A stretch of 64,000 bases of DNA, from the IMG/VR virus record IMGVR_UViG_2639762987_000002. One strand, written 5' to 3'. The stretch comes from a virus. Lineage: Duplodnaviria > Heunggongvirae > Uroviricota > Caudoviricetes. Shown one piece after another: positions 1 through 64,000 of this stretch (position 1 is the stretch's first letter; each line of letters opens with the position of its first letter). Position numbers and translations under genes: made by a program. The notes beneath the pieces were generated by a model. It searched no databases, was not told the origin of the DNA, and was given only the letters and a program-made list of their open reading frames with translations.

Positions 1-633
1 ACTTTTGTAATGCACGTTGACGACATTATGGCGGCAGAGGATGCGGGTGATGTTATCGCAATCTGGCATTCACATACTGATGAATCAGCAGAAGCATCTG
101 ATGCCGATCGTGCAGGCTGTGAAGCGACGGAAGTTCCGTGGATGATTCTGGCTATTCGCAAGAATGTTGAGGGAGATGCCCCTTTCCATTTTAGCGAGAT
201 GAATGTGATCACACCTGATGGTTTCGAAATGCCATACCTGGGTAGACCGTATGTATTTGGCGTATTCGATTGCTGGATGTTGTGTCGGGACTATTTGAAG
301 CGTGAGTTTAACGTCGAACTAAACCCGAACGCACACCTGCATATTCCATCGTGGTACACCGGCGATAACGACATTCTCGATCAGAACTACCGTAACGAGG
401 GATTGGTGCGTCTTGCGCCCGGAACAGAGCCTCAACGTGGGGACGTATTCTTTATCCAATACGGGAAAATGCCTGACCACTGCGCGGTTTATATCGGCGA
501 TGGAATGATTCTTCATCACCAGATCGACCGCCTAAGTTGTCGTGCTTATTACGGCGGAATGTATCAGAAACATACGACGCATCACTTGCGTCACAGAGAC
601 TTGCTCAAGGGAGATGAGACGTGTCTGAGTTAG
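1..633 (+). CDS. Tail tip assembly protein, lambda gpK-like (JAB/MPN + NlpC/P60), 5' end cut by window edge
   Basis: Frame open from nt 1; HSHTDESAEASD metal motif then NlpC/P60-like Cys (FDCWMLCRDY) and His; followed by I- and J-like genes as in lambda. Confidence 0.7.
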   Translation, partial: TFVMHVDDIMAAEDAGDVIAIWHSHTDESAEASDADRAGCEATEVPWMILAIRKNVEGDAPFHFSEMNVITPDGFEMPYLGRPYVFGVFDCWMLCRDYLKREFNVELNPNAHLHIPSWYTGDNDILDQNYRNEGLVRLAPGTEPQRGDVFFIQYGKMPDHCAVYIGDGMILHHQIDRLSCRAYYGGMYQKHTTHHLRHRDLLKGDETCLS

Positions 634-1211
634 TTCATGTGCAGCTTGGCGGCCCTATGGCCAAACATTTTGGCCGCCACTGGCATCTAAAGGTGCGTAA
701 TACAAAACAGGCTCTGGATTTAATTGAGGCCAACAAGCCTGGGTTTAAAGCATGGATGAAGCGCAATATCAAAACCTATGACAGATACCACATCCAGATC
801 ACCAATAAACAGGGCCACAAGTGGTCTGTGGACGAGAGTGAATATCAGATGATGGGGCAGTCTGACAATATTGCAAAAATCCGCATTACACCTGTTCCGC
901 GAGGAAGCGGTGGATCTGCTTTTGGATGGTTTCAGACGGTTGTTGGAGCAGTATTAATGGTTGCCTCGATATGGGTGCCCGCTCTTGCGCCTCTCGGTTT
1001 GTCACTGATGATGGGCGGTATAGCGCAAATCATATCTCCGCAAGCCACTAACGAAAGTGTGAGGCAGGCGGATAACTCGAACTCTTATTACTTTGATGGA
1101 CCTCAAAACACAACAAACCAGGGGAACCCTGTACAGCTTATCTATGGCGAGGAAATTTTAGTTGGCTCACAGGTCGTGAGTTCTTCTATCACCATCGACC
1201 AGCTTATGTAA
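621..1211 (+). CDS. Tail assembly protein, lambda gpI-like
   Basis: 196 aa; hydrophobic central segment and C-terminal LIYGEEILVGSQVVS motif resembling lambda I; 13-nt overlap with upstream gene. Confidence 0.65.
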   Translation: MSELVHVQLGGPMAKHFGRHWHLKVRNTKQALDLIEANKPGFKAWMKRNIKTYDRYHIQITNKQGHKWSVDESEYQMMGQSDNIAKIRITPVPRGSGGSAFGWFQTVVGAVLMVASIWVPALAPLGLSLMMGGIAQIISPQATNESVRQADNSNSYYFDGPQNTTNQGNPVQLIYGEEILVGSQVVSSSITIDQLM

Positions 1212-1228
1212 TCAAGGATTTTTTGGAC

Positions 1229-4200
1229 ATGGAACAGTTCAAGAAGAAAAAATTACCGCTTCTTATTGCCGGTGCTGGTGGCAAGAAAAGTAAAAGCTCC
1301 AGCCGTACCCCGGTTGAAGCTGATGATACTGTCAATTCTCGTGCTATGGCAGCCATCCTCGACCTTCTTGGCGAGGGGGTTATCGGTGGCCTGGTAAATG
1401 GCGCAAAGTCGATCTTCATCGACGATTTACCGATCTTGAATGAAGATGGCTCTTCCAACTTCAGCGGTATTACATGGGATTTTCGTGACGGCTCACAAGA
1501 CCAGACGCCAATGGCTGGTTTTGATTTTGTTGAAACGCCTAAGTCCGTAAATATTCAGCTTAAAAAAACACACGACGTTACGGTTTCAATCGATAACGAT
1601 GAAGCTGATCGCGTTCGTGTCATCATGAAATTCCCCTCTTTACGTAGCGTTGATAAAAGCTCTGGCGATACAAATGGCACTACGGTGAAGTACAAATTCC
1701 AGATCGCCAACGCAGACGCAACATTTTCTGATGTAGTGGCAGAAGGTGAGAAAAGCGTTGATATCACGCTAACGGCAAAGAAAACAGGCGTGTATTACCG
1801 TAGCTATGAGCTGAAACTACCTAAGCCTGGTCGTGCATACAAGGTTAGGGTGATTCGTCTTACGGATGATAACAGTAGCCAGTACCTCTACAACGATACC
1901 TGGGTTGATTCCATCGGTGAGATTGTAGATACCCCCATGAACTACCCTAACTCTGCACTTGTTGGCTTAAAGGTCAATTCAGAGCAGTTTGGTAGCACAA
2001 TGCCTTCCCGTTCGTATTTGGTGCGCGGTATCAAAATTCGAGTGCCGTCAAACTACAACGAATACACCAATACTTATGTCGGCGTATGGGACGGTACTTT
2101 TAAGCTGTTGTCTTCTTCAAACCCTGCGTGGATTCTCTACGATTTGCTTACCAATACTCGGTATGGTCTTGGGCAATTTGTGTCGGAGTCCATGATTGAC
2201 CTCGGCCAGCTCTACCAGATTGGTCGATATTGTGACGAAGAGGTCGATGATGGCTTTGGGGGTAAAGAGAAACGCTTTGCAATCAATACGCAGATCACCA
2301 GTCGACAGGACGCATACCGATTAATTCAGGATATTGCCGGTGCATTCCGCGGCATGGTGTTTTGGGCTGGTGGCATGGTTAACATCATGCAGGATAGCCC
2401 ATCAGATCCGGTAATGATGTTTACCAACTCCAACGTCAAAGATGGACTGTTTACCTATAAAGGTTCTGCGCGTAAAGATCGCCCATCCGTTGCGCTCGTG
2501 ACCTACAACAACAAGGAGGACGGTTATAAGCAAAACATCGAGTACGTTGAAGATCAGGACGCAATGCGCCGTTATGGTGAGCGTAAAACAGAAGTCGTAG
2601 CATTTGGATGTACAAGCCGAGGCCAGGCCCACCGAGTTGGTTTGTGGCTTTTGTATACCGCCAGAATGGAGTCGGATGTAATTACATTTACTGCCGGCTT
2701 AGACGCCTCATTTCTGATGCCCGGTGAAACCGTTCTGATTCAGAACAAATATCGTGCAGGTAAACGTAACTCCGGTCGAATTGTGGAGTTTACCAAAAAC
2801 AGCATCACTCTCGATGCGCCTGTGTCGTTAGCTAAAAGCGGCAGCTTTATTCGGATATTGAATCAGGAAGGCAAAATCGTTGAACGCGATGTTCTTGAAA
2901 CTGGCGAAAACATAACAAAGGTTACGTTTTCAAAAGCCCTGTCGTCAGCGGAAACGCCTGTTTTGAACGGTGTCTGGACAATTACAGAACCAGATCTTGA
3001 ACCTATGCGCGTTCGCATCGTTAACATCGCGCAGGGGGAAACGCCGGGTAGCTTTGACATCACCGCTGTTGAGAACAATCCGTCTAAATATGAGGCAATC
3101 GACAATGGTGCAACGCTTATCCCGCAGAATACGACGGTATTGGACCCGACTTACTCCAAGCCGTCTAATTTGCAAATCACTGAAGGGACTTACCTCTCAA
3201 GCCCGGGCAACCTGTCAGTAAAACTGACTGCAACATGGGAAGGGAAATCTCCAGAGTATTGGATCAGTTGGCGACGTTCTGATGAAAACAATGTATCGAA
3301 CTGGCAATCGGCGCGTGTAACCGAAGAACAATACGAAATCGTTAATGTCGCGGAGAATGGACGCTACGACTTCCAACTGTATGCGGTTTCATTCAACGGT
3401 AAAAAAACAGAAATTATCAGTACCGTTTATCAGGTGCTGGGAACAATGACACCGCCGGATGCACCAACGTCATTAACGGCCGTTGGAGACTATCGTAATG
3501 TGATACTGAATTGGGTTAATCCAGATTCGGTAGACCTTGATCACATTAATGTTTACGCATCCCAGACCAACAATCTGGATACGGCGAAACTGATCGCAGA
3601 GTCTGCAAGCACCACCTTTACACATGCTGGTCTTGGGGATAGCGAAACGTGGTATTACTGGGTTCGAGCATCGAACAAGCGAGGTATGTTAAGCCCTCCG
3701 AACTCAAACTTGGGTACAGAGGCGACAACTCGCGATGTACTGTCGTTCCTGGCTGGCAAAATTACATCTTCCGAGCTTGGTCAGGCTCTGCTTGAGGACA
3801 TCAACAGCAAAGCCTCTCAAGAAGCAGTTGACGAGTTAAATGAGCATATCAACCAGAGCGTCGAATCTTTGGAGGGGTCGGTAAACGACGTTAAGGAAGA
3901 TATAGCTGAATTAGATAAGCAGTTCAGCGATAACCTCGCGGGTTTTGAAATAAAATTCAACGAGCGTAGCGATGCTTTGGAGAACGCACAAACCGAGCTT
4001 AAAGGTGAGGTTTCGGCAACGATCGACAAGGTCAATGAAGCGTTTGAAAAAATTGATGCTACTGATGCTGCAATTGTTGAAATCGAAAACACCGTATCTG
4101 AACACGATAAAGCTCTCGCTAATACAGTCGAGGCAATAAAGGCTGCAAGAGACGAAGCGGCGGCTCTTATTGCTAAGGAAAGCGAGGCTCGTGTTGAAGG

Positions 4201-5953
4201 TGATGCCGCAAACGCTAAACAACTGGAAGTGTTGCAGTCGACGGTAGAGGAAAGTTCCGCAGCCGTTGAAGAAATGAAAAAGACGGTTGCAGAGGTCGAT
4301 CGTGCCAGTGCAGAACTGACTACGAACATTGAGGCGTTAGCTAAAACAAATATTGACCTGGCTCTTCGTCAAGATGAAGACCAGCACAAGCAGATGGTCA
4401 ATAACGCGAAGATCGCAACAACACAGAAAACCTTTGCTGATGATATGTCTGCAATGGCCACGAAGGTTGAGGAAATTCGCGTAGAAATTGGCGAAGACAT
4501 TAAGGCCAGTATTCTGGAAGAGTCCACCGCTCGTGCCGATGGCGATGAAGCGTTGGCAAAGCGTGTCACTCAGCTGCAATCTAAGTTTGAAGGAGATATC
4601 AGCGCGGCGATTAGTACAGAACAGGAGGCTCGTACATCTGCCGATGAAGCTTTGACGAAACAAATAACTCAGCTTGAGTCGAAAGTAAGCAACGATATTG
4701 TCGCAGCCATTAAGGAAGAGCAAGAAGCCCGAGCAACGGAAGATTCGGCTCTGGCAAGCCAGATCACCCAACTTCAGGCAAAAGTTGATGATGATATTTC
4801 TGCTGCAATACGCAGTGAGCAGGAGGCGCGTGCGAGCGGAGACTCTGCGTTAGCTAAACAAATAAACCAGCTTCAAGCAAAGGTTGACGGTGATATATCC
4901 GCTGCCATCACTCAGGAGCAGGAGGCCAGAGCAAGTGCTGACCAGGCGCTCTCACGAGAAATTAACAGCCTGCGAGCACAAACCGGAACTGATATTGCCG
5001 CAGCGGTTGCTGTAGAGACAAAGGCAAGGACTGATGCCGATAGTGCATTGTCCACTCAGATTTCGTCTCTTACAGCAAAAGCTAATGATCTCGAGGCATC
5101 TCTTGCCAGAGAAACAACGGCTCGTGCTGATGGTGATACCGCTTTAACAAAAGAGGTTTCAAGTTTAAAAGCACAGACAGCGAAAGATATTAGTGCGGCC
5201 GTTGCAGTTGAAACGCAGGCTCGAACTGATGCTGACTCGGCGTTGTCGTCTCAGATCACCAAGCTGACCTCTCAATACAAAGAGGATATTAAAGCGGCTG
5301 TAGCAACCGAAACGAAAACGCGTACAGAGCAAGATGCTGCATTGGCGACTCAAATCACAAACTTAGAGTCTCAAACGGCAGCCAACATTTCCGCGGCGGT
5401 AACAACTGAAACGACAGCGAGAACGCAGGCAGATAATGCTCTGAGTGGGCGAATCGATACTCTGAAAGCAGAGGTGGATGGAAATACCGCGACAATTCAA
5501 CAGCAGGCAACAGCTATTGCTAATACCAACAAAAAAGTGTCAACCGCGTGGACGTTGAAAATGGAAACTTCAACGAGCGGAGGGCAGAAGTATGTTGCTG
5601 GTATTGCGCTTGGTATCGACACCACTGGCCTTTCTCAGTTTTTGGTGCAGGCTGACAGGTTTGGTTTGGTCAACTCTGTTAACGGGAAGATCACCACGCC
5701 ATTTGTTATCGAAAACAGTATCGCCTATATGAATGGTGCGTATATCAAGGATGGCACAATCACCAATGCAAAAGTAGGCGATCTGCAATCTACCAATTTT
5801 GTTAGCGGTAGATCTGGATGGCGGTTCGGCAAAAATGGAACGCTTGAGATCAACGGTAATAGCGGGGGTAATGGGCGACTGGTCATAAATGGTCAGCGGA
5901 TTGACGTTTATGACGATAACAACGTCTTACGAGTAAGAATTGGCCTTCTGTGA
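1229..5953 (+). CDS. Tail tip host-specificity protein, lambda gpJ-like, with inserted coiled-coil repeat stalk
   Basis: About 1574 aa from ATG 1229 (ORF track starts at TTG 1223); blocks NSALVGLKVNSEQFG, GFGGKEKRF, AFGCTSRGQAHRVGLWL, KYVAGIALGI..LSQFLV match lambda J from memory. Confidence 0.8.
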   Translation: MEQFKKKKLPLLIAGAGGKKSKSSSRTPVEADDTVNSRAMAAILDLLGEGVIGGLVNGAKSIFIDDLPILNEDGSSNFSGITWDFRDGSQDQTPMAGFDFVETPKSVNIQLKKTHDVTVSIDNDEADRVRVIMKFPSLRSVDKSSGDTNGTTVKYKFQIANADATFSDVVAEGEKSVDITLTAKKTGVYYRSYELKLPKPGRAYKVRVIRLTDDNSSQYLYNDTWVDSIGEIVDTPMNYPNSALVGLKVNSEQFGSTMPSRSYLVRGIKIRVPSNYNEYTNTYVGVWDGTFKLLSSSNPAWILYDLLTNTRYGLGQFVSESMIDLGQLYQIGRYCDEEVDDGFGGKEKRFAINTQITSRQDAYRLIQDIAGAFRGMVFWAGGMVNIMQDSPSDPVMMFTNSNVKDGLFTYKGSARKDRPSVALVTYNNKEDGYKQNIEYVEDQDAMRRYGERKTEVVAFGCTSRGQAHRVGLWLLYTARMESDVITFTAGLDASFLMPGETVLIQNKYRAGKRNSGRIVEFTKNSITLDAPVSLAKSGSFIRILNQEGKIVERDVLETGENITKVTFSKALSSAETPVLNGVWTITEPDLEPMRVRIVNIAQGETPGSFDITAVENNPSKYEAIDNGATLIPQNTTVLDPTYSKPSNLQITEGTYLSSPGNLSVKLTATWEGKSPEYWISWRRSDENNVSNWQSARVTEEQYEIVNVAENGRYDFQLYAVSFNGKKTEIISTVYQVLGTMTPPDAPTSLTAVGDYRNVILNWVNPDSVDLDHINVYASQTNNLDTAKLIAESASTTFTHAGLGDSETWYYWVRASNKRGMLSPPNSNLGTEATTRDVLSFLAGKITSSELGQALLEDINSKASQEAVDELNEHINQSVESLEGSVNDVKEDIAELDKQFSDNLAGFEIKFNERSDALENAQTELKGEVSATIDKVNEAFEKIDATDAAIVEIENTVSEHDKALANTVEAIKAARDEAAALIAKESEARVEGDAANAKQLEVLQSTVEESSAAVEEMKKTVAEVDRASAELTTNIEALAKTNIDLALRQDEDQHKQMVNNAKIATTQKTFADDMSAMATKVEEIRVEIGEDIKASILEESTARADGDEALAKRVTQLQSKFEGDISAAISTEQEARTSADEALTKQITQLESKVSNDIVAAIKEEQEARATEDSALASQITQLQAKVDDDISAAIRSEQEARASGDSALAKQINQLQAKVDGDISAAITQEQEARASADQALSREINSLRAQTGTDIAAAVAVETKARTDADSALSTQISSLTAKANDLEASLARETTARADGDTALTKEVSSLKAQTAKDISAAVAVETQARTDADSALSSQITKLTSQYKEDIKAAVATETKTRTEQDAALATQITNLESQTAANISAAVTTETTARTQADNALSGRIDTLKAEVDGNTATIQQQATAIANTNKKVSTAWTLKMETSTSGGQKYVAGIALGIDTTGLSQFLVQADRFGLVNSVNGKITTPFVIENSIAYMNGAYIKDGTITNAKVGDLQSTNFVSGRSGWRFGKNGTLEINGNSGGNGRLVINGQRIDVYDDNNVLRVRIGLL
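4500..5480 (+). repeat. About ten in-frame tandem 99-bp (33-aa) repeats inside the gpJ-like gene
   Basis: Repeating unit DISAAIxxEQEARAxxDxALxxQIxQLxxKVxx read in the translation; predicted alpha-helical. Confidence 0.75.
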
Positions 5954-6046
5954 TGGTAGAAAAAAATATTTATATCGGTAAAAATAAGTAGGTACTTACT
6001 TAATGGTGGGCAAGGATAGCCCACCAAATCAAGGAGCATATTCAAC

Positions 6047-9000
6047 ATGTGGTACAGGGAAGGTACTATCACATTTACACAGGGCAGCAATACTCTGGTT
6101 GGGGCAGGTACAGCCTGGAACGTAACAGCTAATGGTGTGTTGCCGGGGATGATCGTCATTGGCCCCGACAATAAGCTGTATGAGATCAAGCGCGTAACCA
6201 GTGATACGAACATTGTTCTCTCAGAACCTTATACCGGCGAAACTCAGTCTGAAGTTCCGTGCCGAATCATTACGACCTATGAAGGCGACTTAACACAGTT
6301 TAGCGCGCGCTTTACAGCACTAATGTCGCGTATGTCGGCTGATTCCAAGTCCATGCGCAGTTGGTTGACTGCTCTGGATGAGGTGACAATCGAGCGTGAA
6401 GACGGTACAGAAGTGACCGTTAAGCCGCTAATGCAGATCGTCAACGAGCACAACGAAAACGTTGAGTGGTATAAAAATAACACTGACGCGATTGATGCTG
6501 CTGGCGACAAAGCTCGTGAGGCGGCGGCCAGTGCTGCCGCAGCAGCAAAAAGCGCCAATGCCGCTGGAGAAAAAGCCTCTCAAGCGTCTCAAAGTGCATC
6601 CGCTGCGGCATCCTCACAAAGTGCCGCAAGTGCGAGTGCAACTGCTGCGAAAAAATCTGAAACGAATGCTGCAGCGTCACAAAAATCTGCAGCCACTTCT
6701 GCATCCACCGCGACCACGAAGGCGTCAGAAGCTGCCACCTCAGCCCGGGATGCGGCGGCCTCAAAAGAGGCAGCAAAATCATCAGAAACGAGCGCAGCCT
6801 CGAGCGCCAGTAATGCCGCTTCCTCGGCAACGGCGGCTGGAAATTCCGCGAAGGCGGCAAAAACGTCCGAGACGAACGCCAGGTCTTCTGAAACGGCAGC
6901 GGGACAGAGCGCCTCGGCTGCGGCAGGCTCAAAAACAGCGGCTGCGTCGTCTGCCAGTGCCGCGTCAACAAGTGCCGGGCAGGCCTCAGCCAGTGCCACC
7001 GCCGCCGGAAAATCGGCAGAAAGTGCCGCATCGTCTGCTTCAACGGCCACAACGAAGGCTGGCGAAGCCACTGAACAGGCCAGCGCAGCAGCGAGGTCTG
7101 CTTCCGCAGCGAAGACATCCGAAACGAACGCGAAAGCGTCGGAAACCCGTGCAGAATCCTCAAAAACGGCAGCCGCATCGTCCGCCAGTTCGGCAGCGTC
7201 ATCGGCATCATCTGCGTCTGCTTCAAAAGATGAGGCGACCAGACAGGCGTCAGCAGCGAAGGGCAGCGCCACGACGGCATCCACGAAAGCAACAGAGGCG
7301 GCAGGCAGTGCGACGGCTGCATCTCAGAGCAAAACTGCTGCCGAATCTGCTGCGACTCGTGCAGAAGCTGCCGCTGATCGTGCTGAAGAGATTGCCGGTG
7401 CAGTTGCGATGGAAGACGCAAGCCTTACAACTAAAGGTGTTGTGAAACTTAGCAGTGCTGTCGATAGCACCAGTGAATCGCTGGCTGCAACGCCAAAGGC
7501 AGTTAAAACTGTTAAAGATAGTTCAGTTCAAAAAACTGGCGACACAATGGGAGGGCAGTTAAAAATCGGCACGATAAATGCTCTTCGAATATTCAACCAA
7601 GCCTTTGGCCTTATTTTTAGGCGTTCCGAAGATTATATTCATCTTATCCCGACTAATGAAGGGGAGGGAGAAAATGGAGACATCGGTTCATTAAGACCAT
7701 TCTCTATAAACTTAAGATCAGGGTTGGTGTCCATCGGTAATGGACTAAAAGTTGGTGGTAGTGTTACTGGTAATTTGACCGGAAACGCAGATACTGCGAC
7801 CAAGATCAAGACAGCACGTAAGATTGGGGGCGTGGCATTTGATGGATCGGCAGATATCAACTTGCCTGGAGTCAACGCTACCGGTAATCAAAACACTACA
7901 GGTAATGCTGCGACCGCCACGAAACTTCAGGCAGCCAGAACGATTAACGGTGTGTCATTTGATGGTAGTGCAAATATCACATTGACCCCTTCAAATATTG
8001 GGGCGTTGGCATTAACTGGAGGGACTCTTTCAGGTGGTTTAACTGCTGCTGGTGAGATTATTTCAAAGTCAGCAAATGGTCTGCGTATTGCCTATGGCAA
8101 CTATGGATTCTTTATCCGAAATGATGGCTCAAATACATATTTTATGTTGACAGATTCGGGTAACAGTCTTGGTACGTACAATAGCTTAAGGCCGTTTATA
8201 ATTAGTAACTCTACTGGCAATGTTACAATTGCAACTAAATTAAACGCGAGTAGTGGTATCACTGGATCTTTATCGGGTAATGCAAGCACAGCAACCAAAT
8301 TGCAGACAGCAAGAACCATCGGTGGTGTTAGCTTCGATGGCACTGCGAATATTAATTTGCCTGGTGTTAATGCTGCCGGTAATCAGAACACTACCGGTAA
8401 CGCGGCCACAGCGACCAAGTTGCAAACAGCTAGAACTATTAACGGGGTGTCGTTTAACGGCTCTGCGAATATTTCAATACCAACAATTACGTCCAGAGGG
8501 CGCGTTACTGCGCTCACCGGTACAACACAAGGTGCTGCGACTGGATTGCAGATGTACGAGGCATATAACAATGGCTACCCTTCGTCTTACGGGAATGTGC
8601 TTCATCTTAAGGGCGCAACGGCCGTTGGTGAAGGTGAGTTGTTCATAGGTTGGAGCGGTACAAGTGGTGCTCATGCACCTGTACATGTACGTTCGCGACG
8701 AGATACGGATACATCCAGTTGGTCTGAATGGGCGCAAGTTTATACGTCCAAAGACTCAATTCCAGGTGTCAATGCCACCGGTAATCAGAACACTACTGGC
8801 AACGCAGCCTCTGCAACGAAGTTGCAGACAGCCAGAACAATTGGAGGTGTGTCGTTTAATGGCACCGCCAATATTAACTTGCCGGGTGTTAATATAGCGG
8901 GTAATCAGAATACGACTGGTAACGCAGCTTCAGCCACGAAGTTACAAACGGCTCGTACTATCGGTGGTGTTAGTTTTAACGGCACAGCCAATATTAACTT

Positions 9001-9571
9001 ACCTGGTGTGAATACGACCGGTAATCAGAACACTACTGGTAATGCTGCAACCGCCACAAAATTGCAGACAGCAAGGAAAATTGCTGGTGTGGCGTTTGAT
9101 GGCTCTGCCGATATAACTTTGACTGCGGCTAACCTTAATGCTTATACGAAAACAGAGGTAACAAACCTTCTCAGTTCCTATGTGAAGAGTAGTTCTCTTC
9201 CAAGCATGACTGTGCGAACTTCCTCTGTTTCTGGTGGGGATATGGGCATGAGTTTGTCCACATTCATTAGCCACCTTAAATCAAATGGGGCATTTAGCAA
9301 AAGTTATTGGATTGGCTTTGGCGATGCTATGGGATTCAATGCTGGCAGTATCAACAATATAACGGGATTTGGTGCTGTAGAATTAGCAGAATCTATAATC
9401 GAAGTTTTTAATCTACCTAACGGTGATTATACAATTCGTTTAACAACGTCACATAAAGCTGACTACGGTGGAGTGACAAACGCAATCCTCGTTTATCACT
9501 ACCGTAGTAATAGAAGTCCGTCAGGTCAATGGCTGAAATTTGCCGGTACTGTTGGGGCAACAAGCAACTGA
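6047..9571 (+). CDS. Tail fibre protein (side-tail-fibre type)
   Basis: 1174 aa after RBS AAGGAG; long Ala/Ser-rich tract; repeated ~40-aa units with GNAATATKLQTARTIGGVSF typical of phage tail-fibre repeats; follows J-like gene. Confidence 0.75.
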   Translation: MWYREGTITFTQGSNTLVGAGTAWNVTANGVLPGMIVIGPDNKLYEIKRVTSDTNIVLSEPYTGETQSEVPCRIITTYEGDLTQFSARFTALMSRMSADSKSMRSWLTALDEVTIEREDGTEVTVKPLMQIVNEHNENVEWYKNNTDAIDAAGDKAREAAASAAAAAKSANAAGEKASQASQSASAAASSQSAASASATAAKKSETNAAASQKSAATSASTATTKASEAATSARDAAASKEAAKSSETSAASSASNAASSATAAGNSAKAAKTSETNARSSETAAGQSASAAAGSKTAAASSASAASTSAGQASASATAAGKSAESAASSASTATTKAGEATEQASAAARSASAAKTSETNAKASETRAESSKTAAASSASSAASSASSASASKDEATRQASAAKGSATTASTKATEAAGSATAASQSKTAAESAATRAEAAADRAEEIAGAVAMEDASLTTKGVVKLSSAVDSTSESLAATPKAVKTVKDSSVQKTGDTMGGQLKIGTINALRIFNQAFGLIFRRSEDYIHLIPTNEGEGENGDIGSLRPFSINLRSGLVSIGNGLKVGGSVTGNLTGNADTATKIKTARKIGGVAFDGSADINLPGVNATGNQNTTGNAATATKLQAARTINGVSFDGSANITLTPSNIGALALTGGTLSGGLTAAGEIISKSANGLRIAYGNYGFFIRNDGSNTYFMLTDSGNSLGTYNSLRPFIISNSTGNVTIATKLNASSGITGSLSGNASTATKLQTARTIGGVSFDGTANINLPGVNAAGNQNTTGNAATATKLQTARTINGVSFNGSANISIPTITSRGRVTALTGTTQGAATGLQMYEAYNNGYPSSYGNVLHLKGATAVGEGELFIGWSGTSGAHAPVHVRSRRDTDTSSWSEWAQVYTSKDSIPGVNATGNQNTTGNAASATKLQTARTIGGVSFNGTANINLPGVNIAGNQNTTGNAASATKLQTARTIGGVSFNGTANINLPGVNTTGNQNTTGNAATATKLQTARKIAGVAFDGSADITLTAANLNAYTKTEVTNLLSSYVKSSSLPSMTVRTSSVSGGDMGMSLSTFISHLKSNGAFSKSYWIGFGDAMGFNAGSINNITGFGAVELAESIIEVFNLPNGDYTIRLTTSHKADYGGVTNAILVYHYRSNRSPSGQWLKFAGTVGATSN
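6480..7390 (+). repeat. Low-complexity Ala/Ser/Thr-rich coding tract in tail fibre gene
   Basis: Protein region of ~300 aa dominated by A, S, T, K, E; generates spurious long ORFs in other frames and on the minus strand. Confidence 0.8.
7780..9125 (+). repeat. Tail-fibre 120-nt (40-aa) repeats
   Basis: Three in-phase consecutive copies at 8761-8880, 8881-9000, 9001-9120 plus diverged copies near 7861 and 8341 and partial copies. Confidence 0.8.
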
Positions 9572-9609
9572 TTTAGACATTATTTCTAATAAGGATAATT
9601 TATAAGATG

Positions 9610-9645
9610 GTTGTGAGGTCGATAAATATGGCCTCACAACCGCAG
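9610..9645 (+). terminator. Possible hairpin terminator after tail fibre gene
   Basis: 10-bp inverted repeat GGTTGTGAGG...CCTCACAACC; no clear T-run. Confidence 0.35.
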
Positions 9646-9661
9646 TTATAAGGATATATTT

Positions 9662-9916
9662 ATGAGCTATGGTGCACAGGTTTGGTCGCCATCAAGACAG
9701 GAGATGGTCGATGCGTTGGCCCCTGTTTATTACCTCGATTATTTTACTCCCTCTGGTTCAGGAAGTAGAACATATGAGGTTGAGGCGGGATTGGGAATCG
9801 ACTATTACATAATGGACGTAACCAATGGAAAATACACAAGTCTTACGGTTTCTGGAAATACCATTTCGTGGTCTGGAGCTAGTGGCAATTTAAACATATT
9901 GGTTTTTCAAAAATAA
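9662..9916 (+). CDS. Hypothetical protein (tail-fibre-associated by position)
   Basis: 84 aa ORF with RBS AAGGA; no recognisable motif. Confidence 0.4.
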   Translation: MSYGAQVWSPSRQEMVDALAPVYYLDYFTPSGSGSRTYEVEAGLGIDYYIMDVTNGKYTSLTVSGNTISWSGASGNLNILVFQK

Positions 9917-10524
9917 TGTACGGAAGCAAGATATATCGATCTGACGGGAAGGTCTGGATGTCTCCTTCTTTGTCTCCTATCGTTTTTCAGAGAAAGCAGG
10001 TTGTTTCTTTGTCTGGCGGGACAGAGTTTAACACCCAAATATCTCCAGATCGTTCACCGATGATTTTTGTTGCCTATTCGAAAGCTGTTTCATTAATAGC
10101 CAACAGAATAGTGCGTAATAACCAGGTGATTTACAGTTTCGGAGGTCAGGGTAGCGACTCTAGTGCCACGATATACGTATTTTCGAAAGGTATAGCCAAA
10201 AAAGAAACTTGGGGCATGAGTTTTTTCAATGCGCGAGGAGAGGAGATCTATAATACGGCAAATATCCCACTTTCATTTACCTTTCTTAATAATACGGAGT
10301 GGAACAGTTCTGGAGGGCATGTTTTTGATTACCCGCCAGCGATAATCCCAACATATGCAAATGTGTTCGCGGTTCCAGTACCGGGCGGGGCCATGACAAT
10401 GGTTTATGGATATGCGGCATATGGAAATACTGTTAGTTCCATATTCGTAAACCAACTTAATGGCGGCCATAGTTTTAGCGTAAATGGCAGAGTACCGGTA
10501 ATAAATAGAAATCTGTATAACTGA
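9916..10524 (+). CDS. Hypothetical protein (tail-fibre-associated by position)
   Basis: 202 aa ORF, start overlaps upstream stop (TAATG); Gly/Ser/Asn-rich; no recognisable motif. Confidence 0.45.
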   Translation: MYGSKIYRSDGKVWMSPSLSPIVFQRKQVVSLSGGTEFNTQISPDRSPMIFVAYSKAVSLIANRIVRNNQVIYSFGGQGSDSSATIYVFSKGIAKKETWGMSFFNARGEEIYNTANIPLSFTFLNNTEWNSSGGHVFDYPPAIIPTYANVFAVPVPGGAMTMVYGYAAYGNTVSSIFVNQLNGGHSFSVNGRVPVINRNLYN

Positions 10525-10534
10525 TGAGTAAACG

Positions 10535-10765
10535 ATGAAAAGATTATTTCTAACAATAGCTGTTGTTCTCTCTCTTACTGGCTGTCAGAAATTGCCGACA
10601 CCCATATGTTATGGTGAGGCTATCATTGGTGGACAGGAGACAGTCATACCTATATATGCTGTTAAAAAGGTTAACGGCTATACCTTATACAAAGCGGGTA
10701 GCATCTATAACTGGCGATGGGTTGGAGTAGGTGCTTTCTCATCAGTGCGTTGCAATGCTGAATGA
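10535..10765 (+). CDS. Small lipoprotein, candidate receptor-blocking / superinfection-exclusion protein
   Basis: 76 aa; signal peptide MKRLFLTIAVVLSLTGC with lipobox LTGC; lies directly downstream of tail fibre genes. Confidence 0.5.
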   Translation: MKRLFLTIAVVLSLTGCQKLPTPICYGEAIIGGQETVIPIYAVKKVNGYTLYKAGSIYNWRWVGVGAFSSVRCNAE

Positions 10766-10846
10766 TAAGTAAGTACACACCTACAACAAAAGGGTGAAAT
10801 GTGATATAAATCCGCCATCCCGATTTGACTTTTCATGGAGGAAAAC

Positions 10847-11170
10847 ATGTCGAACGAGATGGCGGGCGTTACAACAGAGCAAGTTGAGCGTATTGCCGCG
10901 ATCGTTGCTAGGGAGGTTGTTGGCAAATTAGGTAAAGAGCTACGTGAAGAAATTGGCCAGGAGGTCAATAATCAGCTGAAAACCTACTTTGGTGATATGA
11001 CCCCGGCGCAACATAGTATTCAACACTCCAATCTGGACAAACTCCTTAACCGGTTAGATTCCATCTCCAGTGGGTTCTTTGGCGGCATTGTTTCTAAAAT
11101 AACGTCGTTCATTATTACTGCACTGCTTTTGGGGTTAGCCGCGTATGGCGTAAAAAATGGACTGCAATAA
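10847..11170 (+). CDS. Membrane protein with C-terminal TM helix (possible holin)
   Basis: RBS GGAGGA before ATG 10847 (ORF track begins 10835); single C-terminal hydrophobic helix; first gene of putative lysis cassette. Confidence 0.35.
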   Translation: MSNEMAGVTTEQVERIAAIVAREVVGKLGKELREEIGQEVNNQLKTYFGDMTPAQHSIQHSNLDKLLNRLDSISSGFFGGIVSKITSFIITALLLGLAAYGVKNGLQ

Positions 11171-11183
11171 CAGGAGATCAAGG

Positions 11184-11876
11184 ATGAAGACTCCGAGAGG
11201 CATTCGTAATAATAACCCCGGTAATCTTGATAAAGGATCACCGTGGCAAGGTCTGGTTGCGAATCCAGGCGAACCGCGCTTTTGCACGTTTAAAGACCCT
11301 GTTTGGGGAATTCGTGCGCTGGCGGTGACTCTAATTACCTACCACGACAAACGTCGCGCAAAAGACGGCTCAAGTATCGATACCATTCGTGAAGTTATTG
11401 AACGTTGGGCACCGCCGAATGAAAACAATACTGACGCCTACATTAATGAGGTGTCTAAAGCCGTTGGTGTAACCGCAGACATGATCATCGATCTGCATGA
11501 TTACGACATCCTTCGACCTTTGGTTGAGGCAATCATTCGCCACGAGAATGGCCGAGGCCCGCTAAAAACGCTGAACACCTGGTATGCGGCAGAAGTAATT
11601 GAGGAAGGTCTGCGTCGAGCTGGCGTTGTTAAGCCGGTGAAAACCGTGAAGGCTGTTCCTGTAACTAAAGAAACCGCAGGCGCAACTGTTACAGCAGGTA
11701 TTGGTCTGGCGCAGCTGGCCGATGTTATGCCGCAGGTTTCCGCTGCTATGGATAAAGCACAAGGTCATATCTCTAGCGGGGATACAGTACGCATCATCTT
11801 CGGTATTGCCACTATTGTTGTGGCAGGATTCATTGCCTGGTCGCAGGTAAGAAAACACCAGAAAGGGATGGTCTAA
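11184..11876 (+). CDS. Lysis-cassette protein, putative cell-wall hydrolase with C-terminal membrane anchor
   Basis: RBS CAGGAG before ATG 11184; motif IRNNNPGNL; C-terminal hydrophobic helix; position before spanin pair. Function inferred from context only. Confidence 0.35.
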   Translation: MKTPRGIRNNNPGNLDKGSPWQGLVANPGEPRFCTFKDPVWGIRALAVTLITYHDKRRAKDGSSIDTIREVIERWAPPNENNTDAYINEVSKAVGVTADMIIDLHDYDILRPLVEAIIRHENGRGPLKTLNTWYAAEVIEEGLRRAGVVKPVKTVKAVPVTKETAGATVTAGIGLAQLADVMPQVSAAMDKAQGHISSGDTVRIIFGIATIVVAGFIAWSQVRKHQKGMV

Positions 11877-11877
11877 T

Positions 11878-12129
11878 ATGCTAGGCAGCCTGATGACAAA
11901 GCTAAAAGTTGCTTTGATTACGCTGGCTGCCGTTCTTTTCGTTCTTGTCGGCGCTTACACGATGGGCGGGAATGCGGCGCGACGAGCAATGGAAGAGAAG
12001 GCAAAACAGGAAGACAGAAAACGACTTCAAAGCACAGTGGATGTCAAAAATGAAACGGTTAATGAAGTGCGGCAAAAAGATGCCTCTGGTGTTCATCGCG
12101 AGCTGTTTGATAAATGGGTGCGTGATTAA
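11878..12129 (+). CDS. Putative i-spanin (Rz-like)
   Basis: 83 aa; N-terminal TM helix then charged helical region; an overlapping lipoprotein gene lies in another frame. Confidence 0.5.
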   Translation: MLGSLMTKLKVALITLAAVLFVLVGAYTMGGNAARRAMEEKAKQEDRKRLQSTVDVKNETVNEVRQKDASGVHRELFDKWVRD

Positions 12130-12286
12130 GACGCAGGCTCCAGGCGTGCTATTCTGCGATGCTGCAAATCCTATTTATGTGAGTAGAGAGGATTTTATGA
12201 CTGAGGAAACGGAGCGACAGTTGCTTATCCACAATACGATAGGTGAAAGGCTGTGTGAGTGGGGGGCACCTGAACTGAGTCGATGA
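12050..12286 (+). CDS. Putative o-spanin (Rz1-like lipoprotein), overlapping the i-spanin gene
   Basis: Alternate frame of ORF 11945-12286; signal peptide MKRLMKCGKKMPLVFIAS with lipobox IASC; start codon uncertain (12041 or 12050). Confidence 0.45.
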   Translation: MKRLMKCGKKMPLVFIASCLINGCVIKTQAPGVLFCDAANPIYVSREDFMTEETERQLLIHNTIGERLCEWGAPELSR

Positions 12287-12502
12287 TTGATGAGTGGTCT
12301 CAGTTTACCTTTTATCCTAAAGATGGCATCTTCACTCATATACACGCCTGTTCACTCAAGCTCATGTTGAATCATTTAGTAATTTGATGTAGATTTATTA
12401 GGCATCCACGTAAGTGGGCACATACAGGCTACGCATCCTCGTAGCCTTCAACCCCGAGAGGGGTGCCGCAATGACACTTGTGTTAACGGCTAAGGTGGAC
12501 AC

Positions 12503-12886
12503 ATGCTGAACGAGAAACGTTCTATACAAACTATTCGCGATTGCACGAGTATTATCGAGACTCATGTGCTGAATCAGCACAAGCTTGAAGTACGTAAGCT
12601 CAATAATGACGCTATTGAACCGGAAGACTCACGCTTCATCGTTACCTTCAAAGACGATGTTGAGCGCGCTGGTGCAAGCGTGAAGCCATTAGCTGAAGCA
12701 ATTTACCTGAATGGTCGTGTTCGTTTTGTAGTCAAGCCAGCTAAACAGTACCCTGAGCTGTCTCGTTTTATCGAGGCTTTTTCGGAGGTTATTGAACATT
12801 CTATTCGCCGCTTCTTACGCAATCATGGTAGCATTGTCAGCACGGTTAAGGCTGATGATTCTGCTACAAAATGGCTCCTACACTAG
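12503..12886 (+). CDS. Hypothetical protein
   Basis: 127 aa; overlaps next ORF by 16 nt, suggesting a two-gene operon. Confidence 0.45.
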   Translation: MLNEKRSIQTIRDCTSIIETHVLNQHKLEVRKLNNDAIEPEDSRFIVTFKDDVERAGASVKPLAEAIYLNGRVRFVVKPAKQYPELSRFIEAFSEVIEHSIRRFLRNHGSIVSTVKADDSATKWLLH

Positions 12887-13623
12887 ATAGCGCATATTCA
12901 AAAGATCTAAGCGAGTTTCCTCATAAAGGGGAGACTCGTGTTGTTCGTTTTGGCTTTCTTATCAATGAAGCCTCCCTCTATAAAATCTCAGAAATTGAAA
13001 TCATTGAACCAGAAGATGACATTTGCCTGTATGTCTCTATGGAACTTGTAGGTGCGCGCGACCAAGGCGACCTGAGCGAATTCATCTTAGATCGAGCGGA
13101 TGAAGATGCCCCTGAAGAAGAGATTATCAAAGAGGTGCTCCAGTCCGGGCTTCTGGACGAAAACAAAAATACGATCGCTGGTAGGATAGCTCTGCGTGAA
13201 TATAGTTTTGTTGAAGACGGTAATGAGATCGAATGTTACCAGGTAGCCGGTGTCGAAACTGTCAGAGAGCGTCGTCAGCGAGGATTGTGTCACCGTACCT
13301 ATCTCTTTCTTCTTCATTGGTATGAGCATTTAGTCTGCGACGATACACAAACCATTCCTGGTGCTAAGATCTGGGCAGGGCCTCTCATGCGAACCGGCGA
13401 TGTGCGTATATACAATGCCAAAACAGAAACGTTCGAGGATGTGTTAGGTGAGTACGGGATGGGGAAAGAAACCGGATTTTTGCCGTGGAACAGAGGATTG
13501 TTGCTTGATGCAGAGTTAAGCTCTTGGCTCCCAAACAAAGTGCAAGTTAACGTTCAGAAATTTATCGTACTTATCATCTCCCGCAAAACAAGAACTCCAG
13601 TAGGTTTATACCTAAAAGATTAA
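12871..13623 (+). CDS. Hypothetical protein
   Basis: 250 aa, acidic N-terminal half; followed by a terminator. Confidence 0.5.
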   Translation: MAPTLDSAYSKDLSEFPHKGETRVVRFGFLINEASLYKISEIEIIEPEDDICLYVSMELVGARDQGDLSEFILDRADEDAPEEEIIKEVLQSGLLDENKNTIAGRIALREYSFVEDGNEIECYQVAGVETVRERRQRGLCHRTYLFLLHWYEHLVCDDTQTIPGAKIWAGPLMRTGDVRIYNAKTETFEDVLGEYGMGKETGFLPWNRGLLLDAELSSWLPNKVQVNVQKFIVLIISRKTRTPVGLYLKD

Positions 13624-13628
13624 AAATC

Positions 13629-13651
13629 AGGCGACTTTGGTCGCCTTTTTT
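13629..13651 (+). terminator. Rho-independent terminator
   Basis: AGGCGAC-TTTG-GTCGCCT hairpin followed by TTTTT. Confidence 0.8.
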
Positions 13652-13751
13652 GTTAACAGCCATTGATTCTCGCCTAAAAATTCTAAGGCAGCACCTACCA
13701 TTTAACCTTTACACCACAGCCGTAGGCATTTAGGCTATATCACATATAAGA

Positions 13752-13764
13752 AAACAAGTTGTTT
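13752..13764. promoter_or_regulatory. Palindrome AAACAAgTTGTTT upstream of parA (operator-like)
   Basis: 13-bp palindrome AAACAA-N-TTGTTT; similar sites at 16682, 28267, 40681, 54203. Confidence 0.45.
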
Positions 13765-13799
13765 CAGACGATAATTATATACGCAAAGGGAACTCTCCA

Positions 13800-14468
13800 A
13801 TGACCAAGATCTTTGTGGTTGGCGGCACAAAGGGCGGGCCTGGCAAATCCACCGTTGCCCAGCAAATTGCCGTTTGCCTGAAAGTCAAAAAGAAGAAGAA
13901 GGTTTATATCACTGATATAGATATTCAGCGCACGACAACAAGCTGGTGTGAAGACCGTCGACAGAACGAAGACCTTGAGCTGATTCCTTTTGCATACGTT
14001 CAGGATGACATCATTAAGCACCTAAAATCGCTTCAGGGTAGAGCTGAGTTTGTAGTGGTAGATGCTGGTGGCTTCGACTCCGAAATTCAGCGACAAGCGA
14101 TGCTGATGGCTGACGTTATCATTATCCCGCTGCGTCCTAAGCGTCGTGATTTGAAATCTTTACGTGACATCGATCCTATTATCGACAATGTTCGCAATGT
14201 AAACGATAAAGTGAAGGTCCGCGCGGTCATGAACCAGTGCCCGGCTTTGCCATCACAAGTGTCTCGCATTCTGGCGGCTAAAGAGATTGTTGAGACGTTT
14301 GGCATCGAGTCTGCGCCAGTCAATCTATATAACCGCAACGTCTATGATGATGCGGAAGAGTCTGGTCGTTCTATCTTTGAAATGACCGGTAGCGAGCGCG
14401 ACAAAAAGGCGGAAGCCGAGTTTGAAGAATTTGTAGATTATCTGTTGAGTCTGGAGGAAGAAGAATAA
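13800..14468 (+). CDS. parA: ParA-family partition ATPase
   Basis: Deviant Walker A GGTKGGPGKST at N-terminus; 222 aa; followed by a small RHH-like gene. Confidence 0.75.
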   Translation: MTKIFVVGGTKGGPGKSTVAQQIAVCLKVKKKKKVYITDIDIQRTTTSWCEDRRQNEDLELIPFAYVQDDIIKHLKSLQGRAEFVVVDAGGFDSEIQRQAMLMADVIIIPLRPKRRDLKSLRDIDPIIDNVRNVNDKVKVRAVMNQCPALPSQVSRILAAKEIVETFGIESAPVNLYNRNVYDDAEESGRSIFEMTGSERDKKAEAEFEEFVDYLLSLEEEE

Positions 14469-14827
14469 TGTCCATGAAAATGGGTGACCTAGCAAAGCGC
14501 AAAGAGCCTGATGCACCGGCTAAGAACACAACTCCTTTGCGCCAACCAGTCAGACCACAGGGACGCCCGACTCGTGGCAAAGAGAAAATTAAAAGCCGCA
14601 CAATGTCACTGGAGGACGAATACTTCGAACTGCTGGAGATGATGAAGTTCATCCCTCGCTTCGAGAAGTTCACTCGTTCTGACGTGATTCGAGCAGCCAT
14701 TTTCCATCTGGCAGAGAAGTCACCGCAGGAAATCGAGGACATCGTGAAATTGAATGAGGCGATCACCGCTGCCGATGTCACGATGCGTACCGATGAAATT
14801 AAACGAGAGTTGATGAAGAAAGGTTAA
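14468..14827 (+). CDS. Putative centromere-binding protein (ParG/RHH-like)
   Basis: 119 aa; basic disordered N-terminus, C-terminal strand-helix-helix-like region; start overlaps parA stop. Confidence 0.4.
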   Translation: MSMKMGDLAKRKEPDAPAKNTTPLRQPVRPQGRPTRGKEKIKSRTMSLEDEYFELLEMMKFIPRFEKFTRSDVIRAAIFHLAEKSPQEIEDIVKLNEAITAADVTMRTDEIKRELMKKG

Positions 14828-14828
14828 A

Positions 14829-14865
14829 AGTTATGCATTGGCGCAATGTACGCGCCAATGCATAA
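14829..14865. other. Perfect 15-bp inverted repeat between convergent genes
   Basis: GTTATGCATTGGCGC-aatgtac-GCGCCAATGCATAAC; no T-run; terminator or protein-binding site. Confidence 0.5.
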
Positions 14866-14879
14866 CTACAGTGTCAGCT

Positions 14880-15647
14880 TTATGCCGCGCTAACACTATG
14901 TTCAGTCCTAACCACCCCAACCTTCACAAAAGGGCTACCGTAGCTTGGTGGCTTCTTGATTAATTTGCCTACATACAGTTTTCTAATATGCTCATCGGCT
15001 ATTCTGCCAACAAATTCATAACGTTTTGTGTCGGGGCCAAGAGCTATATCCCTTGTAAAGTACTGCTGAGAACCGGCTTTGACCCAGCATTCAATCTGAT
15101 AAACTTCCATTATCAGCCCACCATATGTAGCGTAGGCATATTTGAGATTCTCGTCTCTTGGAACCTTTGCCCATACGCCACGCGTAGCTTCATATAATGC
15201 CAGAGCGGACATTCCTGACTTGTAGGTGCTGTTTAGCAGGAAGGCAAGACCGGCGTGCTCAGGAGCAATTTCAGTTTCCTCTTGCAGCACTAAGTGATGG
15301 TAGGCGTCCAGTGATATTCTGCCCATCATGGAACCACTTCCTCGTACCTTATTCGTAAGCTCTCCGACCCCCATAAGGTCGATGCATGTCGCCTCAACAA
15401 GTTTGGCTGTGGTTTCATCCATACCATGACGAAGTATATCTATGCCTAATTTTTTATTAGCCAAAAGTTCTTTGATCCGCATGGATTTGGGAGAGTCATC
15501 GGGATACTTGATGTGATCGAGACAACGAGTCGATTTGCCTTTTCCTATGTAAAACGGTCTTTTCATCTTGTCTTCTGTATCATAGAGACAGTAAACATAG
15601 TATTTAGCCTTATCCAATGATCTCGCGTATACCGATAAATCGTCCAT
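14880..15647 (-). CDS. GIY-YIG family nuclease
   Basis: 255 aa on minus strand; N-terminal YYVYCLYD...PFYIGKGKSTR matches the GIY-YIG motif; C-terminal domain unassigned. Confidence 0.6.
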   Translation of the reverse strand: MDDLSVYARSLDKAKYYVYCLYDTEDKMKRPFYIGKGKSTRCLDHIKYPDDSPKSMRIKELLANKKLGIDILRHGMDETTAKLVEATCIDLMGVGELTNKVRGSGSMMGRISLDAYHHLVLQEETEIAPEHAGLAFLLNSTYKSGMSALALYEATRGVWAKVPRDENLKYAYATYGGLIMEVYQIECWVKAGSQQYFTRDIALGPDTKRYEFVGRIADEHIRKLYVGKLIKKPPSYGSPFVKVGVVRTEHSVSAA

Positions 15648-15765
15648 TATTGCATCTCTTTGCTACTGACTAATGCGTTCTATTTTACACATAAGTTTTT
15701 AATCAATTTAACAGGCTCAAAGTGTAGAGCTTCTGGGCGTCTAAGACGACAAGTTATGCCTGTTT

Positions 15766-15822
15766 CTGTATATATAAATAATAAGTAACTTATTAAATAT
15801 ATACGGAAGCAGGTCTTTTAAA
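15766..15822. promoter_or_regulatory. AT-rich element with TATAAATA core flanked by imperfect inverted repeats (copy A)
   Basis: CTGTATATATAAATAA...TATACGGAAG(C)AGG; second copy at 61957-62015; lies in divergent intergenic region. Confidence 0.4.
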
Positions 15823-15929
15823 AGACACCACCAGAACAACTCCCTTCCGTTTCCACTTCCAAAAACTGCCACCAGTCGCTATCATCCGCTCATTGTGATA
15901 AGTAAGTAACTACCTACCAGGTGAGCCAC

Positions 15930-16670
15930 ATGAGCCAAATCTTTTTCGATACCATCGACAACGACCAGTACGACTTCATGACAGAGTGGAATACCGCTGT
16001 TATGGACAAGTGGGTCGCTGAAAACATTGGTTTGTCGCGCTGTAAAGACGAGGCTGAACTCTTCGAGACGAAGTGGTTTGATTACCGCGACATGCATCCT
16101 CTCATGGCCACCTGTCTTTTTACGGAGGCATACAAACGTCAGTACTCAAATATCATGCTGACGCACGGTCGCGAACACTTTGAAACAGCTCCGTTCACCA
16201 CCGGGTTAAAACGCCTGCCTTATCAGGAGTTGTCGACTGCCAATAAAACGTCGCTATGGAAAGCACGCCAGTTTGCGGATCGCTATTGCTGCTCATACGA
16301 CTACTTTATCTCCACCGTTCTTTCCGCAGCTGCACGACGGCTGTGGGACAAGCTGCCGCGCCCACAGCATTTGTGGCAGCCAGAACTGATTGAGATATTT
16401 GAAGAGAAATTAGCCAGACGCGCAACAACCCGTCTGGATGACTCTCTGGTTAGCTTTAAGCATATGGGAGACATGCAGTTCAACCCGATTCAGGAAAGCT
16501 ATTTTGAGTGGATTCTGGAGCGTTTGCGCACCATCCCTCGCAGCAAGCGCATACGCGCAATTTTCTCCGCTATCTGGCTAATGGAAATCGTTCCAGAGCG
16601 CCTTATTTCCGCCCACTTTCCAGAAGAACTGGAAGAAGCACGGCGGTTTATTGATCCCCTATCTAATTAA
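15930..16670 (+). CDS. Hypothetical protein
   Basis: RBS AGGTGAG before ATG 15930 (ORF track begins GTG 15921); no motif recognised. Confidence 0.5.
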   Translation: MSQIFFDTIDNDQYDFMTEWNTAVMDKWVAENIGLSRCKDEAELFETKWFDYRDMHPLMATCLFTEAYKRQYSNIMLTHGREHFETAPFTTGLKRLPYQELSTANKTSLWKARQFADRYCCSYDYFISTVLSAAARRLWDKLPRPQHLWQPELIEIFEEKLARRATTRLDDSLVSFKHMGDMQFNPIQESYFEWILERLRTIPRSKRIRAIFSAIWLMEIVPERLISAHFPEELEEARRFIDPLSN

Positions 16671-16681
16671 CTAATACTAGA

Positions 16682-16694
16682 AAACAATTTGTTT
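16682..16694. promoter_or_regulatory. Palindrome AAACAAtTTGTTT upstream of helicase gene
   Basis: Perfect half-sites AAACAA/TTGTTT 20 nt upstream of the ATG. Confidence 0.45.
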
Positions 16695-16713
16695 AAAAAA
16701 CAAAGGAAAGCAC

Positions 16714-18054
16714 ATGACCGAACTTTGCCATACAGGACGCGGGCTGTCCGAAGAGTTTGATGAAGATTTCCAGAACAGACTGACGGCATATTTTTGTCGT
16801 GATCACGAGTTTCTTACTCGTGCGGGAGATCTGGTTGTGCCTAGCCAGTTTGCCAATGCGGCCAATGCCATATTGGTTAATATGGTTTCGGGCTATTACC
16901 GTATGTACAAGAGCGCGCCCTCTTCATCTGCAATTCTGGATATGCTTAAGCGTGCGAAACGCGATAAGACTATCCGTGAGGAACTATTCGCCGATGTTGT
17001 TGCTGCGTTTAAGCGCATTCTTGCAGAAAAATTGTCCGATACCTCGTACATGGTTGACCAGGTATCAACCTTCGCAAAAAGTGTAGCGTTTGATGATGCT
17101 CTGATTAAGGCTGCTGAACTGAAAGAGAAAGGCGACTTTCAGGGGGCGATGGCAATCATGGCCAAGGTTCAGCAGATTGGATCGAACGAAGCGACCGGAA
17201 TCTATGACTACTACACCTCCGCAAGTGAGCGATTGAAAGCGCGTGAATATGAGGCTTCAGAGGAGTATGTACCAAACAGTATTACAACTGGACTCCCTCT
17301 TCTCGATAGGTTGCTGTACCAAAAAGGCTGGGCAAAGCGCGAAATGGTGCTCTTCATGGGGTTCGCTAAATCCGGTAAATCGACCGCAATGGGTGAGTTT
17401 TCCATAAACGCAACGCTTGCTGGCTACAATGTTCTGTATCTCTCGCTGGAGGTTCACACCACCATTTTATCCGACCGTTTTGATGCAAGATTGTCGGAGA
17501 CAGAAATGTCCAAGCTGGTGGAACGGCGCGATGAGGTTCATCGTAAGTTGGCAGAGTTGGGAGCCACGAAGGGGATTGGTAGTTTGTGGGTGGTTGAGCG
17601 TCCGTCAGGAAGTATGTCACCGGCAGATCTGGACCGTATGCTTAACAGCATGAAAGCCAACGGCATGGTACCTGACATGGTTGTTGTCGACTACGCAGAT
17701 TTGATGCGTGCCAGTTATGACCTTCGTGATGATCGCGCCAACATTCGTAGTATCTACACCGATTTACGTGCTCTTTATGACAAGCATAACGTTGCTGGGA
17801 TCACGGCATCGCAGACAAACCGTGAAGGTGGCGCGTCAGAAGTTGCCACAATGATGCACGCTGCCGACAACATCGAAAAAGTACGTATTGCTGACCTGGT
17901 AATAACGATCAACAAAACCGAAGAAGAAGAAGCGAAAGGAGAGGCTCGTCTCTACTTTGCCGGTTCACGTAACCAGCAGGGAGGGATCAGCATTCGCGTT
18001 AAACAAAACCTCGAACAAATGCGCTTCATTGAGCGAATCTTAGACGTTACCTAA
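16714..18054 (+). CDS. Replicative DNA helicase (DnaB-like, RecA-fold)
   Basis: 446 aa; Walker A GFAKSGKST, Walker B-like VVVDYADLM; adjacent to primase. Confidence 0.6.
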   Translation: MTELCHTGRGLSEEFDEDFQNRLTAYFCRDHEFLTRAGDLVVPSQFANAANAILVNMVSGYYRMYKSAPSSSAILDMLKRAKRDKTIREELFADVVAAFKRILAEKLSDTSYMVDQVSTFAKSVAFDDALIKAAELKEKGDFQGAMAIMAKVQQIGSNEATGIYDYYTSASERLKAREYEASEEYVPNSITTGLPLLDRLLYQKGWAKREMVLFMGFAKSGKSTAMGEFSINATLAGYNVLYLSLEVHTTILSDRFDARLSETEMSKLVERRDEVHRKLAELGATKGIGSLWVVERPSGSMSPADLDRMLNSMKANGMVPDMVVVDYADLMRASYDLRDDRANIRSIYTDLRALYDKHNVAGITASQTNREGGASEVATMMHAADNIEKVRIADLVITINKTEEEEAKGEARLYFAGSRNQQGGISIRVKQNLEQMRFIERILDVT

Positions 18055-18135
18055 AAAATAAGCGTGGAGAACACCTCCACGCTTGATTCATTGGTGAAAC
18101 AACTTTTCTTTTGCCAAACCACAAAAGAAAAACAC

Positions 18136-19317
18136 ATGAGCCTTTATGTTATATCAACATTTAGGTTGGTCACAATATTGCCTGTTAAAAGTGGAATTAT
18201 CGTGAGCGAGCTGAAAGAGCTAATTACCGAATTAGATTTTGAACAATGGTTGGATACTGAAGGTATCGTTTATCGACGTGGAGGCGTGAGTACTCGCGGT
18301 CGTGAAGTGAATATCAAGGAGTGTCCGGTATGCGGCAGCTCCAACTGGAAGGTATATTTCAATCTGACCAGTGGCGTCGGTAAATGCTTCGCTGGTGATC
18401 ATCCCGAAGAGATTCAGTTCAATAAGCTGGTCTTCCTCAAGCACTACAGCGGCAAATCACGACGACAGTTCGAGGAATATGTGCAGAACGCCCTTCTTTC
18501 CCAGGGGTGGGCACCAAAGAAAGAAGAGCTAGTGCTTGCAAGCACAGTCGAGTTAGAGGAGCCAGTTGCACTCCCTCGTCATTACGAGCTTCCTATAGAT
18601 GGCCGTCTTCCAGACTATCTGGTTGAACGAAACATATCGCCTGAAATGGCAAAGTATTTTGACCTACGATACTGCGTCGAAGGCAAGCACGCCTATGTAG
18701 ATCCGTATACAGATCAGGTTAAAGGACAGATATTCGATATGCGAATACTGATACCGGTTTACGATCTGGATGGGGTAATGAAGACATTTCAGGGACGAGA
18801 CATTACCGGTACAGCAGAACGCCGCTACCTCTTTCCTATGCAACTTCCAGCTTCAGGTAAGTTTCTCTACAACGGCCATAATGCAGTCGGCAAACAGACT
18901 GTAGTTGTCTGTGAGGGGGCGTTCGATGTTATGGGGGTTAAACGAGCTATTTTTGACGAAGAAACATTACGTGATTACGTGGAACCAATAGGAACGTTCG
19001 GGATGCATCTATCTGGTAACACCACTCAGGATGCAGAAGATCAGTTAGGCGCGTTCCTGACGCTCAAGGCGCGTGGATTACGTAATGTGATCATGATGTG
19101 GGATAGTGAAAAGCAAGCTATACGCAACACGATGGCCGCAGCCAGGCGACTGACCAGTATCGGTCTTAATGTCAAAGTTGCGTGTTTGGGTGAGGAAGGA
19201 CTCGACCCGGGCGGTGCAACGCCAGAACAAATTATCAAAGCCTATTATCGGGCAAAACCGTATACCAAACAGTTGGAGTTGCAAAGCAAGGTTTTGGGCA
19301 TTAAGGCTCTATCATAA
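18136..19317 (+). CDS. DNA primase (DnaG-like zinc finger + TOPRIM)
   Basis: ATG 18136 preceded by AAAAGAAAAACACATG; CPVCGSS...GKCFAGDH zinc motif; VVVCEGAFDVMG and MMWDSEKQ TOPRIM-like motifs. Confidence 0.7.
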   Translation: MSLYVISTFRLVTILPVKSGIIVSELKELITELDFEQWLDTEGIVYRRGGVSTRGREVNIKECPVCGSSNWKVYFNLTSGVGKCFAGDHPEEIQFNKLVFLKHYSGKSRRQFEEYVQNALLSQGWAPKKEELVLASTVELEEPVALPRHYELPIDGRLPDYLVERNISPEMAKYFDLRYCVEGKHAYVDPYTDQVKGQIFDMRILIPVYDLDGVMKTFQGRDITGTAERRYLFPMQLPASGKFLYNGHNAVGKQTVVVCEGAFDVMGVKRAIFDEETLRDYVEPIGTFGMHLSGNTTQDAEDQLGAFLTLKARGLRNVIMMWDSEKQAIRNTMAAARRLTSIGLNVKVACLGEEGLDPGGATPEQIIKAYYRAKPYTKQLELQSKVLGIKALS

Positions 19318-19392
19318 CAATCACCTTTAAAATAAGTAGATGATTACTTATCTTTCTGTGAGAATACTTTCATCTGTTAGCTAGGAGTTGGT

Positions 19393-20169
19393 ATGAAAGA
19401 CGAAATTCAGAAATTAGCCTGCGACATCATTGATAAAACTGGTTTAGAAATCAGCGAGAGCAATCGACTAGACATCATTGAAAAAGCGGTAAAAACAGCA
19501 ATGGATCATATCGCCACTCGTTTGGTCGAGATCCCGCTACCGGGGCTACCTTATCTGAAGGTTAAGTTACACGTATGGGGTGAACCTTCTTGTGCACGAC
19601 GTTCTGCATTAGTTGTTTTTATTAGCAAAGAAAACCCGCTCAGTCTTAAAGTGCAGGTTGGAGCATGGCTTGATGGCAGAGTGATCTACACAAATACCGT
19701 TTTTTGTCTTTCAAACGATGAAACTATTGAAGCGGCCATTCAAGAAGCAGTTCTAGCAATGCGCAGCAGCGGTTTGATGAAGAATAACTACGAAGAGTAC
19801 TTGCGTTCGATAAGTGGTGAAAAGACATTATCTCTGAAAGCAGATTTCGTTACCCCGAAAAATCTGTTGGAAGTCTTGCTTAATAAAGGGGCTAATGATG
19901 CCGTAAATGTAATCAGAGAGAGTGAGTATGCGTCTCTTTGCGACATGTGCAAAAGCCAGTTGGATCTGGTGCATATCGTTATTGATGCTGGGAAGGCATG
20001 TGATGGCGTAATGGCGGAATTTGCTTGGAAGGTGGTCAGGATTGCTAACGAATTACCGATGATAGAGCAAGAGGCTAAATCATACGCCACCAATCATGTC
20101 ACAGAGCTTCTTGCCCCCTATCGCTTAGAAAGCAATCAGCGCAAGATGATTAGCTGGGGAAGTTGGTAA
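19393..20169 (+). CDS. Hypothetical protein
   Basis: 258 aa; RBS AGGAG. Confidence 0.5.
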   Translation: MKDEIQKLACDIIDKTGLEISESNRLDIIEKAVKTAMDHIATRLVEIPLPGLPYLKVKLHVWGEPSCARRSALVVFISKENPLSLKVQVGAWLDGRVIYTNTVFCLSNDETIEAAIQEAVLAMRSSGLMKNNYEEYLRSISGEKTLSLKADFVTPKNLLEVLLNKGANDAVNVIRESEYASLCDMCKSQLDLVHIVIDAGKACDGVMAEFAWKVVRIANELPMIEQEAKSYATNHVTELLAPYRLESNQRKMISWGSW

Positions 20170-20224
20170 TCTCTCCGCGCGTCGTTTTTTACGCAAATAA
20201 CGATAGGTAAGTACAAGATTATTT

Positions 20225-20707
20225 ATGGCGGTAGTTGTGAAAGCTGACTTGTCAAAAATCCCCTCTATTTCAGGAAATAATGGTTATTCACTTCGTTGTG
20301 AGGAAGTAAAGATAAACGGTGAGTCGGCATATTGCAGCTACTCCGTTTGCCAGCACACCATTCTTGCCTTCAAAGAAAACCGTCTTCCTCGAACTTCATT
20401 CCAGTCGTGCGCAACCGCTATCAAAGCAGGCAAATGCAAGGCGTTAAAAATGATGGTTGAAGAGATTCGTAAAGGAGAATCTCTGTATTTCGAAGATATG
20501 ACCGTGCTCATTAAGGAGGTTGAAGAACGGAATAAACAAGCCAGAACTTTAAAACGAAAACGTGACAGTGTAACGATTAATGGCATGGTTAAGAAGAGCA
20601 CCACATCACAAACAGCGATCACTGACGTGTATGCGGCGTTGCTTGAAGAAACAACAAAAGAAACACATGAGCAAATCGATCAACATATGGAGGTAAAACA
20701 ACAATGA
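20225..20707 (+). CDS. Hypothetical protein
   Basis: 160 aa; several Cys; overlaps ligase start. Confidence 0.45.
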   Translation: MAVVVKADLSKIPSISGNNGYSLRCEEVKINGESAYCSYSVCQHTILAFKENRLPRTSFQSCATAIKAGKCKALKMMVEEIRKGESLYFEDMTVLIKEVEERNKQARTLKRKRDSVTINGMVKKSTTSQTAITDVYAALLEETTKETHEQIDQHMEVKQQ

Positions 20708-22026
20708 AAAAGTTGATCGCACTTAAGCATAAGCTGGACGAAATGAAAGCTATGGGAACCAATGCAAAAAAAGAGGCATTGGCCAACATGGATGACTTCG
20801 AGCAAAGCATGGTTTCATTGATGCTCAACCCTTTCATCCGTTTTGGGGTAAAGAAATACAAAGTGGCAGAGCCGCTTAGTGAGTCCATCCCAAGTGACGA
20901 AAAAGCCATTGATGTACTGAATAAGCTGGCCTCTCGCGAGCTAACGGGGAACGCAGCAATAGCAGCTGTTGAGTCTATCGTGGCGTCAATGTGCGCCGAT
21001 GGGCAGGACGTGTTCCGTCGTTTCCTCTTAAAAGACCCGAAAGCAGGTGTTGGGATTAGCCTATGCAACAAGGTTTTTGAAAATCCCATTCCGAAATTCG
21101 AGGTGCAGCTGGCGTCACCGTATAAAGAAAAAGGCGACAAATACCCCTTCAAGCCAAATCCTAAAGCAAAATGGCCGATGATTGGCAGTCTTAAGCTCGA
21201 TGGTTTGCGAGTAATTTGCGAGGTTATTGTTGACGAGGAAGAGGTTAACTTCCTTTCTCGTACTGGTAATCCAATCACGTCTCTCGATCACCTAAAGCCA
21301 GCAATGCTCGAATTAGGCAAACTTTCAGGCCACAAACACATCTTCTTCGATGGTGAAGGAACTGCCGGTTCATTTAACCAGTCCGTATCTGCATTGCGCA
21401 AAAAGAACGTGCAGGCAATTGGCGCTATTTATCATGTTTTCGACTTCTTCCTACCGGAATGGCGAGCACAGGCTAAATCCAAAGAGTATGCAAAGACAGG
21501 TATGAAGCTGAAAGAGCGCCTGGCTATGCTGGTGGCGTTGTTCAAAAACGATCGCAGTGAAGGCTACACACAAGACATTCACCTGCATCCGTTCTATATC
21601 ATCCATAGCCACGAAGACTTCATCGAACGCTTCATGAAACGCCTGGACGATAACGAAGAAGGGGAGATGGGCAAAGATCCGAACTCTGTTTACGAGTTTA
21701 AACGTACCCGCAGCTGGTGGAAGTTAAAAGACGAAGATTCAGAAGATGGTGAAATTATCGACTTTGAGCCGGGCGACCCGGACTCTGGTTTTGCCAACAC
21801 ACTTGGAAAAATTGTTATTCGTCTTGAAAACGGCGTCATCGTTCGTGCGAGCGGCATTAAGCATAAATATCTGGATGAGTTCTGGAACAACAAAGAGAAG
21901 TACCGTGGTCGTATTGTCGAGGTTCATTGTCACGAGAAAACACCGGACGGCAGCTTACGCCACCCACGACTGAAATGGCCGCGTTGCTTACGCGATACAG
22001 AAGATCGAATCGGAGATAAAGAATGA
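20704..22026 (+). CDS. ATP-dependent DNA ligase
   Basis: 440 aa; adenylation motif I SLKLDGLR (KxDG). Confidence 0.7.
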   Translation: MKKLIALKHKLDEMKAMGTNAKKEALANMDDFEQSMVSLMLNPFIRFGVKKYKVAEPLSESIPSDEKAIDVLNKLASRELTGNAAIAAVESIVASMCADGQDVFRRFLLKDPKAGVGISLCNKVFENPIPKFEVQLASPYKEKGDKYPFKPNPKAKWPMIGSLKLDGLRVICEVIVDEEEVNFLSRTGNPITSLDHLKPAMLELGKLSGHKHIFFDGEGTAGSFNQSVSALRKKNVQAIGAIYHVFDFFLPEWRAQAKSKEYAKTGMKLKERLAMLVALFKNDRSEGYTQDIHLHPFYIIHSHEDFIERFMKRLDDNEEGEMGKDPNSVYEFKRTRSWWKLKDEDSEDGEIIDFEPGDPDSGFANTLGKIVIRLENGVIVRASGIKHKYLDEFWNNKEKYRGRIVEVHCHEKTPDGSLRHPRLKWPRCLRDTEDRIGDKE

Positions 22027-22202
22027 TGCTCGGCTGGATGATTGCATTTTTAGCAGTTGGTTTTTTCATAGGTATTGTGGTGATGTCCAGTTGCATCAAT
22101 GACTACATTAAAAGCGGTGTTATAGAAAGACGCGGTCGTATTTATCGCATTGTAGAAATAACCAACACCCTGAAGGAGATTAAGGATGATCGTATTAAGT
22201 AA
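22023..22202 (+). CDS. Small membrane protein, paralog family member A
   Basis: 59 aa, below ORF-track cutoff; ATGA overlap with ligase stop; TM helix then RGRIYRIVEIT motif. Confidence 0.4.
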   Translation: MMLGWMIAFLAVGFFIGIVVMSSCINDYIKSGVIERRGRIYRIVEITNTLKEIKDDRIK

Positions 22203-22401
22203 ACGGGAGAAGGAAACGCTTCATGAAATCAGTAAGTGGCCGGAGTTCCCTGAGTACTGGAAGCCTAAAACGCGAGCTAAGTTAGAGCGTTTAGGGTTGG
22301 TTGCAAACGTTTCTGAAACGTGGTGTTCGGCCAACTACCAGTTAACTGATAAAGGGAAAGTATTGCTACAGCAATTAGTAGAATCAGGAGTGTTAAAATG
22401 A
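22186..22401 (+). CDS. Hypothetical small protein
   Basis: 71 aa; RBS AAGGAG. Confidence 0.45.
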   Translation: MIVLSKREKETLHEISKWPEFPEYWKPKTRAKLERLGLVANVSETWCSANYQLTDKGKVLLQQLVESGVLK

Positions 22402-22550
22402 TTCCATACATCTCATTAGCTTTTATGGGTGGCTTCCTTATCGGCTTCGGCATCTGTCGTGATTTAATTAAGCAGGAACTTAAAACCAAAACACTGTGCA
22501 TCGGAAAGCGTGTGTATCGGGTAGTTCATGAAACAAAGGTGAAAAAATGA
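22398..22550 (+). CDS. Small membrane protein, paralog family member B
   Basis: 50 aa, below ORF-track cutoff; ATGA overlaps at both ends; TM helix then GKRVYRVVHET motif paralogous to 22023-22202. Confidence 0.4.
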   Translation: MIPYISLAFMGGFLIGFGICRDLIKQELKTKTLCIGKRVYRVVHETKVKK

Positions 22551-22837
22551 GCAATTTAACTTCTTGGGAATGGTGGTTGGCCACCTATTTCTTAGCGGCC
22601 GGAGTCGCATTCGCCTTTTACGTAGGTCAGTTAGTCGTAAAACTGTTGCTGATTAAATTTGCTAGTCATAAACGTATCGATGATGGTCTGTGGCGTCTTG
22701 GCACCCTAGTGGAAACTCGCTACGGGCAACTTAAGGAGAACGAAACCATTACTATCCAAGCGAAACGATTCACTGCCACCATTACAAGAACACCTAGTCG
22801 TAGAGTGGCCTTGATCAAAAAAGTCACAACCGAATAA
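22547..22837 (+). CDS. Small membrane protein
   Basis: 96 aa; N-terminal TM helix; start overlaps upstream stop. Confidence 0.45.
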   Translation: MSNLTSWEWWLATYFLAAGVAFAFYVGQLVVKLLLIKFASHKRIDDGLWRLGTLVETRYGQLKENETITIQAKRFTATITRTPSRRVALIKKVTTE

Positions 22838-23039
22838 AAACATATTGATAAGTATTTACTTACTTATCTTTTGTGTATAAGATGACTTTGTTTTCGTTGA
22901 GACGCGACTGTTTGAACTTAAATACAAGTGCAAACGAAGAAGTCTATCTGGCAGTAGCCTAATAAGCCAAACACCAGCGAGGTCAGTTTCCAGCCTCGTT
23001 ACCGAAATGGGACACACTGAGCGAGTGTGATTGCAGAAC

Positions 23040-23420
23040 GCAGGAGGGAACATTCATGTTCCCTCCGATGAAGTAACAGAATGGGCGGTTGGTATATTTT
23101 CAACTCCATATGACTCCCGGATTCTTAGCCACTGACCGCCCATCCTGTTACGTCATTTTGTTCAATTATGTCGTTTATACTGGGTTAAAAAGCGGCGACG
23201 TAGCCCGGCTGGTATGGTTAGCCAGCACACAACGTTGAGGCCATTACATTTTTATCAATTCTAAGGTTCTATTCACAGAGATACCGGCGAGCGTTGATAT
23301 GTAACATGTTGGGCAAACATTCAATCGGAGTAGTGGCCTCAACGTTGTGAAGACGGGATTGTTGTGTAGGTTTAACCACTGTTGCCATTGGTGCCTGTTT
23401 TCACAACAAATGATTCCATA
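23040..23420 (+). ncRNA. Candidate structured non-coding RNA region upstream of tRNA cluster
   Basis: No ORF over 60 codons; perfect hairpin 23043-23066; long-range complementarity 23076-23089 with 23135-23148 and 23228-23244 with 23343-23359. Confidence 0.3.
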
Positions 23421-23615
23421 CATCACATTGTATAAATTACAAAGTAGGTGCTGTCCTCAGAAACATCATCTACTTAAAGATTTTGCCTTCTACTATTGAG
23501 CGAAGTCGAAAGCGTCTGGCACTAACGAAAAGTGCAAGTAGCGGTGCGTTTCCTGGCAGAAACTAAACCGTCGCGATTGGCACTGTTGAGTAATAAATAC
23601 TGGCAGTGCTGAATT

Positions 23616-23690
23616 GATGGTGTAGCTCAGCGGTAGAGCAGTTGGCTGTTAACCAACTGGTCGGTGGTTCGAATCCACCCACCATCGCCA
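23616..23690 (+). tRNA. tRNA-Asn (anticodon GTT)
   Basis: Manual fold: acceptor GATGGTG/CACCATC, anticodon loop CTGTTAA, T-loop TTCGAAT, 3' CCA. Confidence 0.75.
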
Positions 23691-23695
23691 ATTTA

Positions 23696-23782
23696 GGGGA
23701 GTTAGTCCGTAGAGGTAGCGGTGTAGACTGTAAATCTACTGTCATGGCGACTCGGGTGGTTCGACTCCATCACTCCCCACCA
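23696..23782 (+). tRNA. tRNA-Tyr (anticodon GTA), long variable arm
   Basis: 87 nt; acceptor GGGGAGT/ACTCCCC, anticodon loop CTGTAAA, T-loop TTCGACT, 3' CCA. Confidence 0.65.
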
Positions 23783-23786
23783 AATT

Positions 23787-23862
23787 GCCGGTTTAGCTCA
23801 GTTGGTAGAGCGCCTGCCTTGTAAGCAGGATGTCAGCGGTTCGAGTCCGTTAACCGGCACCA
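23787..23862 (+). tRNA. tRNA-Thr (anticodon TGT)
   Basis: 76 nt; acceptor GCCGGTT/AACCGGC, D-loop AGTTGGTAGA, anticodon loop CTTGTAA, T-loop TTCGAGT, 3' CCA. Confidence 0.8.
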
Positions 23863-24079
23863 ACACAACAGGAAAGAGCATTGAAAACCGCCGAGACTGC
23901 CCTGTTTTAAGCGTAAGTCCGTGCAAACGTCATACAGTGCTCTTTTCGTTGTGGTTGATGCGCAGACTGATGCGCGGAAAGAAATGCCCCAGCGACACAC
24001 GAGGCGAGTTCACACACTGCAATGCAGTCAGTAGCCGGGGTCGCTAAGCCGGAGATCAGTACCGGTAACCACAACAATT

Positions 24080-24166
24080 GGAGAGTAGGGAGCATGGTGC
24101 TCAAGCGGTCTTGAAAACCGTCCCATTGTGCAAACGATGATGGTTCGATTCCATTACTCTCCGCCA
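24080..24166 (+). tRNA. tRNA-Ser (anticodon TGA), long variable arm
   Basis: 87 nt; acceptor GGAGAGT/ACTCTCC, anticodon loop CTTGAAA, T-loop TTCGATT, 3' CCA. Confidence 0.65.
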
Positions 24167-24320
24167 GACACAGCGTTGAGCGGTTTGGCCTTTTAATCAA
24201 CTCGATTAAGACTCCGCTAACATAAACCAGACCGCTCAACGCTGTGATAGATAATTACGGCAGACGTTCTTAACCATAGCTTGCTAACATCCTAGCAACA
24301 CTTTTTTCAGCGCAAAATTC

Positions 24321-24343
24321 AAAGGGGCTTCGGCCCCTTTTTT
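24321..24343. terminator. Bidirectional rho-independent terminator
   Basis: AAAGGGGC-TTCG-GCCCCTTT with A-run before and T-run after; sits between tRNA cluster and the end of a minus-strand gene. Confidence 0.8.
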
Positions 24344-24358
24344 GTTGAACAGTGCAAT

Positions 24359-25621
24359 TTACTTTGCATAGTCGCCCAATTTTAATATTTCGCGCTTATA
24401 TTCATTAACCATGCTACTGGATTCAGTATAAATTCGATTTAAAAGATTATCGTTATCTTTATTTTCATTTATCTTAATTAGTGCTAATTTATATTCATAG
24501 TCATCAAATGCCACAATTAAATGGTGGCCTGGGATTATATCTTCGTCACTCTTAAAGTATATATCTTCAAGTATGTAATCTAGTTGATTAGATTTTCTTT
24601 TCTCGATGTAATCTTCAGCCATAGCTATTACATCATTCCTGTCATTTAACCTGTTTTTTTCGGAAGGCACATCTTCGTAATGTTGCACGATTGAACAACC
24701 AATAAGGCGTGGGATGTAAACGTCAAAATGAGTAACTCTATCATTCGCGGTTTTAAGTAGTTCCTCAAAGTAGTTTCTTACATGTAAAGGCAACTTCTCA
24801 AAGTAATCATTAATTATAGGAGAACAAGGAGTTTTATAATTCATAAGAACCGACGGTACGAGCTTTGGGTGTCGAAACATCCAGTCCCTTTTAACGTCCG
24901 ATGGAACATAATAACTTTTAATGATATTATCAAAATAATTTATCATTCGAGATTTGAATATTTTGTTGAATCTAAGGTTTATGAATGTATCCAGATAAGG
25001 CATATTTGAATAAGCATCATCAAAAAATATTTCTTCATTGAAGAAATCATATTTATTTAATAAATAAAACAGTTTTTCCGAATTAATATGTTCACAATAA
25101 TCGATTTTTAATCCAAAGATAGCAATGATCAACTTCATCTGAGGTGGGATTTTAAAAATTAATTGTGACACATACGCTCTTTTTTCCTTGAGACATTCCC
25201 CATCAATATAAAATGAACCATCCACATACTCAAATATATTAATAATATGCTTCACATACTGTATTACCTCATGCTGTCTTACCAATGGATAATATAGTCT
25301 ATGTAACTCATCGCTGTTTAAATTAATTTTGTGTTTATCGATAATTTGTTTTGCAAGAAGACATAACTCATCATGTTGATTTAATAAGGAATCAAACCAT
25401 TGTTTAAATGCACTCTTTCGCATTTCGAACAATGATTCAGTTGTTAATTGAAGGGCTGAAAAAGCCGCTTTTGCACTTTTTCTCGCTTCGTAGGCATTCC
25501 ATGCTGTTGCTATAAAAGCAAATGCTGTAGCCAATGTTCCAACAGTTTGACCATTTAAAACAACCCAATCCCAAAAAATGACGGTGAGCAGTAGTATAAT
25601 AATGAAAATTAAAAAAGGCAT
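24359..25621 (-). CDS. AT-rich membrane-anchored protein of unknown function (candidate exclusion/defence gene)
   Basis: 420 aa on minus strand; two N-terminal TM helices; strongly AT-rich by eye relative to flanks; own terminator. Confidence 0.6.
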   Translation of the reverse strand: MPFLIFIIILLLTVIFWDWVVLNGQTVGTLATAFAFIATAWNAYEARKSAKAAFSALQLTTESLFEMRKSAFKQWFDSLLNQHDELCLLAKQIIDKHKINLNSDELHRLYYPLVRQHEVIQYVKHIINIFEYVDGSFYIDGECLKEKRAYVSQLIFKIPPQMKLIIAIFGLKIDYCEHINSEKLFYLLNKYDFFNEEIFFDDAYSNMPYLDTFINLRFNKIFKSRMINYFDNIIKSYYVPSDVKRDWMFRHPKLVPSVLMNYKTPCSPIINDYFEKLPLHVRNYFEELLKTANDRVTHFDVYIPRLIGCSIVQHYEDVPSEKNRLNDRNDVIAMAEDYIEKRKSNQLDYILEDIYFKSDEDIIPGHHLIVAFDDYEYKLALIKINENKDNDNLLNRIYTESSSMVNEYKREILKLGDYAK

Positions 25622-25713
25622 GTATGTATTTCACTCTACTAACTATAAAATATTAGGCTAATGTTAACCAAACAATGCCTTAATTAATAGATTGATCGAG
25701 GCTTTAATAGCTT

Positions 25714-25753
25714 TATAATGCAGACCGCAAAGATAGGTATGCACATACCTATC
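25714..25753 (+). promoter_or_regulatory. Promoter with TATAAT -10 followed by perfect palindrome GATAGGTATG-ca-CATACCTATC
   Basis: TATAAT at 25714-25719; palindrome 25732-25753 belongs to the dispersed GATA(A/G)GTA...TAC(C/T)TATC family. Confidence 0.5.
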
Positions 25754-25795
25754 TTCTTTGTAAGTAAAGTTACATATCAATTCTACGAGGTCACA

Positions 25796-26041
25796 ATGAC
25801 GATCACTATCTACGGACGAGATAACTGCTCATACTGCAAACGTGCGGTCGAGCTGGCGAAGCAACTAAAGGGACATGGCTACGGTGATTATGAGTACATC
25901 GACATCACCACTGCCGGTATCGACAAGGAAAAACTAAGTGAAATTGTTGGTAAACCGGTAGAGACTATCCCCCAAGTGCTGATCGATGGCCAACCGATTG
26001 GCGGATACACAGAACTGGCTGCATACGTCAGCACCCTCTGA
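25796..26041 (+). CDS. Glutaredoxin/NrdC-like thiol-disulfide protein
   Basis: 81 aa from ATG 25796 with RBS GAGGT (ORF track begins 25718); active-site CSYC; C-terminal GG motif. Confidence 0.65.
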   Translation: MTITIYGRDNCSYCKRAVELAKQLKGHGYGDYEYIDITTAGIDKEKLSEIVGKPVETIPQVLIDGQPIGGYTELAAYVSTL

Positions 26042-26046
26042 TTTTA

Positions 26047-26068
26047 ACGGCTCACAGGAGCCGTTTTT
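26047..26068 (+). terminator. Rho-independent terminator
   Basis: ACGGCTC-ACAG-GAGCCGT hairpin followed by TTTTT. Confidence 0.75.
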
Positions 26069-26251
26069 ATTCCCACCAAACTCACTCCCGTTTCCCTTAA
26101 AATTCAAAAAACAACGTCAAAATGATTCCATACCTACTATGTATGGAATCATTGCTGAAAATGAGTTACTTTTACTCTTGATCCTATAAGAATCTATGCC
26201 TAATATACTGTTTACTTATACAGTGCATCGGCGTAACTCGGTGATTGTCAT

Positions 26252-27355
26252 ATGAAAAATAGCTTTGACAGAGCACGCGCTGCGGAGAACACCTCAAAAG
26301 AGGCGATAGAGTATCTCGAAAGAGCATCTCAAATGCAGGCCGTTATGATCTCGCAGGTTAGCAATGACATGAGATTCTCGGACGCATTCATGTTATTCAC
26401 TCGCTTATCTCTGCTGATAACCAGACGTCGGCCAGAGATCGCTGTTCATTGTATTTTGATACATGTTTTGCCGCACATTGCCGATGTAAAAGTAAGTGAC
26501 ATTAATAGGTTCATGGTGAACCAACTGGTCAACCCACTAATACTGGATGGCAAAATTGTTATGGGCCGCCGCGTTTTCTCTCTGATGAAGCAGTTCCTTA
26601 GCTGGTGCGCCTTCCAGGGGATGATAGACGTGTCACCGTTAAACGATATGTCACTAAACAAAGTTGCCGGTGGCGCAAAGCCCACACCTCGCGAGCGGAA
26701 GCTGACCGACGCAGAGGTATGGGTGTTCTGGAATATATGGGACTACTTCAATGTGTGCGCTGGTACAAAATGGGCGGCCAGGCTGTGTCTTGTATCCGCA
26801 AGACGACCTGACGAAGTACTGCGGGCTAAAAAAAGTGAGTTCAATCTTAAGCGTGGGGTTTGGAATCAAGGCAAGAGGAACAAATCTGCCCGTGAGCATT
26901 CGCTGCCTTTAAGCACATTAATGCGCACATGTATTGAAGAGTTGTTCGAATACGGTAAAGGCAGCCAGTGGCTCGTGCCTTCGAATAAAAAAATCGGGAA
27001 AGACCTTCCTATGTCTAAAGTGGCAATAGCCCAGGCATTACGTCGTATCCTGGAACGACCAGAACTGATGGAGCTTGAGCCATTTACACCCCGAGACTTG
27101 CGCCGTACTGCGCGTAGTTACTTCCCAGCATTAGGCATAAGCCAGGAGGTATCACGTAAAATCATGAACCACAGTCTTGAGGGGATAGATCGAGTCTACG
27201 ACCGGCACGATTATATGGACGAGATGCGAGACGCCTTAGAAAGTTTCTCGACGTACATCGCATCAATCGTAGAGCAACCGGATTTAGACGAAATTGACCA
27301 CAAATTTAAGGGAGATCGTCTATCAACAGAGCTTATTCGTGTAAATTTTTCATAG
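26252..27355 (+). CDS. Tyrosine site-specific recombinase (integrase or resolution recombinase)
   Basis: 367 aa; C-terminal region with ARRPDEVLR, LRRTARSY, NHSLEG...YDRHDY resembling tyrosine recombinase boxes. Confidence 0.6.
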   Translation: MKNSFDRARAAENTSKEAIEYLERASQMQAVMISQVSNDMRFSDAFMLFTRLSLLITRRRPEIAVHCILIHVLPHIADVKVSDINRFMVNQLVNPLILDGKIVMGRRVFSLMKQFLSWCAFQGMIDVSPLNDMSLNKVAGGAKPTPRERKLTDAEVWVFWNIWDYFNVCAGTKWAARLCLVSARRPDEVLRAKKSEFNLKRGVWNQGKRNKSAREHSLPLSTLMRTCIEELFEYGKGSQWLVPSNKKIGKDLPMSKVAIAQALRRILERPELMELEPFTPRDLRRTARSYFPALGISQEVSRKIMNHSLEGIDRVYDRHDYMDEMRDALESFSTYIASIVEQPDLDEIDHKFKGDRLSTELIRVNFS

Positions 27356-27736
27356 AGACTTTATGGCCTCAACAACCTTTTGTGATGCGCCTTTCTCTTT
27401 ACCGAATCGCTCGTTATATGCAGCAAGAACCTGTTTTTCGTCCTCGTTAAGAGGAGCAGTGCCTTCTTTGTATAAAAATGCTGCGAGTTCGGGTTGGCGT
27501 TCTTCCAGCACCATCATCATAAGACGACTTGGCTCAATACCCAGTGCCAGCGCCAGCGGACGAACCTTATCGATAGGCAAAGGAATTTTGCCGCTTTTAA
27601 TTAAAGAAAGGTTGTTGGCGTTTTTATACCCAATTGTTTTGGCTATCTGGGCCTGGCTCATAGGTGAGGATTCAATCAACCCTGCGATAAAAGCAGCGTA
27701 GCGACTTTCTATAAATTCAATCTTGTTATCAGACAT
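27350..27736 (-). CDS. XRE-family helix-turn-helix transcriptional regulator
   Basis: 128 aa on minus strand; HTH segment SQAQIAKTIGYKNANNLSLIKSG; divergent from downstream operon. Confidence 0.6.
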   Translation of the reverse strand: MSDNKIEFIESRYAAFIAGLIESSPMSQAQIAKTIGYKNANNLSLIKSGKIPLPIDKVRPLALALGIEPSRLMMMVLEERQPELAAFLYKEGTAPLNEDEKQVLAAYNERFGKEKGASQKVVEAIKSL

Positions 27737-27767
27737 GGTTACAACCTTTGCGCGTTCAATTCTCTCT

Positions 27768-27781
27768 GGTAAGTGCTTACC
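27768..27781. promoter_or_regulatory. Operator-like palindrome GGTAAGTGCTTACC in divergent promoter region of the XRE regulator
   Basis: Perfect palindrome; same core as the site at 51759-51779. Confidence 0.45.
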
Positions 27782-27987
27782 GATATTACATCAAAGGTTA
27801 GGGTTGTAAAGCTATTATCATTTTTTTCGATAGGCACTTAAAAGACCGGTTAAAGGCCATTGCACGGAGAAAAATTAGCCCAAAATAGGTAAGAAAATTA
27901 ACTTGCATATGATATGAATGTATTCAGTATTGATACAAATTTTAGTAGTATTCCTTACCATAGTATAAGTTAGAATGGATTGATTGA

Positions 27988-28200
27988 ATGAACACCACTA
28001 TTTCCAGCCTAATCGCTCTTGAGATCGGACACGTACAGAAATTAGCTGATGAGTGTGTAGCTGACATCCTCACCGATCTACCGAATGAGCAGATTCAGGT
28101 TGGTGTGAATGACACAACTGGCTTTATATTCGAACTTAACAACAAACGCTTCACGCTTCTCAATACCGGCTCCGAGTCTTTAGCCGTCAGAATCTGTTAA
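27988..28200 (+). CDS. Hypothetical small protein
   Basis: 70 aa; first plus-strand ORF after divergent region; followed by hairpin 28214-28248. Confidence 0.4.
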   Translation: MNTTISSLIALEIGHVQKLADECVADILTDLPNEQIQVGVNDTTGFIFELNNKRFTLLNTGSESLAVRIC

Positions 28201-28298
28201 CCCCTCTTCTCCCTGCGCGAATGGCTTAGTTCCCTGTTCGCGCAGTGCTACATTAAACACACTAGTAAATAATTTGTTTTCATAACAAAGGATTAGCC

Positions 28299-30407
28299 AT
28301 GTCTAAAAAACGTTCCATCAAAGAGGTTCAGGACTTCCGTGACAGTGTAAAACGAGTAGTCGCTCTCCTTTCAGGTAAAAACATCCCTGTTGCAGAACGA
28401 GGAGACGACGCTTATGTACGCTATAACGATGATGGAGAGCCAATTCTCGTAAACATCCCATCAATCCCGGATAACGCAACACCGGCATTGATGAATGCTG
28501 TGCGCGGATTTCTCGATCATGAGGTTGCTCACATTTTGTTTACCGATATTCGTGTGTCCAACAAAATGAGAGAAAAAGAACGCGTTCCTTCTTGGTCGCT
28601 ATGGAATGCCTTAGAAGACGTGTTCATCGAGCGAAAAATGGGGCAGGTCTTTAACGGAACAAGACGTAATCTGATGGCAACTCAGCGCCTTATAATCGAA
28701 AAAGTCTTTAAACCAAAGGCTTCAGAGGCTATTGCTTATTGTGGCAAAGATCAGCGCGCGCTTTTTCTAAACTTCTTTCTCTGTCCGGTTGTAAGAGCCT
28801 GGGATGGCCAAGCACCGTTCGTAGATTTCATGGATGAATACTGGCCTGTCATTGAGAAACCAATTTCATTATTAAAAGAACATGGTATCGATGTGGCCGT
28901 GCGTAACATGTCTTGCACCGAGGATTGTGTAAAGGTGGCTGCGACCATAGCTAAGATCCTCAAAGACACTGAAAGTGAAAGCAAAGGTAAGGAGTCAGCT
29001 CCGGGAAAAACTTCCGATCCTTCAGACGCTGACCAGACGGATGCCTCTGGAGAAAACAGTGAAGACAACGAAGATCATGAGACACCCTCAGCGTTAGATA
29101 ATCACAAATCTATCAAATCAGAATCACATAGTAGGTACAAACATGATAATAACGACAGTGATGATTCAGATAATTCTGAATCATCAGAAACAATATTCGA
29201 TGATACAGAAAATGATAAAGAGGTATCAGATTCTGATGCTTCTGATAACGCGGCGTCAGAATCATTAACCGCTGACCACGAAAAAAGAAAAACGACAGAA
29301 GACGGCTCTTCAGATATCCCAACTCCGTCAAAAATGAGTCTGGAAGAGGCTTTAGAGGAGTTGGATAGCATGGAAGATGAAGTCGGAGGCATGACAGAAG
29401 ATGCGCTATCCGAAACGATTAAAAGCGAGTTAACAGAAAGCTCGAAAAGCGAATACAGGCCATACAATCGCTCATACGACTTCATCGGCTCGATTGATCA
29501 GGCAGAAGCCCATATCAAACGGCTTATTAAAACATTCTCCGATATTGATTTGGGAGGATATCCAATCAGCCGCTATCGCATCGTTCCTGAAGGCAACCAG
29601 CTCTTCGACAAATATATTGAAAAGCACCTTTCGTCAGGTGTTTCGTCGACGCTGGCAAAAGACCTGGAACGTGCAATAGCAAGCAGAAACAGAGTTCAGT
29701 TTATACCTGGCCAGCGTCGGGGGCGCATTCATGGTTCAAGTATCTACAGATTAACAATGAATGATGATCGCGTGTTTCGTAAAAAAGAAGAATCTAAAGC
29801 CGTTAACGCCTGTGTTCAACAAGTGATTGATTTATCGGGTTCAATGAGTGGCGAAACGATAAAACTAGCTCTTGCAAGTGCATATACCATCGCCGATGCA
29901 CTTGATCGAATAAATGTTCCCAACATTATCACCGGCTTCACTACATTTGGCAGTCATATGGCAGCAGGAGAACTTAAGGCTATCAAATATGAGTTCTCTC
30001 GCTTTGAATCTTTAATGCTACCTATCATCAAAAATTGGAATGAAAAAGCAAATTCTCGCGAAGTTCGCTCACGTATGGGGTGCGTAGGCTACACATTCCC
30101 ACTTCTTAATAACGTGGATGGTGAAAGCATAGCCAGCCTTGCATCGTTATTTTCCGGTCGCATGGAGGACAGGAAGATCATGCTTGTTCTGAGTGATGGC
30201 GCGCCGTGGGCTGTTGGGAGAGGTTTTGACGCTCATTTGCGTTCAGTTGCGAAGCAAATTGAAACGCAGACTGATATTGATTTGATGGCAATTGGCATCA
30301 TGACTGACGCACCGGAGAGATTTTACTCAAATCATGCCCTGGTAACGAGCGTTGATAGTCTTGGTTCATCTGTAGTTACTGAACTATCTCGTATCATTTT
30401 AAAGTGA
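28299..30407 (+). CDS. vWA-domain protein (CobT-like) with long acidic linker
   Basis: 702 aa; MIDAS-like VIDLSGSMSG; about 120-aa D/E/S-rich tract; C-terminal VLSDGAPW. Confidence 0.65.
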   Translation: MSKKRSIKEVQDFRDSVKRVVALLSGKNIPVAERGDDAYVRYNDDGEPILVNIPSIPDNATPALMNAVRGFLDHEVAHILFTDIRVSNKMREKERVPSWSLWNALEDVFIERKMGQVFNGTRRNLMATQRLIIEKVFKPKASEAIAYCGKDQRALFLNFFLCPVVRAWDGQAPFVDFMDEYWPVIEKPISLLKEHGIDVAVRNMSCTEDCVKVAATIAKILKDTESESKGKESAPGKTSDPSDADQTDASGENSEDNEDHETPSALDNHKSIKSESHSRYKHDNNDSDDSDNSESSETIFDDTENDKEVSDSDASDNAASESLTADHEKRKTTEDGSSDIPTPSKMSLEEALEELDSMEDEVGGMTEDALSETIKSELTESSKSEYRPYNRSYDFIGSIDQAEAHIKRLIKTFSDIDLGGYPISRYRIVPEGNQLFDKYIEKHLSSGVSSTLAKDLERAIASRNRVQFIPGQRRGRIHGSSIYRLTMNDDRVFRKKEESKAVNACVQQVIDLSGSMSGETIKLALASAYTIADALDRINVPNIITGFTTFGSHMAAGELKAIKYEFSRFESLMLPIIKNWNEKANSREVRSRMGCVGYTFPLLNNVDGESIASLASLFSGRMEDRKIMLVLSDGAPWAVGRGFDAHLRSVAKQIETQTDIDLMAIGIMTDAPERFYSNHALVTSVDSLGSSVVTELSRIILK

Positions 30408-30502
30408 ACAAAACAGCCTTAACGATAAGTAACCACTTACGATAGATAATGATATATTTATATAAGAAGTTGAACGCTCATTAGAAAACAAAGGAAAAAC
30501 GC

Positions 30503-31738
30503 ATGACTACTACTGCACTGCAAAATGAAAAAAATCCTTCTGATTACCTTGTTTGCAAGTGGTGCGGAAAATCATTTCACTATTTTAAGTCCCATGTAGC
30601 CAATGGTAATTGCGAGGGCATTCCTGAGTCAGTAAAAGATGCCGATCCTGACACCGTACTGAAAATGTACACAACACAGTTTCCAGATGAGCCAACGCTA
30701 TCGAAAAAGGCACTTGATGCAATTCAAGCTAAACGTGCCGAGCAAAAAAGCGAAATGGCCAAATCATCTGGCGTGACCAGTAGCCCAGGCTACACAGGCA
30801 CAGTTGAGTACAAGACAGATCTGGTCGCAGCTCACGAACTGCTAAATGTAACGGTGAAAGAACTCGGAACAAAACGTGGGACGCCGCTCATGGTTAGCGT
30901 CAACGTCAATACGCCGTTTCCAGAGTTCGTTCCAGAAGTGAAGAAGGGATACGTATATGGCGACTTCGAACTGATCAAAGACATTTTCATGATGCTTGAA
31001 CTTGGCATACCTGGCTATTTGTGGGGTCATGCAGGAACAGGCAAATCTTCATTGCCTACACAACTATGTGCTTTGCTCAATCGTCCGTTAATCCGTGCCC
31101 AACATACAGCATCAATGGAAGAGGCTCATGTTACGGGACAAATTCTGGCGCGTGATGGCTCTACGTATTTCGAGCCTGGCTTGCTTGCGCTCGCAATGAA
31201 GCATGGCTGGGTTTACCTCGCGGATGAATACGACTTTGCGTTTCCACAGATTCTTGGCGTGTATCAGCCAGTGCTGGAAGGTGAAGCGTTGGTCATCAAA
31301 GAGGCGACTCCAGAATGGCGTCGCATTACTCCGCATGAACGGTTTGCTTTCATTGGCACTGGCAACACGAACGGATCTGGTGATGAAACCGGCTTGTACC
31401 AGGGTACAAACATCCAGAACGCCGCGAACTTTTCGCGTTTTGGCATCGTTTCGAATGTGAAATACATGAGCAAAGAGGCAGAGATCAACATGTTGATAAA
31501 TGCCGGTATCGTGGATGAATACGCAGAAAAGATGGTTAAGTTTGCCGGTATCGTTCGCGATGGATACGAAGAACACCTTATCAGTCAGCCAATTGGCCCT
31601 CGTGAACTTTTGTTGTCGGCCAAGATTGGAATGATGCGAGGCGACTTTGTGACAGGTATTGAGCGTTCTTTCATTAACAAACTCCCTTCAGCTTCTGCAC
31701 AAGCGGCTCGTGAAGTTGTTCAAAAAATATTTGGTTAA
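30503..31738 (+). CDS. AAA+ ATPase (MoxR/CobS-like)
   Basis: 411 aa; Walker A GHAGTGKSS, Walker B VYLADEYD; N-terminal Cys cluster CKWCG...NGNCEG. Confidence 0.65.
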   Translation: MTTTALQNEKNPSDYLVCKWCGKSFHYFKSHVANGNCEGIPESVKDADPDTVLKMYTTQFPDEPTLSKKALDAIQAKRAEQKSEMAKSSGVTSSPGYTGTVEYKTDLVAAHELLNVTVKELGTKRGTPLMVSVNVNTPFPEFVPEVKKGYVYGDFELIKDIFMMLELGIPGYLWGHAGTGKSSLPTQLCALLNRPLIRAQHTASMEEAHVTGQILARDGSTYFEPGLLALAMKHGWVYLADEYDFAFPQILGVYQPVLEGEALVIKEATPEWRRITPHERFAFIGTGNTNGSGDETGLYQGTNIQNAANFSRFGIVSNVKYMSKEAEINMLINAGIVDEYAEKMVKFAGIVRDGYEEHLISQPIGPRELLLSAKIGMMRGDFVTGIERSFINKLPSASAQAAREVVQKIFG

Positions 31739-31740
31739 TC

Positions 31741-31944
31741 GTGCGTAAAGGATGTTTCGGCTCTCTTATCGCTGCTTCTGAAACTGGTAAGGCTTGTCTG
31801 GTGTGTCCAGACAAGCCCGATTGTCACCAATCAGCAAAAGAAGTTGCGATTTCGATGCATGGGAAGTTCGTAGGCTTCCCCAATGACAAAATCAAAAAAA
31901 CCAGAAAGGTAAAAACACATGAAGGCACTGATGGTTCGAACTGA
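31741..31944 (+). CDS. Hypothetical small Cys-containing protein
   Basis: 67 aa from GTG; overlaps dnaE start; weak. Confidence 0.25.
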   Translation: MRKGCFGSLIAASETGKACLVCPDKPDCHQSAKEVAISMHGKFVGFPNDKIKKTRKVKTHEGTDGSN

Positions 31945-34900
31945 CTTCTCACTTGGGGAGTCGGCTCTAAAAGCAGAAAACGCGGTGAAGATTGCCAGAG
32001 AAGCTGGCTACACCGCTGTAATTTCAGCAGATAGCATGAATATTGCGAGCGTTATTCCACTACAACGTGCCGCTGGTGACGACATGGCGGTTATTTGTGG
32101 TGTGAAACTAAACATTGTTGATGATCCCACATACGAGCACCGGGCTAAACTTGCTAAAGAATCTATGAGATGTATGGAATCATTAGAGCGGGGACGTAAC
32201 TACTCGTTTACCGCTCTAATTAAAAATGAGCAAGGATATCGCGACATCTGCGAACTAATGACGGTGGCCAACACACGAGAACAGTTCTACTTTGTACCGC
32301 GTCTCTCGCTCGAACAGTTGGTTTCTACATATGCCAAAGGCAACATCATCCTGCTCACTTCCGACATCGGTAGCGTGTTCCAACGCAACGATTTTGCAAA
32401 AATCATAAGCTCACTGATTACAGCGGGCGGGAAAGACAACTTCTATAGTGTGGTTTATCCGCACCCTACCCCATTCTACGACCAGATTAACGTCCGAGCG
32501 ATGAAAGTCGCCAGCGCACTGAAAATAGAGCCAGTAGCGTTCTATCCCGCTTATTACGAATCGATCGACGATGCAGACATTAAAGACATTGCGCACATGG
32601 TTACGAACAACATAAAAATCGACCAGCCGCATCGTCTGCGTATCCCCCACCAGCGAGATAACGCCATCAATGGTCGTCGCCATCTCCTTGAGGCGCTTAA
32701 AGCCTTCTCCGTTCGCATGGATGTGCCGGTAACAGCTGCAATGGCCTCAACAACGCAGGACTCCATTATCGATGCCTGCACATGGCGCTGGCATGAATTG
32801 CCACCAGCACTGCCCAAGATGGCAGACGACGAACCTGCAACGCTGATGAAACTGGCTGTTGCAGGGCTGCGTAAACGTCTTACCACAAAAGAGTTTGGAT
32901 ACACACCACCTGCTTCTGAGAACAGGGTTTATGTTGAGCGGCTAAAGTACGAAATGGACACGCTGACTCGCCTGGGATTCTGTGGTTACTTCCTGATGGT
33001 ACGCGATCTGATGAATCACAGCCGTGAAACTGGCATTCCTGTCGGGCCTGGTCGTGGTTCCTCTGCCGGTTCTCTGGTGGCGTGGTGCATAGGCATAACC
33101 AACGTCGACCCAATCCGTCACGGTCTTCTGTTTGAGCGTTTCATCAACCCTGAGCGTCTCGACTTGCCGGATGCGGACTTGGACTTCAGCCAGGCACGTC
33201 GCCATGAGGTGATCGAGTATCTGAATGAACGCTACGGCGAAGATTACGTTGCAGGCATTCCGAACTTCACCTACCTGGGCGCAGCCTCTGCACTACGTGA
33301 CACCGCTCGTATTTATGGTGTGGAGTCCGCAGATATGGCGGTATCAAAAGAACTGAAGAACGTCGAGGATGATAGCCTTCCATTGGAAGAGCTGCGCGAA
33401 CAACTGGCAAGTCTCGACAAATACGCAACAAAATATCCTGATGCATTCAATGCAGCCTGCAAGTTACAAAGCCTTATGCGTGGCTTTGGTAGACATGCGG
33501 CAGGGATGATCGTAGCAGGTGTTCCTCTGACAGAACGTACACCGGTTGAACGCCGTGGTGACGCGCGTTGTATCGCATTTGACAAGCGTTACTGCGAGGC
33601 TATGGGCCTAATTAAGCTGGACGTACTTGGTCTGGCAACTCTCGATTTGCTCGATAGTGCAAAACGCTACATAAAAGAGAACACAGGTGAAGATATCAAT
33701 CTTGATGCCATTTCTCTTGAAGATCGCAAGGTGCTGGATGGTTTTGCTGCTGGGTACACTCAAGGTGTTTTCCAGCTTGAATCAGGCCCAATGCGCAAGC
33801 TGCTTAAAGATTTAGGTGGTGGAATTGAGCCAATGAGCTTTAAAACGGTTGTTGCTACGACTGCGCTCTTCCGGCCGGGGCCAATTCAGTCAGGCATGTT
33901 GGATGACTATGTTTCTGTAGCCAAAGGCTTTATGACGCCGGAATCATTACACCCCGTTCTTGATGAACTTACCGCAGAAACAAATGGCGTGATTCTCTAT
34001 CAGGAACAGACGATGAACGCGACTCGATTGCTTGCTGGCTTCACAATGGCTGAAGCTGACGGCGTTCGTAAAGCGATCGGCAAAAAAGACATGGAAAAAA
34101 TGAAGAGCATGGGCGAGAAGTTCATCGTTCAGGCTCAAGCTGGCTGGATAGACGTTGAGCTGGAAGATGGCACTACACAGCGCATTCACCGTGCGGAACA
34201 TTTTAAATGCGAAGACGGAACTCTGAAAACTGTCGAAGAGGCACTTGAGTACGGCGCAAAACTACCTATAAACGCAGTACGCGTTACAGCGTCACATCCA
34301 GGGCTATCAGAGATGAAAGCGAAGGAGATCTGGACCGCATTCGAAAAGAATGGTGCCTACCAGTTCAACAAATCACACTCTGTTGCTTACTCCTTAATCA
34401 GTTATCAATCTATGTGGTTGAAAACTCATTATCCCGCGGAGTTCTTCGCTGCTGCTCTCACTATTCTTGGCGAAGATAAACACCAGGGGCTGGTTAAAGA
34501 TGCGCTGACCTATGGTATTCGCGTATTGCCACCAGACGTTAACGTGTCATCTAACCGAATCGAGATCCGCACGCTTGAAGATGGCAGCCAGGTGCTGTAT
34601 GCGCCCTTCTCTGCTGTGAAAGGGTGTTCTGAGAATGGCTGCCAAGCCATCATGAGAGCGCGAGAAAAAGTTGGCGGCAAATTCGAGTCACTGGCGCAAT
34701 TCGAAGAAGCTGTCGAGAAACGTGCCTGTAATAGTCGAGTGCGCGAATCACTGCAAAAAGTAGGTGCGTTTGCATCCATCGAGCCAGGTAGTCTGCCAGC
34801 AACTGATCCAGAGCGTCTCCGCGACCAGGCTGAATTGATGGGAAACCTTGTCATAGACGCAGTTAAAGCCTCACGTCCGTTTGAGATGAACCCCAAACGT

Positions 34901-35437
34901 TCGGCTGAGATTAACGTGCTCATGACACGGATGGCGGCTGAAATGGGATTAGGTGATGAACTAATCCGCCCTAGCATTGGCATTAAGCCGAAAATCATGA
35001 TCATTCTGGACAATGCGAACGGCAATGATGCTCGAACCGGTTACTTTATGGAGAACGGATACGACGACTTTAAGGCCAAGCTATTGACGGCTGGAGATTT
35101 ACGCATGGGCGATCTCTATGTCACAGGCGTTTGCAAGAAGGTTAAAGACAAAGAAAAAGACTACACCAAAGACGAGATCGGCCAGTTCACCGACTTTATA
35201 CGAGAAGAGATCAATCTGGTGCGTCCGACCTATGTGCTGACGTGTGGCAGCCGGGCAACGGCATTGTTTAACAACAAAAACAAGCCATCCGATTTGGTCG
35301 GCAGGAAGGAGTACCTTCCAGACCTTGACGTTACTGTCTTTTACGGGTTTAACCCCAACATTCTTTACTTCAGACCTGAAGAGGGAGAACGACTAGAAGC
35401 GATATTAGCCGACGTAGCAGAAACCATTAAGACGTGA
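31919..35437 (+). CDS. dnaE: DNA polymerase III alpha-type replicase (DnaE family)
   Basis: 1172 aa; N-terminal PHP-like region; core motif GIPVGPGRGSSAGSLVAWCIGITNVDPI; start preceded by AAAGGTAAAAACACATG. Confidence 0.85.
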   Translation: MKALMVRTDFSLGESALKAENAVKIAREAGYTAVISADSMNIASVIPLQRAAGDDMAVICGVKLNIVDDPTYEHRAKLAKESMRCMESLERGRNYSFTALIKNEQGYRDICELMTVANTREQFYFVPRLSLEQLVSTYAKGNIILLTSDIGSVFQRNDFAKIISSLITAGGKDNFYSVVYPHPTPFYDQINVRAMKVASALKIEPVAFYPAYYESIDDADIKDIAHMVTNNIKIDQPHRLRIPHQRDNAINGRRHLLEALKAFSVRMDVPVTAAMASTTQDSIIDACTWRWHELPPALPKMADDEPATLMKLAVAGLRKRLTTKEFGYTPPASENRVYVERLKYEMDTLTRLGFCGYFLMVRDLMNHSRETGIPVGPGRGSSAGSLVAWCIGITNVDPIRHGLLFERFINPERLDLPDADLDFSQARRHEVIEYLNERYGEDYVAGIPNFTYLGAASALRDTARIYGVESADMAVSKELKNVEDDSLPLEELREQLASLDKYATKYPDAFNAACKLQSLMRGFGRHAAGMIVAGVPLTERTPVERRGDARCIAFDKRYCEAMGLIKLDVLGLATLDLLDSAKRYIKENTGEDINLDAISLEDRKVLDGFAAGYTQGVFQLESGPMRKLLKDLGGGIEPMSFKTVVATTALFRPGPIQSGMLDDYVSVAKGFMTPESLHPVLDELTAETNGVILYQEQTMNATRLLAGFTMAEADGVRKAIGKKDMEKMKSMGEKFIVQAQAGWIDVELEDGTTQRIHRAEHFKCEDGTLKTVEEALEYGAKLPINAVRVTASHPGLSEMKAKEIWTAFEKNGAYQFNKSHSVAYSLISYQSMWLKTHYPAEFFAAALTILGEDKHQGLVKDALTYGIRVLPPDVNVSSNRIEIRTLEDGSQVLYAPFSAVKGCSENGCQAIMRAREKVGGKFESLAQFEEAVEKRACNSRVRESLQKVGAFASIEPGSLPATDPERLRDQAELMGNLVIDAVKASRPFEMNPKRSAEINVLMTRMAAEMGLGDELIRPSIGIKPKIMIILDNANGNDARTGYFMENGYDDFKAKLLTAGDLRMGDLYVTGVCKKVKDKEKDYTKDEIGQFTDFIREEINLVRPTYVLTCGSRATALFNNKNKPSDLVGRKEYLPDLDVTVFYGFNPNILYFRPEEGERLEAILADVAETIKT

Positions 35438-35444
35438 TCCCATA

Positions 35445-35469
35445 AACATGGCCTCTATGGCCATGTTTT
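35445..35469 (+). terminator. Rho-independent terminator
   Basis: AACATGGCC-tctat-GGCCATGTT hairpin followed by T-run. Confidence 0.7.
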
Positions 35470-35562
35470 CCCTTATCCCCTCATATCCCCTATCCTCGAA
35501 CTCCTTGCCTTATCATCACAATGATATAATCAATATAAAATGATAAGTAAAAAGGAAAGCAC

Positions 35563-35994
35563 ATGATCACCGATATTTACGAGAAAATAATGTCTGATCT
35601 CGAGTTTGACCGAGACAATCTGGAGGAAGTCTGGCGTAGACAACCCCGCCTTTTAATGGAGTATGGCTCAAAACTCGCTCATGCAGAAAGAAGTGTCGCA
35701 GAGGCAAAACTTAACCTTGAAGCTGTTGAAGCAAAGCTATACGACACAGAGCGTAAGAACTTGAGTATGAACGGCATTAAGTTCAACGAGTCTGTACTGG
35801 ACGCTAAGGTTAAAACAAACCCACAGTATCTGTCTAAACGGCAGAAGTTGGATGAAGCACGGCACATCGCAGACATATACAAACATGCTGTCGCCGCCTT
35901 TTCGCATCGCCGAGACATGATCGTTCAGGCGTCAAAGATGGCCATCGTTGAATTAGAGCGATTAGGCTCTGAACGCTTTATTACTCCCCGTTGA
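35563..35994 (+). CDS. Hypothetical protein (coiled-coil)
   Basis: 143 aa; start context AAAAGGAAAGCACATG. Confidence 0.5.
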   Translation: MITDIYEKIMSDLEFDRDNLEEVWRRQPRLLMEYGSKLAHAERSVAEAKLNLEAVEAKLYDTERKNLSMNGIKFNESVLDAKVKTNPQYLSKRQKLDEARHIADIYKHAVAAFSHRRDMIVQASKMAIVELERLGSERFITPR

Positions 35995-36111
35995 TTTTTG
36001 ATAGATAATAAGTAAGTACTGATCTATCATTTAACAGCTCGAAAGAGCCACGAATGAACGAAAGCCCAACGCGCATAGCGCCATCGGCCAAATCACAACA
36101 AGGAGAAACAC

Positions 36112-37140
36112 ATGTCTAAGACATTACTTGATTTGCTTAACAAAACTCGTGAAGACATTGCCGCCAAACGTGGTAACAACGTTGATCTGACTCGCTTAAA
36201 AGACGGCGTCAACTATATCCGCATCTTCCCGAATAAAGACGACCCAAACGGTAAGTTCTTCCAGACTTTCGGTATGCACTACGTTAAGTATCAGAACGAG
36301 GAAGGTAAAGAAGCAACCAACGCTTATATTTGTGAGCAACATACTCACGGTCGCGCTTGTCAGCTATGCGAAATGGTGATGGAAGGTCGCGCTCGTCACA
36401 AGGGTAACAAAGCAATGGAAGAACGCATCGGTCAAATGCGTGCCACTCCTCGCTACCTGGTCAACGGCATTCTTTCTGCTCGTGAGGATTTCGCAGATGC
36501 TGAGAAATGCCAGTTAATCGAGCTGCCGTCTACTGTATTCGATGATATCTGCAAAGCAATCACCGAAGACATCGCTGATGATATCGGCAATCCACTGAGC
36601 AAAGAGGAAGGCTACGCATTCCTGATTAAACGTACTGGCTCTGGTCGCGATACCAAATATGACGTCTCGCCTAAGCGTAAAGTCTACAAAGGCGATATCG
36701 AAGATAAATTCTGGAATACCCAGCATGATCTGATCGCATACGCAAATCAGGCTGATGAAACTCGTCTTCTGTCGACAGTTCGCACTATGGGTCGTCTGAT
36801 TGGCATCGCTGCACCAACTGCCGCAGCATCTGCACCAGCAATTTCCTCAACCGCGAAAACATCGGCTGCGGCACTACCTGGATTTGGCTCTGTCACTGGT
36901 CATACAGAAGGAGCGACGGCTGTAGCAACCGCGCACACACCGGCTTCTGAACCAACCAGTCTGGTTGATGAAGAAATCCTCCGTGCCGTTGAAACTGAAT
37001 TTAAACCAGAGGCAAGTTCCGCTGCCGTTGCTGTATCAGTCAAAGAGTCTGAAGCAGTCGCAGCGACATCTGTAGCAACCGCATCTGCGACGGAAGATGA
37101 AGGTCTGGATGACCTACTGAGAGAGCTGGACTCTCTGTAA
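36112..37140 (+). CDS. Single-stranded DNA-binding protein (gp32-like)
   Basis: 342 aa; Cys/His cluster CEQHTHGRACQLCEM; Ala/Ser-rich linker; acidic C-terminal tail EDEGLDDLLRELDSL. Confidence 0.5.
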   Translation: MSKTLLDLLNKTREDIAAKRGNNVDLTRLKDGVNYIRIFPNKDDPNGKFFQTFGMHYVKYQNEEGKEATNAYICEQHTHGRACQLCEMVMEGRARHKGNKAMEERIGQMRATPRYLVNGILSAREDFADAEKCQLIELPSTVFDDICKAITEDIADDIGNPLSKEEGYAFLIKRTGSGRDTKYDVSPKRKVYKGDIEDKFWNTQHDLIAYANQADETRLLSTVRTMGRLIGIAAPTAAASAPAISSTAKTSAAALPGFGSVTGHTEGATAVATAHTPASEPTSLVDEEILRAVETEFKPEASSAAVAVSVKESEAVAATSVATASATEDEGLDDLLRELDSL

Positions 37141-37156
37141 TCCCATTACGTGACCA

Positions 37157-37185
37157 GTAAGGCGTCTACGGACGCCTTACTTTTT
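37157..37185 (+). terminator. Rho-independent terminator
   Basis: GTAAGGCGTC-TACG-GACGCCTTAC followed by TTTTT; lies inside the ORF-track 5' extension of the next gene. Confidence 0.8.
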
Positions 37186-37200
37186 GGAAGGAATGTACCG

Positions 37201-38145
37201 GTGAATTATCTCTTCGTAGATGGCAATAGCCTGGGTTATTACCACCAACAATCTGACAAATTGCACAACGGCGAAATGGAAGTACAGGCTGCTTTCGGCT
37301 TTGTTAAGAACGTCCGTCGTTATGCCTCCATCCTCCATGCCCGACCTATGATTCTTTGGGATGGATTTAGTGACAAGCGTCGCGACTTTTACCCGGACTA
37401 CAAAGCAAATCGCGACGACGATCCTGATATGAAAAAGATGAAGGAAGGCTTTGCTATCCAGAAGCCATACATCCTCAAAATGATGACCGCGCTTGGTGTT
37501 AACCAAATCATTGCAAAAGATGCAGAAGCGGATGATCTGGCCGGGCTGCTGGTATCCCGCATGGCACCGCAGCCAACCGTTGAACACATCTATCTGTTAA
37601 CAGGCGATAGCGACTGGCTTCAGTTAGTTCGCGAAAACGTAAGCTGGGTAAGCCTGCGTGAAGACGCCAAAAACAAGCAGGTTAATTTTGAGCAATTTGC
37701 GGAGCTGACAGGATTCGCCACGCCTCGCGCATTTTTGGAAGCAAAAGCATTACAAGGCGATAACTCGGACAACATTAGCGGTGTTGGTGGCATTGGTGCT
37801 GGCGGTGCGAAAGAGCTGCTGCATGAATGGGGAAGTGTCGCAACGATGGTACGCGGCATCAACGACGGCTCAATCGTGGTTAATAAAGGGCGTCATAAGA
37901 CCGCCTTCAACAAACTAGCGAAGAATGCCTTCAACGAGAAAACAGGCTGTCGAATGCTCGAAGCGTTCAAGAGAAACATCACGCTAATGAACCTGATTGA
38001 GACGAAGTTTCCGCCTACCGAAATCGAAACAATCAAAGGCAATCGTGACGTGAAAGCATTCGAGCAACTGTGCTACGAGCTGAATTTCCGTTCGTTCCTT
38101 GAAGACCTTGAAGTGTTTGTTCTTCCATTCGAAAGGTATTGCTAA
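37201..38145 (+). CDS. 5'-3' exonuclease / flap endonuclease (PIN-like)
   Basis: N-terminal YLFVDGNSLGYY as in Pol I-type 5' nucleases; GDSDWLQLV; start set at GTG 37201 after RBS GGAAGG because the ORF-track start 37150 overlaps the terminator. Confidence 0.7.
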   Translation: MNYLFVDGNSLGYYHQQSDKLHNGEMEVQAAFGFVKNVRRYASILHARPMILWDGFSDKRRDFYPDYKANRDDDPDMKKMKEGFAIQKPYILKMMTALGVNQIIAKDAEADDLAGLLVSRMAPQPTVEHIYLLTGDSDWLQLVRENVSWVSLREDAKNKQVNFEQFAELTGFATPRAFLEAKALQGDNSDNISGVGGIGAGGAKELLHEWGSVATMVRGINDGSIVVNKGRHKTAFNKLAKNAFNEKTGCRMLEAFKRNITLMNLIETKFPPTEIETIKGNRDVKAFEQLCYELNFRSFLEDLEVFVLPFERYC

Positions 38146-38411
38146 TGCTTAAATCGATTATCAATGGCGCTACAACCACCCCTGCCCAACTGGCAAAAGA
38201 GATTGTCTTTTATCACGGTGAGTACGCTGTCATCGCACTGCCGTCAATTCTAGGCGCTGCCGGAATGAAAGCGACAGATCGCGAGTTTGGATTAGTCAGC
38301 GAGCAGGTCGTAAAAATCCTCGCTCGTGTATCCAGACTCCTTAACCACGATGCGATTGTATTCGACGAATCCGCCGCTTTAAAACGAATCAACGAAACAA
38401 AAGGAGCCTGA
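38145..38411 (+). CDS. Hypothetical small protein
   Basis: ATG 38145 overlaps upstream stop (TAATG); ORF track begins TTG 38139. Confidence 0.4.
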   Translation: MLKSIINGATTTPAQLAKEIVFYHGEYAVIALPSILGAAGMKATDREFGLVSEQVVKILARVSRLLNHDAIVFDESAALKRINETKGA

Positions 38412-38413
38412 TC

Positions 38414-39487
38414 ATGGCAAAAGGAAAATCCGCACTGGCACTTGCTCTGAAAAAGAAAATCGGTAGCAACGACGAAATTCAGAAAGTAACTCATTGGATT
38501 GATACAGGCTTTCCACCGTTAAACAAAGCTATTTCTGGTCGTTACGATGGCGGCTTCCCATGTGGTCGTATCGTCGAAGTATTCGGTCCTCCAAGTGCAG
38601 GGAAAACGTTCCTTGCAACAGCAGCGATGATCTCCGCTCAAAAACAAGATGGTCTGGCGGTATTCCTCGATCATGAAAACAGTTTTGACGTTGGTCTGGC
38701 TGTAGCCAATGGCCTGAACGCAGATGAGGATGACGGTCAGTGGGTATACAAGCAGCCTGATACCTTCGAAGACTCTGTAGAGTTGATCGGCACAATTCTT
38801 AAATTGGTACGTGATGAAGAGCTTATTCCTGAATCAGCACCTATCTGTATCGTGGCTGACTCACTTGCGTCTATGGTTCCGAACTCCAAAGCCGAGAAGT
38901 TCGAAAAGATGGCTGAAGGCACTGCCAAAGACAAAGATCAGCTAAACATGAACGACAATACGGCACTGGCTCGTGCGACAAGTGCGAACTTCCCTACTCT
39001 GGCTTTGTGGGCACGCAAATACAACGCCTGCATCATCTTCTTGAATCAGGTTCGCACAAAAATCGGTGTAATGTTTGGCGACCCTACTACGTCGCCAGGT
39101 GGAGATTCACCGAAGTTCTACGCTTCTGTACGTATCCGTCTTGGTGCATCGGTGATGAAGGATGGTAAAGAGAAGATCGGCCAGGACGTAGGCGCAGAAT
39201 GCATCAAAAATAAAGTTGCACCACCGTATGGCAAATGCACCTGGAAATTCTACTTCGATCCTACTCGTGGCCTCGACGTTATCGAATCGCTCGTCGAGTA
39301 CATGCTGGAAGAAGGATACCTGCCAAAGAACGCCAGCGGGCGAGTTGAAATTGGTGACAAGAAATACACCAAATCGCAGATCGTCGAGATGTATCGGGAG
39401 AAGCCACTGGCTGAAATCATTGCGGCTTTGCAGGCAATCGACGACCGAAGAGCAAAAGACAACCCCACCGAGTCAGTAGAAGAGTAA
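38414..39487 (+). CDS. RecA-family recombinase
   Basis: 357 aa; Walker A VFGPPSAGKTFLA; RBS AAAGGAG. Confidence 0.65.
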   Translation: MAKGKSALALALKKKIGSNDEIQKVTHWIDTGFPPLNKAISGRYDGGFPCGRIVEVFGPPSAGKTFLATAAMISAQKQDGLAVFLDHENSFDVGLAVANGLNADEDDGQWVYKQPDTFEDSVELIGTILKLVRDEELIPESAPICIVADSLASMVPNSKAEKFEKMAEGTAKDKDQLNMNDNTALARATSANFPTLALWARKYNACIIFLNQVRTKIGVMFGDPTTSPGGDSPKFYASVRIRLGASVMKDGKEKIGQDVGAECIKNKVAPPYGKCTWKFYFDPTRGLDVIESLVEYMLEEGYLPKNASGRVEIGDKKYTKSQIVEMYREKPLAEIIAALQAIDDRRAKDNPTESVEE

Positions 39488-39493
39488 ACACAA

Positions 39494-39516
39494 GGCGTCC
39501 ACAGGACGCCTTTTTT
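39494..39516 (+). terminator. Rho-independent terminator
   Basis: GGCGTCC-ACA-GGACGCC followed by TTTTTT. Confidence 0.8.
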
Positions 39517-39521
39517 ATCTC

Positions 39522-39550
39522 TTGAAAATATATAAGTACTTACTTATTAT
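39522..39550 (+). promoter_or_regulatory. Sigma70-like promoter with palindrome ATAAGTACTTACTTAT in the spacer
   Basis: TTGAAA (39522-39527), 17-nt spacer, TATTAT (39545-39550); spacer carries the dispersed palindrome family. Confidence 0.5.
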
Positions 39551-39579
39551 TTTCGCATAACAACCACATAGGAAAACAC

Positions 39580-39780
39580 ATGATCAAAATCTATCTATTG
39601 GCAGTAGCCACAGGCCTTTCAGTGGCTCTCATCTACGGTTTACTGGTTCCGTCGCTGATTTCTACCAAGAGTGATTTAGCCGTCATGTTTGGAGTTATCG
39701 TTGGTTTTGGTGCTCCTGTAATCGGTCTTATTGCTGGTCGTAAGTTTATCAACTCATTAATCAAAGCAAAGGGGAAATAA
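39580..39780 (+). CDS. Small membrane protein
   Basis: 66 aa; two hydrophobic helices; immediately upstream of SPFH lipoprotein gene. Confidence 0.5.
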   Translation: MIKIYLLAVATGLSVALIYGLLVPSLISTKSDLAVMFGVIVGFGAPVIGLIAGRKFINSLIKAKGK

Positions 39781-39783
39781 GTA

Positions 39784-40614
39784 ATGAAGAAAGGTTTACT
39801 TGCAGTTGCTCTGGCGGCTATTTGCACAATGGGTCTTACTGGCTGTGATCGCGTGGAGCCTGGATACGTTGGCATCAAAGTAAACAAATTAGGTGAAGAC
39901 AAAGGGATCGGTGAAGTGGTTGGCGTTGGTCGCCAATGGACAGGTCTTAACACCGAACTTTACGTATTCCCGACCTTCAAACAAATGAAGACCTACGACG
40001 AACCGTTCACATTCCAGATGAGTGACGGTACTGCTATTGGTCACAAAATTGGCGTTGCGTATCTGGTTAATCGTGACAAGGTAACGACGGTGTTCCAGAC
40101 CTATCGCAAAGGCGTAGACGATATCACCGAATCAGATCTGCGTCAGAAAATTGCCGACTCTCTAAACCGTTTGGCCAGCCGTATGACCACTGACTCATTT
40201 ATCGACGGTGGTAAGGCGCAATTGCTGGACAACGCACTGAAAGACATTCAGAAAGAGATGTCTCCGGTTGGTATTGAGGTACTGAGCCTGTCATGGGTTG
40301 GAAAGCCTGATTACCCAAAAACCGTCATTGAATCTATCAACGCCAAAGTAACGGCTAACCAGCGTACTCTGCAACGTCAGCAGGAAGTTGAACAGCGTAA
40401 AGCTGAGGCGAATATGCTACGTGAACAGGCTAATGGTGAAGCTGATGCTATCCGTGCTCGTGCGCAAGCAGAAGCCGACGCCATTCGTCTGCGCGGTGAA
40501 GCTCTGCGTCAAAACCCGAACGTTATGGAGCTGGAAGCCATCAATAAATGGAATGGCCAGTTACCGCAGTACATGACTCAAGGGGCTAACACTCCTTTCA
40601 TTACAGTGAAATAA
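39784..40614 (+). CDS. SPFH/band-7 domain lipoprotein
   Basis: 276 aa; lipoprotein signal MKKGLLAVALAAICTMGLTGC; C-terminal EAEANMLREQANGEADAIRARAQAEAD coiled coil typical of HflK/C-like proteins. Confidence 0.55.
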   Translation: MKKGLLAVALAAICTMGLTGCDRVEPGYVGIKVNKLGEDKGIGEVVGVGRQWTGLNTELYVFPTFKQMKTYDEPFTFQMSDGTAIGHKIGVAYLVNRDKVTTVFQTYRKGVDDITESDLRQKIADSLNRLASRMTTDSFIDGGKAQLLDNALKDIQKEMSPVGIEVLSLSWVGKPDYPKTVIESINAKVTANQRTLQRQQEVEQRKAEANMLREQANGEADAIRARAQAEADAIRLRGEALRQNPNVMELEAINKWNGQLPQYMTQGANTPFITVK

Positions 40615-40632
40615 CTCTCATTAAGAAGATCA

Positions 40633-40656
40633 GGCGTCCAGTTGGACGCCGTTTTA
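40633..40656 (+). terminator. Rho-independent terminator
   Basis: GGCGTCC-agtt-GGACGCC followed by GTTTTATT. Confidence 0.7.
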
Positions 40657-40680
40657 TTCTCGTTATTATCACACACAAGA

Positions 40681-40693
40681 AAACAATTTGTTA
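40681..40693. promoter_or_regulatory. Palindrome AAACAAtTTGTTa upstream of gene 40710
   Basis: Member of the AAACAA-N-TTGTTT family. Confidence 0.4.
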
Positions 40694-40709
40694 AAAGGTT
40701 AAGTTAATT

Positions 40710-41534
40710 ATGCCCAACCACATTACAAACGAAATCCGAGTCATAGGTGGTACAAATAAACAACGCTTAGATTTCATACGTGCCATAACTAACAAAAAAG
40801 GTCTAATTGACTTTAATACCATTTGCAGACGTCCGAAAAGTATAGAAATGGAAGAAAACAATCATATCAGGCGCATGGCCTCTGCAATGGCGGGCGAAAC
40901 AGTTTACGACCACATGTTCGGTGAATTAAAGACTCCAGAACAGGTCGAATTAGCTATGCGTGAATCAGGAATGACACGCAAGGAAATTCGCAAAATCAAA
41001 GAGCAGGCTCTTATGCGGCTTGAGAATTATCGTCGCTATGGCTATTACTCATGGTTTGACTGGTCGCGAGCTAATTGGGGAACAAAATGGAATGCCTACA
41101 ACATCGAAATGCCCGTAAAACGTATCCCTACACGTATTAAGTACGGCCATAATTTCCGCCATACACACGTTCGAGCATATGCAAAAAGAATCTATAAAAA
41201 ACGTCTTGCAAGACATGCCGCAACTGGTGGTGAGTTGGTGATTCGCTTTGAAACAGCCTGGTCTATGCCAAAACCAATTTATCAAGCGATGGCTAGAAAG
41301 TTCCCGCACCTTGAGTTTGTAATACGTTATGCAGACGAAGACTTCGGCAATAACTGCGGATTCATTTTACTTCGCAACGGCAAATGGGAATATGACTACA
41401 TTGCACCGGCGAATAACAAACAATCGTCAGAAGAAAAAATCAAATGGCGCAAGTTCGCCTTTGAGTTATGTTGTCCTGGTATCACTCCACAAGAATACGG
41501 TCTAAATGAAGAATACGAATACGCCGGATATTAA
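40710..41534 (+). CDS. Hypothetical protein
   Basis: 274 aa; Trp-rich motif YSWFDWSRANWGTKWNAYNIE; basic. Confidence 0.5.
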   Translation: MPNHITNEIRVIGGTNKQRLDFIRAITNKKGLIDFNTICRRPKSIEMEENNHIRRMASAMAGETVYDHMFGELKTPEQVELAMRESGMTRKEIRKIKEQALMRLENYRRYGYYSWFDWSRANWGTKWNAYNIEMPVKRIPTRIKYGHNFRHTHVRAYAKRIYKKRLARHAATGGELVIRFETAWSMPKPIYQAMARKFPHLEFVIRYADEDFGNNCGFILLRNGKWEYDYIAPANNKQSSEEKIKWRKFAFELCCPGITPQEYGLNEEYEYAGY

Positions 41535-41581
41535 AAAAAATTGTCATTTAGCTTTACGCATGAAGCATAGAGGTTAATAAG

Positions 41582-42322
41582 ATGAAAAGAAAAATTGAAG
41601 AACCAAAAACGACCCTTAATAAACATGGGGAAAAAATTCAAACACATCCAGCGTTCGGTCTTGTGAAAACAAGCCGTGTTAGCACAACTGGCATTCGCCT
41701 ATTTGATTCAGAACTGGAACATAGAGACTATATTGAAATAGGCGTTTACGAGGCGGAACTGTCCTTAGACAATGAACGAACCCGCCCACAAAGAAGTTGC
41801 AATAGACGGCCTTTAGTTGAAATTAGACTTAGCCAGGCACAATGGGCTGCTATGGTTAGCAGTTTTGGAGTGGGCGAAGGTGTGCCATGCACTATTTCAT
41901 ATAAAACCATTGGAGACTCAATTAGAGTTCATGATATTGCCGAGCAAAAAAGTATTCGGCAAAAATTCAACGATCAAATAAAGGCCGCTACGAATAGTGA
42001 GATTGATCGACTTAATCAGCAAGTTTCAGAGCTAGGTGAACTTGTGAAAAAAGGAAGAGCTGGAAAACGTGACCTTGAAGAACTATATAGAAAACTAGCA
42101 TCTGCTGTAGCTAACCTTCCTGAAAATCTGTGCTTTGCTACCGAATTAATGCAGGAACAAATGGATGAAATTGTCTCATCTGGAAAGGCGGAGATTGAGG
42201 CGTATGTTGCGGGCACGGTTATGCGTAAAGGGTTAGCAGCATTAGGCACAGAATCATGCATTAACGATGATCCTACTGTCTCTATCACCAAAATGGAAAG
42301 CGGTAAAGAATTACTGCCATAA
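41582..42322 (+). CDS. Hypothetical protein (coiled-coil)
   Basis: 246 aa; RBS GAGG. Confidence 0.5.
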   Translation: MKRKIEEPKTTLNKHGEKIQTHPAFGLVKTSRVSTTGIRLFDSELEHRDYIEIGVYEAELSLDNERTRPQRSCNRRPLVEIRLSQAQWAAMVSSFGVGEGVPCTISYKTIGDSIRVHDIAEQKSIRQKFNDQIKAATNSEIDRLNQQVSELGELVKKGRAGKRDLEELYRKLASAVANLPENLCFATELMQEQMDEIVSSGKAEIEAYVAGTVMRKGLAALGTESCINDDPTVSITKMESGKELLP

Positions 42323-42342
42323 ATGCATCTGAGGTACTGACA

Positions 42343-42732
42343 ATGCTTTTAATTCAACCTGGGTTCGGTTTAAAGATAAAAAAAGGGCATATGTTTGGTG
42401 AGCGAGATTCCAAACGAAAAATTCTGTCTATTCGATTACCATTTATCACCATTCATTGGTTAAACAGAGAGTCAACCGATTATTGGTATAAATGCGCAAG
42501 AGCAGCATTTAACGACCCTGACTGGTTTGTAGAAAATCACCACGCGGTTCGTCAGGCAAAAAGAAAGGCTAATACGACATATATGAAGGCATATCAGGAT
42601 GCCTGGGAAGAACATCGTGGCCGATACCAAAAAAACATTGAAAAACTTGAATCAGAAAATATGGACCTAAGAAGAAAACTCGGTGAAGCACGTCGAGACA
42701 TCGAAGCATATAAACGTCTTGTATCGGAGTGA
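42343..42732 (+). CDS. Hypothetical protein
   Basis: 129 aa; basic, C-terminal coiled coil. Confidence 0.45.
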   Translation: MLLIQPGFGLKIKKGHMFGERDSKRKILSIRLPFITIHWLNRESTDYWYKCARAAFNDPDWFVENHHAVRQAKRKANTTYMKAYQDAWEEHRGRYQKNIEKLESENMDLRRKLGEARRDIEAYKRLVSE

Positions 42733-42793
42733 ATATATCTTTGCTTTATTTTTTCAAAGGTGATTATTTTCCTATTTATAAGGAGAAGTAAAC

Positions 42794-43219
42794 ATGGCAG
42801 CAATTAAGAAACTCTACGATGCCGCAAACGCGGCTCTGGATGTTATTGATGATGAAGTATCAAAAGGCTTTCCTGAACCTGATTGGGCGCATCAGCTACG
42901 AAACGCTATCGCCGAAATGAATCCACCAGATCCGACCACCGACGAGACAGACTGGCAGCGATTTATCCGTATGTACGCTCAGGAAATAGGTCCAACGCCA
43001 ACGGCAGAGCAAGCAATGCTGCTGAAATACTTCAAAGAGGCGGGAGAGGATTTACCAATTGATGACTCAGCATATTGGTTCCACTGCGCATGGCGTAAGT
43101 ATGACGTGATATTCACACAAGGCATGGGGAGCAAAGATATGGTTGTGTGGCATCTACTCCATATAGACACAGCCGTTGACAGAGTTATTGAACAGTTTTT
43201 CCCTAAACAAGAAGATTGA
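42794..43219 (+). CDS. Hypothetical protein
   Basis: 141 aa; RBS AAGGAG. Confidence 0.5.
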   Translation: MAAIKKLYDAANAALDVIDDEVSKGFPEPDWAHQLRNAIAEMNPPDPTTDETDWQRFIRMYAQEIGPTPTAEQAMLLKYFKEAGEDLPIDDSAYWFHCAWRKYDVIFTQGMGSKDMVVWHLLHIDTAVDRVIEQFFPKQED

Positions 43220-43274
43220 TCGCCTATTCATAACTAACAAAATAAGTAAACACTAACCACAAAAGGAAAAACAC

Positions 43275-43550
43275 ATGAGAGTTTTAGTTCGAATCGTTAC
43301 CAGCACTGTCTATGACGTGTTTCCGCTTTTTATGGTCAAAGCCGATGGCCTTAACGACGAAGAAACTGACGCACTGATCCAGCGTATTCTCGTTGAATAT
43401 ACAGGTCATGACGCTGATTCAGTGATGGTTGATGATGATGGTGTTTGTTGGCATAACGGCAACTGTTGGTACGTAGAAGAGACTCAACAAATCAGTGATG
43501 AAGATGCCGCACATCTTGAGCGTATTTTAAGCATCAGCACTTTTGAGTGA
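43275..43550 (+). CDS. Hypothetical acidic small protein
   Basis: 91 aa; start context AAAAGGAAAAACACATG. Confidence 0.5.
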   Translation: MRVLVRIVTSTVYDVFPLFMVKADGLNDEETDALIQRILVEYTGHDADSVMVDDDGVCWHNGNCWYVEETQQISDEDAAHLERILSISTFE

Positions 43551-43765
43551 GTTTACAGTAAAGTTTATATAAGTTAGTATCTACCTATCATGAAGATTTT
43601 TATTGAATACTTGTTACTCATCGTTTCAATAGCTTTTGTCATCGACTGCATTTTCACTGGTGTCATTCGTAAAGTCTTTTCCCCGGTGCACGACGTAGTC
43701 ATAAACGCTTTGGCTATCGTGCTCGTATTTAATTCAGCATTTGATGTAATCAAAGAGGTGGCAGC

Positions 43766-44101
43766 ATGAAGACCATCCCATTCGCGCTGTTGTTTCTTTC
43801 TTCGATCGTTGTGGCTGACACCACTGTTTATCAGTGTGAAATGTCTGTAGCCGACGTTAAGAATGGCGCTCTTACCGACGTCATAAAAGCACCATATGGA
43901 GCGATGGTCGTAGACAGCGGCGACCAGTTCTATGTTGTGCGTGACGATCGAGTGTTGTCATCCCCATATCTCACAAATCGTAATGGCAAATTAACCGGCG
44001 TCGGAGAAGACCACTTCGTATACAACAAATACAAGGGCTTCTATGGCGTTCACGCTTCTCAGCAAAGCTACCTTTTCGATGACTGCAAGGAGGTTGGGTA
44101 A
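43766..44101 (+). CDS. Secreted small protein (signal peptide)
   Basis: 111 aa; N-terminal MKTIPFALLFLSSIVVA signal; RBS AGAGGTGG. Confidence 0.5.
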   Translation: MKTIPFALLFLSSIVVADTTVYQCEMSVADVKNGALTDVIKAPYGAMVVDSGDQFYVVRDDRVLSSPYLTNRNGKLTGVGEDHFVYNKYKGFYGVHASQQSYLFDDCKEVG

Positions 44102-44313
44102 TGGCATTAACACTGGCAGGTCTGGAAATCGAGAAAACAAGCGGCTACTGGCGTGCTAAGGGTTTCAAGCAGCCTGGCATTCTTGAGCGTCTGGAACGTG
44201 AAGATGGGTATATCGTCCACCAGCGGCGTGAATGGCGTATGTACGATCCAGAAACAGGAAAACTGACTACAAAAGCCGGAACACTTTGGGGTCTGTTGAA
44301 GAAAATACACTAA
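44101..44313 (+). CDS. Hypothetical small protein
   Basis: 70 aa; start overlaps upstream stop (TAATG). Confidence 0.45.
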   Translation: MALTLAGLEIEKTSGYWRAKGFKQPGILERLEREDGYIVHQRREWRMYDPETGKLTTKAGTLWGLLKKIH

Positions 44314-44360
44314 ATGCAAACTGACTGCGGCTCGTTCCGCAGTCATATTTCATAGTCGTC

Positions 44361-44893
44361 ACCGCTGACAGCATACACAATCAACTACCGCTGATAGCAT
44401 ATCGAGAGTCTATCTCACCGCTCACAGCATACTTTACTCGATTTTTTACCGCTGACAGCATACTTAAGAAATTGCATGAATAATGTGTCCCGGTATGGGT
44501 ATAACCAGAACAAAATTACCGCTGGCAGCATACGAATGTCTGACATATACCATTAATTACCGCTGATAGCATATCCAAACAAAAATTCCTCAATAAAACA
44601 CCGCTGACAGCATACGTTCTATCAGGGAGTAGCAGGCAATAAATGCCTTTCACTACAAGCAATCAGCGCAATAGCAATAGAATGTTAGTGAGCGCAAACC
44701 TATATGGAATGCACTCTTCGAGGTTAGTAACCACTGGGGAGGTATGACAGAGCATTGAGTGGTGATAGATGATTTACCGCTCACAGCATACGTTCATCTC
44801 ACTATACCGCTGGTAGCATATCTTTAACCGTTCACAGCATACTTTTCAGAAAAATAGCCGCTGATAGCATACATTTCACCGCTGACAGCATAT
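44361..44893 (+). repeat. Iteron array downstream of rep gene (12 direct repeats, consensus ACCGCTGACAGCATAC)
   Basis: Copies begin at 44361, 44387, 44417, 44448, 44518, 44559, 44600, 44776, 44806, 44827, 44857, 44878; all same orientation, irregular spacing 21-70 bp. Confidence 0.85.
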
Positions 44894-45987
44894 CAAAGCA
44901 GTTTGAGACTATTGGAAAGGATCTCAATCATCTTGATATTTTCAGGCGTCAAATTCTGCGAAAGTTCGGTTATCTTGTTGATAATGTTCTGTTTGGCATC
45001 AATTTCCCCAGCTTTCTCATCTGGTTTTTTGGGTTCGATGTCTTCAGGTTTTGGCGGTGCGACTTTGAGTTTTGGATTGCGGCTGTGAATCTGGATATAG
45101 ATCGACCGCCCACGCTTAATCTCGCTGTATTCGAGATAGCCCAAATCTTGGAGAGCTTTTAAGCCGTTACGTATAGTCTGATTCTGCGAGCTGACATTCC
45201 TGCTACTCAAATTGAGTCGCGCACGCAATCGAGCAAGCGATACCGGCGCAGGCTTGGTTGGAAGACTTTCGATGAAGGTGTACAGAGCCTGTGCTGTTTC
45301 TTTGCGTGGTAGCTTATTGATAACCTTTAACTGCAAAAGAACCTTATGGTCAAAGCGATATAGCTCGGCCAGCTTCGGTTCTGCATAGAACACCACCGTA
45401 TCTTTCTGCTCGTTGTAGTCCACGCTATTGATGAGGTGCACCATCAGAAGCGAGATCTTGTTAGAGCCGTCGACGTTCTTTTCTTCATACGTTCTCTGGA
45501 AAGACAGAGTTGTACGCATGATCTTCAAAAGACTGTTTGTAAGCCGGTCGCGGAGTGTTTTGCGGATCTGTGACGATGGATAGCCACAAAACTTAGCAAA
45601 TTTCGTGATGCTTAACTCGACACGACCGTTAGGTTCGCCGTATTCTGCCAGCGAACGCACAACGCCCACCCACGTTTTGAAATCATGATCCATGTCGAGA
45701 CGAGGACCGGTTATCTTGATATCGGAATAGCCTTCAGAACGGGCTACTTCGAGCTGGACAAGCTCCTTTGAAGCATCGATCTCATTTGGCTTGTTACGTT
45801 TACTGTATTTTGTTCCCTTAAGCGTGGGGACGAACAACCCCAGTCGCATCAACGCAATTGGTTGGACTGTATTGTTGCTATTAGGGACAAGTTCCCCTGT
45901 GTACAATTCAAGGGAACCTTCTTCAAAGTTGTCGATGTTATCTTCTACTTCTTTGTTATTTTTACCTTTTTTATTTTTTGTGGACAT
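44893..45987 (-). CDS. repA: Iteron-binding plasmid-type replication initiator (RepA-like)
   Basis: Minus strand, 364 aa from ATG at 45987 with RBS AAAGG (ORF track extends to 46107 across iterons); flanked on both sides by iterons. Confidence 0.6.
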   Translation of the reverse strand: MSTKNKKGKNNKEVEDNIDNFEEGSLELYTGELVPNSNNTVQPIALMRLGLFVPTLKGTKYSKRNKPNEIDASKELVQLEVARSEGYSDIKITGPRLDMDHDFKTWVGVVRSLAEYGEPNGRVELSITKFAKFCGYPSSQIRKTLRDRLTNSLLKIMRTTLSFQRTYEEKNVDGSNKISLLMVHLINSVDYNEQKDTVVFYAEPKLAELYRFDHKVLLQLKVINKLPRKETAQALYTFIESLPTKPAPVSLARLRARLNLSSRNVSSQNQTIRNGLKALQDLGYLEYSEIKRGRSIYIQIHSRNPKLKVAPPKPEDIEPKKPDEKAGEIDAKQNIINKITELSQNLTPENIKMIEILSNSLKLL

Positions 45988-46007
45988 GTGGACACCTTTG
46001 TCATTCA

Positions 46008-46109
46008 ACCGCTGACAGCATACTTGATTTGCCGCTGACAGAATACCAAAAACAGTTGGCAGCATACGGTGAACCGCTGACAGACTATCAATTACCGCTG
46101 ACAGCATAC
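46008..46109 (+). repeat. Origin-proximal iterons upstream of rep gene (5 copies, about 21-bp periodicity)
   Basis: Copies at 46008, 46031, 46052 (degenerate), 46073, 46094. Confidence 0.8.
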
Positions 46110-46149
46110 ATGAACATGACTTCAGACCAGGCGTGGCGCGGCTTACAGC

Positions 46150-46222
46150 GATCGGGGATCTTATTTGATCTATATAAGGATCTGTCTATGGATCTCTTTA
46201 TTAGGATCTATCCTGTGGATAT
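46150..46222. promoter_or_regulatory. Origin-like region: six clustered GATC sites and a DnaA-box-like TGTGGATAT
   Basis: GATC at 46150, 46157, 46168, 46180, 46191, 46205, four inside (A/T)GGATCT heptamers; TGTGGATAT at 46214-46222 is 8/9 to the DnaA box. Confidence 0.6.
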
Positions 46223-46308
46223 GTGAATAATTAAAACAGGCATTTACTACCTTCGGCGCACCTGGTGGGTTATCGTTGCCTCGGCTAACAATCACAGAAA
46301 AATGACAT

Positions 46309-46953
46309 ATGGATCTAAAACGCACGCGCTGGGTTCGTCGTCTTGAAGACGGCTCCTACACTATCGAATCAAATTCCAACCTGAATAAGCAGAAGTTGCT
46401 TTGTGACATCTGCGGTATAGCGGCGAAGTGCCCGATCTACGAAACCAGAATTAAACTTGATAAGGCTGGTGTGAATTTTCATTTAAACAGTTGCATCAGG
46501 TACGTTCCATTACTCGCATTTCGTAAACCGATCATCGGATTGGATGCTCCCTACTTCAACACACTCCGTTCAGGTGTGACGTGGCGAGATCGTTTATCAC
46601 CAGACAAGCTGATTTGCCTCGTATCCGCAGACACAGGGAAAATCATCCGTTTTGGGAAAGTAGACAAGGTTTACTCAGGCCCAGTAGACGAAATGTTGCG
46701 GAAACACAGCCGGTTTAATCATCTCTGTATGGGTGGTGAGAAAATCGAGAAGGTAGAAGAAGTGATCCGCAAATCCTACGGACACTTTCTGACCAAAGAT
46801 AGCCTGCTCACCGCAATCTACATCAAACATGTAAAACGTGAGTTCGACCTCGAATACCACAGCGAAGAAGAGCTTAACCTTGTTGACCCACGTCCAAAAG
46901 CTGGCGTCATAAGCATAAACGCAGCGCGTAAAAAGCCCACTGACGCGCTGTAA
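46309..46953 (+). CDS. Hypothetical protein
   Basis: 214 aa; several Cys; no motif recognised. Confidence 0.5.
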   Translation: MDLKRTRWVRRLEDGSYTIESNSNLNKQKLLCDICGIAAKCPIYETRIKLDKAGVNFHLNSCIRYVPLLAFRKPIIGLDAPYFNTLRSGVTWRDRLSPDKLICLVSADTGKIIRFGKVDKVYSGPVDEMLRKHSRFNHLCMGGEKIEKVEEVIRKSYGHFLTKDSLLTAIYIKHVKREFDLEYHSEEELNLVDPRPKAGVISINAARKKPTDAL

Positions 46954-47207
46954 CCCTCCAGATCGTATATTGGCGTAGATAGAATCTACGCCTCCTCAAA
47001 ATAGCTCTCATAGCGTTCTACAGTGATTCTGTCTTATTTTTAGTCATATAGACAAGCAAACTTGCGCCACAATAAATAGGTATATACTTACTTATAAATT
47101 TTGTATATTAAGGCGCTCGTTTCATTCCTAACATACCGTTATGCATAGTTGTTTACCTCATCATTGCTCTTAGAATTTGTATCAAAATAACCACAAAGGA
47201 AAAATAC

Positions 47208-48293
47208 ATGACTTTGCCATACGGCGTCATTTCTGACTGCCACTACCACAAATGGGATGCGTTCTCCACGACGAACGCTGAGGGGCTTAACTCCAGACTT
47301 GAAATACAGTTGGAAGCAACGAAAGAAGCAGCCATCGCCATGAAGAAGGCCGGTTGTAAGTACATGTTGGTTGCCGGTGATACATTTCACGTCCGAGGAA
47401 CTGTGTCCCCTTCTGTTTTGCATTACGTAACTGAAACGTACAAGTGGATTATCAACGAGCTTGATCTGATAGTAGTAATGCTGGCCGGTAATCACGATCT
47501 TGAAACCAACGATTCAGTATATAGCGCCAACGCAGCAGCATCGCTGAGTTCTATCGGCGTGGTAATCGTATGTGGCAAGCGCCCACACTCAATAAAAATT
47601 GGTGATGTGACTGTCCACCTGATTAGCTGGCGTAACAATCATGCGGAGCTTATCAGCGATCTGAAAGCATTACGTAAGAGCGTAGAAGGTGATAATCATG
47701 ACGTTGTTATCCATACATCCATTAACAAAGCCATTCCAACAATGCCTGACGTCGGTATCGATGCGCAGGAGTTAAAGGATATCGGCTTTCGTCTCGTGCT
47801 TAGTGGGCATTACCACAACCACAAAGAGGTCATTCCTGGAGTTATCAGTGTCGGTGCGCTGACCCATCAAAATTGGGGAGATGTTGGATCTCTGGCTGGT
47901 TACATGATCGTAAACCCGGACGGCAGTTTCAGTCACTACGAAACCAGTGCGCCTAAATTCATTAACCTGGAAGATTATGTTGCCGATGACCAAATTCGCG
48001 GCAACTACGTGCGTTTCCGCGCCGTAATCGAGAACGATGAAGAAGGCATTAAGTACCAGAACATCCTTAAAACAATGGGTGCAAAAGGTGTTGTGTGCAA
48101 CTTCATCCGTAAGTCATCAATGATGGAAGGGACTGCAAGCACAACGGAAACCAGCAAAATCGATAGCCTGGGAGAGTCGGTATCTGCTTATTGCAAGATT
48201 GTCCACGATACTGACGGCGGATTTGATCTGAGCAAGTTGGATATTTTGTGTCAGGAAATCCTCACCGAAGCGGAGAGTTCGGAGGCTGTGTGA
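47208..48293 (+). CDS. sbcD: SbcD/Mre11-family nuclease
   Basis: 361 aa; phosphoesterase motifs LVAGDTFH, LAGNHD, SGHYHNH; start context AAAGGAAAAATACATG. Confidence 0.75.
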   Translation: MTLPYGVISDCHYHKWDAFSTTNAEGLNSRLEIQLEATKEAAIAMKKAGCKYMLVAGDTFHVRGTVSPSVLHYVTETYKWIINELDLIVVMLAGNHDLETNDSVYSANAAASLSSIGVVIVCGKRPHSIKIGDVTVHLISWRNNHAELISDLKALRKSVEGDNHDVVIHTSINKAIPTMPDVGIDAQELKDIGFRLVLSGHYHNHKEVIPGVISVGALTHQNWGDVGSLAGYMIVNPDGSFSHYETSAPKFINLEDYVADDQIRGNYVRFRAVIENDEEGIKYQNILKTMGAKGVVCNFIRKSSMMEGTASTTETSKIDSLGESVSAYCKIVHDTDGGFDLSKLDILCQEILTEAESSEAV

Positions 48294-48526
48294 GGCAAAG
48301 TCGTTATGGGAGCTTTCGAGACTTTGCCATCACGATGAAAAGACTTGAACGAGGCCAGACGGTGATGTTTCACAAGCCCTACCCGCCACAAGGAAATCCC
48401 GTAGCGTTTTATCTTGGAAGGTTAACCAGAAAAGGCGTATTGAGGCGCAGATCCTTCCCGGCGCATACGGAGTTCAGATTGAAAGAAGGTCAAAAGCTAA
48501 CACACGGTATCAAAGGTGTTATATGA
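48290..48526 (+). CDS. Hypothetical small basic protein between sbcD and sbcC
   Basis: GTG 48290 after RBS GGAGG, GTGA overlap with sbcD stop; ORF track begins GTG 48248. Confidence 0.3.
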   Translation: MRQSRYGSFRDFAITMKRLERGQTVMFHKPYPPQGNPVAFYLGRLTRKGVLRRRSFPAHTEFRLKEGQKLTHGIKGVI

Positions 48527-50439
48527 AGTTTTTAAAGCTCCAGGTTGAGAATTTTATGGCTATCGCCAGCGCGGAGGTCGAGTTAGATCAGCGTGGTTTA
48601 GTGCTCATTCAGGGTGTTAATAGTGATGATAGTTCCGCATCAAGTAATGGCTCTGGAAAGTCAACGCTAATGAATAGCCTGATGTGGTGTCTTTATGGCG
48701 AAACAGCTCATGGTGTGAAGGGTGACGATGTGTTGTCTACCGACCATGAAAAGAACTGTCGTGTTGCAGTAACCATCGAGGATGAAGGCAAGAGATATGC
48801 GATCATTCGTCACCGTAAACACAAAGAGTTCAAAAATCGTCTTATCGTTCGTGGTGAAGATGGCGATATGACGAAAGGCAAAGATGCGCTGACGCAAGAG
48901 TTCGTCGAGCGTCTGATCGGTGCATCTAAAGAGGTTTTCATGGCTTCCATCTATGCGAGCCAAGAAGCTATGCCAGATTTACCTGGAATGTCCGACAAAA
49001 ACCTCAAAACCATCGTAGAAGAAGCCGCTGGCGTTGACAGACTGACACGCGCCTACGCTATTGCTCGTGAGCGAGCTAATGCAGCTGCCGCACGTATGGA
49101 TGTGGTTAAAACCAAATTGGAGTCGACAATCTCGACCATTGAGGCAACACAGTCAGAAATTGAGTCAGCGAAAGCCTCCTCTGAATCATGGGAGCAAGAG
49201 CGTTCTAAACGTTATGACGATGCCCTGGCTGGGCTGGCCAGTGCCGAAGTTGAGTTAACGGAAGTTGAACTTGAGATCCGCACTCTTCCCGAACAGATCC
49301 GTGATACCGAGAAGGCAATCGAAAGTGAGCGCAAAAAGTTAGCCTCAAAAGAAGAACATGACGCCAAGTTGCTCAAAGTTCGTGGTGCGATAACTGATAT
49401 TCGGGCAAGCATCAAAGCTACAGAAAATAGTCAGGCTGATGCAATGAGCCGCGCGCGTAATTTTAAGACCAAAGCAGAAGAGGTTGGTACTAAAGTGGGA
49501 TCACCATGTCCTACTTGTGGCAAAGCCTACTGCGAAGAAGATCTATCAACGGTGAAGGAGAATTTCATTGAACAAGCACGTCAGGAAATTGGTCAGGCGA
49601 AGACACTTGCAGAGGCAATGGCTAAACACAAAACGAATCTTGAGAAAGCGTTAAGCATTGAGTCTGCCCTTGTTAAAACGACACCTGATGTAACGGCTAT
49701 CATTGCCCGGATTGAAGAGCTTACGAAACAACTCTCATCTTTGCGTCATCGTGAGAAGGAGGTTGTTGCTATTGAGTCTCTTGTGACTCGTGCTCGTACT
49801 GAGGTCGATCGTATATCAAAAGAGATTAATCCGTTTATTGCTCTTATCGCCAGACACGAAGATAACTTGGTATCCAGTAAGTCTACCTTCAAGTCCTTAA
49901 AAGATGAGTTGAAGGCTATTCAGGAACAAACGTTGCTATTGGAAAAAGCTCGTCAGGTCTACTCTCCTGCCGGGGTGCGTTCTCATATTTTGACGTCTGT
50001 TACGCCTTTCCTGAATACACGCACTGCCGAGTATCTCAATACGTTGTCTGACGGGAATATTACTGCTGAGTGGTCGACGATGGATGTCACTAAAAAAGGT
50101 GAGTATCGCGACAAATTCAACATTAGTGTGCAGAAGAAAGGTTCAAGTAAGTCGTTCCAGACCCTCTCTGGTGGTGAGAAGCGGAAGGTTCGCATTGCGT
50201 GTTCTTTGGCATTGCAGGATCTGGTTAGTAACCGGGCGAGTAAAAACATCGATTTGTTTATCGGCGACGAAATTGACGATGCACTCGATACAGCCGGTCT
50301 TGAACGCCTCATGGGTATTCTGGAGTCCAAAGCTCGCGAGCGAGGTACTGTGCTGATTATCTCCCATAAAGAGATGAAGTCATGGTTCCGGGAAACTATT
50401 ACGCTGGAAGTTAAAGAGGGGCGCAGCTATGTCGTTTAA
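48523..50439 (+). CDS. sbcC: SbcC/Rad50-family ATPase
   Basis: 638 aa; Walker A NGSGKST, coiled coil with zinc-hook CPTCG, signature LSGGEKRK, Walker B DEIDDALD. Confidence 0.75.
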   Translation: MKFLKLQVENFMAIASAEVELDQRGLVLIQGVNSDDSSASSNGSGKSTLMNSLMWCLYGETAHGVKGDDVLSTDHEKNCRVAVTIEDEGKRYAIIRHRKHKEFKNRLIVRGEDGDMTKGKDALTQEFVERLIGASKEVFMASIYASQEAMPDLPGMSDKNLKTIVEEAAGVDRLTRAYAIARERANAAAARMDVVKTKLESTISTIEATQSEIESAKASSESWEQERSKRYDDALAGLASAEVELTEVELEIRTLPEQIRDTEKAIESERKKLASKEEHDAKLLKVRGAITDIRASIKATENSQADAMSRARNFKTKAEEVGTKVGSPCPTCGKAYCEEDLSTVKENFIEQARQEIGQAKTLAEAMAKHKTNLEKALSIESALVKTTPDVTAIIARIEELTKQLSSLRHREKEVVAIESLVTRARTEVDRISKEINPFIALIARHEDNLVSSKSTFKSLKDELKAIQEQTLLLEKARQVYSPAGVRSHILTSVTPFLNTRTAEYLNTLSDGNITAEWSTMDVTKKGEYRDKFNISVQKKGSSKSFQTLSGGEKRKVRIACSLALQDLVSNRASKNIDLFIGDEIDDALDTAGLERLMGILESKARERGTVLIISHKEMKSWFRETITLEVKEGRSYVV

Positions 50440-51172
50440 ATTAAGCCGCTCGCAGTTTTTGCAGGTATTTGCAGTGATGCAGTCGATAAAACTGATCAAT
50501 GGGCATACTTCCAATGGTGCGGCTCCACGTATTCTGTGGGGCAGCAACAATATTGACGGAGTACAATTTGCCGCGTTGCTTGGTCTAATATCCGAGACGC
50601 CATTGATGCAAAGTTTGAAATCACTACCACCTGGATGTATTGCGCCGATCCTGATTAATCCTTTTGTTGAGGGGGGATATCTTCCCAACGTCGGGCCTGG
50701 GTTTATTGCATCCCATGAAACTGAAGATCTTAACATTAATAGCGAAGGGTTCTTTGGGGGAATGGGTGCGCATCACTGTATGGCTTTCACGAACCTTATT
50801 CGACTTGCCAATAAGCGGGTGGATAGTTTGGCATCGCCAGGTGATGCTTTTACTGGTTTCCTTATCCAAAGGAGGGATAAAAAGTACAGTGCGGACAAAC
50901 TACAGTTTGTTGGTAAGTATGGAGAAATGGTAGAAATCGAACTTCAGCTCCCTCATGTTTTAGCAAACGATAGTGCAGACAGTCGGAGGCTGTTGGGCAT
51001 CATGCGTCATTTCATAGCAAGTGGTGTTAAACATACCGCAGATAAACGTGTCACGCAGGAAAATGAGTATTCAGACTTTGCAAACTATCCCCAACCAACG
51101 TTGCAAACGGCAATAGTAGCCAATTCGTTGGAGGCGAGATTATTGGAAAACCCTATATGGGGAACATGGTAA
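50429..51172 (+). CDS. Hypothetical protein
   Basis: 247 aa; overlaps sbcC stop by 11 nt. Confidence 0.5.
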   Translation: MSFKLSRSQFLQVFAVMQSIKLINGHTSNGAAPRILWGSNNIDGVQFAALLGLISETPLMQSLKSLPPGCIAPILINPFVEGGYLPNVGPGFIASHETEDLNINSEGFFGGMGAHHCMAFTNLIRLANKRVDSLASPGDAFTGFLIQRRDKKYSADKLQFVGKYGEMVEIELQLPHVLANDSADSRRLLGIMRHFIASGVKHTADKRVTQENEYSDFANYPQPTLQTAIVANSLEARLLENPIWGTW

Positions 51173-51181
51173 GGAGACTAT

Positions 51182-51751
51182 ATGAGTAAAAAAATCAGCG
51201 TAGTTGGTGTTGATCCCTCAATGAGCAACTTTGGGCTTGCTGTGGGCACTTTAGACCTTGAGACGGACGAACTTGAGATTCACGGCCTTACTCTTATTGA
51301 GACTAAAGCGGGGAGTAACAAAAAGACCGTTCGTGTGAACAGTGACGATCTGCGCCGAGCCAGTGAAATATGGCGTGTTGCGAAGCCAATCATTGATAAG
51401 GCAAATATGGTTTTTTGTGAGCTACCGGTTGGGAGCCAAAACTCTCGTTCGCAGACGTCTTACGGTATTTGTATCGGTGTACTTGCGTGTGTGGATAAGC
51501 CATTGATCCAGGTTACTCCAAACGAAATCAAGCATTTTGTCGGCAATAAACTTACTACATCGAAAGAAGAGATTATCCAGTGGGCTACGAAAAAACACCC
51601 TAAAGCACCGTGGCTGCGTCGTAAGCAATCTGGACAGGATGTTCTCGTGAACAAAAACGAACATTTGGCTGATGCGGTGGCTGCCATCCATACCGGTATG
51701 CAAACAGATCAGTTCCGCCAGGTGCGCGATGTTCTTAAGTCTCTCATTTGA
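51182..51751 (+). CDS. RuvC-like Holliday junction resolvase
   Basis: 189 aa; N-terminal VVGVDPSMSNFGLAVG, internal FCELPVG, C-terminal DAVAAIHTG resembling RuvC catalytic segments. Confidence 0.6.
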   Translation: MSKKISVVGVDPSMSNFGLAVGTLDLETDELEIHGLTLIETKAGSNKKTVRVNSDDLRRASEIWRVAKPIIDKANMVFCELPVGSQNSRSQTSYGICIGVLACVDKPLIQVTPNEIKHFVGNKLTTSKEEIIQWATKKHPKAPWLRRKQSGQDVLVNKNEHLADAVAAIHTGMQTDQFRQVRDVLKSLI

Positions 51752-51785
51752 TTTCATTGATAGGTAAGTGCTTATCTATTAACAT

Positions 51786-51815
51786 GGGCCACTATATTTA
51801 GTGGCCCTCTTTATT
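51786..51815 (+). terminator. Hairpin terminator
   Basis: GGGCCACT-atattt-AGTGGCCC followed by TCTTTATTT. Confidence 0.6.
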
Positions 51816-51824
51816 TGGTGATAC

Positions 51825-54140
51825 ATGATAAGCATCGTAAAACGTAACGGCCAAACAGAGCCGTTATCCGAAGAAAAATACAACCGCGTCGTAATGTATG
51901 GCGTAGAAGGCATTCGTGGTGTAAGCGCATCCGCTGTAGCAATGGGAGCTGCGGCCAGCATTTTTGATGGGATGACCACCAGCCAGTTGCATGAGGCTTT
52001 GGTTAAATCTGCCGCTGATTTGATCTCACCAGAAGCACCAAATTACTCACAGGTGGCTGCCCGCCTGAACATTTTTAAAATCCGCAAAGATGCCTTCGGT
52101 CGTTACGACTATCCGAACTTCTACCAACACATTGTCAAGAACGTTAACAAGGGCGTTTATGACAAGGATTTGCTGACACATTATTCGTTTGAAGAGATCG
52201 AAGAACTCGGCAATTACATTAAGCCGAAACGTGACGATCTTTTTGGCTATGCAGCTACGGTGCAGTTGCAAAGCAAATACCTCGTTCAAAACCGTGTTAC
52301 TGGTGAGATTCATGAGGGGCCGCAACATATCTATATGCTGGTAGGCATGTGTCTGTTCCAGAATTGGGAAGACGACTGCGCTGGCAAAACACGTATGGAG
52401 ATGGTCAAAGGTTTCTATGACGTTACAAGTACGTTCAAACTGTCTCTGCCCACACCTATCATGGCCGGCGTCCGTACTCCAACCCGTCAGTTCTCCAGTT
52501 GTGTGCTGATTGAGTCTGGCGATAGTCTGAAAGGGATTAGTGCAGCTTCAGCCGCAATTATCGACTACGTTTCACGTCGTGCTGGAATTGGTATTGGTAT
52601 TGGCCGTATCCGTGCGCTGGGCAGCGAGATCCGCAATGGTGAAGCCACCCATACCGGAGTTATTCCATTCCTGAAGCATTTCCAGACGGCTGTTAAATCT
52701 TGTTCGCAAGGTGGTGTTCGTGGTGGCGCAGCAACAGCGTTTTACCCGATCTGGCATCTTGAAGTTGAAAGTCTGCTGGTGGTGAAAAATAACCGTGGTA
52801 TTGATGAAAACCGCGTTCGCCATCTTGATTACGGCGTCATGAGTAACCGTCTAATGTACCGTCGACTCGTCAGAAGCGAGAACATCACTCTGTTCAGCCC
52901 GCATGATGTGCCTGATATGTACGAAGCCTTCTTCACAGACCAGGAGCTGTTTGAAAAGCTGTACCATAAATACGAAGCCGATGATTCAATTCGCAAGAAG
53001 TCAGTACCTGCCATTGAGCTGTTCTCATCTCTGATGCAGGAACGAGCGTCCACGGGCCGAATTTATATTGCGAACGTCGATCATATTAATGAGCATGGCG
53101 CTTTCATTCCTGCTCTTGCACCTGTCCGCCAGTCAAACCTGTGTATGGAGATCACCCTACCCACCCGTCCACTGGCATTTACCGACGACCCGAACGGTGA
53201 GATCGCGCTATGCACTTTATCCGCTTTTAACCTCGGAGCCATCCGTTCACTGGAGTCTCTTAAAGAGGTGGCGTTCTATGCCGTTGCTGCACTGGATTCG
53301 TTACTGGATTATCAAGACTATCCGATGGAGGCAGCCGAAGTGCCTGCCAAAGCTCGTCGTAGCTTGGGAATTGGTGTAACCAACTTTGCTTATTACCTGG
53401 CAAAGAATGGCGTTCGTTATTCTGATACCGCTGGCAATAAACTGGTGCATGAAACGTTCGAAGCTATCCAGTATTACCTTCTTGATGCCAGCTGCCGACT
53501 TGCTGAAGCAAAAGGTGAGTGTGACTGGTTTGAGCAGACCAAATACGCAATTGGTCAGTTGCCGATCGACCATTACCGTTCTTCATTAGACGAAAGTGGC
53601 GAAACCAACTTTGAGTTAAAGATGCCGTGGGAAGAACTGCGTGAACGTATTGCAAAATACGGCCTTCGCAACTCCACACTGACGGCACAAATGCCATGCG
53701 AGACTTCCAGCCAGATCACTAATTCCACCAACGGCATCGAACCGCCTCGTGGCCCGGTGTCGGTGAAATCTTCTAAGGACGGCATCGTTAAGATGGTCGT
53801 GCCTGAGTTTGAAAAACTGAAGGAACAGTATGAATACCTGTGGGATATGCCGGACAACCGCGGCTATCTGACAAAGGTGGCGATCATCCAGAAGTTCTTT
53901 GACCAGGCTATTTCAGCCAATACCAACTATGACCCTTCTCGCTTTGAAGGCGATAAAGTCCCAATGATGACGCTACTGTCAGATTTGCTTCTCGCCTACA
54001 AGATGGGAGTTAAAACGCTTTACTACCACAACACCAGAGATGGTGCAGGAAAGCGTGATGACGACGAACCGCAGAATCCACTGGCGCAAGCTGTAGCCGT
54101 CGAGCCAGAAGATGAGTGCGACGGAGCCTGCAAAATCTGA
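51825..54140 (+). CDS. nrdA: Ribonucleotide reductase class Ia large subunit
   Basis: 771 aa; N-terminal ATP-cone-like VKRNGQTEPL; active-site SNLCMEITLPT and PCETSSQI. Confidence 0.9.
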   Translation: MISIVKRNGQTEPLSEEKYNRVVMYGVEGIRGVSASAVAMGAAASIFDGMTTSQLHEALVKSAADLISPEAPNYSQVAARLNIFKIRKDAFGRYDYPNFYQHIVKNVNKGVYDKDLLTHYSFEEIEELGNYIKPKRDDLFGYAATVQLQSKYLVQNRVTGEIHEGPQHIYMLVGMCLFQNWEDDCAGKTRMEMVKGFYDVTSTFKLSLPTPIMAGVRTPTRQFSSCVLIESGDSLKGISAASAAIIDYVSRRAGIGIGIGRIRALGSEIRNGEATHTGVIPFLKHFQTAVKSCSQGGVRGGAATAFYPIWHLEVESLLVVKNNRGIDENRVRHLDYGVMSNRLMYRRLVRSENITLFSPHDVPDMYEAFFTDQELFEKLYHKYEADDSIRKKSVPAIELFSSLMQERASTGRIYIANVDHINEHGAFIPALAPVRQSNLCMEITLPTRPLAFTDDPNGEIALCTLSAFNLGAIRSLESLKEVAFYAVAALDSLLDYQDYPMEAAEVPAKARRSLGIGVTNFAYYLAKNGVRYSDTAGNKLVHETFEAIQYYLLDASCRLAEAKGECDWFEQTKYAIGQLPIDHYRSSLDESGETNFELKMPWEELRERIAKYGLRNSTLTAQMPCETSSQITNSTNGIEPPRGPVSVKSSKDGIVKMVVPEFEKLKEQYEYLWDMPDNRGYLTKVAIIQKFFDQAISANTNYDPSRFEGDKVPMMTLLSDLLLAYKMGVKTLYYHNTRDGAGKRDDDEPQNPLAQAVAVEPEDECDGACKI

Positions 54141-54202
54141 CATATGGTGGGGGATATCCCCACCTTCTCTTTGATTTGTAAGCCTTGTTTAAACACATAA
54201 GA

Positions 54203-54215
54203 TAACAACTTGTTT
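54203..54215. promoter_or_regulatory. Palindrome tAACAAcTTGTTT upstream of nrdB
   Basis: Member of the AAACAA-N-TTGTTT family. Confidence 0.4.
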
Positions 54216-54246
54216 AAACGCACCAAAAAAGAAAAAGGAAAAACAC

Positions 54247-55389
54247 ATGTCATATTCAACGTTCCGTTTGGGTGCTAATGATGCAACCAAAGAGCCTATG
54301 TTCCTCGGACAATCTGTCAACGTGGCACGTTACGATCAGCAAAAATACCGTGATTTTGAAAAGTTGATTGAACGTCAATTGTCTTTCTTCTGGCGGCCGG
54401 AAGAAGTTGATATTTCGAGCGATCGTATCGACTTCAACACGAAGCTGCGGGACCACGAACGTCACATTTTTCTGAGCAATCTCCGTTATCAAACGTTACT
54501 CGATTCAGTTCAGGGACGTAGTCCAAATGCAACGCTGCTGCCGCTTATCTCTATTCCTGAACTGGAAACGTGGGTTGAAACGTGGTCTTTCTCTGAGACT
54601 ATCCATAGCCGCAGCTACACCCACATTATTCGTGGCATGGTGGACGATCCGAGCATTGTTTTTGACGGTATTGTTACGGATGAAGAAATCATCAACCGAG
54701 CGATCAGTATCTCTGCTGAATATGACAGGCTTTATGGGATGACCTGCGAGCGCCAGTCGTTAGGTGAGAAGGAATTTGAGCGTCTGTACGTAAATGAATA
54801 TGGCTGGGAGCCATACCCTTTGCATCGTCAGCTTTTCCGCACGTTGGTGTCCATTAATGCTCTTGAGGCGATCCGTTTCTACGTAAGTTTTGCATGTACG
54901 TTTGCCTTTGGTGAACGGAAGTTGCTTGAGGGTAACACCAAAATTATGCGCTTTATTGCCCGTGATGAAGCTCTGCATTGCGAAGGAACTGAACGCATGA
55001 TCCGCTTCATGCGTACCGGTCGCGAAGGTTTATTGTGGAAAGAGATTGCTGCTGATGAAGAAAACGTCATTTACGACACCATGAAATCAGTCGCCGAACA
55101 AGAAATGAACTGGGCAGACTATCTCTTCAAAGACGGTTCGATGATTGGTTTAAACGCGGATATTCTCAAAACCTATGTAAAATACCGCACCAATCTGGCT
55201 ATGAATCGTCTTGGCCTGAAGTCTTTATTTCCAGAAGTTACCACTGATCCGCTGGTCTGGATGAACAAGTGGTTGTTAACCGACACACTGCAAATTGCAC
55301 CACAAGAGGCAGAGCAAAGCACATATCTGGTAGGTCAGATCGATTCTACCGTGGATAAGGCTTCTCTAAGCCAGTTTGCAGACCTGTAA
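54247..55389 (+). CDS. nrdB: Ribonucleotide reductase class Ia small subunit
   Basis: 380 aa; di-iron/tyrosyl-radical protein features; directly downstream of nrdA; start context AAAAAGGAAAAACACATG. Confidence 0.9.
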
Positions 55390-55466
55390 ACCGATACAAA
55401 GCATTATGTGGCCTAGCAACGCTGGGCCACAATGGATCACAAGAATTAAGAAGGAACAAAACTAGC

Positions 55467-56336
55467 ATGAACTTTACCAAACTGACTGACCACCTGAAAC
55501 TTGCCACCGATCGACTCATTGGATTTAAGCCAGAACCATATGAATTGCATGAAGGCCATGGTGTAGCCACTGAAAGTATTTACAAGATGGTCGATCAGTT
55601 TCATGAACTCTTCCAGCATCCGAGACGCGTTATGCCGACACCAGAGCTGCTTCGTCTCCGTGCAAGCCTGATTCATGAAGAAGCTGTAGTGGAAGGTATT
55701 CCAGCTGCAATGAATGGGGATATTGAGCAACTGCTGGATGCAATGGCCGACTTTTTATACGTTGGTGTTGGTACGATGGTCGCCATCAAAGGTGGTATTT
55801 CTACCGGCATGACCTATTACACGCAGGAACAGAGCATTGATCGCTTTATGCAGACAATTTTTGTGCCTGGTAACACTGTTTTCGATGATATGGCAATGCC
55901 ATTTCAGGAAGCTCGTGAGGCGTCATGTATGCTCGAAGAGCTGGCAGATAAACTTGAGAAGAAGACTGTTAAGGATTCTGAGCTGATTCAGGAACTGCGC
56001 CGTGTAATGAACAAAATCTATGTGGCGTGCATGATGACTTATCGACTGGCTGATTTTCTCGGTATCAATGTCGTCGAGCTGGTTGGCGAAATTCATCGGT
56101 CCAACATGACAAAATTATGGCCTGCAGATGCCGAAGAGCGTCGCCATGCTGTGGCCAACTGCAAATACGACTCTTCTGACCTGGGATTTCGCCATGCTGA
56201 TGGCACCGATAAGATGATCGGTTTTCGAATTTCCGATGGAAAGATTCTGAAGTCTCCAACCTATAGTGATGTCGATTTATCCTCCTTTGTTGAGCAAGCT
56301 AAAGCCTCAGCAATGTACGGAATGATCAAAAAATAA
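55467..56336 (+). CDS. Possible MazG-like nucleoside triphosphate pyrophosphohydrolase
   Basis: 289 aa; helical EExxE/D-rich segment LIHEEAVVEGIPAAMNGDIEQLLDAMADFLYV; assignment tentative. Confidence 0.4.
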   Translation: MNFTKLTDHLKLATDRLIGFKPEPYELHEGHGVATESIYKMVDQFHELFQHPRRVMPTPELLRLRASLIHEEAVVEGIPAAMNGDIEQLLDAMADFLYVGVGTMVAIKGGISTGMTYYTQEQSIDRFMQTIFVPGNTVFDDMAMPFQEAREASCMLEELADKLEKKTVKDSELIQELRRVMNKIYVACMMTYRLADFLGINVVELVGEIHRSNMTKLWPADAEERRHAVANCKYDSSDLGFRHADGTDKMIGFRISDGKILKSPTYSDVDLSSFVEQAKASAMYGMIKK

Positions 56337-56405
56337 TTGTAGGTAGTTATCTATCTGTGTATATTGCGCTGGCGCGTTAAATTTCTGAAACAACTATTCG
56401 TTTTT

Positions 56406-56431
56406 GGTGGCCTATGGCCACCATTTTTTTA
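56406..56431 (+). terminator. Rho-independent terminator
   Basis: TGGTGGCC-tat-GGCCACCA followed by TTTTTTT. Confidence 0.8.
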
Positions 56432-56507
56432 TCTGTCTGGTCTTGTTCTCTCAATAAATGTAAACTCACGCAATGAATAAGTGGTTACTTATCTTTGTGA
56501 GGTTTTT

Positions 56508-57611
56508 GTGTCACTCCTTTTGAATCGTGAGCATACGAACGGTCAGGTAACAAACGCATCGTATGCAAAAGTTATTGAGACGGTGCTTAAAAGCGGCGTG
56601 CAGGCTGATGATCGCACAGGCACTGGTACTTTAAGCACCTGCTACGTTCCCTCTTACTACATGCTTACTGGTGGGACTGTGCCGCTTATTTCTGGAAAGG
56701 CGGTAAATCTTAAGCCACTGCTTGTCGAACTTGAGTGGTATCTGAAAGGCACGGGCAACATCCAATTTCTCAAGGATAACGGCGTTAAGATTTGGGATGC
56801 ATGGGCCGATGAGAATGGCGATTTGGGGCCGGTTTACGGTAAGCAGTGGCGTCGATGGGAAGATACCCGCATCGTGAGCCATAGTGAATATCTGAGCAAG
56901 ATCGCTACTTTCCGTGAACGCGGGTACAAAGTCGAGGGATACCTGGGTATCAGTGAAGATCGCGTAGTGCTGTCCCGTGAAATCGATCAGCTACAGCGTA
57001 TTGTCGATACACTGCGCACGAACCCTACCGATCGTCGCATCATGCTTAACGCATGGAACGTAGGCGAGCTTGAGGATATGAAACTGCCACCTTGCCACTT
57101 TGTCTTCTCTTTGTGGAGTCGTGAACTGGATTTTGAAACCCGTTTAACGATGGCAACTGACATTGGTCTACAACACAGTCGCCTCGGTTATGAGTCTATC
57201 TACACCAAGATGCTATACGATCTGGAGATGGACGGCAGTGTTACTGAAACTGAACTGGATGAACTTGGAATCCCCAAACGCATCCTCAACTCCTGCCTCG
57301 TACAGCGTAGCGTAGACACTTTTGTTGGTATGCCATTCAATATTGCTGGCTATGGCATTCTCACTCATTTTCTCGCGAAGATTACGGGTCACATGGCCGG
57401 TGCATTTGTGCATTTTGGCTTTGACGTGCATTTGTACAACAACCACATGGAAGGTGTGTGTGAGCTAATGCAACGACAGGCTCCAGAGCATTCAGATCCG
57501 GTCGTTATATTCCCTAATGAATGGTCTGAGCTGGATGATTTCAAATGGGACGAGATTCTTATTCTTGGCTATGCCCCTCTACCGTGGATCAAGGTTCCAG
57601 TGGCGGTGTGA
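56508..57611 (+). CDS. thyA: Thymidylate synthase (ThyA)
   Basis: DRTGTGTLS near N-terminus and catalytic MLNAWNVGELEDMKLPPCHFVFSLW; start uncertain (GTG 56508 after GAGG; ORF track begins GTG 56481). Confidence 0.85.
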   Translation: MSLLLNREHTNGQVTNASYAKVIETVLKSGVQADDRTGTGTLSTCYVPSYYMLTGGTVPLISGKAVNLKPLLVELEWYLKGTGNIQFLKDNGVKIWDAWADENGDLGPVYGKQWRRWEDTRIVSHSEYLSKIATFRERGYKVEGYLGISEDRVVLSREIDQLQRIVDTLRTNPTDRRIMLNAWNVGELEDMKLPPCHFVFSLWSRELDFETRLTMATDIGLQHSRLGYESIYTKMLYDLEMDGSVTETELDELGIPKRILNSCLVQRSVDTFVGMPFNIAGYGILTHFLAKITGHMAGAFVHFGFDVHLYNNHMEGVCELMQRQAPEHSDPVVIFPNEWSELDDFKWDEILILGYAPLPWIKVPVAV

Positions 57612-57612
57612 T

Positions 57613-58026
57613 ATGGCAAGAGGTATGTATGTCTTATGCGAAATTGAAGGTGTGCTGGCAAATACCAGCCATCGTAAATCTGTATCTGACTCGGATGCAG
57701 GCCAATTCATTGCCGGTGATGAACTCATTTTCCCCACCAGCCGTATGTTGCGTGGTTTTGCTCGCTCAGGGGCTGAAGTGGTGCTTATCAGTAGCCGCTC
57801 TGAAACTCTTGAAGCGCCCACTAAACGATGGCTGAAAGATTTTGGTGTTGATTACGACTGGCTTCACCTCGTACCGAATAGCACTAGTTATGAGAAGCAT
57901 ATTAAGCGCACATTAGCGGAGCATAAAGGCGATCTGCTTATCGCTGCGCTGGTGCACGATCCTCGACTCCGTGCCGCTTTAGCTGACTCACATCATAGAC
58001 CGGTCATCTATGAGGTGAGCAAATGA
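57613..58026 (+). CDS. Hypothetical protein
   Basis: ATG 57613 two nt after thyA stop; ORF track begins 57517 inside thyA; no motif recognised. Confidence 0.4.
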   Translation: MARGMYVLCEIEGVLANTSHRKSVSDSDAGQFIAGDELIFPTSRMLRGFARSGAEVVLISSRSETLEAPTKRWLKDFGVDYDWLHLVPNSTSYEKHIKRTLAEHKGDLLIAALVHDPRLRAALADSHHRPVIYEVSK

Positions 58027-58499
58027 AGATGATAGCTGCTGTTGGCCGTAACTATGAGATCGGCATAGCGAACGAACTGCCCTGGCGTTGTTCTACCGAT
58101 CTGAAGCTATTTAAGAGACTCACCAAAAACGCCACTGTCGTTATGGGGCGTAAAACGATGGAAAGTCTCAAACGCCCTCTTCCAGAGCGTCATAACCTCG
58201 TTTTGACGCGCTCTCATGGCTTTGTACCAAATGGATTCTACCCTGCTGGTGTGGATGATGTGTTGCGATTACCAGAGCCTGTGTGGGTGATTGGCGGGGA
58301 ACAAATTTACTCGCTATTCATGCCGCATGTTGAAGAGATTTGGCTCTCCCACATCGGCGTTGATGTGCCAAACGCCGATGCATTCTTCCCGGCAAGCATG
58401 ATGCGTAATTTAGGCTTTGTGCCTGTTGAAACAGCTTATACCCAACGAGCCAGCGAGGAAGAGCCTGGCTTTTCGCAGATCGTATACAGAAGGTCGTAA
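58023..58499 (+). CDS. folA: Dihydrofolate reductase
   Basis: 158 aa; MIAAVGRNYEIGIANELPWR and VVMGRKTMESL match DHFR N-terminal motifs; ATGA overlap with upstream gene. Confidence 0.85.
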   Translation: MKMIAAVGRNYEIGIANELPWRCSTDLKLFKRLTKNATVVMGRKTMESLKRPLPERHNLVLTRSHGFVPNGFYPAGVDDVLRLPEPVWVIGGEQIYSLFMPHVEEIWLSHIGVDVPNADAFFPASMMRNLGFVPVETAYTQRASEEEPGFSQIVYRRS

Positions 58500-59143
58500 T
58501 GGATTACCGGATTGGGATCACTGGTGCTCAGGGCAGTGGGAAAACAACCCTGGCTAAATATATCGACAAACATTACGGAATCCCTTACGTGGATGCTGGT
58601 GTCGGAAGTTTGATGAGCCGCCTCGGTGTTCGAGTAGGTGATTCTATGCCTCTATATGAGCGGCTTCAGATTCAAATGGAAATAGCAAAGCATATAGAGC
58701 TACTTACGCGTGGTGCTGAAGGCTTTGTTATCGATCGCACACCTGCTGATGTTATGGCCTACACGTTGGATTTGGTCGGCCATACAAATGAAGATCGGTG
58801 TATTGAGTTAGCCCTCGATATCGAAAAGTTTTGCCACAAAACTGCTATTTCAAACTTTAACGCCATTGCTGGCCTACGCCCGGGGGTCGCTCTCTCAGAG
58901 CGAGATTACTTGCGGTCACAACGAGCATCATTAGACCGTCTGTATGTCGCTCGTATTGATGCGTTGATGTGCGGGGAACTGACAAAAATTCACCTGCATC
59001 CGCAAAGGGGAGATCTGCAAACCTTCGTCGTTTCCAACCGGTATCGCACAGTTGAAGCAAGAGCCAGATCAGTGATGAGAATGCTAGATAACGCGGTAGA
59101 AAAGATAGAAAACCGGTTCTGTGGCCGAGTGACCGTTCATTAG
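58499..59143 (+). CDS. P-loop nucleotide kinase (possible dNMP kinase)
   Basis: 214 aa; Walker A GITGAQGSGKTT at N-terminus; sits in nucleotide-metabolism cluster. Confidence 0.45.
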   Translation: MDYRIGITGAQGSGKTTLAKYIDKHYGIPYVDAGVGSLMSRLGVRVGDSMPLYERLQIQMEIAKHIELLTRGAEGFVIDRTPADVMAYTLDLVGHTNEDRCIELALDIEKFCHKTAISNFNAIAGLRPGVALSERDYLRSQRASLDRLYVARIDALMCGELTKIHLHPQRGDLQTFVVSNRYRTVEARARSVMRMLDNAVEKIENRFCGRVTVH

Positions 59144-59204
59144 AAATTGTTCGCCTCTTCGACATTGCGACAATAAAACTCTCAAAATGGGTTAAGGATA
59201 AAAA

Positions 59205-59624
59205 ATGTTTAGTGAAATGTTGCTTGAAGATGAACTGGATCGGAAAACAACAGAGGCTTTGATTCGTGTAGCGGACGAACATTCCCGGTCGCTTATGAGC
59301 GATCGAGAGGCTCGTCTGGCTATTCGTGCCATATTCGAAACTGCGCAGGGGCTTGTTGGTACACAAGTGGGTGAAGCCATTAACATCGCCATGTCTCAGT
59401 TCAGTGAAGGCAGTAAAAAGTCTCTGTTTCCTATGCATTTGATGCTGGCTGGTGGCACGGTGCTTTATATCTCTGTTTGTCTGGATAGCAACCAAATCAA
59501 TATTCTCAACACTGTGTCAGGTAAGTGGAAAGATCCGATTGTCTGTGAAACCAGTGAAGAAACTTTGAAAAAAGCGGCTCAATTTGTACGTAGCGCACTA
59601 CTTAAGGGCGCTAAGAAGTTGTAA
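59205..59624 (+). CDS. Hypothetical protein
   Basis: 139 aa; helical. Confidence 0.5.
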   Translation: MFSEMLLEDELDRKTTEALIRVADEHSRSLMSDREARLAIRAIFETAQGLVGTQVGEAINIAMSQFSEGSKKSLFPMHLMLAGGTVLYISVCLDSNQINILNTVSGKWKDPIVCETSEETLKKAAQFVRSALLKGAKKL

Positions 59625-59633
59625 GGAGTTCTG

Positions 59634-60191
59634 ATGACAACGATTGTTGCAGGCATCGATATCGAGTCTACGGGACTGGATTTCCTTGCTGGTCATAAAA
59701 TTATTGAAATCGCAATTACCCGCTATGAACTGGAGACACAGAGACATATTGATAGTCTGGAGATGCGTTTTAACCCTCGCAGAAACATAGATCCGAAAGC
59801 TCAAGCCGTTCATGGCATTTCATTGGAACAGCTCGCAGCTGAACCTTTGTTGTCAAATCATGCCAGCGAAATTGGCGCTTATATGGGGGCATGTAGTGTG
59901 TGGGTTGCTCATAACGGCGAAGCATTTGATATACCATTTATTCGACACGAGTTTTCAGGGTATGGAGTAAGACTGCCAGAAGTTCCTGTTATAGATACTA
60001 TGTTATCGGGATTGTGGGCCACAGAAGACGGCAAACGTCCCCGCCTTGAAGAGTTGGCCTTCTCTCTTGGCTATATATACGATCATGCCAAAGCACATAG
60101 TGCCTTATATGACACAAACTTAATGATGCAATGCTTCTTTAAGGCACGTAATAAGTACGGATTTTTTAAATTACCCTCTGAAATTGTGTAA
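59634..60191 (+). CDS. DnaQ-like 3'-5' exonuclease (DEDDh)
   Basis: 185 aa; Exo I GIDIESTGL, Exo II HNGEAFD, Exo III HSALYDT. Confidence 0.75.
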   Translation: MTTIVAGIDIESTGLDFLAGHKIIEIAITRYELETQRHIDSLEMRFNPRRNIDPKAQAVHGISLEQLAAEPLLSNHASEIGAYMGACSVWVAHNGEAFDIPFIRHEFSGYGVRLPEVPVIDTMLSGLWATEDGKRPRLEELAFSLGYIYDHAKAHSALYDTNLMMQCFFKARNKYGFFKLPSEIV

Positions 60192-60195
60192 AACA

Positions 60196-60233
60196 AAAGC
60201 CTACTTTAAAAAGTTTAAAGTAGGCTTTCTTTT
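60196..60233 (+). terminator. Rho-independent terminator
   Basis: AAAGCCTACTTT-loop-AAAGTAGGCTTT followed by CTTTT. Confidence 0.8.
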
Positions 60234-60349
60234 AAAGAACAGTAGCCTTTCAATCATTTCCTGCCTGTATTTAATACTTTTCCGCCTGATAGGTTTAGTC
60301 AAAATGCAGCCATCGAAACGCAAATGTAACCAAACAGAAGGAGACTTAC

Positions 60350-61159
60350 ATGAGTTCGGTTGAAAATGTAATGACAAATGATGATCTGGACGAGCTGACA
60401 GCCATGTTGCAATCACTTGATGAACCAGTAAAAAAAGCTGCACAGGTTGAAAATACTGATGATATTGACGATCTGCTGCTCGGCCTAGATGCTGGCGTAG
60501 CCATGAGTTCTGATGATGTTGCCGAAGAACTGTTCAATGAAGAAAAAGCAGGTGATTTCAGCTCTGCTTTAAATGAGTTGGAGTTAGCGCATGAGCCTAT
60601 AAACGTAATTAACGCTGAAAGTGTTGAAGCTGCCGAAAACGAGCCAGAACAATTGGGATTTATTGAGGTTGAAGAGTGTGTTGAGGTTAATGATGAATTA
60701 AAAGTTCAACAGTCAAATGATAGCAATACAAATAAAAAAGCTCGTACTGCAAGAGGTCCTCGTTTTACTTTAAGTGATAAAGATGATTCGTTTTTCAATA
60801 AAGCGGGCTTAGAAAAAGATATTTTCTTAGACGCTTACGATAACGCGCCTGTCAAAGCAAAGGATAAGATATTAAACCTTCTTAATTGGTTTAGCGGAGG
60901 TCCAGATATTAGTGTTTACACGGTAATTTCCATGAGACACCTTCTCACAGAAAAGAAGGCTACAAGTAATAGTATTAAGATTGCTTTAATGAGCAATCCA
61001 GAAAAACCGTATCCGCTTAATACTGCGTCAACTCAGGCTGGGCAAATGATGGCTGTATTTCCAGCGACAGGAATTGCCGTTAGAGACGGTGGAAATCTAA
61101 CATTGAACGAAGAATCACCGATCGTTAAGAAGTTTGTCGCGGAGTACACTATTGGATGA
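60350..61159 (+). CDS. Hypothetical acidic protein
   Basis: 269 aa; D/E-rich N-terminal half; RBS AAGGAG. Confidence 0.5.
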   Translation: MSSVENVMTNDDLDELTAMLQSLDEPVKKAAQVENTDDIDDLLLGLDAGVAMSSDDVAEELFNEEKAGDFSSALNELELAHEPINVINAESVEAAENEPEQLGFIEVEECVEVNDELKVQQSNDSNTNKKARTARGPRFTLSDKDDSFFNKAGLEKDIFLDAYDNAPVKAKDKILNLLNWFSGGPDISVYTVISMRHLLTEKKATSNSIKIALMSNPEKPYPLNTASTQAGQMMAVFPATGIAVRDGGNLTLNEESPIVKKFVAEYTIG

Positions 61160-61342
61160 CGTTCCCCTACTTAAAATAAAGCCCATAGAGAGCTTTATAG
61201 TACTGGGTAAGCCAATCACATACCCAGCACCACAAAAACGCGCCAGAGAGCTTCTCGTTTGCATTTCTGGCGCGTTTTATTTGATTGCCAGACATAAAAT
61301 CAAATGCAAAAATAGGTATATACTTACCTATCGAGAAAGAAG

Positions 61343-61936
61343 ATGATTGCAGCCGAAAAAATCAAACAGCGAAAGCGCGACAACTCTCTTCGTGACCTCT
61401 GGAGAACACCTGACTGGCTGTTTTCTGCCATTCAACGTTATCTTGGAGTGACATTTGATGTTGACGTTGCCTGCAACAAGGACAATGCAAAGCTGCCTAA
61501 TTTCATAGGCGTTGAGCGTGATGCTTTGAAATCTGAATGGGGACAGCCAGGTACAATTGCCTTCCTCAATCCACCCTACTCCAAAATCTCCCCCTGGATT
61601 GATGCGGCTATACGTGAGCAGGCTCGCGGAGTTACAACAGTGATGCTAATTCCTCAATCCCTAGATACAAAGTGGTATGAGCGTGCAACAGAGTGTGCGA
61701 ATGAGACGATTATTCTGTCTGGTGGCCGCGTAGCGTTTGTCGAGCCTGACGTAAATCTGGGTCAGGTAGAAGTAAACATCAACCCAGGTGGCAGTATGCT
61801 CGTTGTTTTTCGAGGATTCTGTCAGGACGCTGGGCACTCTATAAGCAAGATCCCTTTGGACGTCATGAAAAGTCTGGGAGGGTATGATCCTGCGAATGTG
61901 ATCAGGAAAAAAAGACCATCAAAGAAGGCTGCTTAG
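61343..61936 (+). CDS. DNA N6-adenine methyltransferase (phage Dam-like)
   Basis: 197 aa; catalytic FLNPPYSKISPW (NPPY) motif. Confidence 0.7.
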   Translation: MIAAEKIKQRKRDNSLRDLWRTPDWLFSAIQRYLGVTFDVDVACNKDNAKLPNFIGVERDALKSEWGQPGTIAFLNPPYSKISPWIDAAIREQARGVTTVMLIPQSLDTKWYERATECANETIILSGGRVAFVEPDVNLGQVEVNINPGGSMLVVFRGFCQDAGHSISKIPLDVMKSLGGYDPANVIRKKRPSKKAA

Positions 61937-61956
61937 TTTGTTCTGGTGTCTGTAAT

Positions 61957-62015
61957 TAGCCTGCTTCTGTATATATAAATAACTACATATTAATTATTAA
62001 TATACGGAAGAAGGC
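61957..62015. promoter_or_regulatory. AT-rich element with TATAAATA core flanked by imperfect inverted repeats (copy B)
   Basis: CTGTATATATAAATAA...TATACGGAAGAAGG; paralogous to 15766-15822. Confidence 0.4.
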
Positions 62016-62121
62016 TGTTTTGTATCAGAGACTCCAGACCTGAACATCACTACAGAATCCACTAGAACCCCTTCCCAGACGCTTTAAAATCGATTTTATG
62101 AACCACTTTAAGGAAACCAAC

Positions 62122-62349
62122 ATGTCATACCCGACTAATGTCGTTGCGCTCGTAGAGAGCGATTTTCTGGCCCAGGCTCGTGAAATGATGAAAGATCGTG
62201 AGCAGGCTTTCAACTTGTACGAATGGGCAATTAAGTGCTTGCATCTTGGCGAGCATCGCGAACTTGTTGAACAGCTTTTAGGTGAGTTGATCAATGAGGT
62301 GTTTGCCTTGAATGTTCAACTACATGGTAGAGAAAATAATCAATCATAA
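62122..62349 (+). CDS. Hypothetical small protein
   Basis: 75 aa from ATG 62122 with RBS AAGGAAA (ORF track begins 62098). Confidence 0.45.
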   Translation: MSYPTNVVALVESDFLAQAREMMKDREQAFNLYEWAIKCLHLGEHRELVEQLLGELINEVFALNVQLHGRENNQS

Positions 62350-62399
62350 TGATAGATAAGTACAAACTATTCATAAAGTGAATTGTAAGTGCTAAGATC

Positions 62400-62850
62400 T
62401 GATAGTTTCCAGTCGTAGACTGGAGACTCGACCTGATGGGTGGGGGTAAGCGTCACTGGCGTCAGGTTTAAAAAAGCTCACTACCAGCGTAGAACTGGTG
62501 CCGTTTAGGTGTCGGGGAAGGGGGAACCAAAGTGAGCAGAGACAAGGGTCACTTTATGATTGTCGAGTCTGGGGTGTTTCGAGAGGTTGAATCCAGTACT
62601 CCCCTTCATAAAGTGTGGGAAGATCTCGGTTCTGGGGTGCTGTCATCCATAACTTCCCAAGTCTAAGCTGGCAGTAGACTTAGACCATAACTTTTCAGGT
62701 TATGAAACGACCAGGTTGGTGAGAGATTTTTATACTCACCTCCCTGGGAGAGTATTACCTGAAAAGACAACCTCTCACTTCGTTCGAGGTGAACTTCACT
62801 CACTTCGTTCGTTCAGTTCAGGTTTATAAAAACCTGTTCTGGGAAGTAAT
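62400..62850 (+). ncRNA. Candidate structured RNA or regulatory leader in an ORF-free region
   Basis: No ORF; complementary AGACTCGAC (62424-62432) and GTCGAGTCT (62562-62570); repeated TCTGGGGTG and CACTTCGTTCG motifs. Confidence 0.25.
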
Positions 62851-62872
62851 TTGTTTATTTTAATAATTATTA

Positions 62873-62897
62873 ACACGCACGCGTGTGCGCACGCGCG
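62873..62897. other. 25-nt strictly alternating purine-pyrimidine tract (Z-DNA-prone)
   Basis: ACACGCACGCGTGTGCGCACGCGCG containing palindromes CACGCGTG and GTGCGCAC; upstream of RNase H start. Confidence 0.6.
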
Positions 62898-62934
62898 AGG
62901 AAAAATCGGCGCGGCGCTTGATTCAGGAGTTTAT

Positions 62935-63525
62935 ATGACGACGAAGACACCAGCCCGATCGCAAGCAAAAACTCGCAAAAAAGCCAAAAACAAAAATTCC
63001 CCCCGCACCAATCCCACAACGCCTGTCGTAGAGTTCAATCCCCAGCTTAAAACCGTGAAAATCTTTAGTGATGGCTCTTGCCTTAAAAATCCGGGTGGCC
63101 CGGGCGGTTACGGTATCGTTCTCCAGTATCGTGGTGAGGAACGCGAGTTCTCAGATGGTTTTCATAGCACCACCAATAACCGCATGGAGATGATGGGGGC
63201 ACTTATCGGGCTGGAGCGTTTGAAATATCCATGCAACGTTATTTTGCACTCTGATAGCCAGTATCTGAAAAACGGCATGACACAGTGGATGAAATGGTGG
63301 AAACGCAATGGATGGATGACTTCTGACAAAAAACCGGTAAAGAATGTTGATCTGTGGAAGCGTCTGGATGAGGCCGCAAGTCGACATAATGTTCGCTGGA
63401 AGTGGGTTAAAGGCCACGCCGGGCATCGTGAGAATGAAATATGCGATCGACTCGCGAAGATCGCAGCTTTTTCAGCAGCAGATATGCCTCACAAGAAAGA
63501 TATTGGTTTTGTTTATAATAAGTAG
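62935..63525 (+). CDS. rnhA: Ribonuclease HI with basic N-terminal extension
   Basis: ATG 62935 after RBS CAGGAG (ORF track begins 62851); [48 protein letters not shown] closely match bacterial RNase HI from memory. Confidence 0.9.
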
Positions 63526-63673
63526 TAAGTAAGTGTTTACCTATCATTTTAAATCATGTATCTTATCGGCGTCAGGATGACAATGTGTCGGTAAGACACA
63601 GTTCCAGGATGGAACGAGAAAGGCGGCTGGCAATCGCCAGCCGCAACTCTTTCTGACACTGGATGGGGTCCAC

Positions 63674-63982
63674 ATGGCACGTCAAACCTATTTCACTTCT
63701 GCAACTAAACGTCCTCGTTCTTTACGTCAAATTTTGGCCGAATTATTTAGCGGTCGTGTTATGTCACGTCTTGATGAACTAGAGACTACCGTTCGGTTGC
63801 TGAATGAACGTTTAGATAATCAAGCGTCAGTTGTTGCGAACGTGGGGGCGATTGTTGCCTCTGGTTCTTCACGCGAAGCGAAAAGTACACGGCCTTTAGT
63901 GAAGGAGAAAAACAACAAGGACAGTTCGAATGGAAAATTTTCAAAGAAAGAGGCTGAAACCAATGGCCTACGTTCTCATTAG
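63674..63982 (+). CDS. Hypothetical protein
   Basis: 102 aa; preceded by GC-rich hairpin GCGGCTGGC-aatc-GCCAGCCGC at about 63623-63645. Confidence 0.45.
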   Translation: MARQTYFTSATKRPRSLRQILAELFSGRVMSRLDELETTVRLLNERLDNQASVVANVGAIVASGSSREAKSTRPLVKEKNNKDSSNGKFSKKEAETNGLRSH

Positions 63983-64000
63983 AGTTTCACTGGCGACGGT

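Follow-up and report, generated by a model that had tools for sequence, protein, structure and literature searches.

The tmRNA-SmpB system is the universal bacterial system for ribosome rescue and protein tagging, and several phages depend on it. Two-piece (circularly permuted) tmRNAs occur in alpha- and beta-proteobacteria and in cyanobacteria. Prophages are known to encode anti-sRNAs that work by mimicry or pairing; those of the AgvB/AsxR type, and the lambdoid pR'-leader sRNAs such as StxS, are short and Hfq-dependent, contain neither a reading frame nor pseudoknots and, to our knowledge, do not target tmRNA. The stable RNAs of T4, species 1 and species 2 (rnaC/rnaD), are about 120-140 nt long, and we know of no tag frame reported in them. 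Mycobacteriophage DS6A carries a mini-tmRNA that consists of the tRNA-like domain (TLD) only and has been described as inhibiting host tmRNA, while full tmRNAs are found in cluster C mycobacteriophages and in Bacillus phage G (PMC4131195, PMC11915505).

The window analysed here, a 64-kb stretch of phage DNA, belongs to a temperate SSU5-like phage-plasmid with an integrase and a repressor nearby. The region ahead of its tRNA cluster is 96.9-98% identical to Escherichia phages CMS-2020a and Cyrano. The original prediction had placed several small RNAs here by analogy with large virulent phages. That analogy fails because the genome is that of a temperate phage-plasmid, and the set of generic small RNAs was not borne out: the region looks like one leader RNA of the tRNA operon, about 0.73 kb long, a structured transcript of about 726 nt running from a conserved promoter (start at about 22890) to tRNA-Asn (23616). 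The broader expectation of a conserved, structured, non-protein-coding RNA linked to the tRNA cluster held. We tentatively favour the reading that this 5' leader RNA carries a tmRNA-derived tag-template module that acts via the host tmRNA; all support for the proposal is computational.

A putative sigma-70 promoter on the plus strand (22855-22883) consists of TTTACT (22855-22860) and TAAGAT (22878-22883) separated by 17 nt. Its hexamers score 8/12, under the promoter-scan threshold, but the same geometry is found elsewhere with better hexamers and with 6-7 nt between the end of the -10 box and GTTTTCG (TTTACC-17-TATAGT in L005, TTTACT-17-TATGAT in pJN2-26 and TTGACA-17-TATAGT in Felixounavirus HY02). 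Putative promoters in four lineages put the start at the first base of the antisense seed described below, and in the window transcription would begin at about G22890. From 22890 to 23615 the plus strand folds at -251.8 kcal/mol, against -197 +/- 5 kcal/mol for dinucleotide shuffles (z -10.3), and 20 kcal/mol better than the minus strand. The co-oriented tRNA cluster that follows (23616-24166, plus strand; ARAGORN and Rfam) comprises tRNA-Asn (23616-23690), tRNA-Tyr (23696-23782), tRNA-Thr (23787-23862) and tRNA-Ser (24080-24166), with tRNA-remnant-like spacer modules at 23863-24079. The upstream RNA may be released by RNase P cleavage at 23616. No terminator was found within the operon upstream of 24321, and the first intrinsic-terminator-like site, at 24321-24349 on the plus strand, is the likely operon end.

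The most informative feature within the flagged coordinates, which the original prediction overlooked, is a tmRNA-type tag frame at 22930-22965 on the plus strand. It has no start codon and reads GCA AAC GAA GAA GUC UAU CUG GCA GUA GCC UAA UAA, that is, ANEEVYLAVA and two stops, compared with ANDENYALAA in E. coli tmRNA. Across the family, 37 unique tag DNAs encode 20 peptides, which do not vary in length and all match AN[DE]xx[YFVI]L[AM][VA]A; of 48 unique 36-mers, 47 have their first in-frame stop exactly at codon 11. Third codon positions vary most, with synonymous changes GAC/GAU, UAU/UAC, GCN (all four) and GUN; distinct peptides number 21 in frame 0 versus 34 and 31 in the other two frames. 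Judged from these sequence patterns, the tag frame is under peptide-level selection. Ahead of the resume codon lies an A/U-rich linker (22914-22929, plus strand) with A at -4 (22926) and at -3. None of the 37 representatives or 122 unique sequences departs from A at -4, A at -3 and U at -1, and the variants of positions -6 to -1 are AUAAAU, AUAACU and ACAAGU. In E. coli tmRNA the residue at -4, A86, is a frame-setting determinant, and the A at -4 of this family may work in the same way.

It is highly improbable that the region is instead a small protein gene (a 29-codon GTG/ATG ORF at 22873-22962, or a 65-aa ORF on the minus strand) or an element that works as DNA (an origin, an att site or an array of binding sites). 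Mechanical ORFs do exist: the claim that none exceeded 60 codons overlooked two on the minus strand, one of 65 aa (22856-23053) and one of 60 aa (23244-23426), and the pJN2-26 record annotates a 46-aa hypothetical protein on the minus strand. However, no conserved gene is annotated there in any record. Close relatives show indels of 0, 1 or 2 nt both inside the 65-aa ORF and between the putative start and the tag, where they shift the frame and rule out a conventional ORF; SSU5 and pJN2-26 have in-frame stops ahead of the tag, and across the relatives compared no start codon is conserved upstream of it. Of 48 variants, 45 and 25 have internal stops in the other two frames of the tag. A +1-frame ORF from an AUG/GUG overlapping the resume codon was also considered and rejected, the start being CUG or CAG in some lineages and the stops inconsistent. 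Against a gene and a DNA element alike, covariation of the G.U type and the 20 kcal/mol strand asymmetry point to a plus-strand RNA, and ahead of the tag there is no repeated-site pattern, only the below-threshold promoter-like site.

The tag is part of a family-wide core module (leader, tag, P5, PK-A and PK-B) at 22888-23049 on the plus strand. A covariance model of this module, R1, built from non-SSU5 phages only, finds 22888-23049 as its sole match in the 64-kb window (73.6 bits, E 3e-17). The stop codons are enclosed by a P5-like hairpin (22948-22977) in which CUGG (22948-22951) pairs with CCAG (22974-22977), with an inner pairing of GGC (22950-22952) and GCC (22966-22968); the outer pairing is compensated as CUGA/UCAG, both sides having changed. 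The H-type pseudoknot PK-A (22978-23012) follows, with S1 formed by CGAGG (22978-22982) and CCUCG (22994-22998) and S2 by the loop sequence UUCCA (22988-22992) and UGGGA (23008-23012). Both stems are 100% paired, with double changes, in 26 non-SSU5 sequences, and S2 variants include CCGA/UCGG, CCAG/CUGG, CCAA/UUGG, GUCG/CGAC and CUCCA/UGGAG. In the second pseudoknot, PK-B (23013-23041), S1 pairs CACAC (23013-23017) with GUGUG (23025-23029) and is 99-100% paired and covarying. Its second stem, GCG (23021-23023) with CGC (23039-23041), is weak in the window lineage and unconvincing in the window itself, but covaries strongly in other lineages, where it takes the forms GCCC/GGGC, GCCCUGA/UCAGGGC, ACGGGAG/CUCCCGU and GCCCAC/GUGGGC. 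In the core alignment of 26 diverse non-SSU5 phages, 94% of cells are paired versus 35-46% for slid controls, 13 core pairs are changed on both sides and the second stems of both pseudoknots covary; in held-out sequences P5, PK-A S1 and PK-B S1 are all 100% paired. A PK1 upstream of the resume codon has no support in the window lineage, where the window's leader is 40 nt long; a helix at that position is 50.6% paired in SSU5-type leaders and 84% in others, with little covariation.

This 5' module of 160 nt is the widely conserved part of the RNA, and the hairpins flagged originally belong to a lineage-specific structured extension of about 570 nt (23043-23615, plus strand throughout). A covariance check among relatives found all three flagged structures kept in 15 SSU5-like relatives, with compensatory changes. 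The perfect hairpin with an 11-bp stem (23043-23066; arms 23043-23053 and 23056-23066) is as predicted, and in SSU5-like relatives 5 of its 7 scored pairs have changed on both sides. The pairing of 23076-23089 with 23135-23148 is genuine as the core of a 22-nt, 91% complementary stem (23068-23089 with 23135-23156), part of a conserved long hairpin (23066-23160) whose stem measures about 22-27 bp and whose tip varies; an A.C mismatch in the window is A-U or G-C in relatives, and the alternation of G-C and G-U is consistent with plus-strand RNA pairing. For the third structure the stem stands, but one arm had been placed about 12 nt off, at 23343-23359: 23228-23247 pairs with 23330-23349, as a 19-20-bp stem (CACAACGUUGAGGCCAUUAC / GUAGUGGCCUCAACGUUGUG; 23228-23349) round a variable interior; 5 of its pairs have changed on both sides, and SSU5 shows a U.G wobble. 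Between the last two lie a further pseudoknot, PK-C, and a hairpin (23166-23226). PK-C pairs UUAUGUCGUU (23166-23175) with GGCGACGUAG (23194-23203) and, through its loop, CUGGGU (23180-23185) with GCCCGG (23203-23208), the loop pairing appearing by eye as CUGGGUU/AGCCCGG in the window and UUGGGUU/AACCCGG in SSU5; its stems are conserved in relatives. The adjoining hairpin, GCUGG (23208-23212) with CCAGC (23222-23226), becomes GCUGA/UCAGC in L008. Further downstream the predicted fold contains a helix GUUGUGAAGACGGG / CCUGUUUUCACAAC (23344-23407) that by eye is fully compensated in pJN2-26 (UGUGGUCACGG/CCGUGGCCACA), and a 3' block (23409-23615) begins with the conserved AAUGAUUCCAUACAUC (23409-23424). 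This block includes a hairpin of GCAC (23519-23522) with GUGC (23532-23535) that has two compensated pairs in the pJN2-26 group, a pairing of GCGG (23541-23544) with CCGU (23567-23570) and a terminal hairpin at about 23578-23611. Closure of the 5' and 3' ends through CGCGAC (22902-22907) and GUCGCG (23570-23575) was rejected, as it is not compensated in relatives. Lineage by lineage, the sequence beyond the core is built from hairpins that resemble tRNA remnants.

The module is present in 692 phage records from temperate and virulent families, its carriers including HK620, Felixounavirus, Kuttervirus, N4-like phages, Klebsiella siphoviruses and SSU5-like phages. It also occurs in 350 of 5,426 complete E. 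coli genomes (6.5%) and in 773 plasmid records, is found on the Y. pestis virulence plasmid pMT1 and is carried by SSU5-like Salmonella plasmids of about 106 kb. It is annotated in none of the carrier records and escapes ARAGORN, Rfam and PGAP. Our searches of the literature on phage-borne, phage-plasmid and tmRNA-like RNAs returned no description of the family, no catalogued TLD-less relative of tmRNA and no tmRNA-targeting RNA. Genome announcements of Kuttervirus list '0 tmRNAs'. In five phage groups (SSU5-like, Klebsiella sipho-, Felixouna-, Kutter- and N4-like phages) the element is located upstream of or within tRNA clusters, a placement which, together with the lineage-specific, tRNA-remnant-like hairpins after the core, would suit a structural leader or processing scaffold of phage tRNA operons similar to the T4 stable RNAs, the likeness to tmRNA being a functionless relic. 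We consider this very unlikely, as the HK620 copy lies in the pR'-tQ late leader without any tRNA, and a relic would not keep a peptide-level constraint or a tmRNA-matching leader across unrelated phage families.

No tmRNA was detected by ARAGORN in the window or in 16 related loci. The Rfam scan proposed with the original prediction returned only tRNAs and weak matches to the tmRNA tag: at gathering threshold there was nothing for the region itself and no tmRNA family in the 64 kb, and at E <= 10 positions 22838-23615 matched no GOLLD, ROOL or similar large ncRNA family. The weak likenesses are all to tmRNA families and are aligned exactly on the tag, the best being RF04321 (tmRNA_permuted; 22.7 or 14.9 bits, threshold 47), followed by RF01850 (17.3 bits, threshold 84) and RF00023 (11-12 bits, threshold 47). 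Neither a T-arm nor a CCA minihelix was seen on inspection by eye of 22838-23615, the 64 kb yielded no acceptor piece, and the upstream protein gene, which ends at 22837, leaves only about 90 nt before the tag, promoter included. Candidates for a tRNA-like domain in cis were rejected: the T-loop-like hairpin AUGAUUCCAUACAU (23409-23424), the 5'-half-like GCGGCGACGUAGCC (23192-23205), PK-C and the CACAAC/GUUGUG modules all lack both an acceptor stem with G3:U70 and a CCA end. The module is not a tmRNA because no tRNA-like domain was found by ARAGORN or Rfam and, having no acceptor stem, T-arm or CCA, its RNA cannot be alanylated. As read from its sequence, the module is the mRNA-like half of a tmRNA, without the tRNA half.

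Such a half could belong to a genuine phage two-piece tmRNA whose acceptor piece lies elsewhere or is a neighbouring tRNA-like module, so far undetected. tRNA-derived modules do accompany the element: in L120 the module directly after PK-B has a canonical T-arm, and HY02 has a permuted tRNA-like arrangement as well as an odd tRNA-like element in its tRNA cluster. The reciprocal case is also on record in the TLD-only mini-tmRNA of mycobacteriophage DS6A (PMC4131195). Nevertheless we regard this explanation as improbable, since no tRNA-like module is common to all lineages, the +/-2.5 kb around the HK620 copy are free of tRNA and tRNA-like genes, and among the tRNA-like modules inspected by eye G3:U70 is present in none and CCA follows only one. 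ARAGORN and Rfam were negative across the 64-kb window, and a genuine two-piece tmRNA would leave the match between the leader and host tmRNA unexplained.

That match is found in the 5' leader, where an antisense seed (22890-22913, plus strand) is complementary to E. coli tmRNA. GUUUUCGUUG (22890-22899) is complementary to tmRNA nt 95-104, which are tag codons 2-5, and GCGACUGUUU (22904-22913) to nt 82-91, the upstream region plus G90-C91 of the resume codon. On tmRNA 81-105 the window leader forms a duplex of 20 bp (2 G.U) in two 10-bp helices at -26.3 kcal/mol (RNAduplex), an energy which alone is not significant (6 of 100 shuffles are as good), so that backing for the window form comes only from the coincidence of site and the conservation of the motif. 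Every one of the 122 unique family members has GUUUUCG 40-60 nt ahead of the resume codon, and the best duplexes of 37/37 representative leaders fall at one common site on authentic E. coli tmRNA, spanning nt 49-81 through 104-107 (129 for two long-leader forms). With long leaders the duplex reaches 36-43 bp and -40 to -49 kcal/mol (z -3.6 to -7.8), and 25 of the 37 leaders do better than all 100 of their dinucleotide shuffles; the target is A-rich and the leaders U-rich, a bias of base composition that qualifies these duplexes. The HK620 leader prefers host tmRNA to the phage's own resume region (-31.4 vs -14.7), and the host codons CGAAAAC, which would pair with the phage's own seed, are in no phage tag of the family. 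The tmRNA target is nearly invariant across Enterobacteriaceae, and leader variants mostly keep the pairing by wobble (GCGAUU, GCGGCU and GUGGCU in 19 sequences), with mismatches in 8. The leader alleles CUGACC and CGAACC would suit hosts with the tmRNA alleles GGUUGG and GGUUUG. Dimer MFE predictions are equivocal (ddG -5.5 and -11.1 kcal/mol), the HY02 MFE dimer using other pairs, and the duplexes that RNAduplex formed between tmRNA and the remainder of the RNA were all loop-rich and not credible.

The same complementarity fits a pure anti-tmRNA antisense RNA or sponge, in which the leader blocks tagging or triggers tmRNA cleavage while the tag and pseudoknots serve as an untranslated scaffold or decoy. 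Prophage anti-sRNAs provide a precedent, and the 36-43-bp duplex of the long leaders would be a plausible RNase III substrate. Such an RNA leaves unexplained the fixed length of 10 codons, the stop at codon 11 in 47/48 variants, the synonymous variation at third positions, the L[AM][VA]A that is conserved at the C-terminus and the unvarying A at -4, and we judge it unlikely.

In the tag-template reading, the phage RNA may dock on host tmRNA in vivo and block or replace its tag template, and the phage probably tampers with ribosome rescue. A possible, still more tentative version of this is that the RNA is a trans-acting surrogate template which pairs at the tmRNA resume site, so that rescued ribosomes append the phage tag from a virus-host hybrid two-piece tmRNA. 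The RNA would cover tag codons 2-5 and two bases, the first and second, of the resume codon by annealing to host tmRNA at nt 82-105; as the pairing is antiparallel, it would therefore exit the duplex next to host pseudoknot 1, and the 16-nt A/U-rich linker would then present the phage resume codon where the host's would be. The host alanyl-TLD and SmpB would still rescue the stalled ribosome, which would copy the phage tag (AANEEVYLAVA) in place of AANDENYALAA, the net effect being a heterologous two-piece tmRNA, presumably to the benefit of the phage. Several points count against the proposal. A 10-bp helix need not stop the ribosome, whose helicase could let it read on in the host frame, pairing by the long leaders would unfold host PK1, and the phage tags are still degron-like, which leaves the advantage of the swap unexplained. 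We also know of no earlier case in which an mRNA-like domain acts in trans by way of a foreign tmRNA.

If tagging is redirected or blocked, this would be a new layer of phage-host conflict over proteostasis. If the surrogate-template proposal is true, it would be natural proof that the template for trans-translation can be supplied in trans, and the first case both of a virus that reprograms trans-translation and of an mRNA-like domain that works in trans; it might also be turned into a tool for programmable tagging. Even with the mechanism wrong, the family merits an Rfam entry, and it explains the conserved "gene desert" that many phages employed in therapy and biocontrol have in their genomes.

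Among known systems, the T4 stable RNAs share with the family the status of structured non-tRNA RNAs co-transcribed with phage tRNAs; no search that we ran revealed any similarity between them. AgvB/AsxR-type RNAs offer the parallel of a phage RNA that acts through complementarity on a non-coding RNA of the host, and the HK620 element presumably sits in the pR'-tR' leader, as does StxS, though no sequence relation was seen between the family and these RNAs. The closest likeness is to tmRNA itself (SsrA; RF00023, clan CL00001). Shared features are a start-less frame opening with GCA AAC GA. (Ala-Asn-Asp/Glu), a hydrophobic xAxA end followed by a stop, A at -4, stop codons in a helix 5-like hairpin and H-type pseudoknots after the tag; the family tag is one residue class from ANDENYALAA. 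Unlike tmRNA, the family has two pseudoknots rather than three, an unrelated post-tag sequence, Rfam scores of 11-23 bits, far under the gathering thresholds of 47-84, and a 5' end that is antisense to tmRNA. Like DS6A and other phage tmRNAs, it is a phage-borne tmRNA derivative. The DS6A form and the full phage tmRNAs keep the tRNA-like domain, and ARAGORN or tFind picks them up, whereas this family, from enterobacterial phages and absent from the phage tmRNA catalogues of PMC4131195 and PMC11915505, is the reciprocal form, with the template only. Like the coding piece of two-piece tmRNA (RF04321), the RNA of this family has just the template and the pseudoknots and would need base-paired association with a separate RNA bearing the tRNA-like part. 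The known two-piece tmRNAs derive both their pieces from a single permuted gene, and these are paired via the acceptor stem and helix 2. The present family, in contrast, encodes no acceptor piece, and its only evident partner is a complete host tmRNA, paired at the template region.

The window encodes, at 22888–23049 on the + strand, a member of an unannotated, widespread phage RNA family which is a relative of tmRNA that lacks a tRNA-like domain (TLD) and has an anti-tmRNA 5′ end. The only Rfam similarities in the region are weak, all of them to tmRNA families and aligned exactly on a frame at 22930–22965 (+ strand). This frame reads GCA AAC GAA GAA GUC UAU CUG GCA GUA GCC UAA UAA, that is, ANEEVYLAVA and two stops. 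E. coli tmRNA carries the tag ANDENYALAA, and the relatives SSU5 and pJN2-26 carry ANEDTYLAVA and ANDNQYLAVA. The spacing from the only upstream ATG to the tag differs by 0, 1 or 2 nt among relatives, and SSU5 and pJN2-26 have an in-frame stop 5′ of the tag without any start codon, therefore the frame cannot be a normal ORF; that it is a conventional small gene, or an element acting at the DNA level, is extremely improbable. From IMG/VR pattern scans and annotated phages, 122 unique cores were collected; their tags comprise 37 DNA sequences that encode 20 peptides, each of 10 codons and each fitting AN[DE]xx[YFVI]L[AM][VA]A. When the frame was re-tested on 48 unique 36-mers with the stop or frame requirement dropped, the first in-frame stop fell exactly at codon 11 in 47, and frame 0 yielded 21 distinct peptides versus 34 and 31 in the other frames, both of which were stop-rich. 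Most alleles lie at third codon positions, with the final Ala encoded by all four GCN codons. The A at –4 of the resume codon (the first tag codon, GCA at 22930) is invariant across the family; in E. coli tmRNA this position is that of the frame-setting A86. The tag, which has no start codon and no TLD of its own, is selected at the level of the peptide, and it is very unlikely that the RNA is a processing scaffold in which the tag is a relic.

For the core we propose a stop-codon hairpin (P5) followed by two putative H-type pseudoknots (PK-A and PK-B). In an alignment of 26 diverse non-SSU5 phage sequences this structure was 94% paired, versus 35–46% with slid partners; 13 pairs were changed on both sides (68 cells), 0 of 500 shuffles attained the score of the real alignment, and the second stems of both pseudoknots covary. 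A covariance model built from this alignment alone matched the window once in 64 kb (22888–23049, 73.6 bits, E 3e-17) and recovered all tested SSU5-like loci, including pMT1. P5 and the first stems of PK-A and PK-B were 100% paired in the held-out SSU5-like sequences.

A structured extension (23043–23615) follows in SSU5-like elements only, and it holds the structures on which the original prediction was based. The perfect 11-bp hairpin is exactly as claimed (23043–23053/23056–23066, + strand), the pair 23076–23089/23135–23148 is the core of the 22-nt stem of a long hairpin (23068–23089/23135–23156, + strand), and the third pairing is real, as a 20-bp stem round a variable interior, with its 3′ arm at 23330–23349 and not 23343–23359. 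The extension also contains a third pseudoknot with a GCUGG/CCAGC hairpin, a helix sharing the GUUGUG strand, an invariant AAUGAUUCCAUACAUC block and several smaller covarying hairpins. All three predicted structures are kept in 15 SSU5-like relatives with compensatory changes, and their G-C/G-U alternation is workable on the + strand only. The 726-nt + strand RNA 22890–23615 folds at –251.8 kcal/mol (z –10.3 versus dinucleotide shuffles), 20 kcal/mol better than the minus strand. The supposed lack of any ORF over 60 codons needs qualification, as two mechanical ORFs, of 65 and 60 aa, lie on the minus strand, the first with frame-breaking indels in close relatives. Because the structures were confirmed, with this fold and these compensatory changes, the observation was essentially right and far beyond chance; the tmRNA-type tag was missed, and the finding is more interesting than had been supposed. 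At 23076–23085 the segment GGGCGGUUGG exactly matches nt 54–63 in PK1 of E. coli tmRNA; chance alone would give about 0.2 such 10-mers, so the identity may mean nothing.

Across 22847–24250 the window shares 96.9–98% identity with the Escherichia phages CMS-2020a and Cyrano; for Salmonella phage SSU5 and Klebsiella phage pJN2-26 the figure is about 84%. All are SSU5-like temperate phage-plasmids of about 105–115 kb, and thus the premise of a large virulent phage is wrong for this genome; in Cyrano, integrase and repressor genes lie a few kb downstream of the locus. In all these relatives approximately 750 bp without annotated genes separate a small gene, 3′ of the DNA ligase gene, from tRNA-Asn, and 773 plasmid records match this stretch, among them Y. 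pestis pMT1 and Salmonella plasmids of ~106 kb. The upstream interval 20704–22837 contains an ATP-dependent DNA ligase with a KxDG motif and four very small ORFs that are partly hydrophobic; the label "C-type natriuretic protein" given to one of these ORFs in several records is clearly an annotation artefact. No terminator was found upstream of 24321, so the whole stretch is probably one operon transcript, from which RNase P would release the 5′ RNA. The tRNA-Ser(UGA) at 24079–24166, so called by ARAGORN, has its best Rfam score with tRNA-Sec (44.8 bits, just below the 47-bit threshold), although its anticodon is UGA and not UCA.

The core occurs in 692 phage records, far beyond SSU5-like elements: in ~46-kb Klebsiella siphoviruses, in Kuttervirus, N4-like Gamaleyavirus and Akiravirus, in Felixounavirus HY02 (where it occupies a 247-nt gap separating tRNA-Ile from tRNA-Arg and has a consensus promoter of its own), and in HK620/HK633, where no tRNA is nearby and the core lies between pR′/qut and the late terminator tQ. 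In HK620 (locus coordinates 2308–2340, 2925–2951 and 3037–3062) it lies 3′ of a terminator-like hairpin in the annotated qut region and 5′ of tQ, and should therefore be made mainly upon Q antitermination, late in infection. Of 5,426 complete E. coli genomes, 350 carry the core, at 141 places on chromosomes and 219 on plasmids, where PGAP annotates nothing. In Y. pestis KIM10+ pMT-1 (locus 1501–2019) the promoter, leader and tag (ANEDTYLAVA) are intact and homology to the window RNA ends at about 23351, 12 nt short of caf1R; the caf locus (F1 capsule) thus lies within the 3′ half of the RNA gene, replacing tRNA-Asn.

The design of the 23043–23615 extension, with stems flanked by CACAAC/GUUGUG, recurs between tRNA-Thr and tRNA-Ser of the window and in HK620, Klebsiella phage KP591P1, P7 and D6. 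The window spacer (23863–24079) has two such hairpin modules, homologous to those of HK620, KP591P1 and P7/D6; one module of KP591P1 (locus 2679–2777) has a tRNA-like core with a canonical T-arm, GGGUUCGAGUCCC, and scores 23 bits with Rfam tRNA-Sec, below threshold. These modules look like decayed class-II tRNA genes with pairing leader and trailer. Gaps in the HY02 tRNA cluster (locus 1756–2182 and 2741–2978) hold two elements uncalled by ARAGORN: one is tRNA-like, with an acceptor stem, a tmRNA-style T-loop (UUCAACU), encoded CCA and a 9-nt "anticodon" loop, and the other has a T-arm and 3′ acceptor strand followed directly by a 5′ acceptor strand and D-arm, a permuted tRNA order.

The leader contains GUUUUCG in 122/122 unique cores, 40–60 nt 5′ of the resume codon, and a sigma-70-like promoter in the window, a further family locus (L005), pJN2-26 and HY02 is spaced to predict a start at its G. 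Against authentic E. coli ssrA from a RefSeq genome, the best duplex formed at the same place for 37/37 representative leaders, covering the 3′ part of PK1, the A-rich linker, the AGUC|GC resume site and tag codons 1–5, with a 3′ limit at tmRNA nt 104–107 (or at 129 in two forms with long leaders). The duplex of long leaders (HK620, Klebsiella, N4-like and Kuttervirus types) spans 36–43 bp, with energies between –40 and –49 kcal/mol and z-scores between –2.9 and –7.8; in 25 of the 37 leaders, none of 100 dinucleotide shuffles was as good. The short leader of the window forms two 10-bp helices at –26.3 kcal/mol, GUUUUCGUUG with CGACGAAAAC (tmRNA nt 95–104) and GCGACUGUUU with AAAUAGUCGC (nt 82–91); by energy alone this is not significant (6/100 shuffles as good), but the site is the same. 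Pairing of the leader is much stronger with host tmRNA than with the phage's own resume region (–31.4 versus –14.7 kcal/mol in HK620), the host codons CGAAAAC, which a phage seed could pair with in its own tag, are absent from all phage tags, most leader variants preserve the pairing by wobble, and the tmRNA target is nearly invariant across Enterobacteriaceae, all of which fits selection for host pairing and not self-pairing. One leader 3′ allele, AAACUGACC, fits the PK1-loop GGUUGG of E. coli, Citrobacter and Raoultella, and another, AAACGAACC, fits GGUUUG of Enterobacter, Serratia, Erwinia and Lelliottia (for example, L123, L142 and L153 versus L119 and L013); this fit may reflect covariation between phage and host.

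This complementarity is the only evident link to a TLD. ARAGORN found no tmRNA in the window or 16 related loci, Rfam tmRNA models scored 11–23 bits against thresholds of 47–84 with alignments covering the tag only, nothing else in the 64-kb window reached a gathering threshold, and visual inspection for non-canonical mimics of an acceptor stem or T-arm revealed none that had G3:U70 or CCA. The element is not a tmRNA, as it has no TLD, and an undetected phage acceptor piece is quite unlikely. It is rather probable that the RNA acts on host tmRNA. If it were purely an antisense inhibitor, the coding constraint would be left unexplained, and we regard this as unlikely. Given peptide-level selection, the absence of a start codon and TLD, the host complementarity and the exit geometry, we propose a hybrid two-piece tmRNA. 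Antiparallel pairing would let the phage RNA exit the duplex beside host PK1, where a 9–16-nt A/U-rich linker with A at –4 would lead to the phage resume codon, an arrangement resembling the way in which the host resume codon follows PK1; host TLD and SmpB would then rescue the ribosome while the phage template is decoded. This full mechanism is a tentative possibility with somewhat less than an even chance. Its main weak points are that the duplex is modest in the window lineage, dimer folding is equivocal, and a tag swap has no obvious advantage because phage tags are still degron-like.

No description of this RNA was found in the searchable literature, and a kuttervirus genome announcement lists "tmRNAs: 0". 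The phage tmRNAs in the tmRNA catalogues consulted are only those of mycobacteriophages and Bacillus phage G and the TLD-only form of DS6A (PMC4131195, PMC11915505). The RNA described here is a new variant related to tmRNA, and if the hijack mechanism is true, that mechanism would be categorically new.

Follow-up and report, generated by a model that had tools for sequence, protein, structure and literature searches.

What does an AT-rich membrane-protein gene, read against the direction of most of its neighbors, do for the phage-plasmid that carries it? The question arises from a 64,000-nucleotide stretch of DNA (hereafter, the window), which by its sequence belongs to an SSU5-supergroup phage-plasmid of Escherichia coli and is 99.8% identical to the E. 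coli plasmid pAVS0968-B over the 11.5 kb compared. The gene is an intact open reading frame (ORF) that starts with ATG (Table 1). An initial annotation had singled it out as much more AT-rich than its surroundings and as one of very few minus-strand genes, and both statements hold. Its G+C content is 31.4%, versus 45.7% for the window, making it the lowest-GC 1263-bp stretch of the entire 64 kb (z = -4.5), and the non-nested minus-strand ORFs of at least 100 residues number about 4 among some 60, this one included. Codon usage is abnormal as well (GC3 28%). The encoded protein is composed of 10.5% Leu, 10.2% Ile, 7.9% Lys, 7.4% Asp and 6.7% each of Phe, Asn and Tyr.

Table 1. Predicted features of the locus and the other minus-strand ORFs of the window (residue numbers are those of the 420-aa protein)
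Feature	Position	Strand	Basis or remark
CDS, AbiC/AbiP-like (putAbiC-superfamily) membrane protein, 420 aa	24359..25621	-	ORF call, phrog_18168, profile homology
Stop codon of the AbiC/AbiP-like CDS	24359-24361	-	
N-terminal hydrophobic helical hairpin (TM1, residues 2-22; TM2, residues 24-44)	25490..25618	-	Hydropathy, AlphaFold2, invariant columns
Stalk helix next to the membrane (residues 45-96), running on from TM2	25334..25489	-	Alignments, conservation profile
Helical core, residues 108-200, corresponding to the 80-position Pfam putAbiC model	25022..25300	-	putAbiC and PADLOC AbiC/AbiP matches of relatives
Variable C-terminal half, residues 201-420	24362..25021	-	Family conservation 0.18-0.32
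Replaceable cassette, little or no nucleotide similarity to otherwise 94-99% identical relatives	~24347..25760	.	blastn breakpoints versus L001, L004, L006
GC-rich terminator hairpin (24321-24340) with a T-run; A/T runs on either side	24321..24346	.	Terminator scan
Divergent intergenic region, travels with the cassette	25622..25795	.	Fully different in the 302-aa slot variant
Sigma-70-like promoter for grxA	25692-25719	+	Promoter scan
Perfect 12-bp-arm palindrome, AAGATAGGTATG-CA-CATACCTATCTT	25730..25755	.	Repeat search, allele alignment
Glutaredoxin gene grxA	25796-26041	+	Between the AbiC-like gene and the integrase/HTH pair
GIY-YIG gene	14880-15647	-	Other minus-strand ORF in window
HTH gene	27350-27736	-	Other minus-strand ORF in window
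Rep3 initiator gene	44893-46107	-	Other minus-strand ORF in window

Related elements carry, between flanks that are 94-99% identical, either alleles of the gene at 97% down to 30% amino acid identity or unrelated genes, among them an AT-rich gene of 302 codons. Similarity to relatives stops at positions 24344-24346, at the left edge of the cassette. These comparisons show that the slot is truly replaceable, its breakpoints being sharp and its cargo varying between elements, as the idea of an insertion hotspot had anticipated. Neighboring slots carry YafO-type toxin genes. The terminator hairpin ends 13 nt beyond the stop codon, and it is also found in phage Cyrano, which has no copy of the gene; it is a shared element of the conserved backbone downstream of tRNA-Ser, usable in both directions as proposed earlier but not the gene's own. 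The gene had further been placed between tRNAs and a recombinase/regulator pair. The tRNA/integrase neighborhood was correctly recognized, but grxA intervenes before the integrase/HTH pair. Fixed breakpoints in a conserved backbone, patchy distribution and mutually exclusive AT-rich cargo genes are shared with phage hotspots such as the P2/P4 and P1 accessory loci. In contrast to those, a single protein family recurs here across four genera as very divergent alleles, and the slot is flanked by a tRNA cluster on one side and a grxA/integrase block on the other. A search for recombination-site repeats at the slot edges found none.

A promoter scan on the minus strand upstream of the gene gave no consensus sigma-70 match; a weak promoter is presumably located in the divergent intergenic region. 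All six alleles examined have retained, as an upstream inverted repeat, the palindrome that lies approximately 120 nt before the start codon; the 302-aa slot variant lacks it. On sequence grounds we consider it a candidate operator. A second palindrome at 26121-26153 has the same CATACCTA core, an 8-mer that was found four times versus 1.1 expected, with 4 of 100 shuffles reaching that count. Because the alternative cassette lacks these palindromes and the motif count is near chance, we rejected the idea of integron-like cassettes served by the neighboring tyrosine recombinase, which would call for related imperfect palindromes at every cassette edge. The cassette holds no small co-oriented ORF that might encode an antitoxin partner; its tandem repeats amount to two short chance arrays, with no ToxIN-like RNA repeats, and an Rfam scan reported tRNAs only and no noncoding RNA in the cassette. 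An abortive-infection (Abi) system of the toxin-antitoxin kind (ToxIN/AbiQ type or type II) was discarded for want of both an antitoxin gene and tandem RNA repeats.

The protein had been described as devoid of recognizable motifs. This is true of direct scans: neither Pfam, putAbiC included, nor the PADLOC models, AbiC and AbiP included, matched it even at E <= 1, and the PHROGs scan returned an unannotated family, phrog_18168 (E = 6.7e-215). It is not true of profile methods. A profile built from seven same-slot alleles retrieved 67 representatives among 1.84 billion proteins. PF16872 (putAbiC; gathering score, 22 bits) was matched by 40 of the 53 aligned family members, with the relatives P0029 (45.1 bits), P0037 (37.2), P0031 (36.4), P0028 (36.2), P0009, P0020 and P0024 scoring between 22 and 45 bits; the same-slot allele P0007 fell below the threshold, at 18 bits. 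Seven family members matched the PADLOC AbiC model and four the AbiP model over the same core stretch, all of them distant relatives (E = 1e-6 to 1e-2). In an hmmsearch with the same-slot-allele alignment, P0029 and P0031 were recovered at E = 4.7e-26 and 1.3e-22, respectively, and hhalign of that same alignment against canonical putAbiC members gave 99.9% probability and E = 8e-37 over 289 columns. Finally, a direct tblastn search with the window protein matched a gene of Pantoea whose record calls it “putative phage abortive infection protein” (E = 4e-7). On this profile evidence the protein is a distant, previously unrecognized relative of AbiC/AbiP within the putAbiC superfamily, the relationship being remote but statistically solid, and its subfamily is best described as a divergent branch of a known Abi kind. 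A literature search for putAbiC or PF16872 found no papers. The hallmark of HEPN-type Abi proteins (AbiD/F, AbiJ/Abi_C, AbiV) is an Rx4-6H motif conserved within a helical domain. We rejected membership in that group, as the alignment has no near-invariant Arg column and no conserved R...H pair; the window protein matched neither HEPN nor Abi_2 of Pfam. We disregarded the literature on “Abi_C”/AbiJ/SadR, which deals with a HEPN family unrelated to this one.

The two N-terminal transmembrane helices noted at the outset were recovered by hydropathy and by structure prediction. Residues 2-22 are strongly hydrophobic (Kyte-Doolittle values up to 2.8) and residues 24-44 moderately so, and the AlphaFold2 model, computed from a 53-sequence input (pLDDT 89.9), has helices at 2-15, 17-22 and 24-96, with TM1 and TM2 folded as a hairpin ahead of the helical core and a turn at N23/G24 that leaves essentially no periplasmic loop. 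A model from seven sequences (pLDDT 63) was left out of the searches. In the subfamily alignment TM2 bears the invariant motif T32-x2-AF-x2-TAW-x-A. It runs on into the stalk, the most conserved part of the subfamily (conservation of 0.80 at residues 41-60), with the motif YEARxSAKAAxxAxxxTxxSLxExxKxxFxxW followed by LLxQH and with small residues every 3-4 positions. Y122, F193 and F194 are invariant in the core, and the putAbiC matches of relatives fall on their own residues ~120-220. The last ~110 residues of the variable half are modeled as a small alpha/beta subdomain with strands at 310-364. Some alleles have this part swapped for unrelated sequence, and the Salmonella Anatum allele can be aligned only as far as residue 311 of the window protein.

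The subfamily departs from canonical putAbiC mainly in the core. Canonical members conserve H116, R124, H128, K131, R155, N160, N169 and H196 (window numbering) at 84-97%, and in the window protein these positions are occupied, in order, by Q, K, N, E, I, P, F and E. Polar residues conserved at 84% or more were replaced, mostly by hydrophobic ones, at H116, S120, H128, K131 and R155, and further at N160, D161, N169, Y184 and H196; only H83, Y122, F193 and F194 persist. With most canonical polar residues replaced, the biochemical activity may differ from that of putAbiC. The Pantoea/Erwinia plasmid genes to which PGAP gives the name quoted above (e.g., P0029 and P0031) represent the canonical branch. 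They have in common with the window protein the overall length (430-470 aa), the TM2 motif ATAW-x-A-x-EAR-x-SA and the LLLEQH and FF motifs. In contrast, GH-x-I-SPYMR-x-LYHLLK, KKYSS-x-RS-x-I-x-ND and FFEHA are confined to the canonical branch, and the window subfamily has IQYVKHIINIFE, RAYVSQLIFKIPPQ and FFNEE in their place.

AbiC (Prf) of Lactococcus lactis plasmid pTN20, represented by PADLOC model PDLC02343, was described in 1992, and its phenotype is a reduced production of the major capsid protein. We know of no solved structure for AbiC or AbiP. The window gene resembles AbiC in being a single gene on a mobile element, of very low G+C content in both cases, and in encoding a pair of membrane helices at the N terminus ahead of an all-helical domain without recognizable fold, whose core (residues ~108-200) is homologous by profile-profile comparison. 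It differs in escaping detection by Pfam and PADLOC, in having lost most of the conserved polar core residues, in its length (420 residues versus 306 profile positions for the PADLOC AbiC model) and in its carrier, a phage-plasmid of enterobacteria where AbiC has a plasmid of lactococci. With AbiP (PDLC02351, “AbiC/P” group) it shares a membrane anchor and a related helical core. However, AbiP has one membrane helix and 223 profile positions, and it binds nucleic acid, whereas the window protein has two helices, is net acidic (~ -8) and has no basic core, charge being a crude proxy for nucleic-acid binding. According to a review, AbiC comprises two transmembrane helices and a helical extra-membrane domain of no recognizable fold, AbiC and AbiP act after DNA entry, and AbiP depends on its soluble domain as well as on its membrane anchor, with a structural protein of the phage as its trigger; the mechanism of both proteins is unresolved (PMC13064643). 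An AbiC-like protein of lactococci with 38% identity to AbiC conferred no resistance to the phages tested (PMC11381338).

The relationship to AbiC/AbiP and the location in a swappable cargo slot make an anti-phage defense gene the most likely reading. We propose, with a probability of roughly 60%, that the protein is a single-protein, membrane-anchored defense factor of the AbiC/AbiP superfamily carried as exchangeable phage-plasmid cargo. The suggestion of an abortive-infection or exclusion-type gene had been made from composition and membrane anchoring, and the profile-profile score, the putAbiC matches of relatives and the tblastn hit lend it support. So does the chromosomal context of distant homologues, which was sampled at three loci through a 15-sequence alignment. 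The homologue in Siccibacter (L010) adjoins bSEFIR (E = 8.8e-111) and that in Lelliottia (L009) adjoins AriA/AriB (PARIS); both are homologues of 33-34% identity and lie in AT-rich islets. Next to the Pantoea homologue (L011) there are only a DNA methylase and UmuC.

The same slot holds family members in phage-plasmids of Escherichia, Klebsiella, Enterobacter and Salmonella. The gene itself is present in 39 of the 252 E. coli genomes that carry the same integrase, and some member of the family in ~134 of 650 SSU5-type plasmids (~20%). No match was obtained by tblastn of the window protein and the Klebsiella allele against 50,697 phage records, and the plaque-forming phages SSU5 and Cyrano are without the gene; conservation in all related phages with normal codon usage, which had been named as an argument against a defense role, was thus not found. 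Complete E. coli genomes yielded no P0007 allele, and a published DefenseFinder survey of SSU5-group elements does not list AbiC. Same-slot occupancy in four genera could also mean a role in phage-plasmid biology. Such a role, be it that of a membrane-tethered factor in maintenance, lysogeny control or host modulation or that of an addiction-type toxin stabilizing the plasmid state, would fit the synteny, the toxin genes of neighboring slots and the conserved upstream palindrome, which suggests regulation. We nevertheless regard it as unlikely: about 80% of SSU5-type plasmids and every deposited phage genome of the group lack the gene, which is therefore dispensable, it comes with neither an antitoxin-like partner nor RNA repeats, and its homologues stand alone on chromosomes beside known defense systems.

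The gene is also under purifying selection. ORF length is constant and the frame intact in every allele class, and comparison with the E. albertii allele gave an omega of 0.33 (68.5 nonsynonymous and 45.5 synonymous differences), with a dN of 0.071 versus 0.002-0.011 in the flanks. A horizontally acquired moron that is decaying or silent, and so nonfunctional in its host, would agree with the very low G+C content, which makes silencing by H-NS likely, and with the outcome of the promoter scan, in which no strong promoter was found. Against the intact frame and the omega value, together with motifs that stay invariant across at least 15 diverged sequences and a protein cluster of 301 members, we hold that explanation to be very improbable.

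How might a defense factor of this type operate? The gene would be transcribed from its own promoter, opposite to the surrounding phage genes, during residence of the plasmid-prophage, and the product would insert into the inner membrane through its tight two-helix hairpin. Because R47, K48 and K51 directly follow TM2, the positive-inside rule predicts that the rest of the protein is cytoplasmic. The fast-evolving C-terminal half might recognize a product of the infecting phage, by analogy with AbiP, which a phage major tail protein triggers, and the conserved TM2, stalk and helical core might then block late phage development or else kill or arrest the cell. The clonal population carrying the phage-plasmid would thereby be protected.

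Membrane anchoring, the conservation of membrane helix and stalk above all other parts, a temperate carrier with the gene in the prophage-expressed orientation and allelic diversity at one slot, which would fit specificity against competing relatives, would also suit superinfection exclusion, i.e., a block of DNA entry or early steps at the membrane directed chiefly at related SSU5-type elements, without cell killing. This is improbable in our estimation, since the protein's homologues AbiC and AbiP are Abi-type proteins that act after DNA entry (PMC13064643) and the chromosomal homologues reside in defense islets unrelated to phage-plasmids. The essentially absent periplasmic loop would moreover offer little surface to meet an incoming phage.

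Returning to the Abi-type defense factor, a more speculative version of it, which we find rather doubtful, would make the phage-plasmid subfamily a functionally distinct membrane-effector immunity protein. The invariant Ala/Ser/Thr-rich TM2-stalk helix would then be an oligomerization or pore module that collapses the membrane upon triggering, and the lost polar core would reflect the abandonment of an ancestral, possibly nucleic-acid-directed activity. The swappable C-terminal alpha/beta subdomain might determine which phage or rival phage-plasmid is recognized, and the syntenic slot could be a locus of allelic specificity, maintained throughout Enterobacteriaceae.

The analysis extends the AbiC/AbiP superfamily to a subfamily missed by the Pfam and PADLOC models and present on about one-fifth of the SSU5-type phage-plasmids of E. 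coli, Klebsiella, Enterobacter and Salmonella, clinical lineages included. It provides an E. coli-native system for studies of the AbiC/P mechanism, with a natural allele series and C-terminal swaps that can serve to map specificity. A further outcome is a precisely delimited cargo slot that is home to additional unannotated defense candidates, such as the AT-rich 302-aa gene. SSU5-type plasmids have been reported to lower phage plating on Klebsiella (PMC8969562), and genes like the AbiC-like one are candidates for that effect.

The AT-rich gene under study, hereafter the abiC-like gene, is an intact minus-strand ORF (24359..25621) with an ATG start that encodes 420 residues. Windowed GC calculation confirmed its unusual composition: at 31.4%, versus 45.7% for the window, it has the lowest GC content of all 1263-bp stretches (z = -4.5), and its GC3 is 28%. 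It is also, as the initial annotation held, one of few minus-strand genes; the window has about four real ones, the others encoding a GIY-YIG protein, an HTH regulator and a Rep3-type initiator. The GIY-YIG gene is possibly a homing-endonuclease-type insertion. The kilobase ranking second in AT content contains a 269-aa ORF that gave no match in a Pfam search and is possibly another cargo gene. Comparison of the abiC-like gene with its E. albertii allele yielded dN and dS values of 0.071 and 0.214 (omega = 0.33), relative to a dN of 0.002 to 0.011 for the flanking genes. By these measures, therefore, it is a functional gene under purifying selection that diverges much faster than the backbone.

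The source of the window is a non-mobilizable, SSU5-supergroup phage-plasmid of roughly 110 kb. Over 11.5 kb, the region shares 99.8% identity with E. coli plasmid pAVS0968-B; in its conserved parts it matches the Escherichia phages Cyrano and CMS-2020a at 95 to 98% identity, and Salmonella phage SSU5 is a relative. The backbone comprises, in order, ligase, four small genes, a tRNA cluster (Asn, Tyr, Thr, Ser), the slot occupied by the abiC-like gene, the glutaredoxin gene grxA, integrase, HTH regulator and a CobT-like gene. The proposed location between tRNAs and the recombinase/regulator pair is thus right on the tRNA side, but grxA separates the ORF from the integrase and HTH genes. Similarly, the bidirectional terminator ascribed to the gene exists as a hairpin, but it forms part of the conserved backbone that follows tRNA-Ser and also occurs in a relative devoid of the abiC-like gene. 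The tRNA cluster is itself variable, since tRNA-Tyr is missing in the close relative Cyrano, whose cluster consists of Asn, Thr and Ser only. Rfam scored tRNA-Ser as tRNA-Sec just under threshold, probably for no other reason than its long variable arm.

Features of the window and of the abiC-like protein and its chromosomal homologues
Feature	Position	Remarks
GIY-YIG gene (-)	14880-15647	255 aa; LEM-3-like (E = 5.5e-07); negative GC skew stretch
tRNA-Tyr	23696-23782	Between tRNA-Asn and tRNA-Thr
20-nt inverted repeat	24169-24246	95% complementary, 38-nt spacer; directly after tRNA-Ser, before terminator hairpin; conserved backbone
GC-rich hairpin	24321-24346	T/A runs on both sides; ends 13 nt past abiC-like stop codon
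Sigma-70-like promoter for grxA	25692-25719	Promoter scan
Perfect palindrome	25730-25755	AAGATAGGTATG-CA-CATACCTATCTT
grxA	25796-26041	Between abiC-like ORF and integrase/HTH pair
Second variable slot	26042-26251	Between grxA and integrase; empty in window
Near-perfect palindrome	26121-26153	AATGATTCCATACCTA/TATGTATGGAATCATT; right edge of second slot, just upstream of integrase gene
AT-rich kilobase	60001-61159	38.5% GC
269-aa ORF (+)	60350-61159	
Tight helical hairpin	residues 2-22 and 24-44	AlphaFold2
Single long helix continuing from TM2	residues 24-96	AlphaFold2
Helical core	residues 106-306	AlphaFold2
Small alpha/beta subdomain	residues 307-420	AlphaFold2
Siccibacter turicensis homologue		Adjoins bSEFIR gene (PADLOC, E = 8.8e-111)
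Lelliottia sp. homologue		Adjoins AriA/AriB pair (PARIS system)
Pantoea sp. homologue		Neighbours: DNA methylase and UmuC

Presence/absence comparisons bore out the suspected insertion hotspot. In blastn alignments with relatives, similarity ends at 24344-24346 and returns at 25761-25794, and the contents between differ. In phage Cyrano and 77 complete E. coli genomes the occupant is a small Gp49_66-family gene on the plus strand; in other plasmids it is an unrelated minus-strand 302-aa gene of 29% GC. The latter (L012:4646-5554 and L013:4646-5554, both minus strand) encodes WP_001755525.1, which has neither a membrane helix nor a match in Pfam or PADLOC; it contains LLRHTIVHNSGRF, an Rx4H pattern recalling HEPN RNases, and is therefore another unannotated defence candidate. 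Still others have abiC-like alleles with 97, 89, 88, 83, 53 or 32% protein identity to that of the window, between flanks that are 94 to 99% identical. Among complete E. coli genomes, the neighbouring integrase occurs in 252 and the abiC-like gene in 39, always plasmid-borne. In PLSDB, a family member is present on 134 plasmids and the SSU5-type ligase on about 650 (family-carrying/ligase-carrying: Escherichia, 69/220; Klebsiella, 35/189; Enterobacter, 18/90; Salmonella, 6/49), with no family match in Yersinia versus 43 ligase-carrying plasmids; a search of deposited phage genomes found none. The Klebsiella, Enterobacter and Salmonella homologues are 34 to 38% identical and syntenic; they are oriented opposite to the adjacent genes, with the ligase/tRNA side on one flank and a phoH-gp49-grxA block on the other. 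All alleles are AT-rich relative to their surroundings (31 to 38% versus 44 to 54% GC). In E. albertii, an allele of 85.7% protein identity is carried by p2014C-4015-1 (L002, 63.8 kb) and six other, 62-kb plasmids, which retain the replication-side backbone (helicase, primase, ligase, integrase, CobT, DnaE); at only about 60% of the usual phage-plasmid size, they may be deletion derivatives.

The 174-bp intergenic region reaching the start of grxA moves together with the cassette. Its palindrome recurs in inverted-repeat form upstream of each of the six abiC-like alleles examined, even where the divergent neighbour is phoH instead of grxA, and is a candidate operator. We detected no consensus promoter upstream of the abiC-like gene, and no RNA partner or repeat array for it in the cassette. 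The 8-mer CATACCTA is common to this palindrome and that of the second slot; its count, four versus 1.1 expected, is only marginally above chance. In relatives (compare L004:4450-5478, L013:6069-7097 and L001:4365-4919), the second slot is filled by a YafO-family toxin with a 202-aa gene, by a 184-aa gene (CYRAN_43), or by 75-aa and 178-aa genes. A YafO-family toxin gene is often found there in phage-plasmids; that the abiC-like gene serves phage-plasmid maintenance or addiction is nevertheless an unlikely reading.

Direct scans of the window protein gave no Pfam or PADLOC match at E <= 1, its sole PHROGs match was the unannotated phrog_18168, and a word-indexed protein search returned just seven clusters, all same-slot. 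An exhaustive HMM search with same-slot alleles reached 67 representatives, including 45 with an E-value of 1e-10 or lower. Pfam PF16872 (putAbiC, putative phage abortive infection protein) was matched by 40 of 53 aligned members, several above its 22-bit threshold (maximum, 45 bits), and the PADLOC AbiC and AbiP models by 7 and 4, respectively; all these matches map to the equivalent of residues about 108-200. Profile-profile comparison of same-slot alleles with canonical members gave 99.9% probability (E = 8e-37, residues 16-313), and the window protein as single query reached a Pantoea plasmid gene named "putative phage abortive infection protein" (E = 4e-7). We therefore regard membership in the putAbiC superfamily as secure and very probable indeed, though the curated models miss it. 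The initial view that no motif is recognisable thus holds for direct scans but not for profile methods.

The AlphaFold2 model built on the 53-sequence alignment is confident, with a pLDDT of 89.9 and a pTM of 0.77. The two proposed N-terminal TM helices were recovered by hydropathy, strong for residues 2-22 and moderate for 24-44. RefSeq starts the Klebsiella, Enterobacter and Salmonella alleles at an internal ATG (398 aa; L014:4031-5227, L015:4031-5227, L016:4028-5224); in L014, the one checked, an in-frame upstream start adds MPVLLILILGTV, the first membrane helix, giving 410 aa, the length of the Lelliottia chromosomal copy. Conservation in the subfamily is modular, highest in TM2 and the stalk, next in core residues 121-200, and poor over 201-420. 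TM2 and the stalk, where small residues recur every three to four positions, contain invariant T32, A35, F36, T39, A40, W41, A43, A46, S49, A53, A56, T60, L64, E66, K69, F72 and W75. Such invariant motifs, together with the omega value, contradict the idea of a silent moron, which is very improbable. The last about 100 residues of the Salmonella Anatum allele (L017:1501-2721, pSAN1-1735) are without any similarity. Some alleles match residues 1-311 at 37 to 40% identity, after which about 100 C-terminal residues are unrelated, and Enterobacter and E. coli plasmid matches covering only 74% of the query resemble the L017 pattern. Such unrelated segments suggest domain swapping within the family. 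The canonical polar set comprises H116, S120, R124, H128, K131, R155, N160, D161, N169, Y184 and H196 (window numbering); in the window protein most have given way to other, largely hydrophobic, residues, which explains the failure of the Pfam model. Only H83, Y122, F193 and F194 persist among conserved positions, and the biochemical activity may have changed.

Only three chromosomal homologue loci were recovered, all AT-rich islets within GC-rich genomes, and two of them directly adjoin validated defence systems. The superfamily match and the bSEFIR and PARIS neighbours strengthen the resemblance to abortive-infection or exclusion genes proposed at the outset. AbiC has two transmembrane helices and an extra-membrane helical domain of no assignable fold, and lowers major capsid protein production; AbiP, its single-helix relative in the AbiC/P group, binds nucleic acid, requires its membrane anchor and is triggered by a phage major tail protein (PMC13064643, a 2026 review). 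The abiC-like gene most likely constitutes a single-gene anti-phage system of the AbiC/P kind, its product being anchored in the membrane (probability about 0.6), a figure discounted because canonical polar residues are lost and because, in Lactococcus, an AbiC-like protein 38% identical to AbiC had no effect on the phages tested (PMC11381338). Non-abortive superinfection exclusion by the same protein is improbable. As an AbiC/P-type protein, it would be expressed from the resident phage-plasmid and protect the host, the bulk of it probably being cytoplasmic by the positive-inside rule (R47, K48 and K51 after TM2). The conservation of the N-terminal module and the variability of the C terminus, which can be swapped, suggest an effector/sensor division between them, by analogy with AbiP, which a structural protein triggers, and with further single-protein Abi systems.

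Abortive infection by single proteins of the AbiC/P type is already known, and so are cargo hotspots in temperate elements; AbiC was not among the systems that a recent DefenseFinder survey listed for SSU5-group elements. What is new is a divergent putAbiC subfamily, invisible to Pfam and PADLOC models, that recurs as highly divergent alleles in one syntenic slot across four enterobacterial genera and whose conservation pattern departs from that of the canonical branch, with the membrane helix and stalk kept and the polar core lost. The main value of the abiC-like gene is that it offers an E. coli-tractable way into the AbiC/P mechanism.

Follow-up and report, generated by a model that had tools for sequence, protein, structure and literature searches.

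What does an integrase-like gene do on a temperate phage that lives as a plasmid, and do tRNA genes in its vicinity mean that the phage inserts into the chromosome? We addressed this question for a locus (positions 25796-27987) in a stretch of 64,000 nucleotides, here called the window, from an SSU5/pHCM2/pMT1-type phage-plasmid of E. coli that is 99.6% identical to pAVS0968-B and 98% identical to phage Cyrano. The reading that we favour, at a probability of about 60%, is a Cre/loxP-like, SOS-inducible multimer-resolution module beside a likely lysogeny or early-gene repressor. The "integrase" that this plasmid prophage encodes is most likely no agent of integration: its gene (int) has a loxP-like 33-bp site of its own next to it and is preceded by a LexA box, so that its probable task is to maintain the plasmid as a monomer.

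Results

Distribution of the element

The phage-plasmid group was found in 252 of 5,426 complete E. coli genomes; in the same genomes all 254 copies of int together with the neighbouring HTH gene were plasmid-borne and none was chromosomal, and the region upstream of int had no E. coli chromosomal match at E ≤ 1. In PLSDB, int is carried by 933 records, and its family resides on plasmids in every record whose replicon type was checked. The near-identical phage Cyrano has a copy number of 5.5 (PMC9928086), the phage family is inducible by ciprofloxacin and mitomycin C (PMC9928086, PMC9600943), and members of the group carry resistance genes (PMC9600943). The whole segment from the core site through int and the HTH gene to orf70 is absent from the free phage SSU5. 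In megaplasmids of Pantoea, Rahnella and Erwinia, where Int is 45-48% identical and all neighbouring genes are different, the site is still present; int and its site are retained there without the HTH gene, and the two genes are therefore separable.

Gene layout

The features of the locus and its surroundings are compiled in Table 1. The preliminary description of this DNA was correct about the recombinase gene, about the plasmid replicon (a Rep3-type initiator plus ParA) and about tRNA genes some 2 kb away, of which there are four, 2.1-2.6 kb upstream of int. It had also placed a divergent XRE regulator next to the recombinase: a 128-aa HTH ORF does lie there, with weak matches, but it is convergent with int and its assignment to the XRE class is below threshold. 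The two genes meet tail to tail with an overlap of 6 bp, in which each stop codon complements the last sense codon of the other gene, an arrangement kept in pJN2-26, pMT1, pHCM2 and hvKP859. Because of this convergence, the promoter region with operator-like palindromes, formerly put between recombinase and regulator, cannot separate these genes; there is a conserved palindrome, but the intergenic promoter region that bears it (27737-27987) lies between the HTH gene and orf70, which is divergent from the HTH gene and the first gene ahead of cobT, an AAA ATPase gene and dnaE. A hairpin at 27576-27592 within the HTH gene was considered as a terminator of int and dropped, as relatives do not share its stem. 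A glutaredoxin gene occupies the first 246 bp of the locus; it is the last gene of a variable cargo region whose end is the core site, and relatives differ in cargo as far as the outer edge of the left arm.

Table 1. Features of the locus and of other parts of the window considered here (positions are those of the window).
Feature	Position	Strand	Remarks
ParA	13800-14468		Plasmid replicon
Solitary arm A, AATGATTCCATACATC	22397-22412	+	Overlaps start codon of a 50-aa ORF
Solitary arm B, AATGATTCCATACATC	23409-23424	+	About 190 bp upstream of tRNA-Asn
tRNA genes Asn, Tyr, Thr, Ser	23616-24166		Complete (ARAGORN)
grxA-type glutaredoxin gene	25796-26041	+	Outside the recombinase module
Candidate recombination core, 33 bp: AATGATTCCATAC / CTACTAT / GTATGGAATCATT	26121-26153		13-bp perfect inverted arms, 7-bp asymmetric spacer
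Putative int promoter	26178-26206	+	TTGATC (26178-26183), 17-bp spacer, TAATAT (26201-26206)
LexA (SOS) box, TACTGTTTACTTATACAGTG	26206-26225		Abuts the -10 hexamer, 27-46 bp before int ATG
Tyrosine recombinase (int), 367 aa	26252-27355	+	Pfam PF00589 (Phage_integrase) at 6.8e-10
Degenerate solitary arm in int, TGATTCCAAAC	26858-26868	-	Exact in Klebsiella, pMT1, pHCM2 and hvKP859 lineages
HTH regulator, 128 aa	27350-27736	-	Weak HTH_19 and PHROG_8 matches
14-bp palindrome GGTAAGTGCTTACC, candidate operator	27768-27781		Just downstream of HTH gene -10 hexamer, conserved
Promoter-like site of HTH gene	27783-27810	-	TTTACA, 16-bp spacer, TAATAT; conserved block
orf70, 70 aa	27988-28200	+	PHROG_2627 at 9e-40, conserved synteny
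Solitary arm in dnaE coding sequence, AATGATTCCATACATC	32169-32184	-	
Rep3-type initiator	44893-46107		Plasmid replicon

The recombinase

The catalytic tyrosine, for which the preliminary description had looked to an alignment, is present as Tyr316. Together with R185 and R284 it is invariant, and K211 and H307 are conserved in at least 90% of the family, so that the residues R-K-R-H and Tyr are all in place; the only departure is His-II, which is Arg (R281) throughout the family. Such a substitution of His-II by Arg is tolerated in other tyrosine recombinases, according to published surveys. In Pfam, Int matches PF22022 weakly, and members of the family carry PF22022 and PF00589 but never PF13356, the arm-type DNA-binding domain, which is absent from Int and from all of the approximately 113 family clusters. 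About 55 helical residues take the place of this N-terminal domain. All of the nearest relatives outside the family (P0114-P0120; at most 34% identity) have PF13356. They are integrases of the P4/CP4-57 type (PF13356, PF22022 and PF00589), a type that inserts islands and phages at tRNA or tmRNA genes; Int shares with them the central and catalytic domains and the C-terminal motif H-x8-Y-D-R-x-D-Y but differs in the N-terminal arm-type domain. By its domain composition, Int is an arm-domain-less relative of the P4-type integrases.

The AF2 model of Int (pLDDT 86.1, pTM 0.78) shows a confident two-domain recombinase fold, core-binding plus catalytic. A Foldseek search with this model gave 30 matches at E ≤ 1e-3; the best fold matches were lambda Int 75-356, Tn1549 Int, XerA/H, IntI4 and, at E of about 1e-2, Cre. 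With phmmer, Int had no match among PDB sequences at E ≤ 1. No site-specific recombinase other than Int is annotated on the sister plasmid. The genes carry the annotation 'site-specific integrase'.

The core site

About 100 bp upstream of int lies a 33-bp candidate recombination core, which is conserved ahead of every aligned int homolog. In 115 of 121 public occurrences the int ATG is 46-102 bp from the site, and the core was never demonstrably alone; a pattern scan of 185,579 species genomes recovered the complete site in seven, always adjoining int. The megaplasmid relatives have TGACTCCAGAC-N7-GTCTGGAGTCA instead, with both arms altered symmetrically. There are thus two arm classes, TGATTCCATAC with Int proteins at least 56% identical to the query and TGACTCCAGAC with Int proteins 45-48% identical, and between these classes the bases flanking the core shift symmetrically as well (AA/TT to TG/CA). 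This covariation suggests that the specificity of the site co-evolves with the recombinase. The spacer is inherently asymmetric and varies freely, with at least 15 variants; besides CTACTAT, CTATTAA is a natural spacer.

Promoter and expression of int

The int promoter is putative because its consensus score (8/12) is below the scan threshold; both hexamers are conserved in phage-plasmid relatives. The LexA motif CTGT-N8-ACAG has a single match in the window versus 0.85 expected by chance, and since this lone match is no better than chance, the evidence for the box is its conservation: of 88 distinct upstream regions, 75 retain it at -33 to -47 while its interior varies. In published RNA-seq data for Cyrano, whose int is 99.7% identical, the log2 level of int RNA in macrophages is 10.3, up from 5.6 (about 25-fold), as part of an unspecific induction in which toxin-antitoxin genes, orf70 and many plasmid genes rise too; the condition is no clean SOS test.

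The HTH protein and candidate operator palindromes

The HTH protein reaches 19.7 bits with HTH_19 (cut-off 30.2) and matches PHROG_8 ('transcriptional regulator') at 1.3e-11. Alone it had no usable match among PDB sequences, and its family profile matched an XRE-type HTH (2kpj) there only at E = 0.07. No S24 peptidase domain was matched by Pfam in its 128 residues, and RecA-stimulated self-cleavage is therefore not expected. The ortholog in Cyrano, CYRAN_45, has been called a 'putative repressor' and is expressed in the lysogen 10x above background (PMC9928086). Counts for the HTH gene in the macrophage RNA-seq data of Cyrano may include antisense read-through from int.

The window contains 19 copies of a dispersed 22-bp palindrome, GATAGGTAAGTRCTTACCTATC, versus 2.6 in shuffles, and the 14-bp palindrome at the promoter of the HTH gene is related to it. 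Examples of the 22-bp palindrome lie at 25732, 51759, 61311 and 63524. On the other side of the intergenic region, the orf70 ortholog CYRAN_46 reaches a log2 RNA level of 10.8 in macrophages, up from 4.3; no recognisable HTH was found in orf70 by Pfam or PHROG. The HTH protein is a likely lysogeny or early-gene repressor, in favour of which are the conserved candidate operator at its own promoter, the related dispersed palindromes, its expression in the lysogen and the absence of the segment from the free phage SSU5. On the sister plasmid, however, another strong LexA box stands ahead of an S24-peptidase gene in a different region; the lysogeny switch may therefore sit outside the window, which would leave the HTH protein a purely local regulator.

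Solitary arms

Four conserved single copies of the core arm, mostly extended to the 16-mer AATGATTCCATACATC, are found 0.7-6 kb from the core, two of them inside conserved genes. Five exact 13-mers occur in a stretch of 10 kb, and the remaining ~100 kb of the element contain none. The copy in dnaE is at least 90% invariant as a 16-mer, with flanking codons that vary at wobble positions. Solitary arms occur in phage-plasmids only, among the replication genes, and are absent from the megaplasmids; they occupy orthologous positions from E. coli to Yersinia and Klebsiella, and all point toward the core. This inward polarity is suggestive, with a chance probability of about 1/16 because clustering leaves only four orthologous positions. 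No rearrangement between solitary arms was seen in the relatives examined.

Two explanations for these copies were rejected. They are not insertion scars or degenerate full sites, since the ATC that follows them never matches a core spacer, a second arm is unrecognisable, and two copies lie in conserved genes. Nor are they in general starts of small ORFs (MIPY...), as only copy A heads a conserved ORF and the frames after copy B and after the core are not conserved.

Discussion

A probable Cre/loxP-like module on a plasmid prophage

The arrangement resembles Cre/loxP of P1 (and Dre/rox and Vika/vox) in that a tyrosine recombinase is encoded on a low-copy plasmid prophage next to a site with two 13-bp perfect inverted arms and a short asymmetric spacer, that the enzyme has no arm-binding domain, and that multimer resolution is its presumed role; a passage in PMC7969092 cites such a role for Cre. 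There are also differences. The spacer has 7 bp versus 8 bp in loxP, int has a LexA-box promoter and solitary arms dispersed over 10 kb, and Int has no sequence relationship to Cre in the phmmer search of the PDB, the Foldseek match to Cre having an E-value of about 1e-2. Because there is no PDB sequence match and only a generic fold match, we place Int outside the Cre family and predict that it works like Cre/lox without being a Cre-family member.

In the model that we propose, a dimer of the arm-domain-less Int would bind the 33-bp core upstream of its own gene and exchange strands across the 7-bp spacer, like Cre at loxP, and would in this way produce monomers from plasmid multimers and possibly also from infecting DNA with terminal redundancy, and from this the faithful segregation of a replicon of about five copies, partitioned by ParA, would follow. 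Host LexA would repress the int promoter; DNA damage would both raise RecA-dependent multimerisation and induce the phage, and the supply of recombinase would rise with it. The HTH protein, for its part, would bind its own promoter at the palindrome and probably also the related copies scattered ahead of early genes, and thereby repress the divergent genes orf70, cobT, AAA ATPase and dnaE. The dimer-resolution and lysogeny-maintenance module of the preliminary description is thus the better of its two readings and is strengthened by the lox-like site, except that the two genes are separable and that the divergent geometry was wrong. Several points count against a Cre-like resolvase: a housekeeping enzyme of this kind is not usually under LexA control, Arg stands in place of His-II, and the four conserved solitary arms would not be needed by such an enzyme.

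Recombination under LexA/SOS control is known from integron integrases and from the ftsK promoter (XerCD/dif). The likeness to int is that a recombinase or its activator stands under a LexA box and that recombination capacity rises with DNA damage; unlike integrons, the int module has no attC cassettes and its site is symmetric, and unlike the Xer system, int is plasmid-encoded with a site of its own. Accessory or oriented sites are known from TnpI/IRS of Tn4430 (DR1, DR2), from Rci/sfx of the R64 shufflon and from KOPS, which point toward dif. All share with int extra copies of a recognition element in a defined orientation to the crossover site. However, accessory repeats in the known systems are no more than ~100 bp from the core, sfx sites recombine and KOPS are read by a translocase, whereas the solitary arms here lie 0.7-6 kb away, some of them in essential-looking genes. 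The HTH gene recalls CI/Cro modules, with a small HTH protein divergent from an early operon, a palindromic operator over its own promoter and expression in the lysogen; it differs from them in the missing S24 peptidase, in its partner orf70 with no recognisable HTH, and in related palindromes that are scattered genome-wide, for which the dispersed operators of the C1 repressor of P1 are a closer likeness.

Alternative explanations

Classical integration, in which Int would insert the phage at a chromosomal attB, e.g. a tRNA gene, with the HTH protein as immunity repressor, was the other proposal of the preliminary description, and it has the annotation of the gene and the tRNA-targeting P4/CP4-57-type relatives in its favour. 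We consider it largely refuted and hardly credible any more: none of the 254 copies in the 5,426 E. coli genomes is chromosomal, nor does the region upstream of int match an E. coli chromosome, the scan of 185,579 species genomes met the full site only beside int, Int has no arm-binding domain, the core arms are perfect and symmetric, unlike the imperfect core-type sites, and no xis-like gene is adjacent. The tRNA genes, at whose 3' ends a search for attP-like repeats had been suggested, are complete, intact phage-borne genes, and ARAGORN shows no fragments, so that they were also dropped as an att site. An integron-like capture of cargo is improbable too. Int would insert circular cassettes at the core, which would explain the hypervariable left region (caf1 in pMT1, toxins, orphan genes), and homology among relatives does break exactly at the outer edge of the left arm, each lineage having something different there, such as the F1 capsule operon 0.6 kb from the core in pMT1 and a YafO toxin in pGD31-F25. 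However, many lineages retain the TTCAAAAAA box ~20 bp left of the core, and the homology break therefore often lies outside the core site; the ATC after the solitary arms never equals any core spacer and two arms lie in conserved genes, no cassette-borne second sites were seen, and the pattern would be no different if a functional site were simply conserved next to a variable region, with Int inserting nothing.

The solitary arms enter into two other readings. Int could serve mainly in the infective or lytic cycle and not in plasmid segregation. In that case the SOS-induced enzyme would, like Cre, circularise the terminally redundant DNA of the virion after injection, or it would process intermediates of replication, and its places of action in lytic replication would be marked by the solitary arms. 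LexA control with strong induction under stress, the inducibility of the phage family by ciprofloxacin and mitomycin C, and the presence of solitary arms only in phage-plasmids, among replication genes, are all consistent with this, but as a whole we regard it as unlikely: megaplasmids that are not phages retain int and its site, which argues for a plasmid function as the ancestral role, SSU5 propagates as a phage without int, and a LexA-repressed gene should be poorly expressed in a freshly infected, undamaged cell. It is rather doubtful, too, that Int is a DNA-binding regulator or architectural protein, whose higher-order complex on the four polar 16-mers and the core would act by roadblock or looping on early or replication genes, or make resolution at the core selective. 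The clustering of exact 13-mers in 10 kb, the conservation of the extension to the 16-mer regardless of coding frame (in two genes, in different frames) and the orthologous, core-facing positions from E. coli to Yersinia and Klebsiella point in this direction; against it stand the chance probability of about 1/16 for the polarity at only four positions, the decay of the int-internal arm in the E. coli clade, the lack of a known precedent for kilobase-distant accessory sites in resolution systems, and SSU5, which retains solitary arms without int, perhaps just by recent deletion. A related and similarly doubtful proposal is that the core and the four inward 16-mers form a multi-site system peculiar to phage-plasmids, with SOS-induced Int on polar sites in and near the replication genes (dnaE, int, the tRNA/small-ORF region) as a switch or architectural factor that couples damage to lytic replication or to the choice between lysis and lysogeny, to which antisense collision of the convergent int and repressor transcripts could add; if true, it would be a role of a tyrosine recombinase beyond strand exchange.

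Significance of the recombinase and its site

If the multimer-resolution reading is correct, this is the resolution system of a whole phage-plasmid group that is common and medically relevant, including pMT1 of Y. pestis, where the F1 capsule operon adjoins the site, and pHCM2 of S. Typhi, and it shows how the recombinase of a plasmid can be placed under the SOS response. In the searchable literature we found no published account of the core site, the LexA box or the function of the recombinase, no experiment on recombination, LexA binding or DNA binding in the int family, and no description of the role of the gene in maintaining phage-plasmids. The recombinase and its site would then be an apparently undescribed pair. 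Since it comes in nature with two arm specificities and no fewer than 15 spacer variants, it is a candidate for an orthogonal tool of the Cre/lox type. For annotation, 'integrase next to tRNA genes' does not here equal an integrated prophage.

The idea that the core marks the replication terminus, by analogy with KOPS and dif, was dropped, as cumulative GC skew rises monotonically across the window. RepA is ~19 kb away, and the theta terminus should therefore be far from int.

Gene organization of the region

The element is a member of the SSU5/pHCM2/pMT1 phage-plasmid supergroup described in PMC7969092. The region is 99.6% identical to its sister, the E. coli plasmid pAVS0968-B (NZ_CP124394.1), and 98% identical to the phage-plasmid Cyrano (pLF82), and related DNA is found in 757 PLSDB plasmids (Klebsiella, Escherichia, Enterobacter, Yersinia, Salmonella and others). 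Genes for phage replication are also present in the window, together with those for a plasmid-type initiator and partition ATPase. According to the gene order, taken from an ORF map, a Pfam scan and the RefSeq annotation of the sister plasmid, the tyrosine recombinase gene (int) and the gene of the 128-aa HTH regulator are convergent, not divergent as the preliminary description had it; each stop codon complements the last sense codon of the other gene. The two genes overlap tail to tail, by 6-11 bp, in Klebsiella pJN2-26, Y. pestis pMT1, S. Typhi pHCM2 and a Klebsiella lineage of 59% identity as well. The palindrome-bearing promoter region assigned to the space between the two genes does exist (27737-27987), but it separates the regulator from a 70-aa ORF (orf70).

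Coordinates of genes and predicted regulatory elements in the window
Feature	Position	Strand	Remark
ParA ATPase	13800-14468	+	
tRNA-Asn/Tyr/Thr/Ser	23616-24166	+	
420-aa orphan	24359-25621	-	36% GC patch between tRNA cluster and grx; PHROG_18168, function unknown
grxA	25796-26041	+	
Tyrosine recombinase (int)	26252-27355	+	
HTH protein gene	27350-27736	-	
HTH promoter-like site, leftward	27810-27783	-	palindrome GGTAAGTGCTTACC directly after
70-aa ORF (orf70)	27988-28200	+	followed by cobT, AAA ATPase, dnaE
Rep3-type initiator	44893-46107	-	
Palindromes like GATAGGTAAGTRCTTACCTATC (22-mers)	5983, 10764, 15897, 19331, 20202, 22847, 25732, 36007		
Same, continued	39527, 43568, 47075, 51759, 56472, 61311, 62351, 63524		

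The 420-aa orphan has no Pfam match, and its slot is filled by different cargo in each relative. The tRNA set also varies among near-identical elements (23616-24166 of the window compared with 3616-3863 of L002): Cyrano has Asn, Thr and Ser, and the clusters of a Klebsiella relative and of SSU5 contain Asn only.

The recombinase and its lox-like site

Int and its homologs make up a compact family (about 113 clusters; 44-100% identity, 340-380 aa) in which PF22022 and PF00589 are always present and PF13356, the arm-binding domain, is always missing. Beyond this family the nearest relatives (at most 34% identity) are P4/CP4-57-type integrases, every one with PF13356. This arm-less clade of P4-like recombinases occurs on plasmids only, wherever the replicon type was checked. 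R185, R284 and Y316 never vary in the family alignment, K211 and H307 hardly do, and the His-II position is occupied by Arg (R281) throughout; the catalytic tyrosine, whose loss had been raised as an objection to a functional module, is thus present. The AlphaFold model (pLDDT 86, pTM 0.78) shows a two-domain recombinase after about 55 helical residues, and its fold matches lambda Int(75-356), Tn1549 Int, Xer proteins and IntI4, and Cre more weakly.

A lox-like core site, AATGATTCCATAC-CTACTAT-GTATGGAATCATT, lies at 26121-26153, 100 bp upstream of the int ATG, with perfect inverted arms of 13 bp flanking a 7-bp spacer. The arms before int are conserved in every relative examined and the spacers differ (CTACTAT, CTATTAA, TTGGTAG, CTATAGA and others). 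A pattern scan for these arms with any spacer matched full sites at 7 loci in 185,579 species genomes and on 114 IMG/VR contigs. Of these 121 matches, 115 have the start of an int homolog 46-102 bp away; five of the other six are within ~420 bp of the locus end and the sixth (L080) is ~1 kb from the end. Among the matches there are at least 15 spacers, in both polarities relative to int. In megaplasmids of Pantoea, Rahnella and Erwinia (150-550 kb), where Int is 45-48% identical and the flanking genes are all different, the site is found 83-138 bp upstream of int with arms TGACTCCAGAC/GTCTGGAGTCA, changed at two positions symmetrically in both arms. This combination, in which the site is tied to int and no other gene, its arms change in concert and its asymmetric spacer is free to vary, is what a recombinase paired with its own simple site should show, and the 33-bp site is our candidate for that of Int. 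About 20 bp to its left, an A-tract box (TTCAAAAAA, 26093-26101), kept in most phage-plasmid lineages and replaced in pGD31-F25, may be a bend or accessory element.

To the left of the core, the DNA changes from lineage to lineage: pMT1 carries the caf1 F1-capsule operon there, pHCM2 and Klebsiella carry phoH/gp49/grx, Cyrano has an orphan with very high expression (723-fold over-expressed), and pGD31-F25 has a YafO toxin. In several comparisons homology sets in exactly where the left arm has its outer edge, which could reflect site-mediated exchange or a conserved site merely abutting a variable region.

Solitary arm copies

The window contains five exact matches to the 13-mer arm, namely the two core arms and single copies at 22397 (+), 23409 (+) and 32172 (-, within dnaE); a one-mismatch copy is located inside int at 26858 (-). 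The sister plasmid has no exact copy outside the 10-kb region. These solitary arms occupy orthologous positions in Klebsiella, Yersinia and Salmonella relatives and extend to the consensus AATGATTCCATACATC; in dnaE and int the motif falls in different reading frames and is invariant while neighbouring wobble positions vary. Every copy left of the core is on the + strand and every copy right of it on the - strand, a polarity with a chance probability of ~1/16, since clustering leaves only four orthologous positions. Solitary arms are absent in megaplasmid contexts and persist in the type phage SSU5 of Salmonella, a free phage (L132, NC_018843; 6393-6558), where tRNA-Asn is directly followed by cobT and the whole segment of cargo, core, int, HTH gene and orf70 is gone. 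An origin as insertion scars was rejected, since their ATC extension differs from every core spacer; Int might use the copies as accessory sites, for regulation or as roadblocks. The DNA ligase gene is followed by a series of short ORFs, two of which (22023-22202 and 22398-22550) encode small, paralogous predicted membrane proteins of 59 and 50 aa; the second ORF begins within solitary arm copy A (22397).

Predicted regulation

The window has a single CTGT-N8-ACAG match (26208-26223; full box TACTGTTTACTTATACAGTG), which within the window alone proves nothing at a chance expectation of 0.85. This candidate LexA box abuts a promoter-like element (TTGATC-17-TAATAT). Of 88 distinct upstream regions, 75 retain it at -33 to -47, with many variants in its interior and invariant CTGT and ACAG; the megaplasmids lack it, as does one phage-plasmid lineage in which the core is closer to the gene. 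Published RNA-seq values (log2) for Cyrano int are 5.6 in LB, 6.1 in medium alone, and 8.9 (1 h) and 10.3 (6 h) inside macrophages, a rise that agrees with SOS control and is not specific to it. The phage-plasmid family is induced by ciprofloxacin and mitomycin C (PMC9928086, PMC9600943). Outside the window, the sister plasmid encodes a 129-aa S24-family peptidase whose gene diverges from a 'DNA-binding protein' gene (NZ_CP124394.1, 71402-72549) and has a strong LexA box (TACTGTATGGATAAACAGTA) 36 bp upstream; this is a second candidate SOS-sensing or immunity locus.

The HTH protein is only weakly recognisable as XRE-type and contains no peptidase domain. The palindrome at its promoter-like site is conserved in four lineages, and the related 22-bp palindrome has 19 copies in the window (up to 6 mismatches) versus 2.6 in shuffles. 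The best copies are intergenic, upstream of + strand genes (25732, before the grx gene; 51759; 61311; 63524), and the dispersed set looks like genome-wide operators or a promoter-associated element. We infer from co-location only that the HTH protein, not another regulator, may bind them. Its Cyrano ortholog is expressed 10-fold over background in the lysogen and treated by the authors as putative master repressor (PMC9928086); a role as lysogeny or early-gene repressor is plausible.

Function of the recombinase

The preliminary description offered integration or dimer resolution as alternatives, and integration is contradicted by several observations. All 254 copies of int with the HTH gene (in 252 of 5,426 complete E. 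coli genomes) are on plasmids, a search with the region upstream of int gave no hit on chromosomes at E<=1, int has no excisionase-like neighbour, and the nearby tRNA genes are complete. Because, in addition, the sister plasmid annotation contains no other site-specific recombinase and Cyrano is present at ~5.5 copies per cell (PMC9928086), Cre/loxP-like multimer resolution is the best-supported function that we infer for Int. In P1 this role is performed by Cre at loxP (as cited in PMC7969092); for Int it is predicted.

Existing annotation covers both the int and the HTH gene, and a recombinase with a small repressor is a familiar type of module in plasmid prophages. Four features appear to be undescribed in the searchable literature: the cognate lox-like site, which varies naturally in specificity and spacer, the clade of arm-less recombinases, its LexA box, and the dispersed polar arm copies.

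A segment in opposite orientation to the sister plasmid

Compared with pAVS0968-B, a 44.5-kb segment with the virion structural genes and more is in the opposite orientation in the window (junction 59205-59225). No invertase is annotated, and the junction sequence is unrelated to the int arms. Inverted repeats GGTGGCCA-N9-(A/G)ACCACTTCAA are located at the pAVS0968-B junctions near 57045 and 101589 (NZ_CP124394.1), and the breakpoint coincides with the start of a 139-aa ORF (59205-59624).
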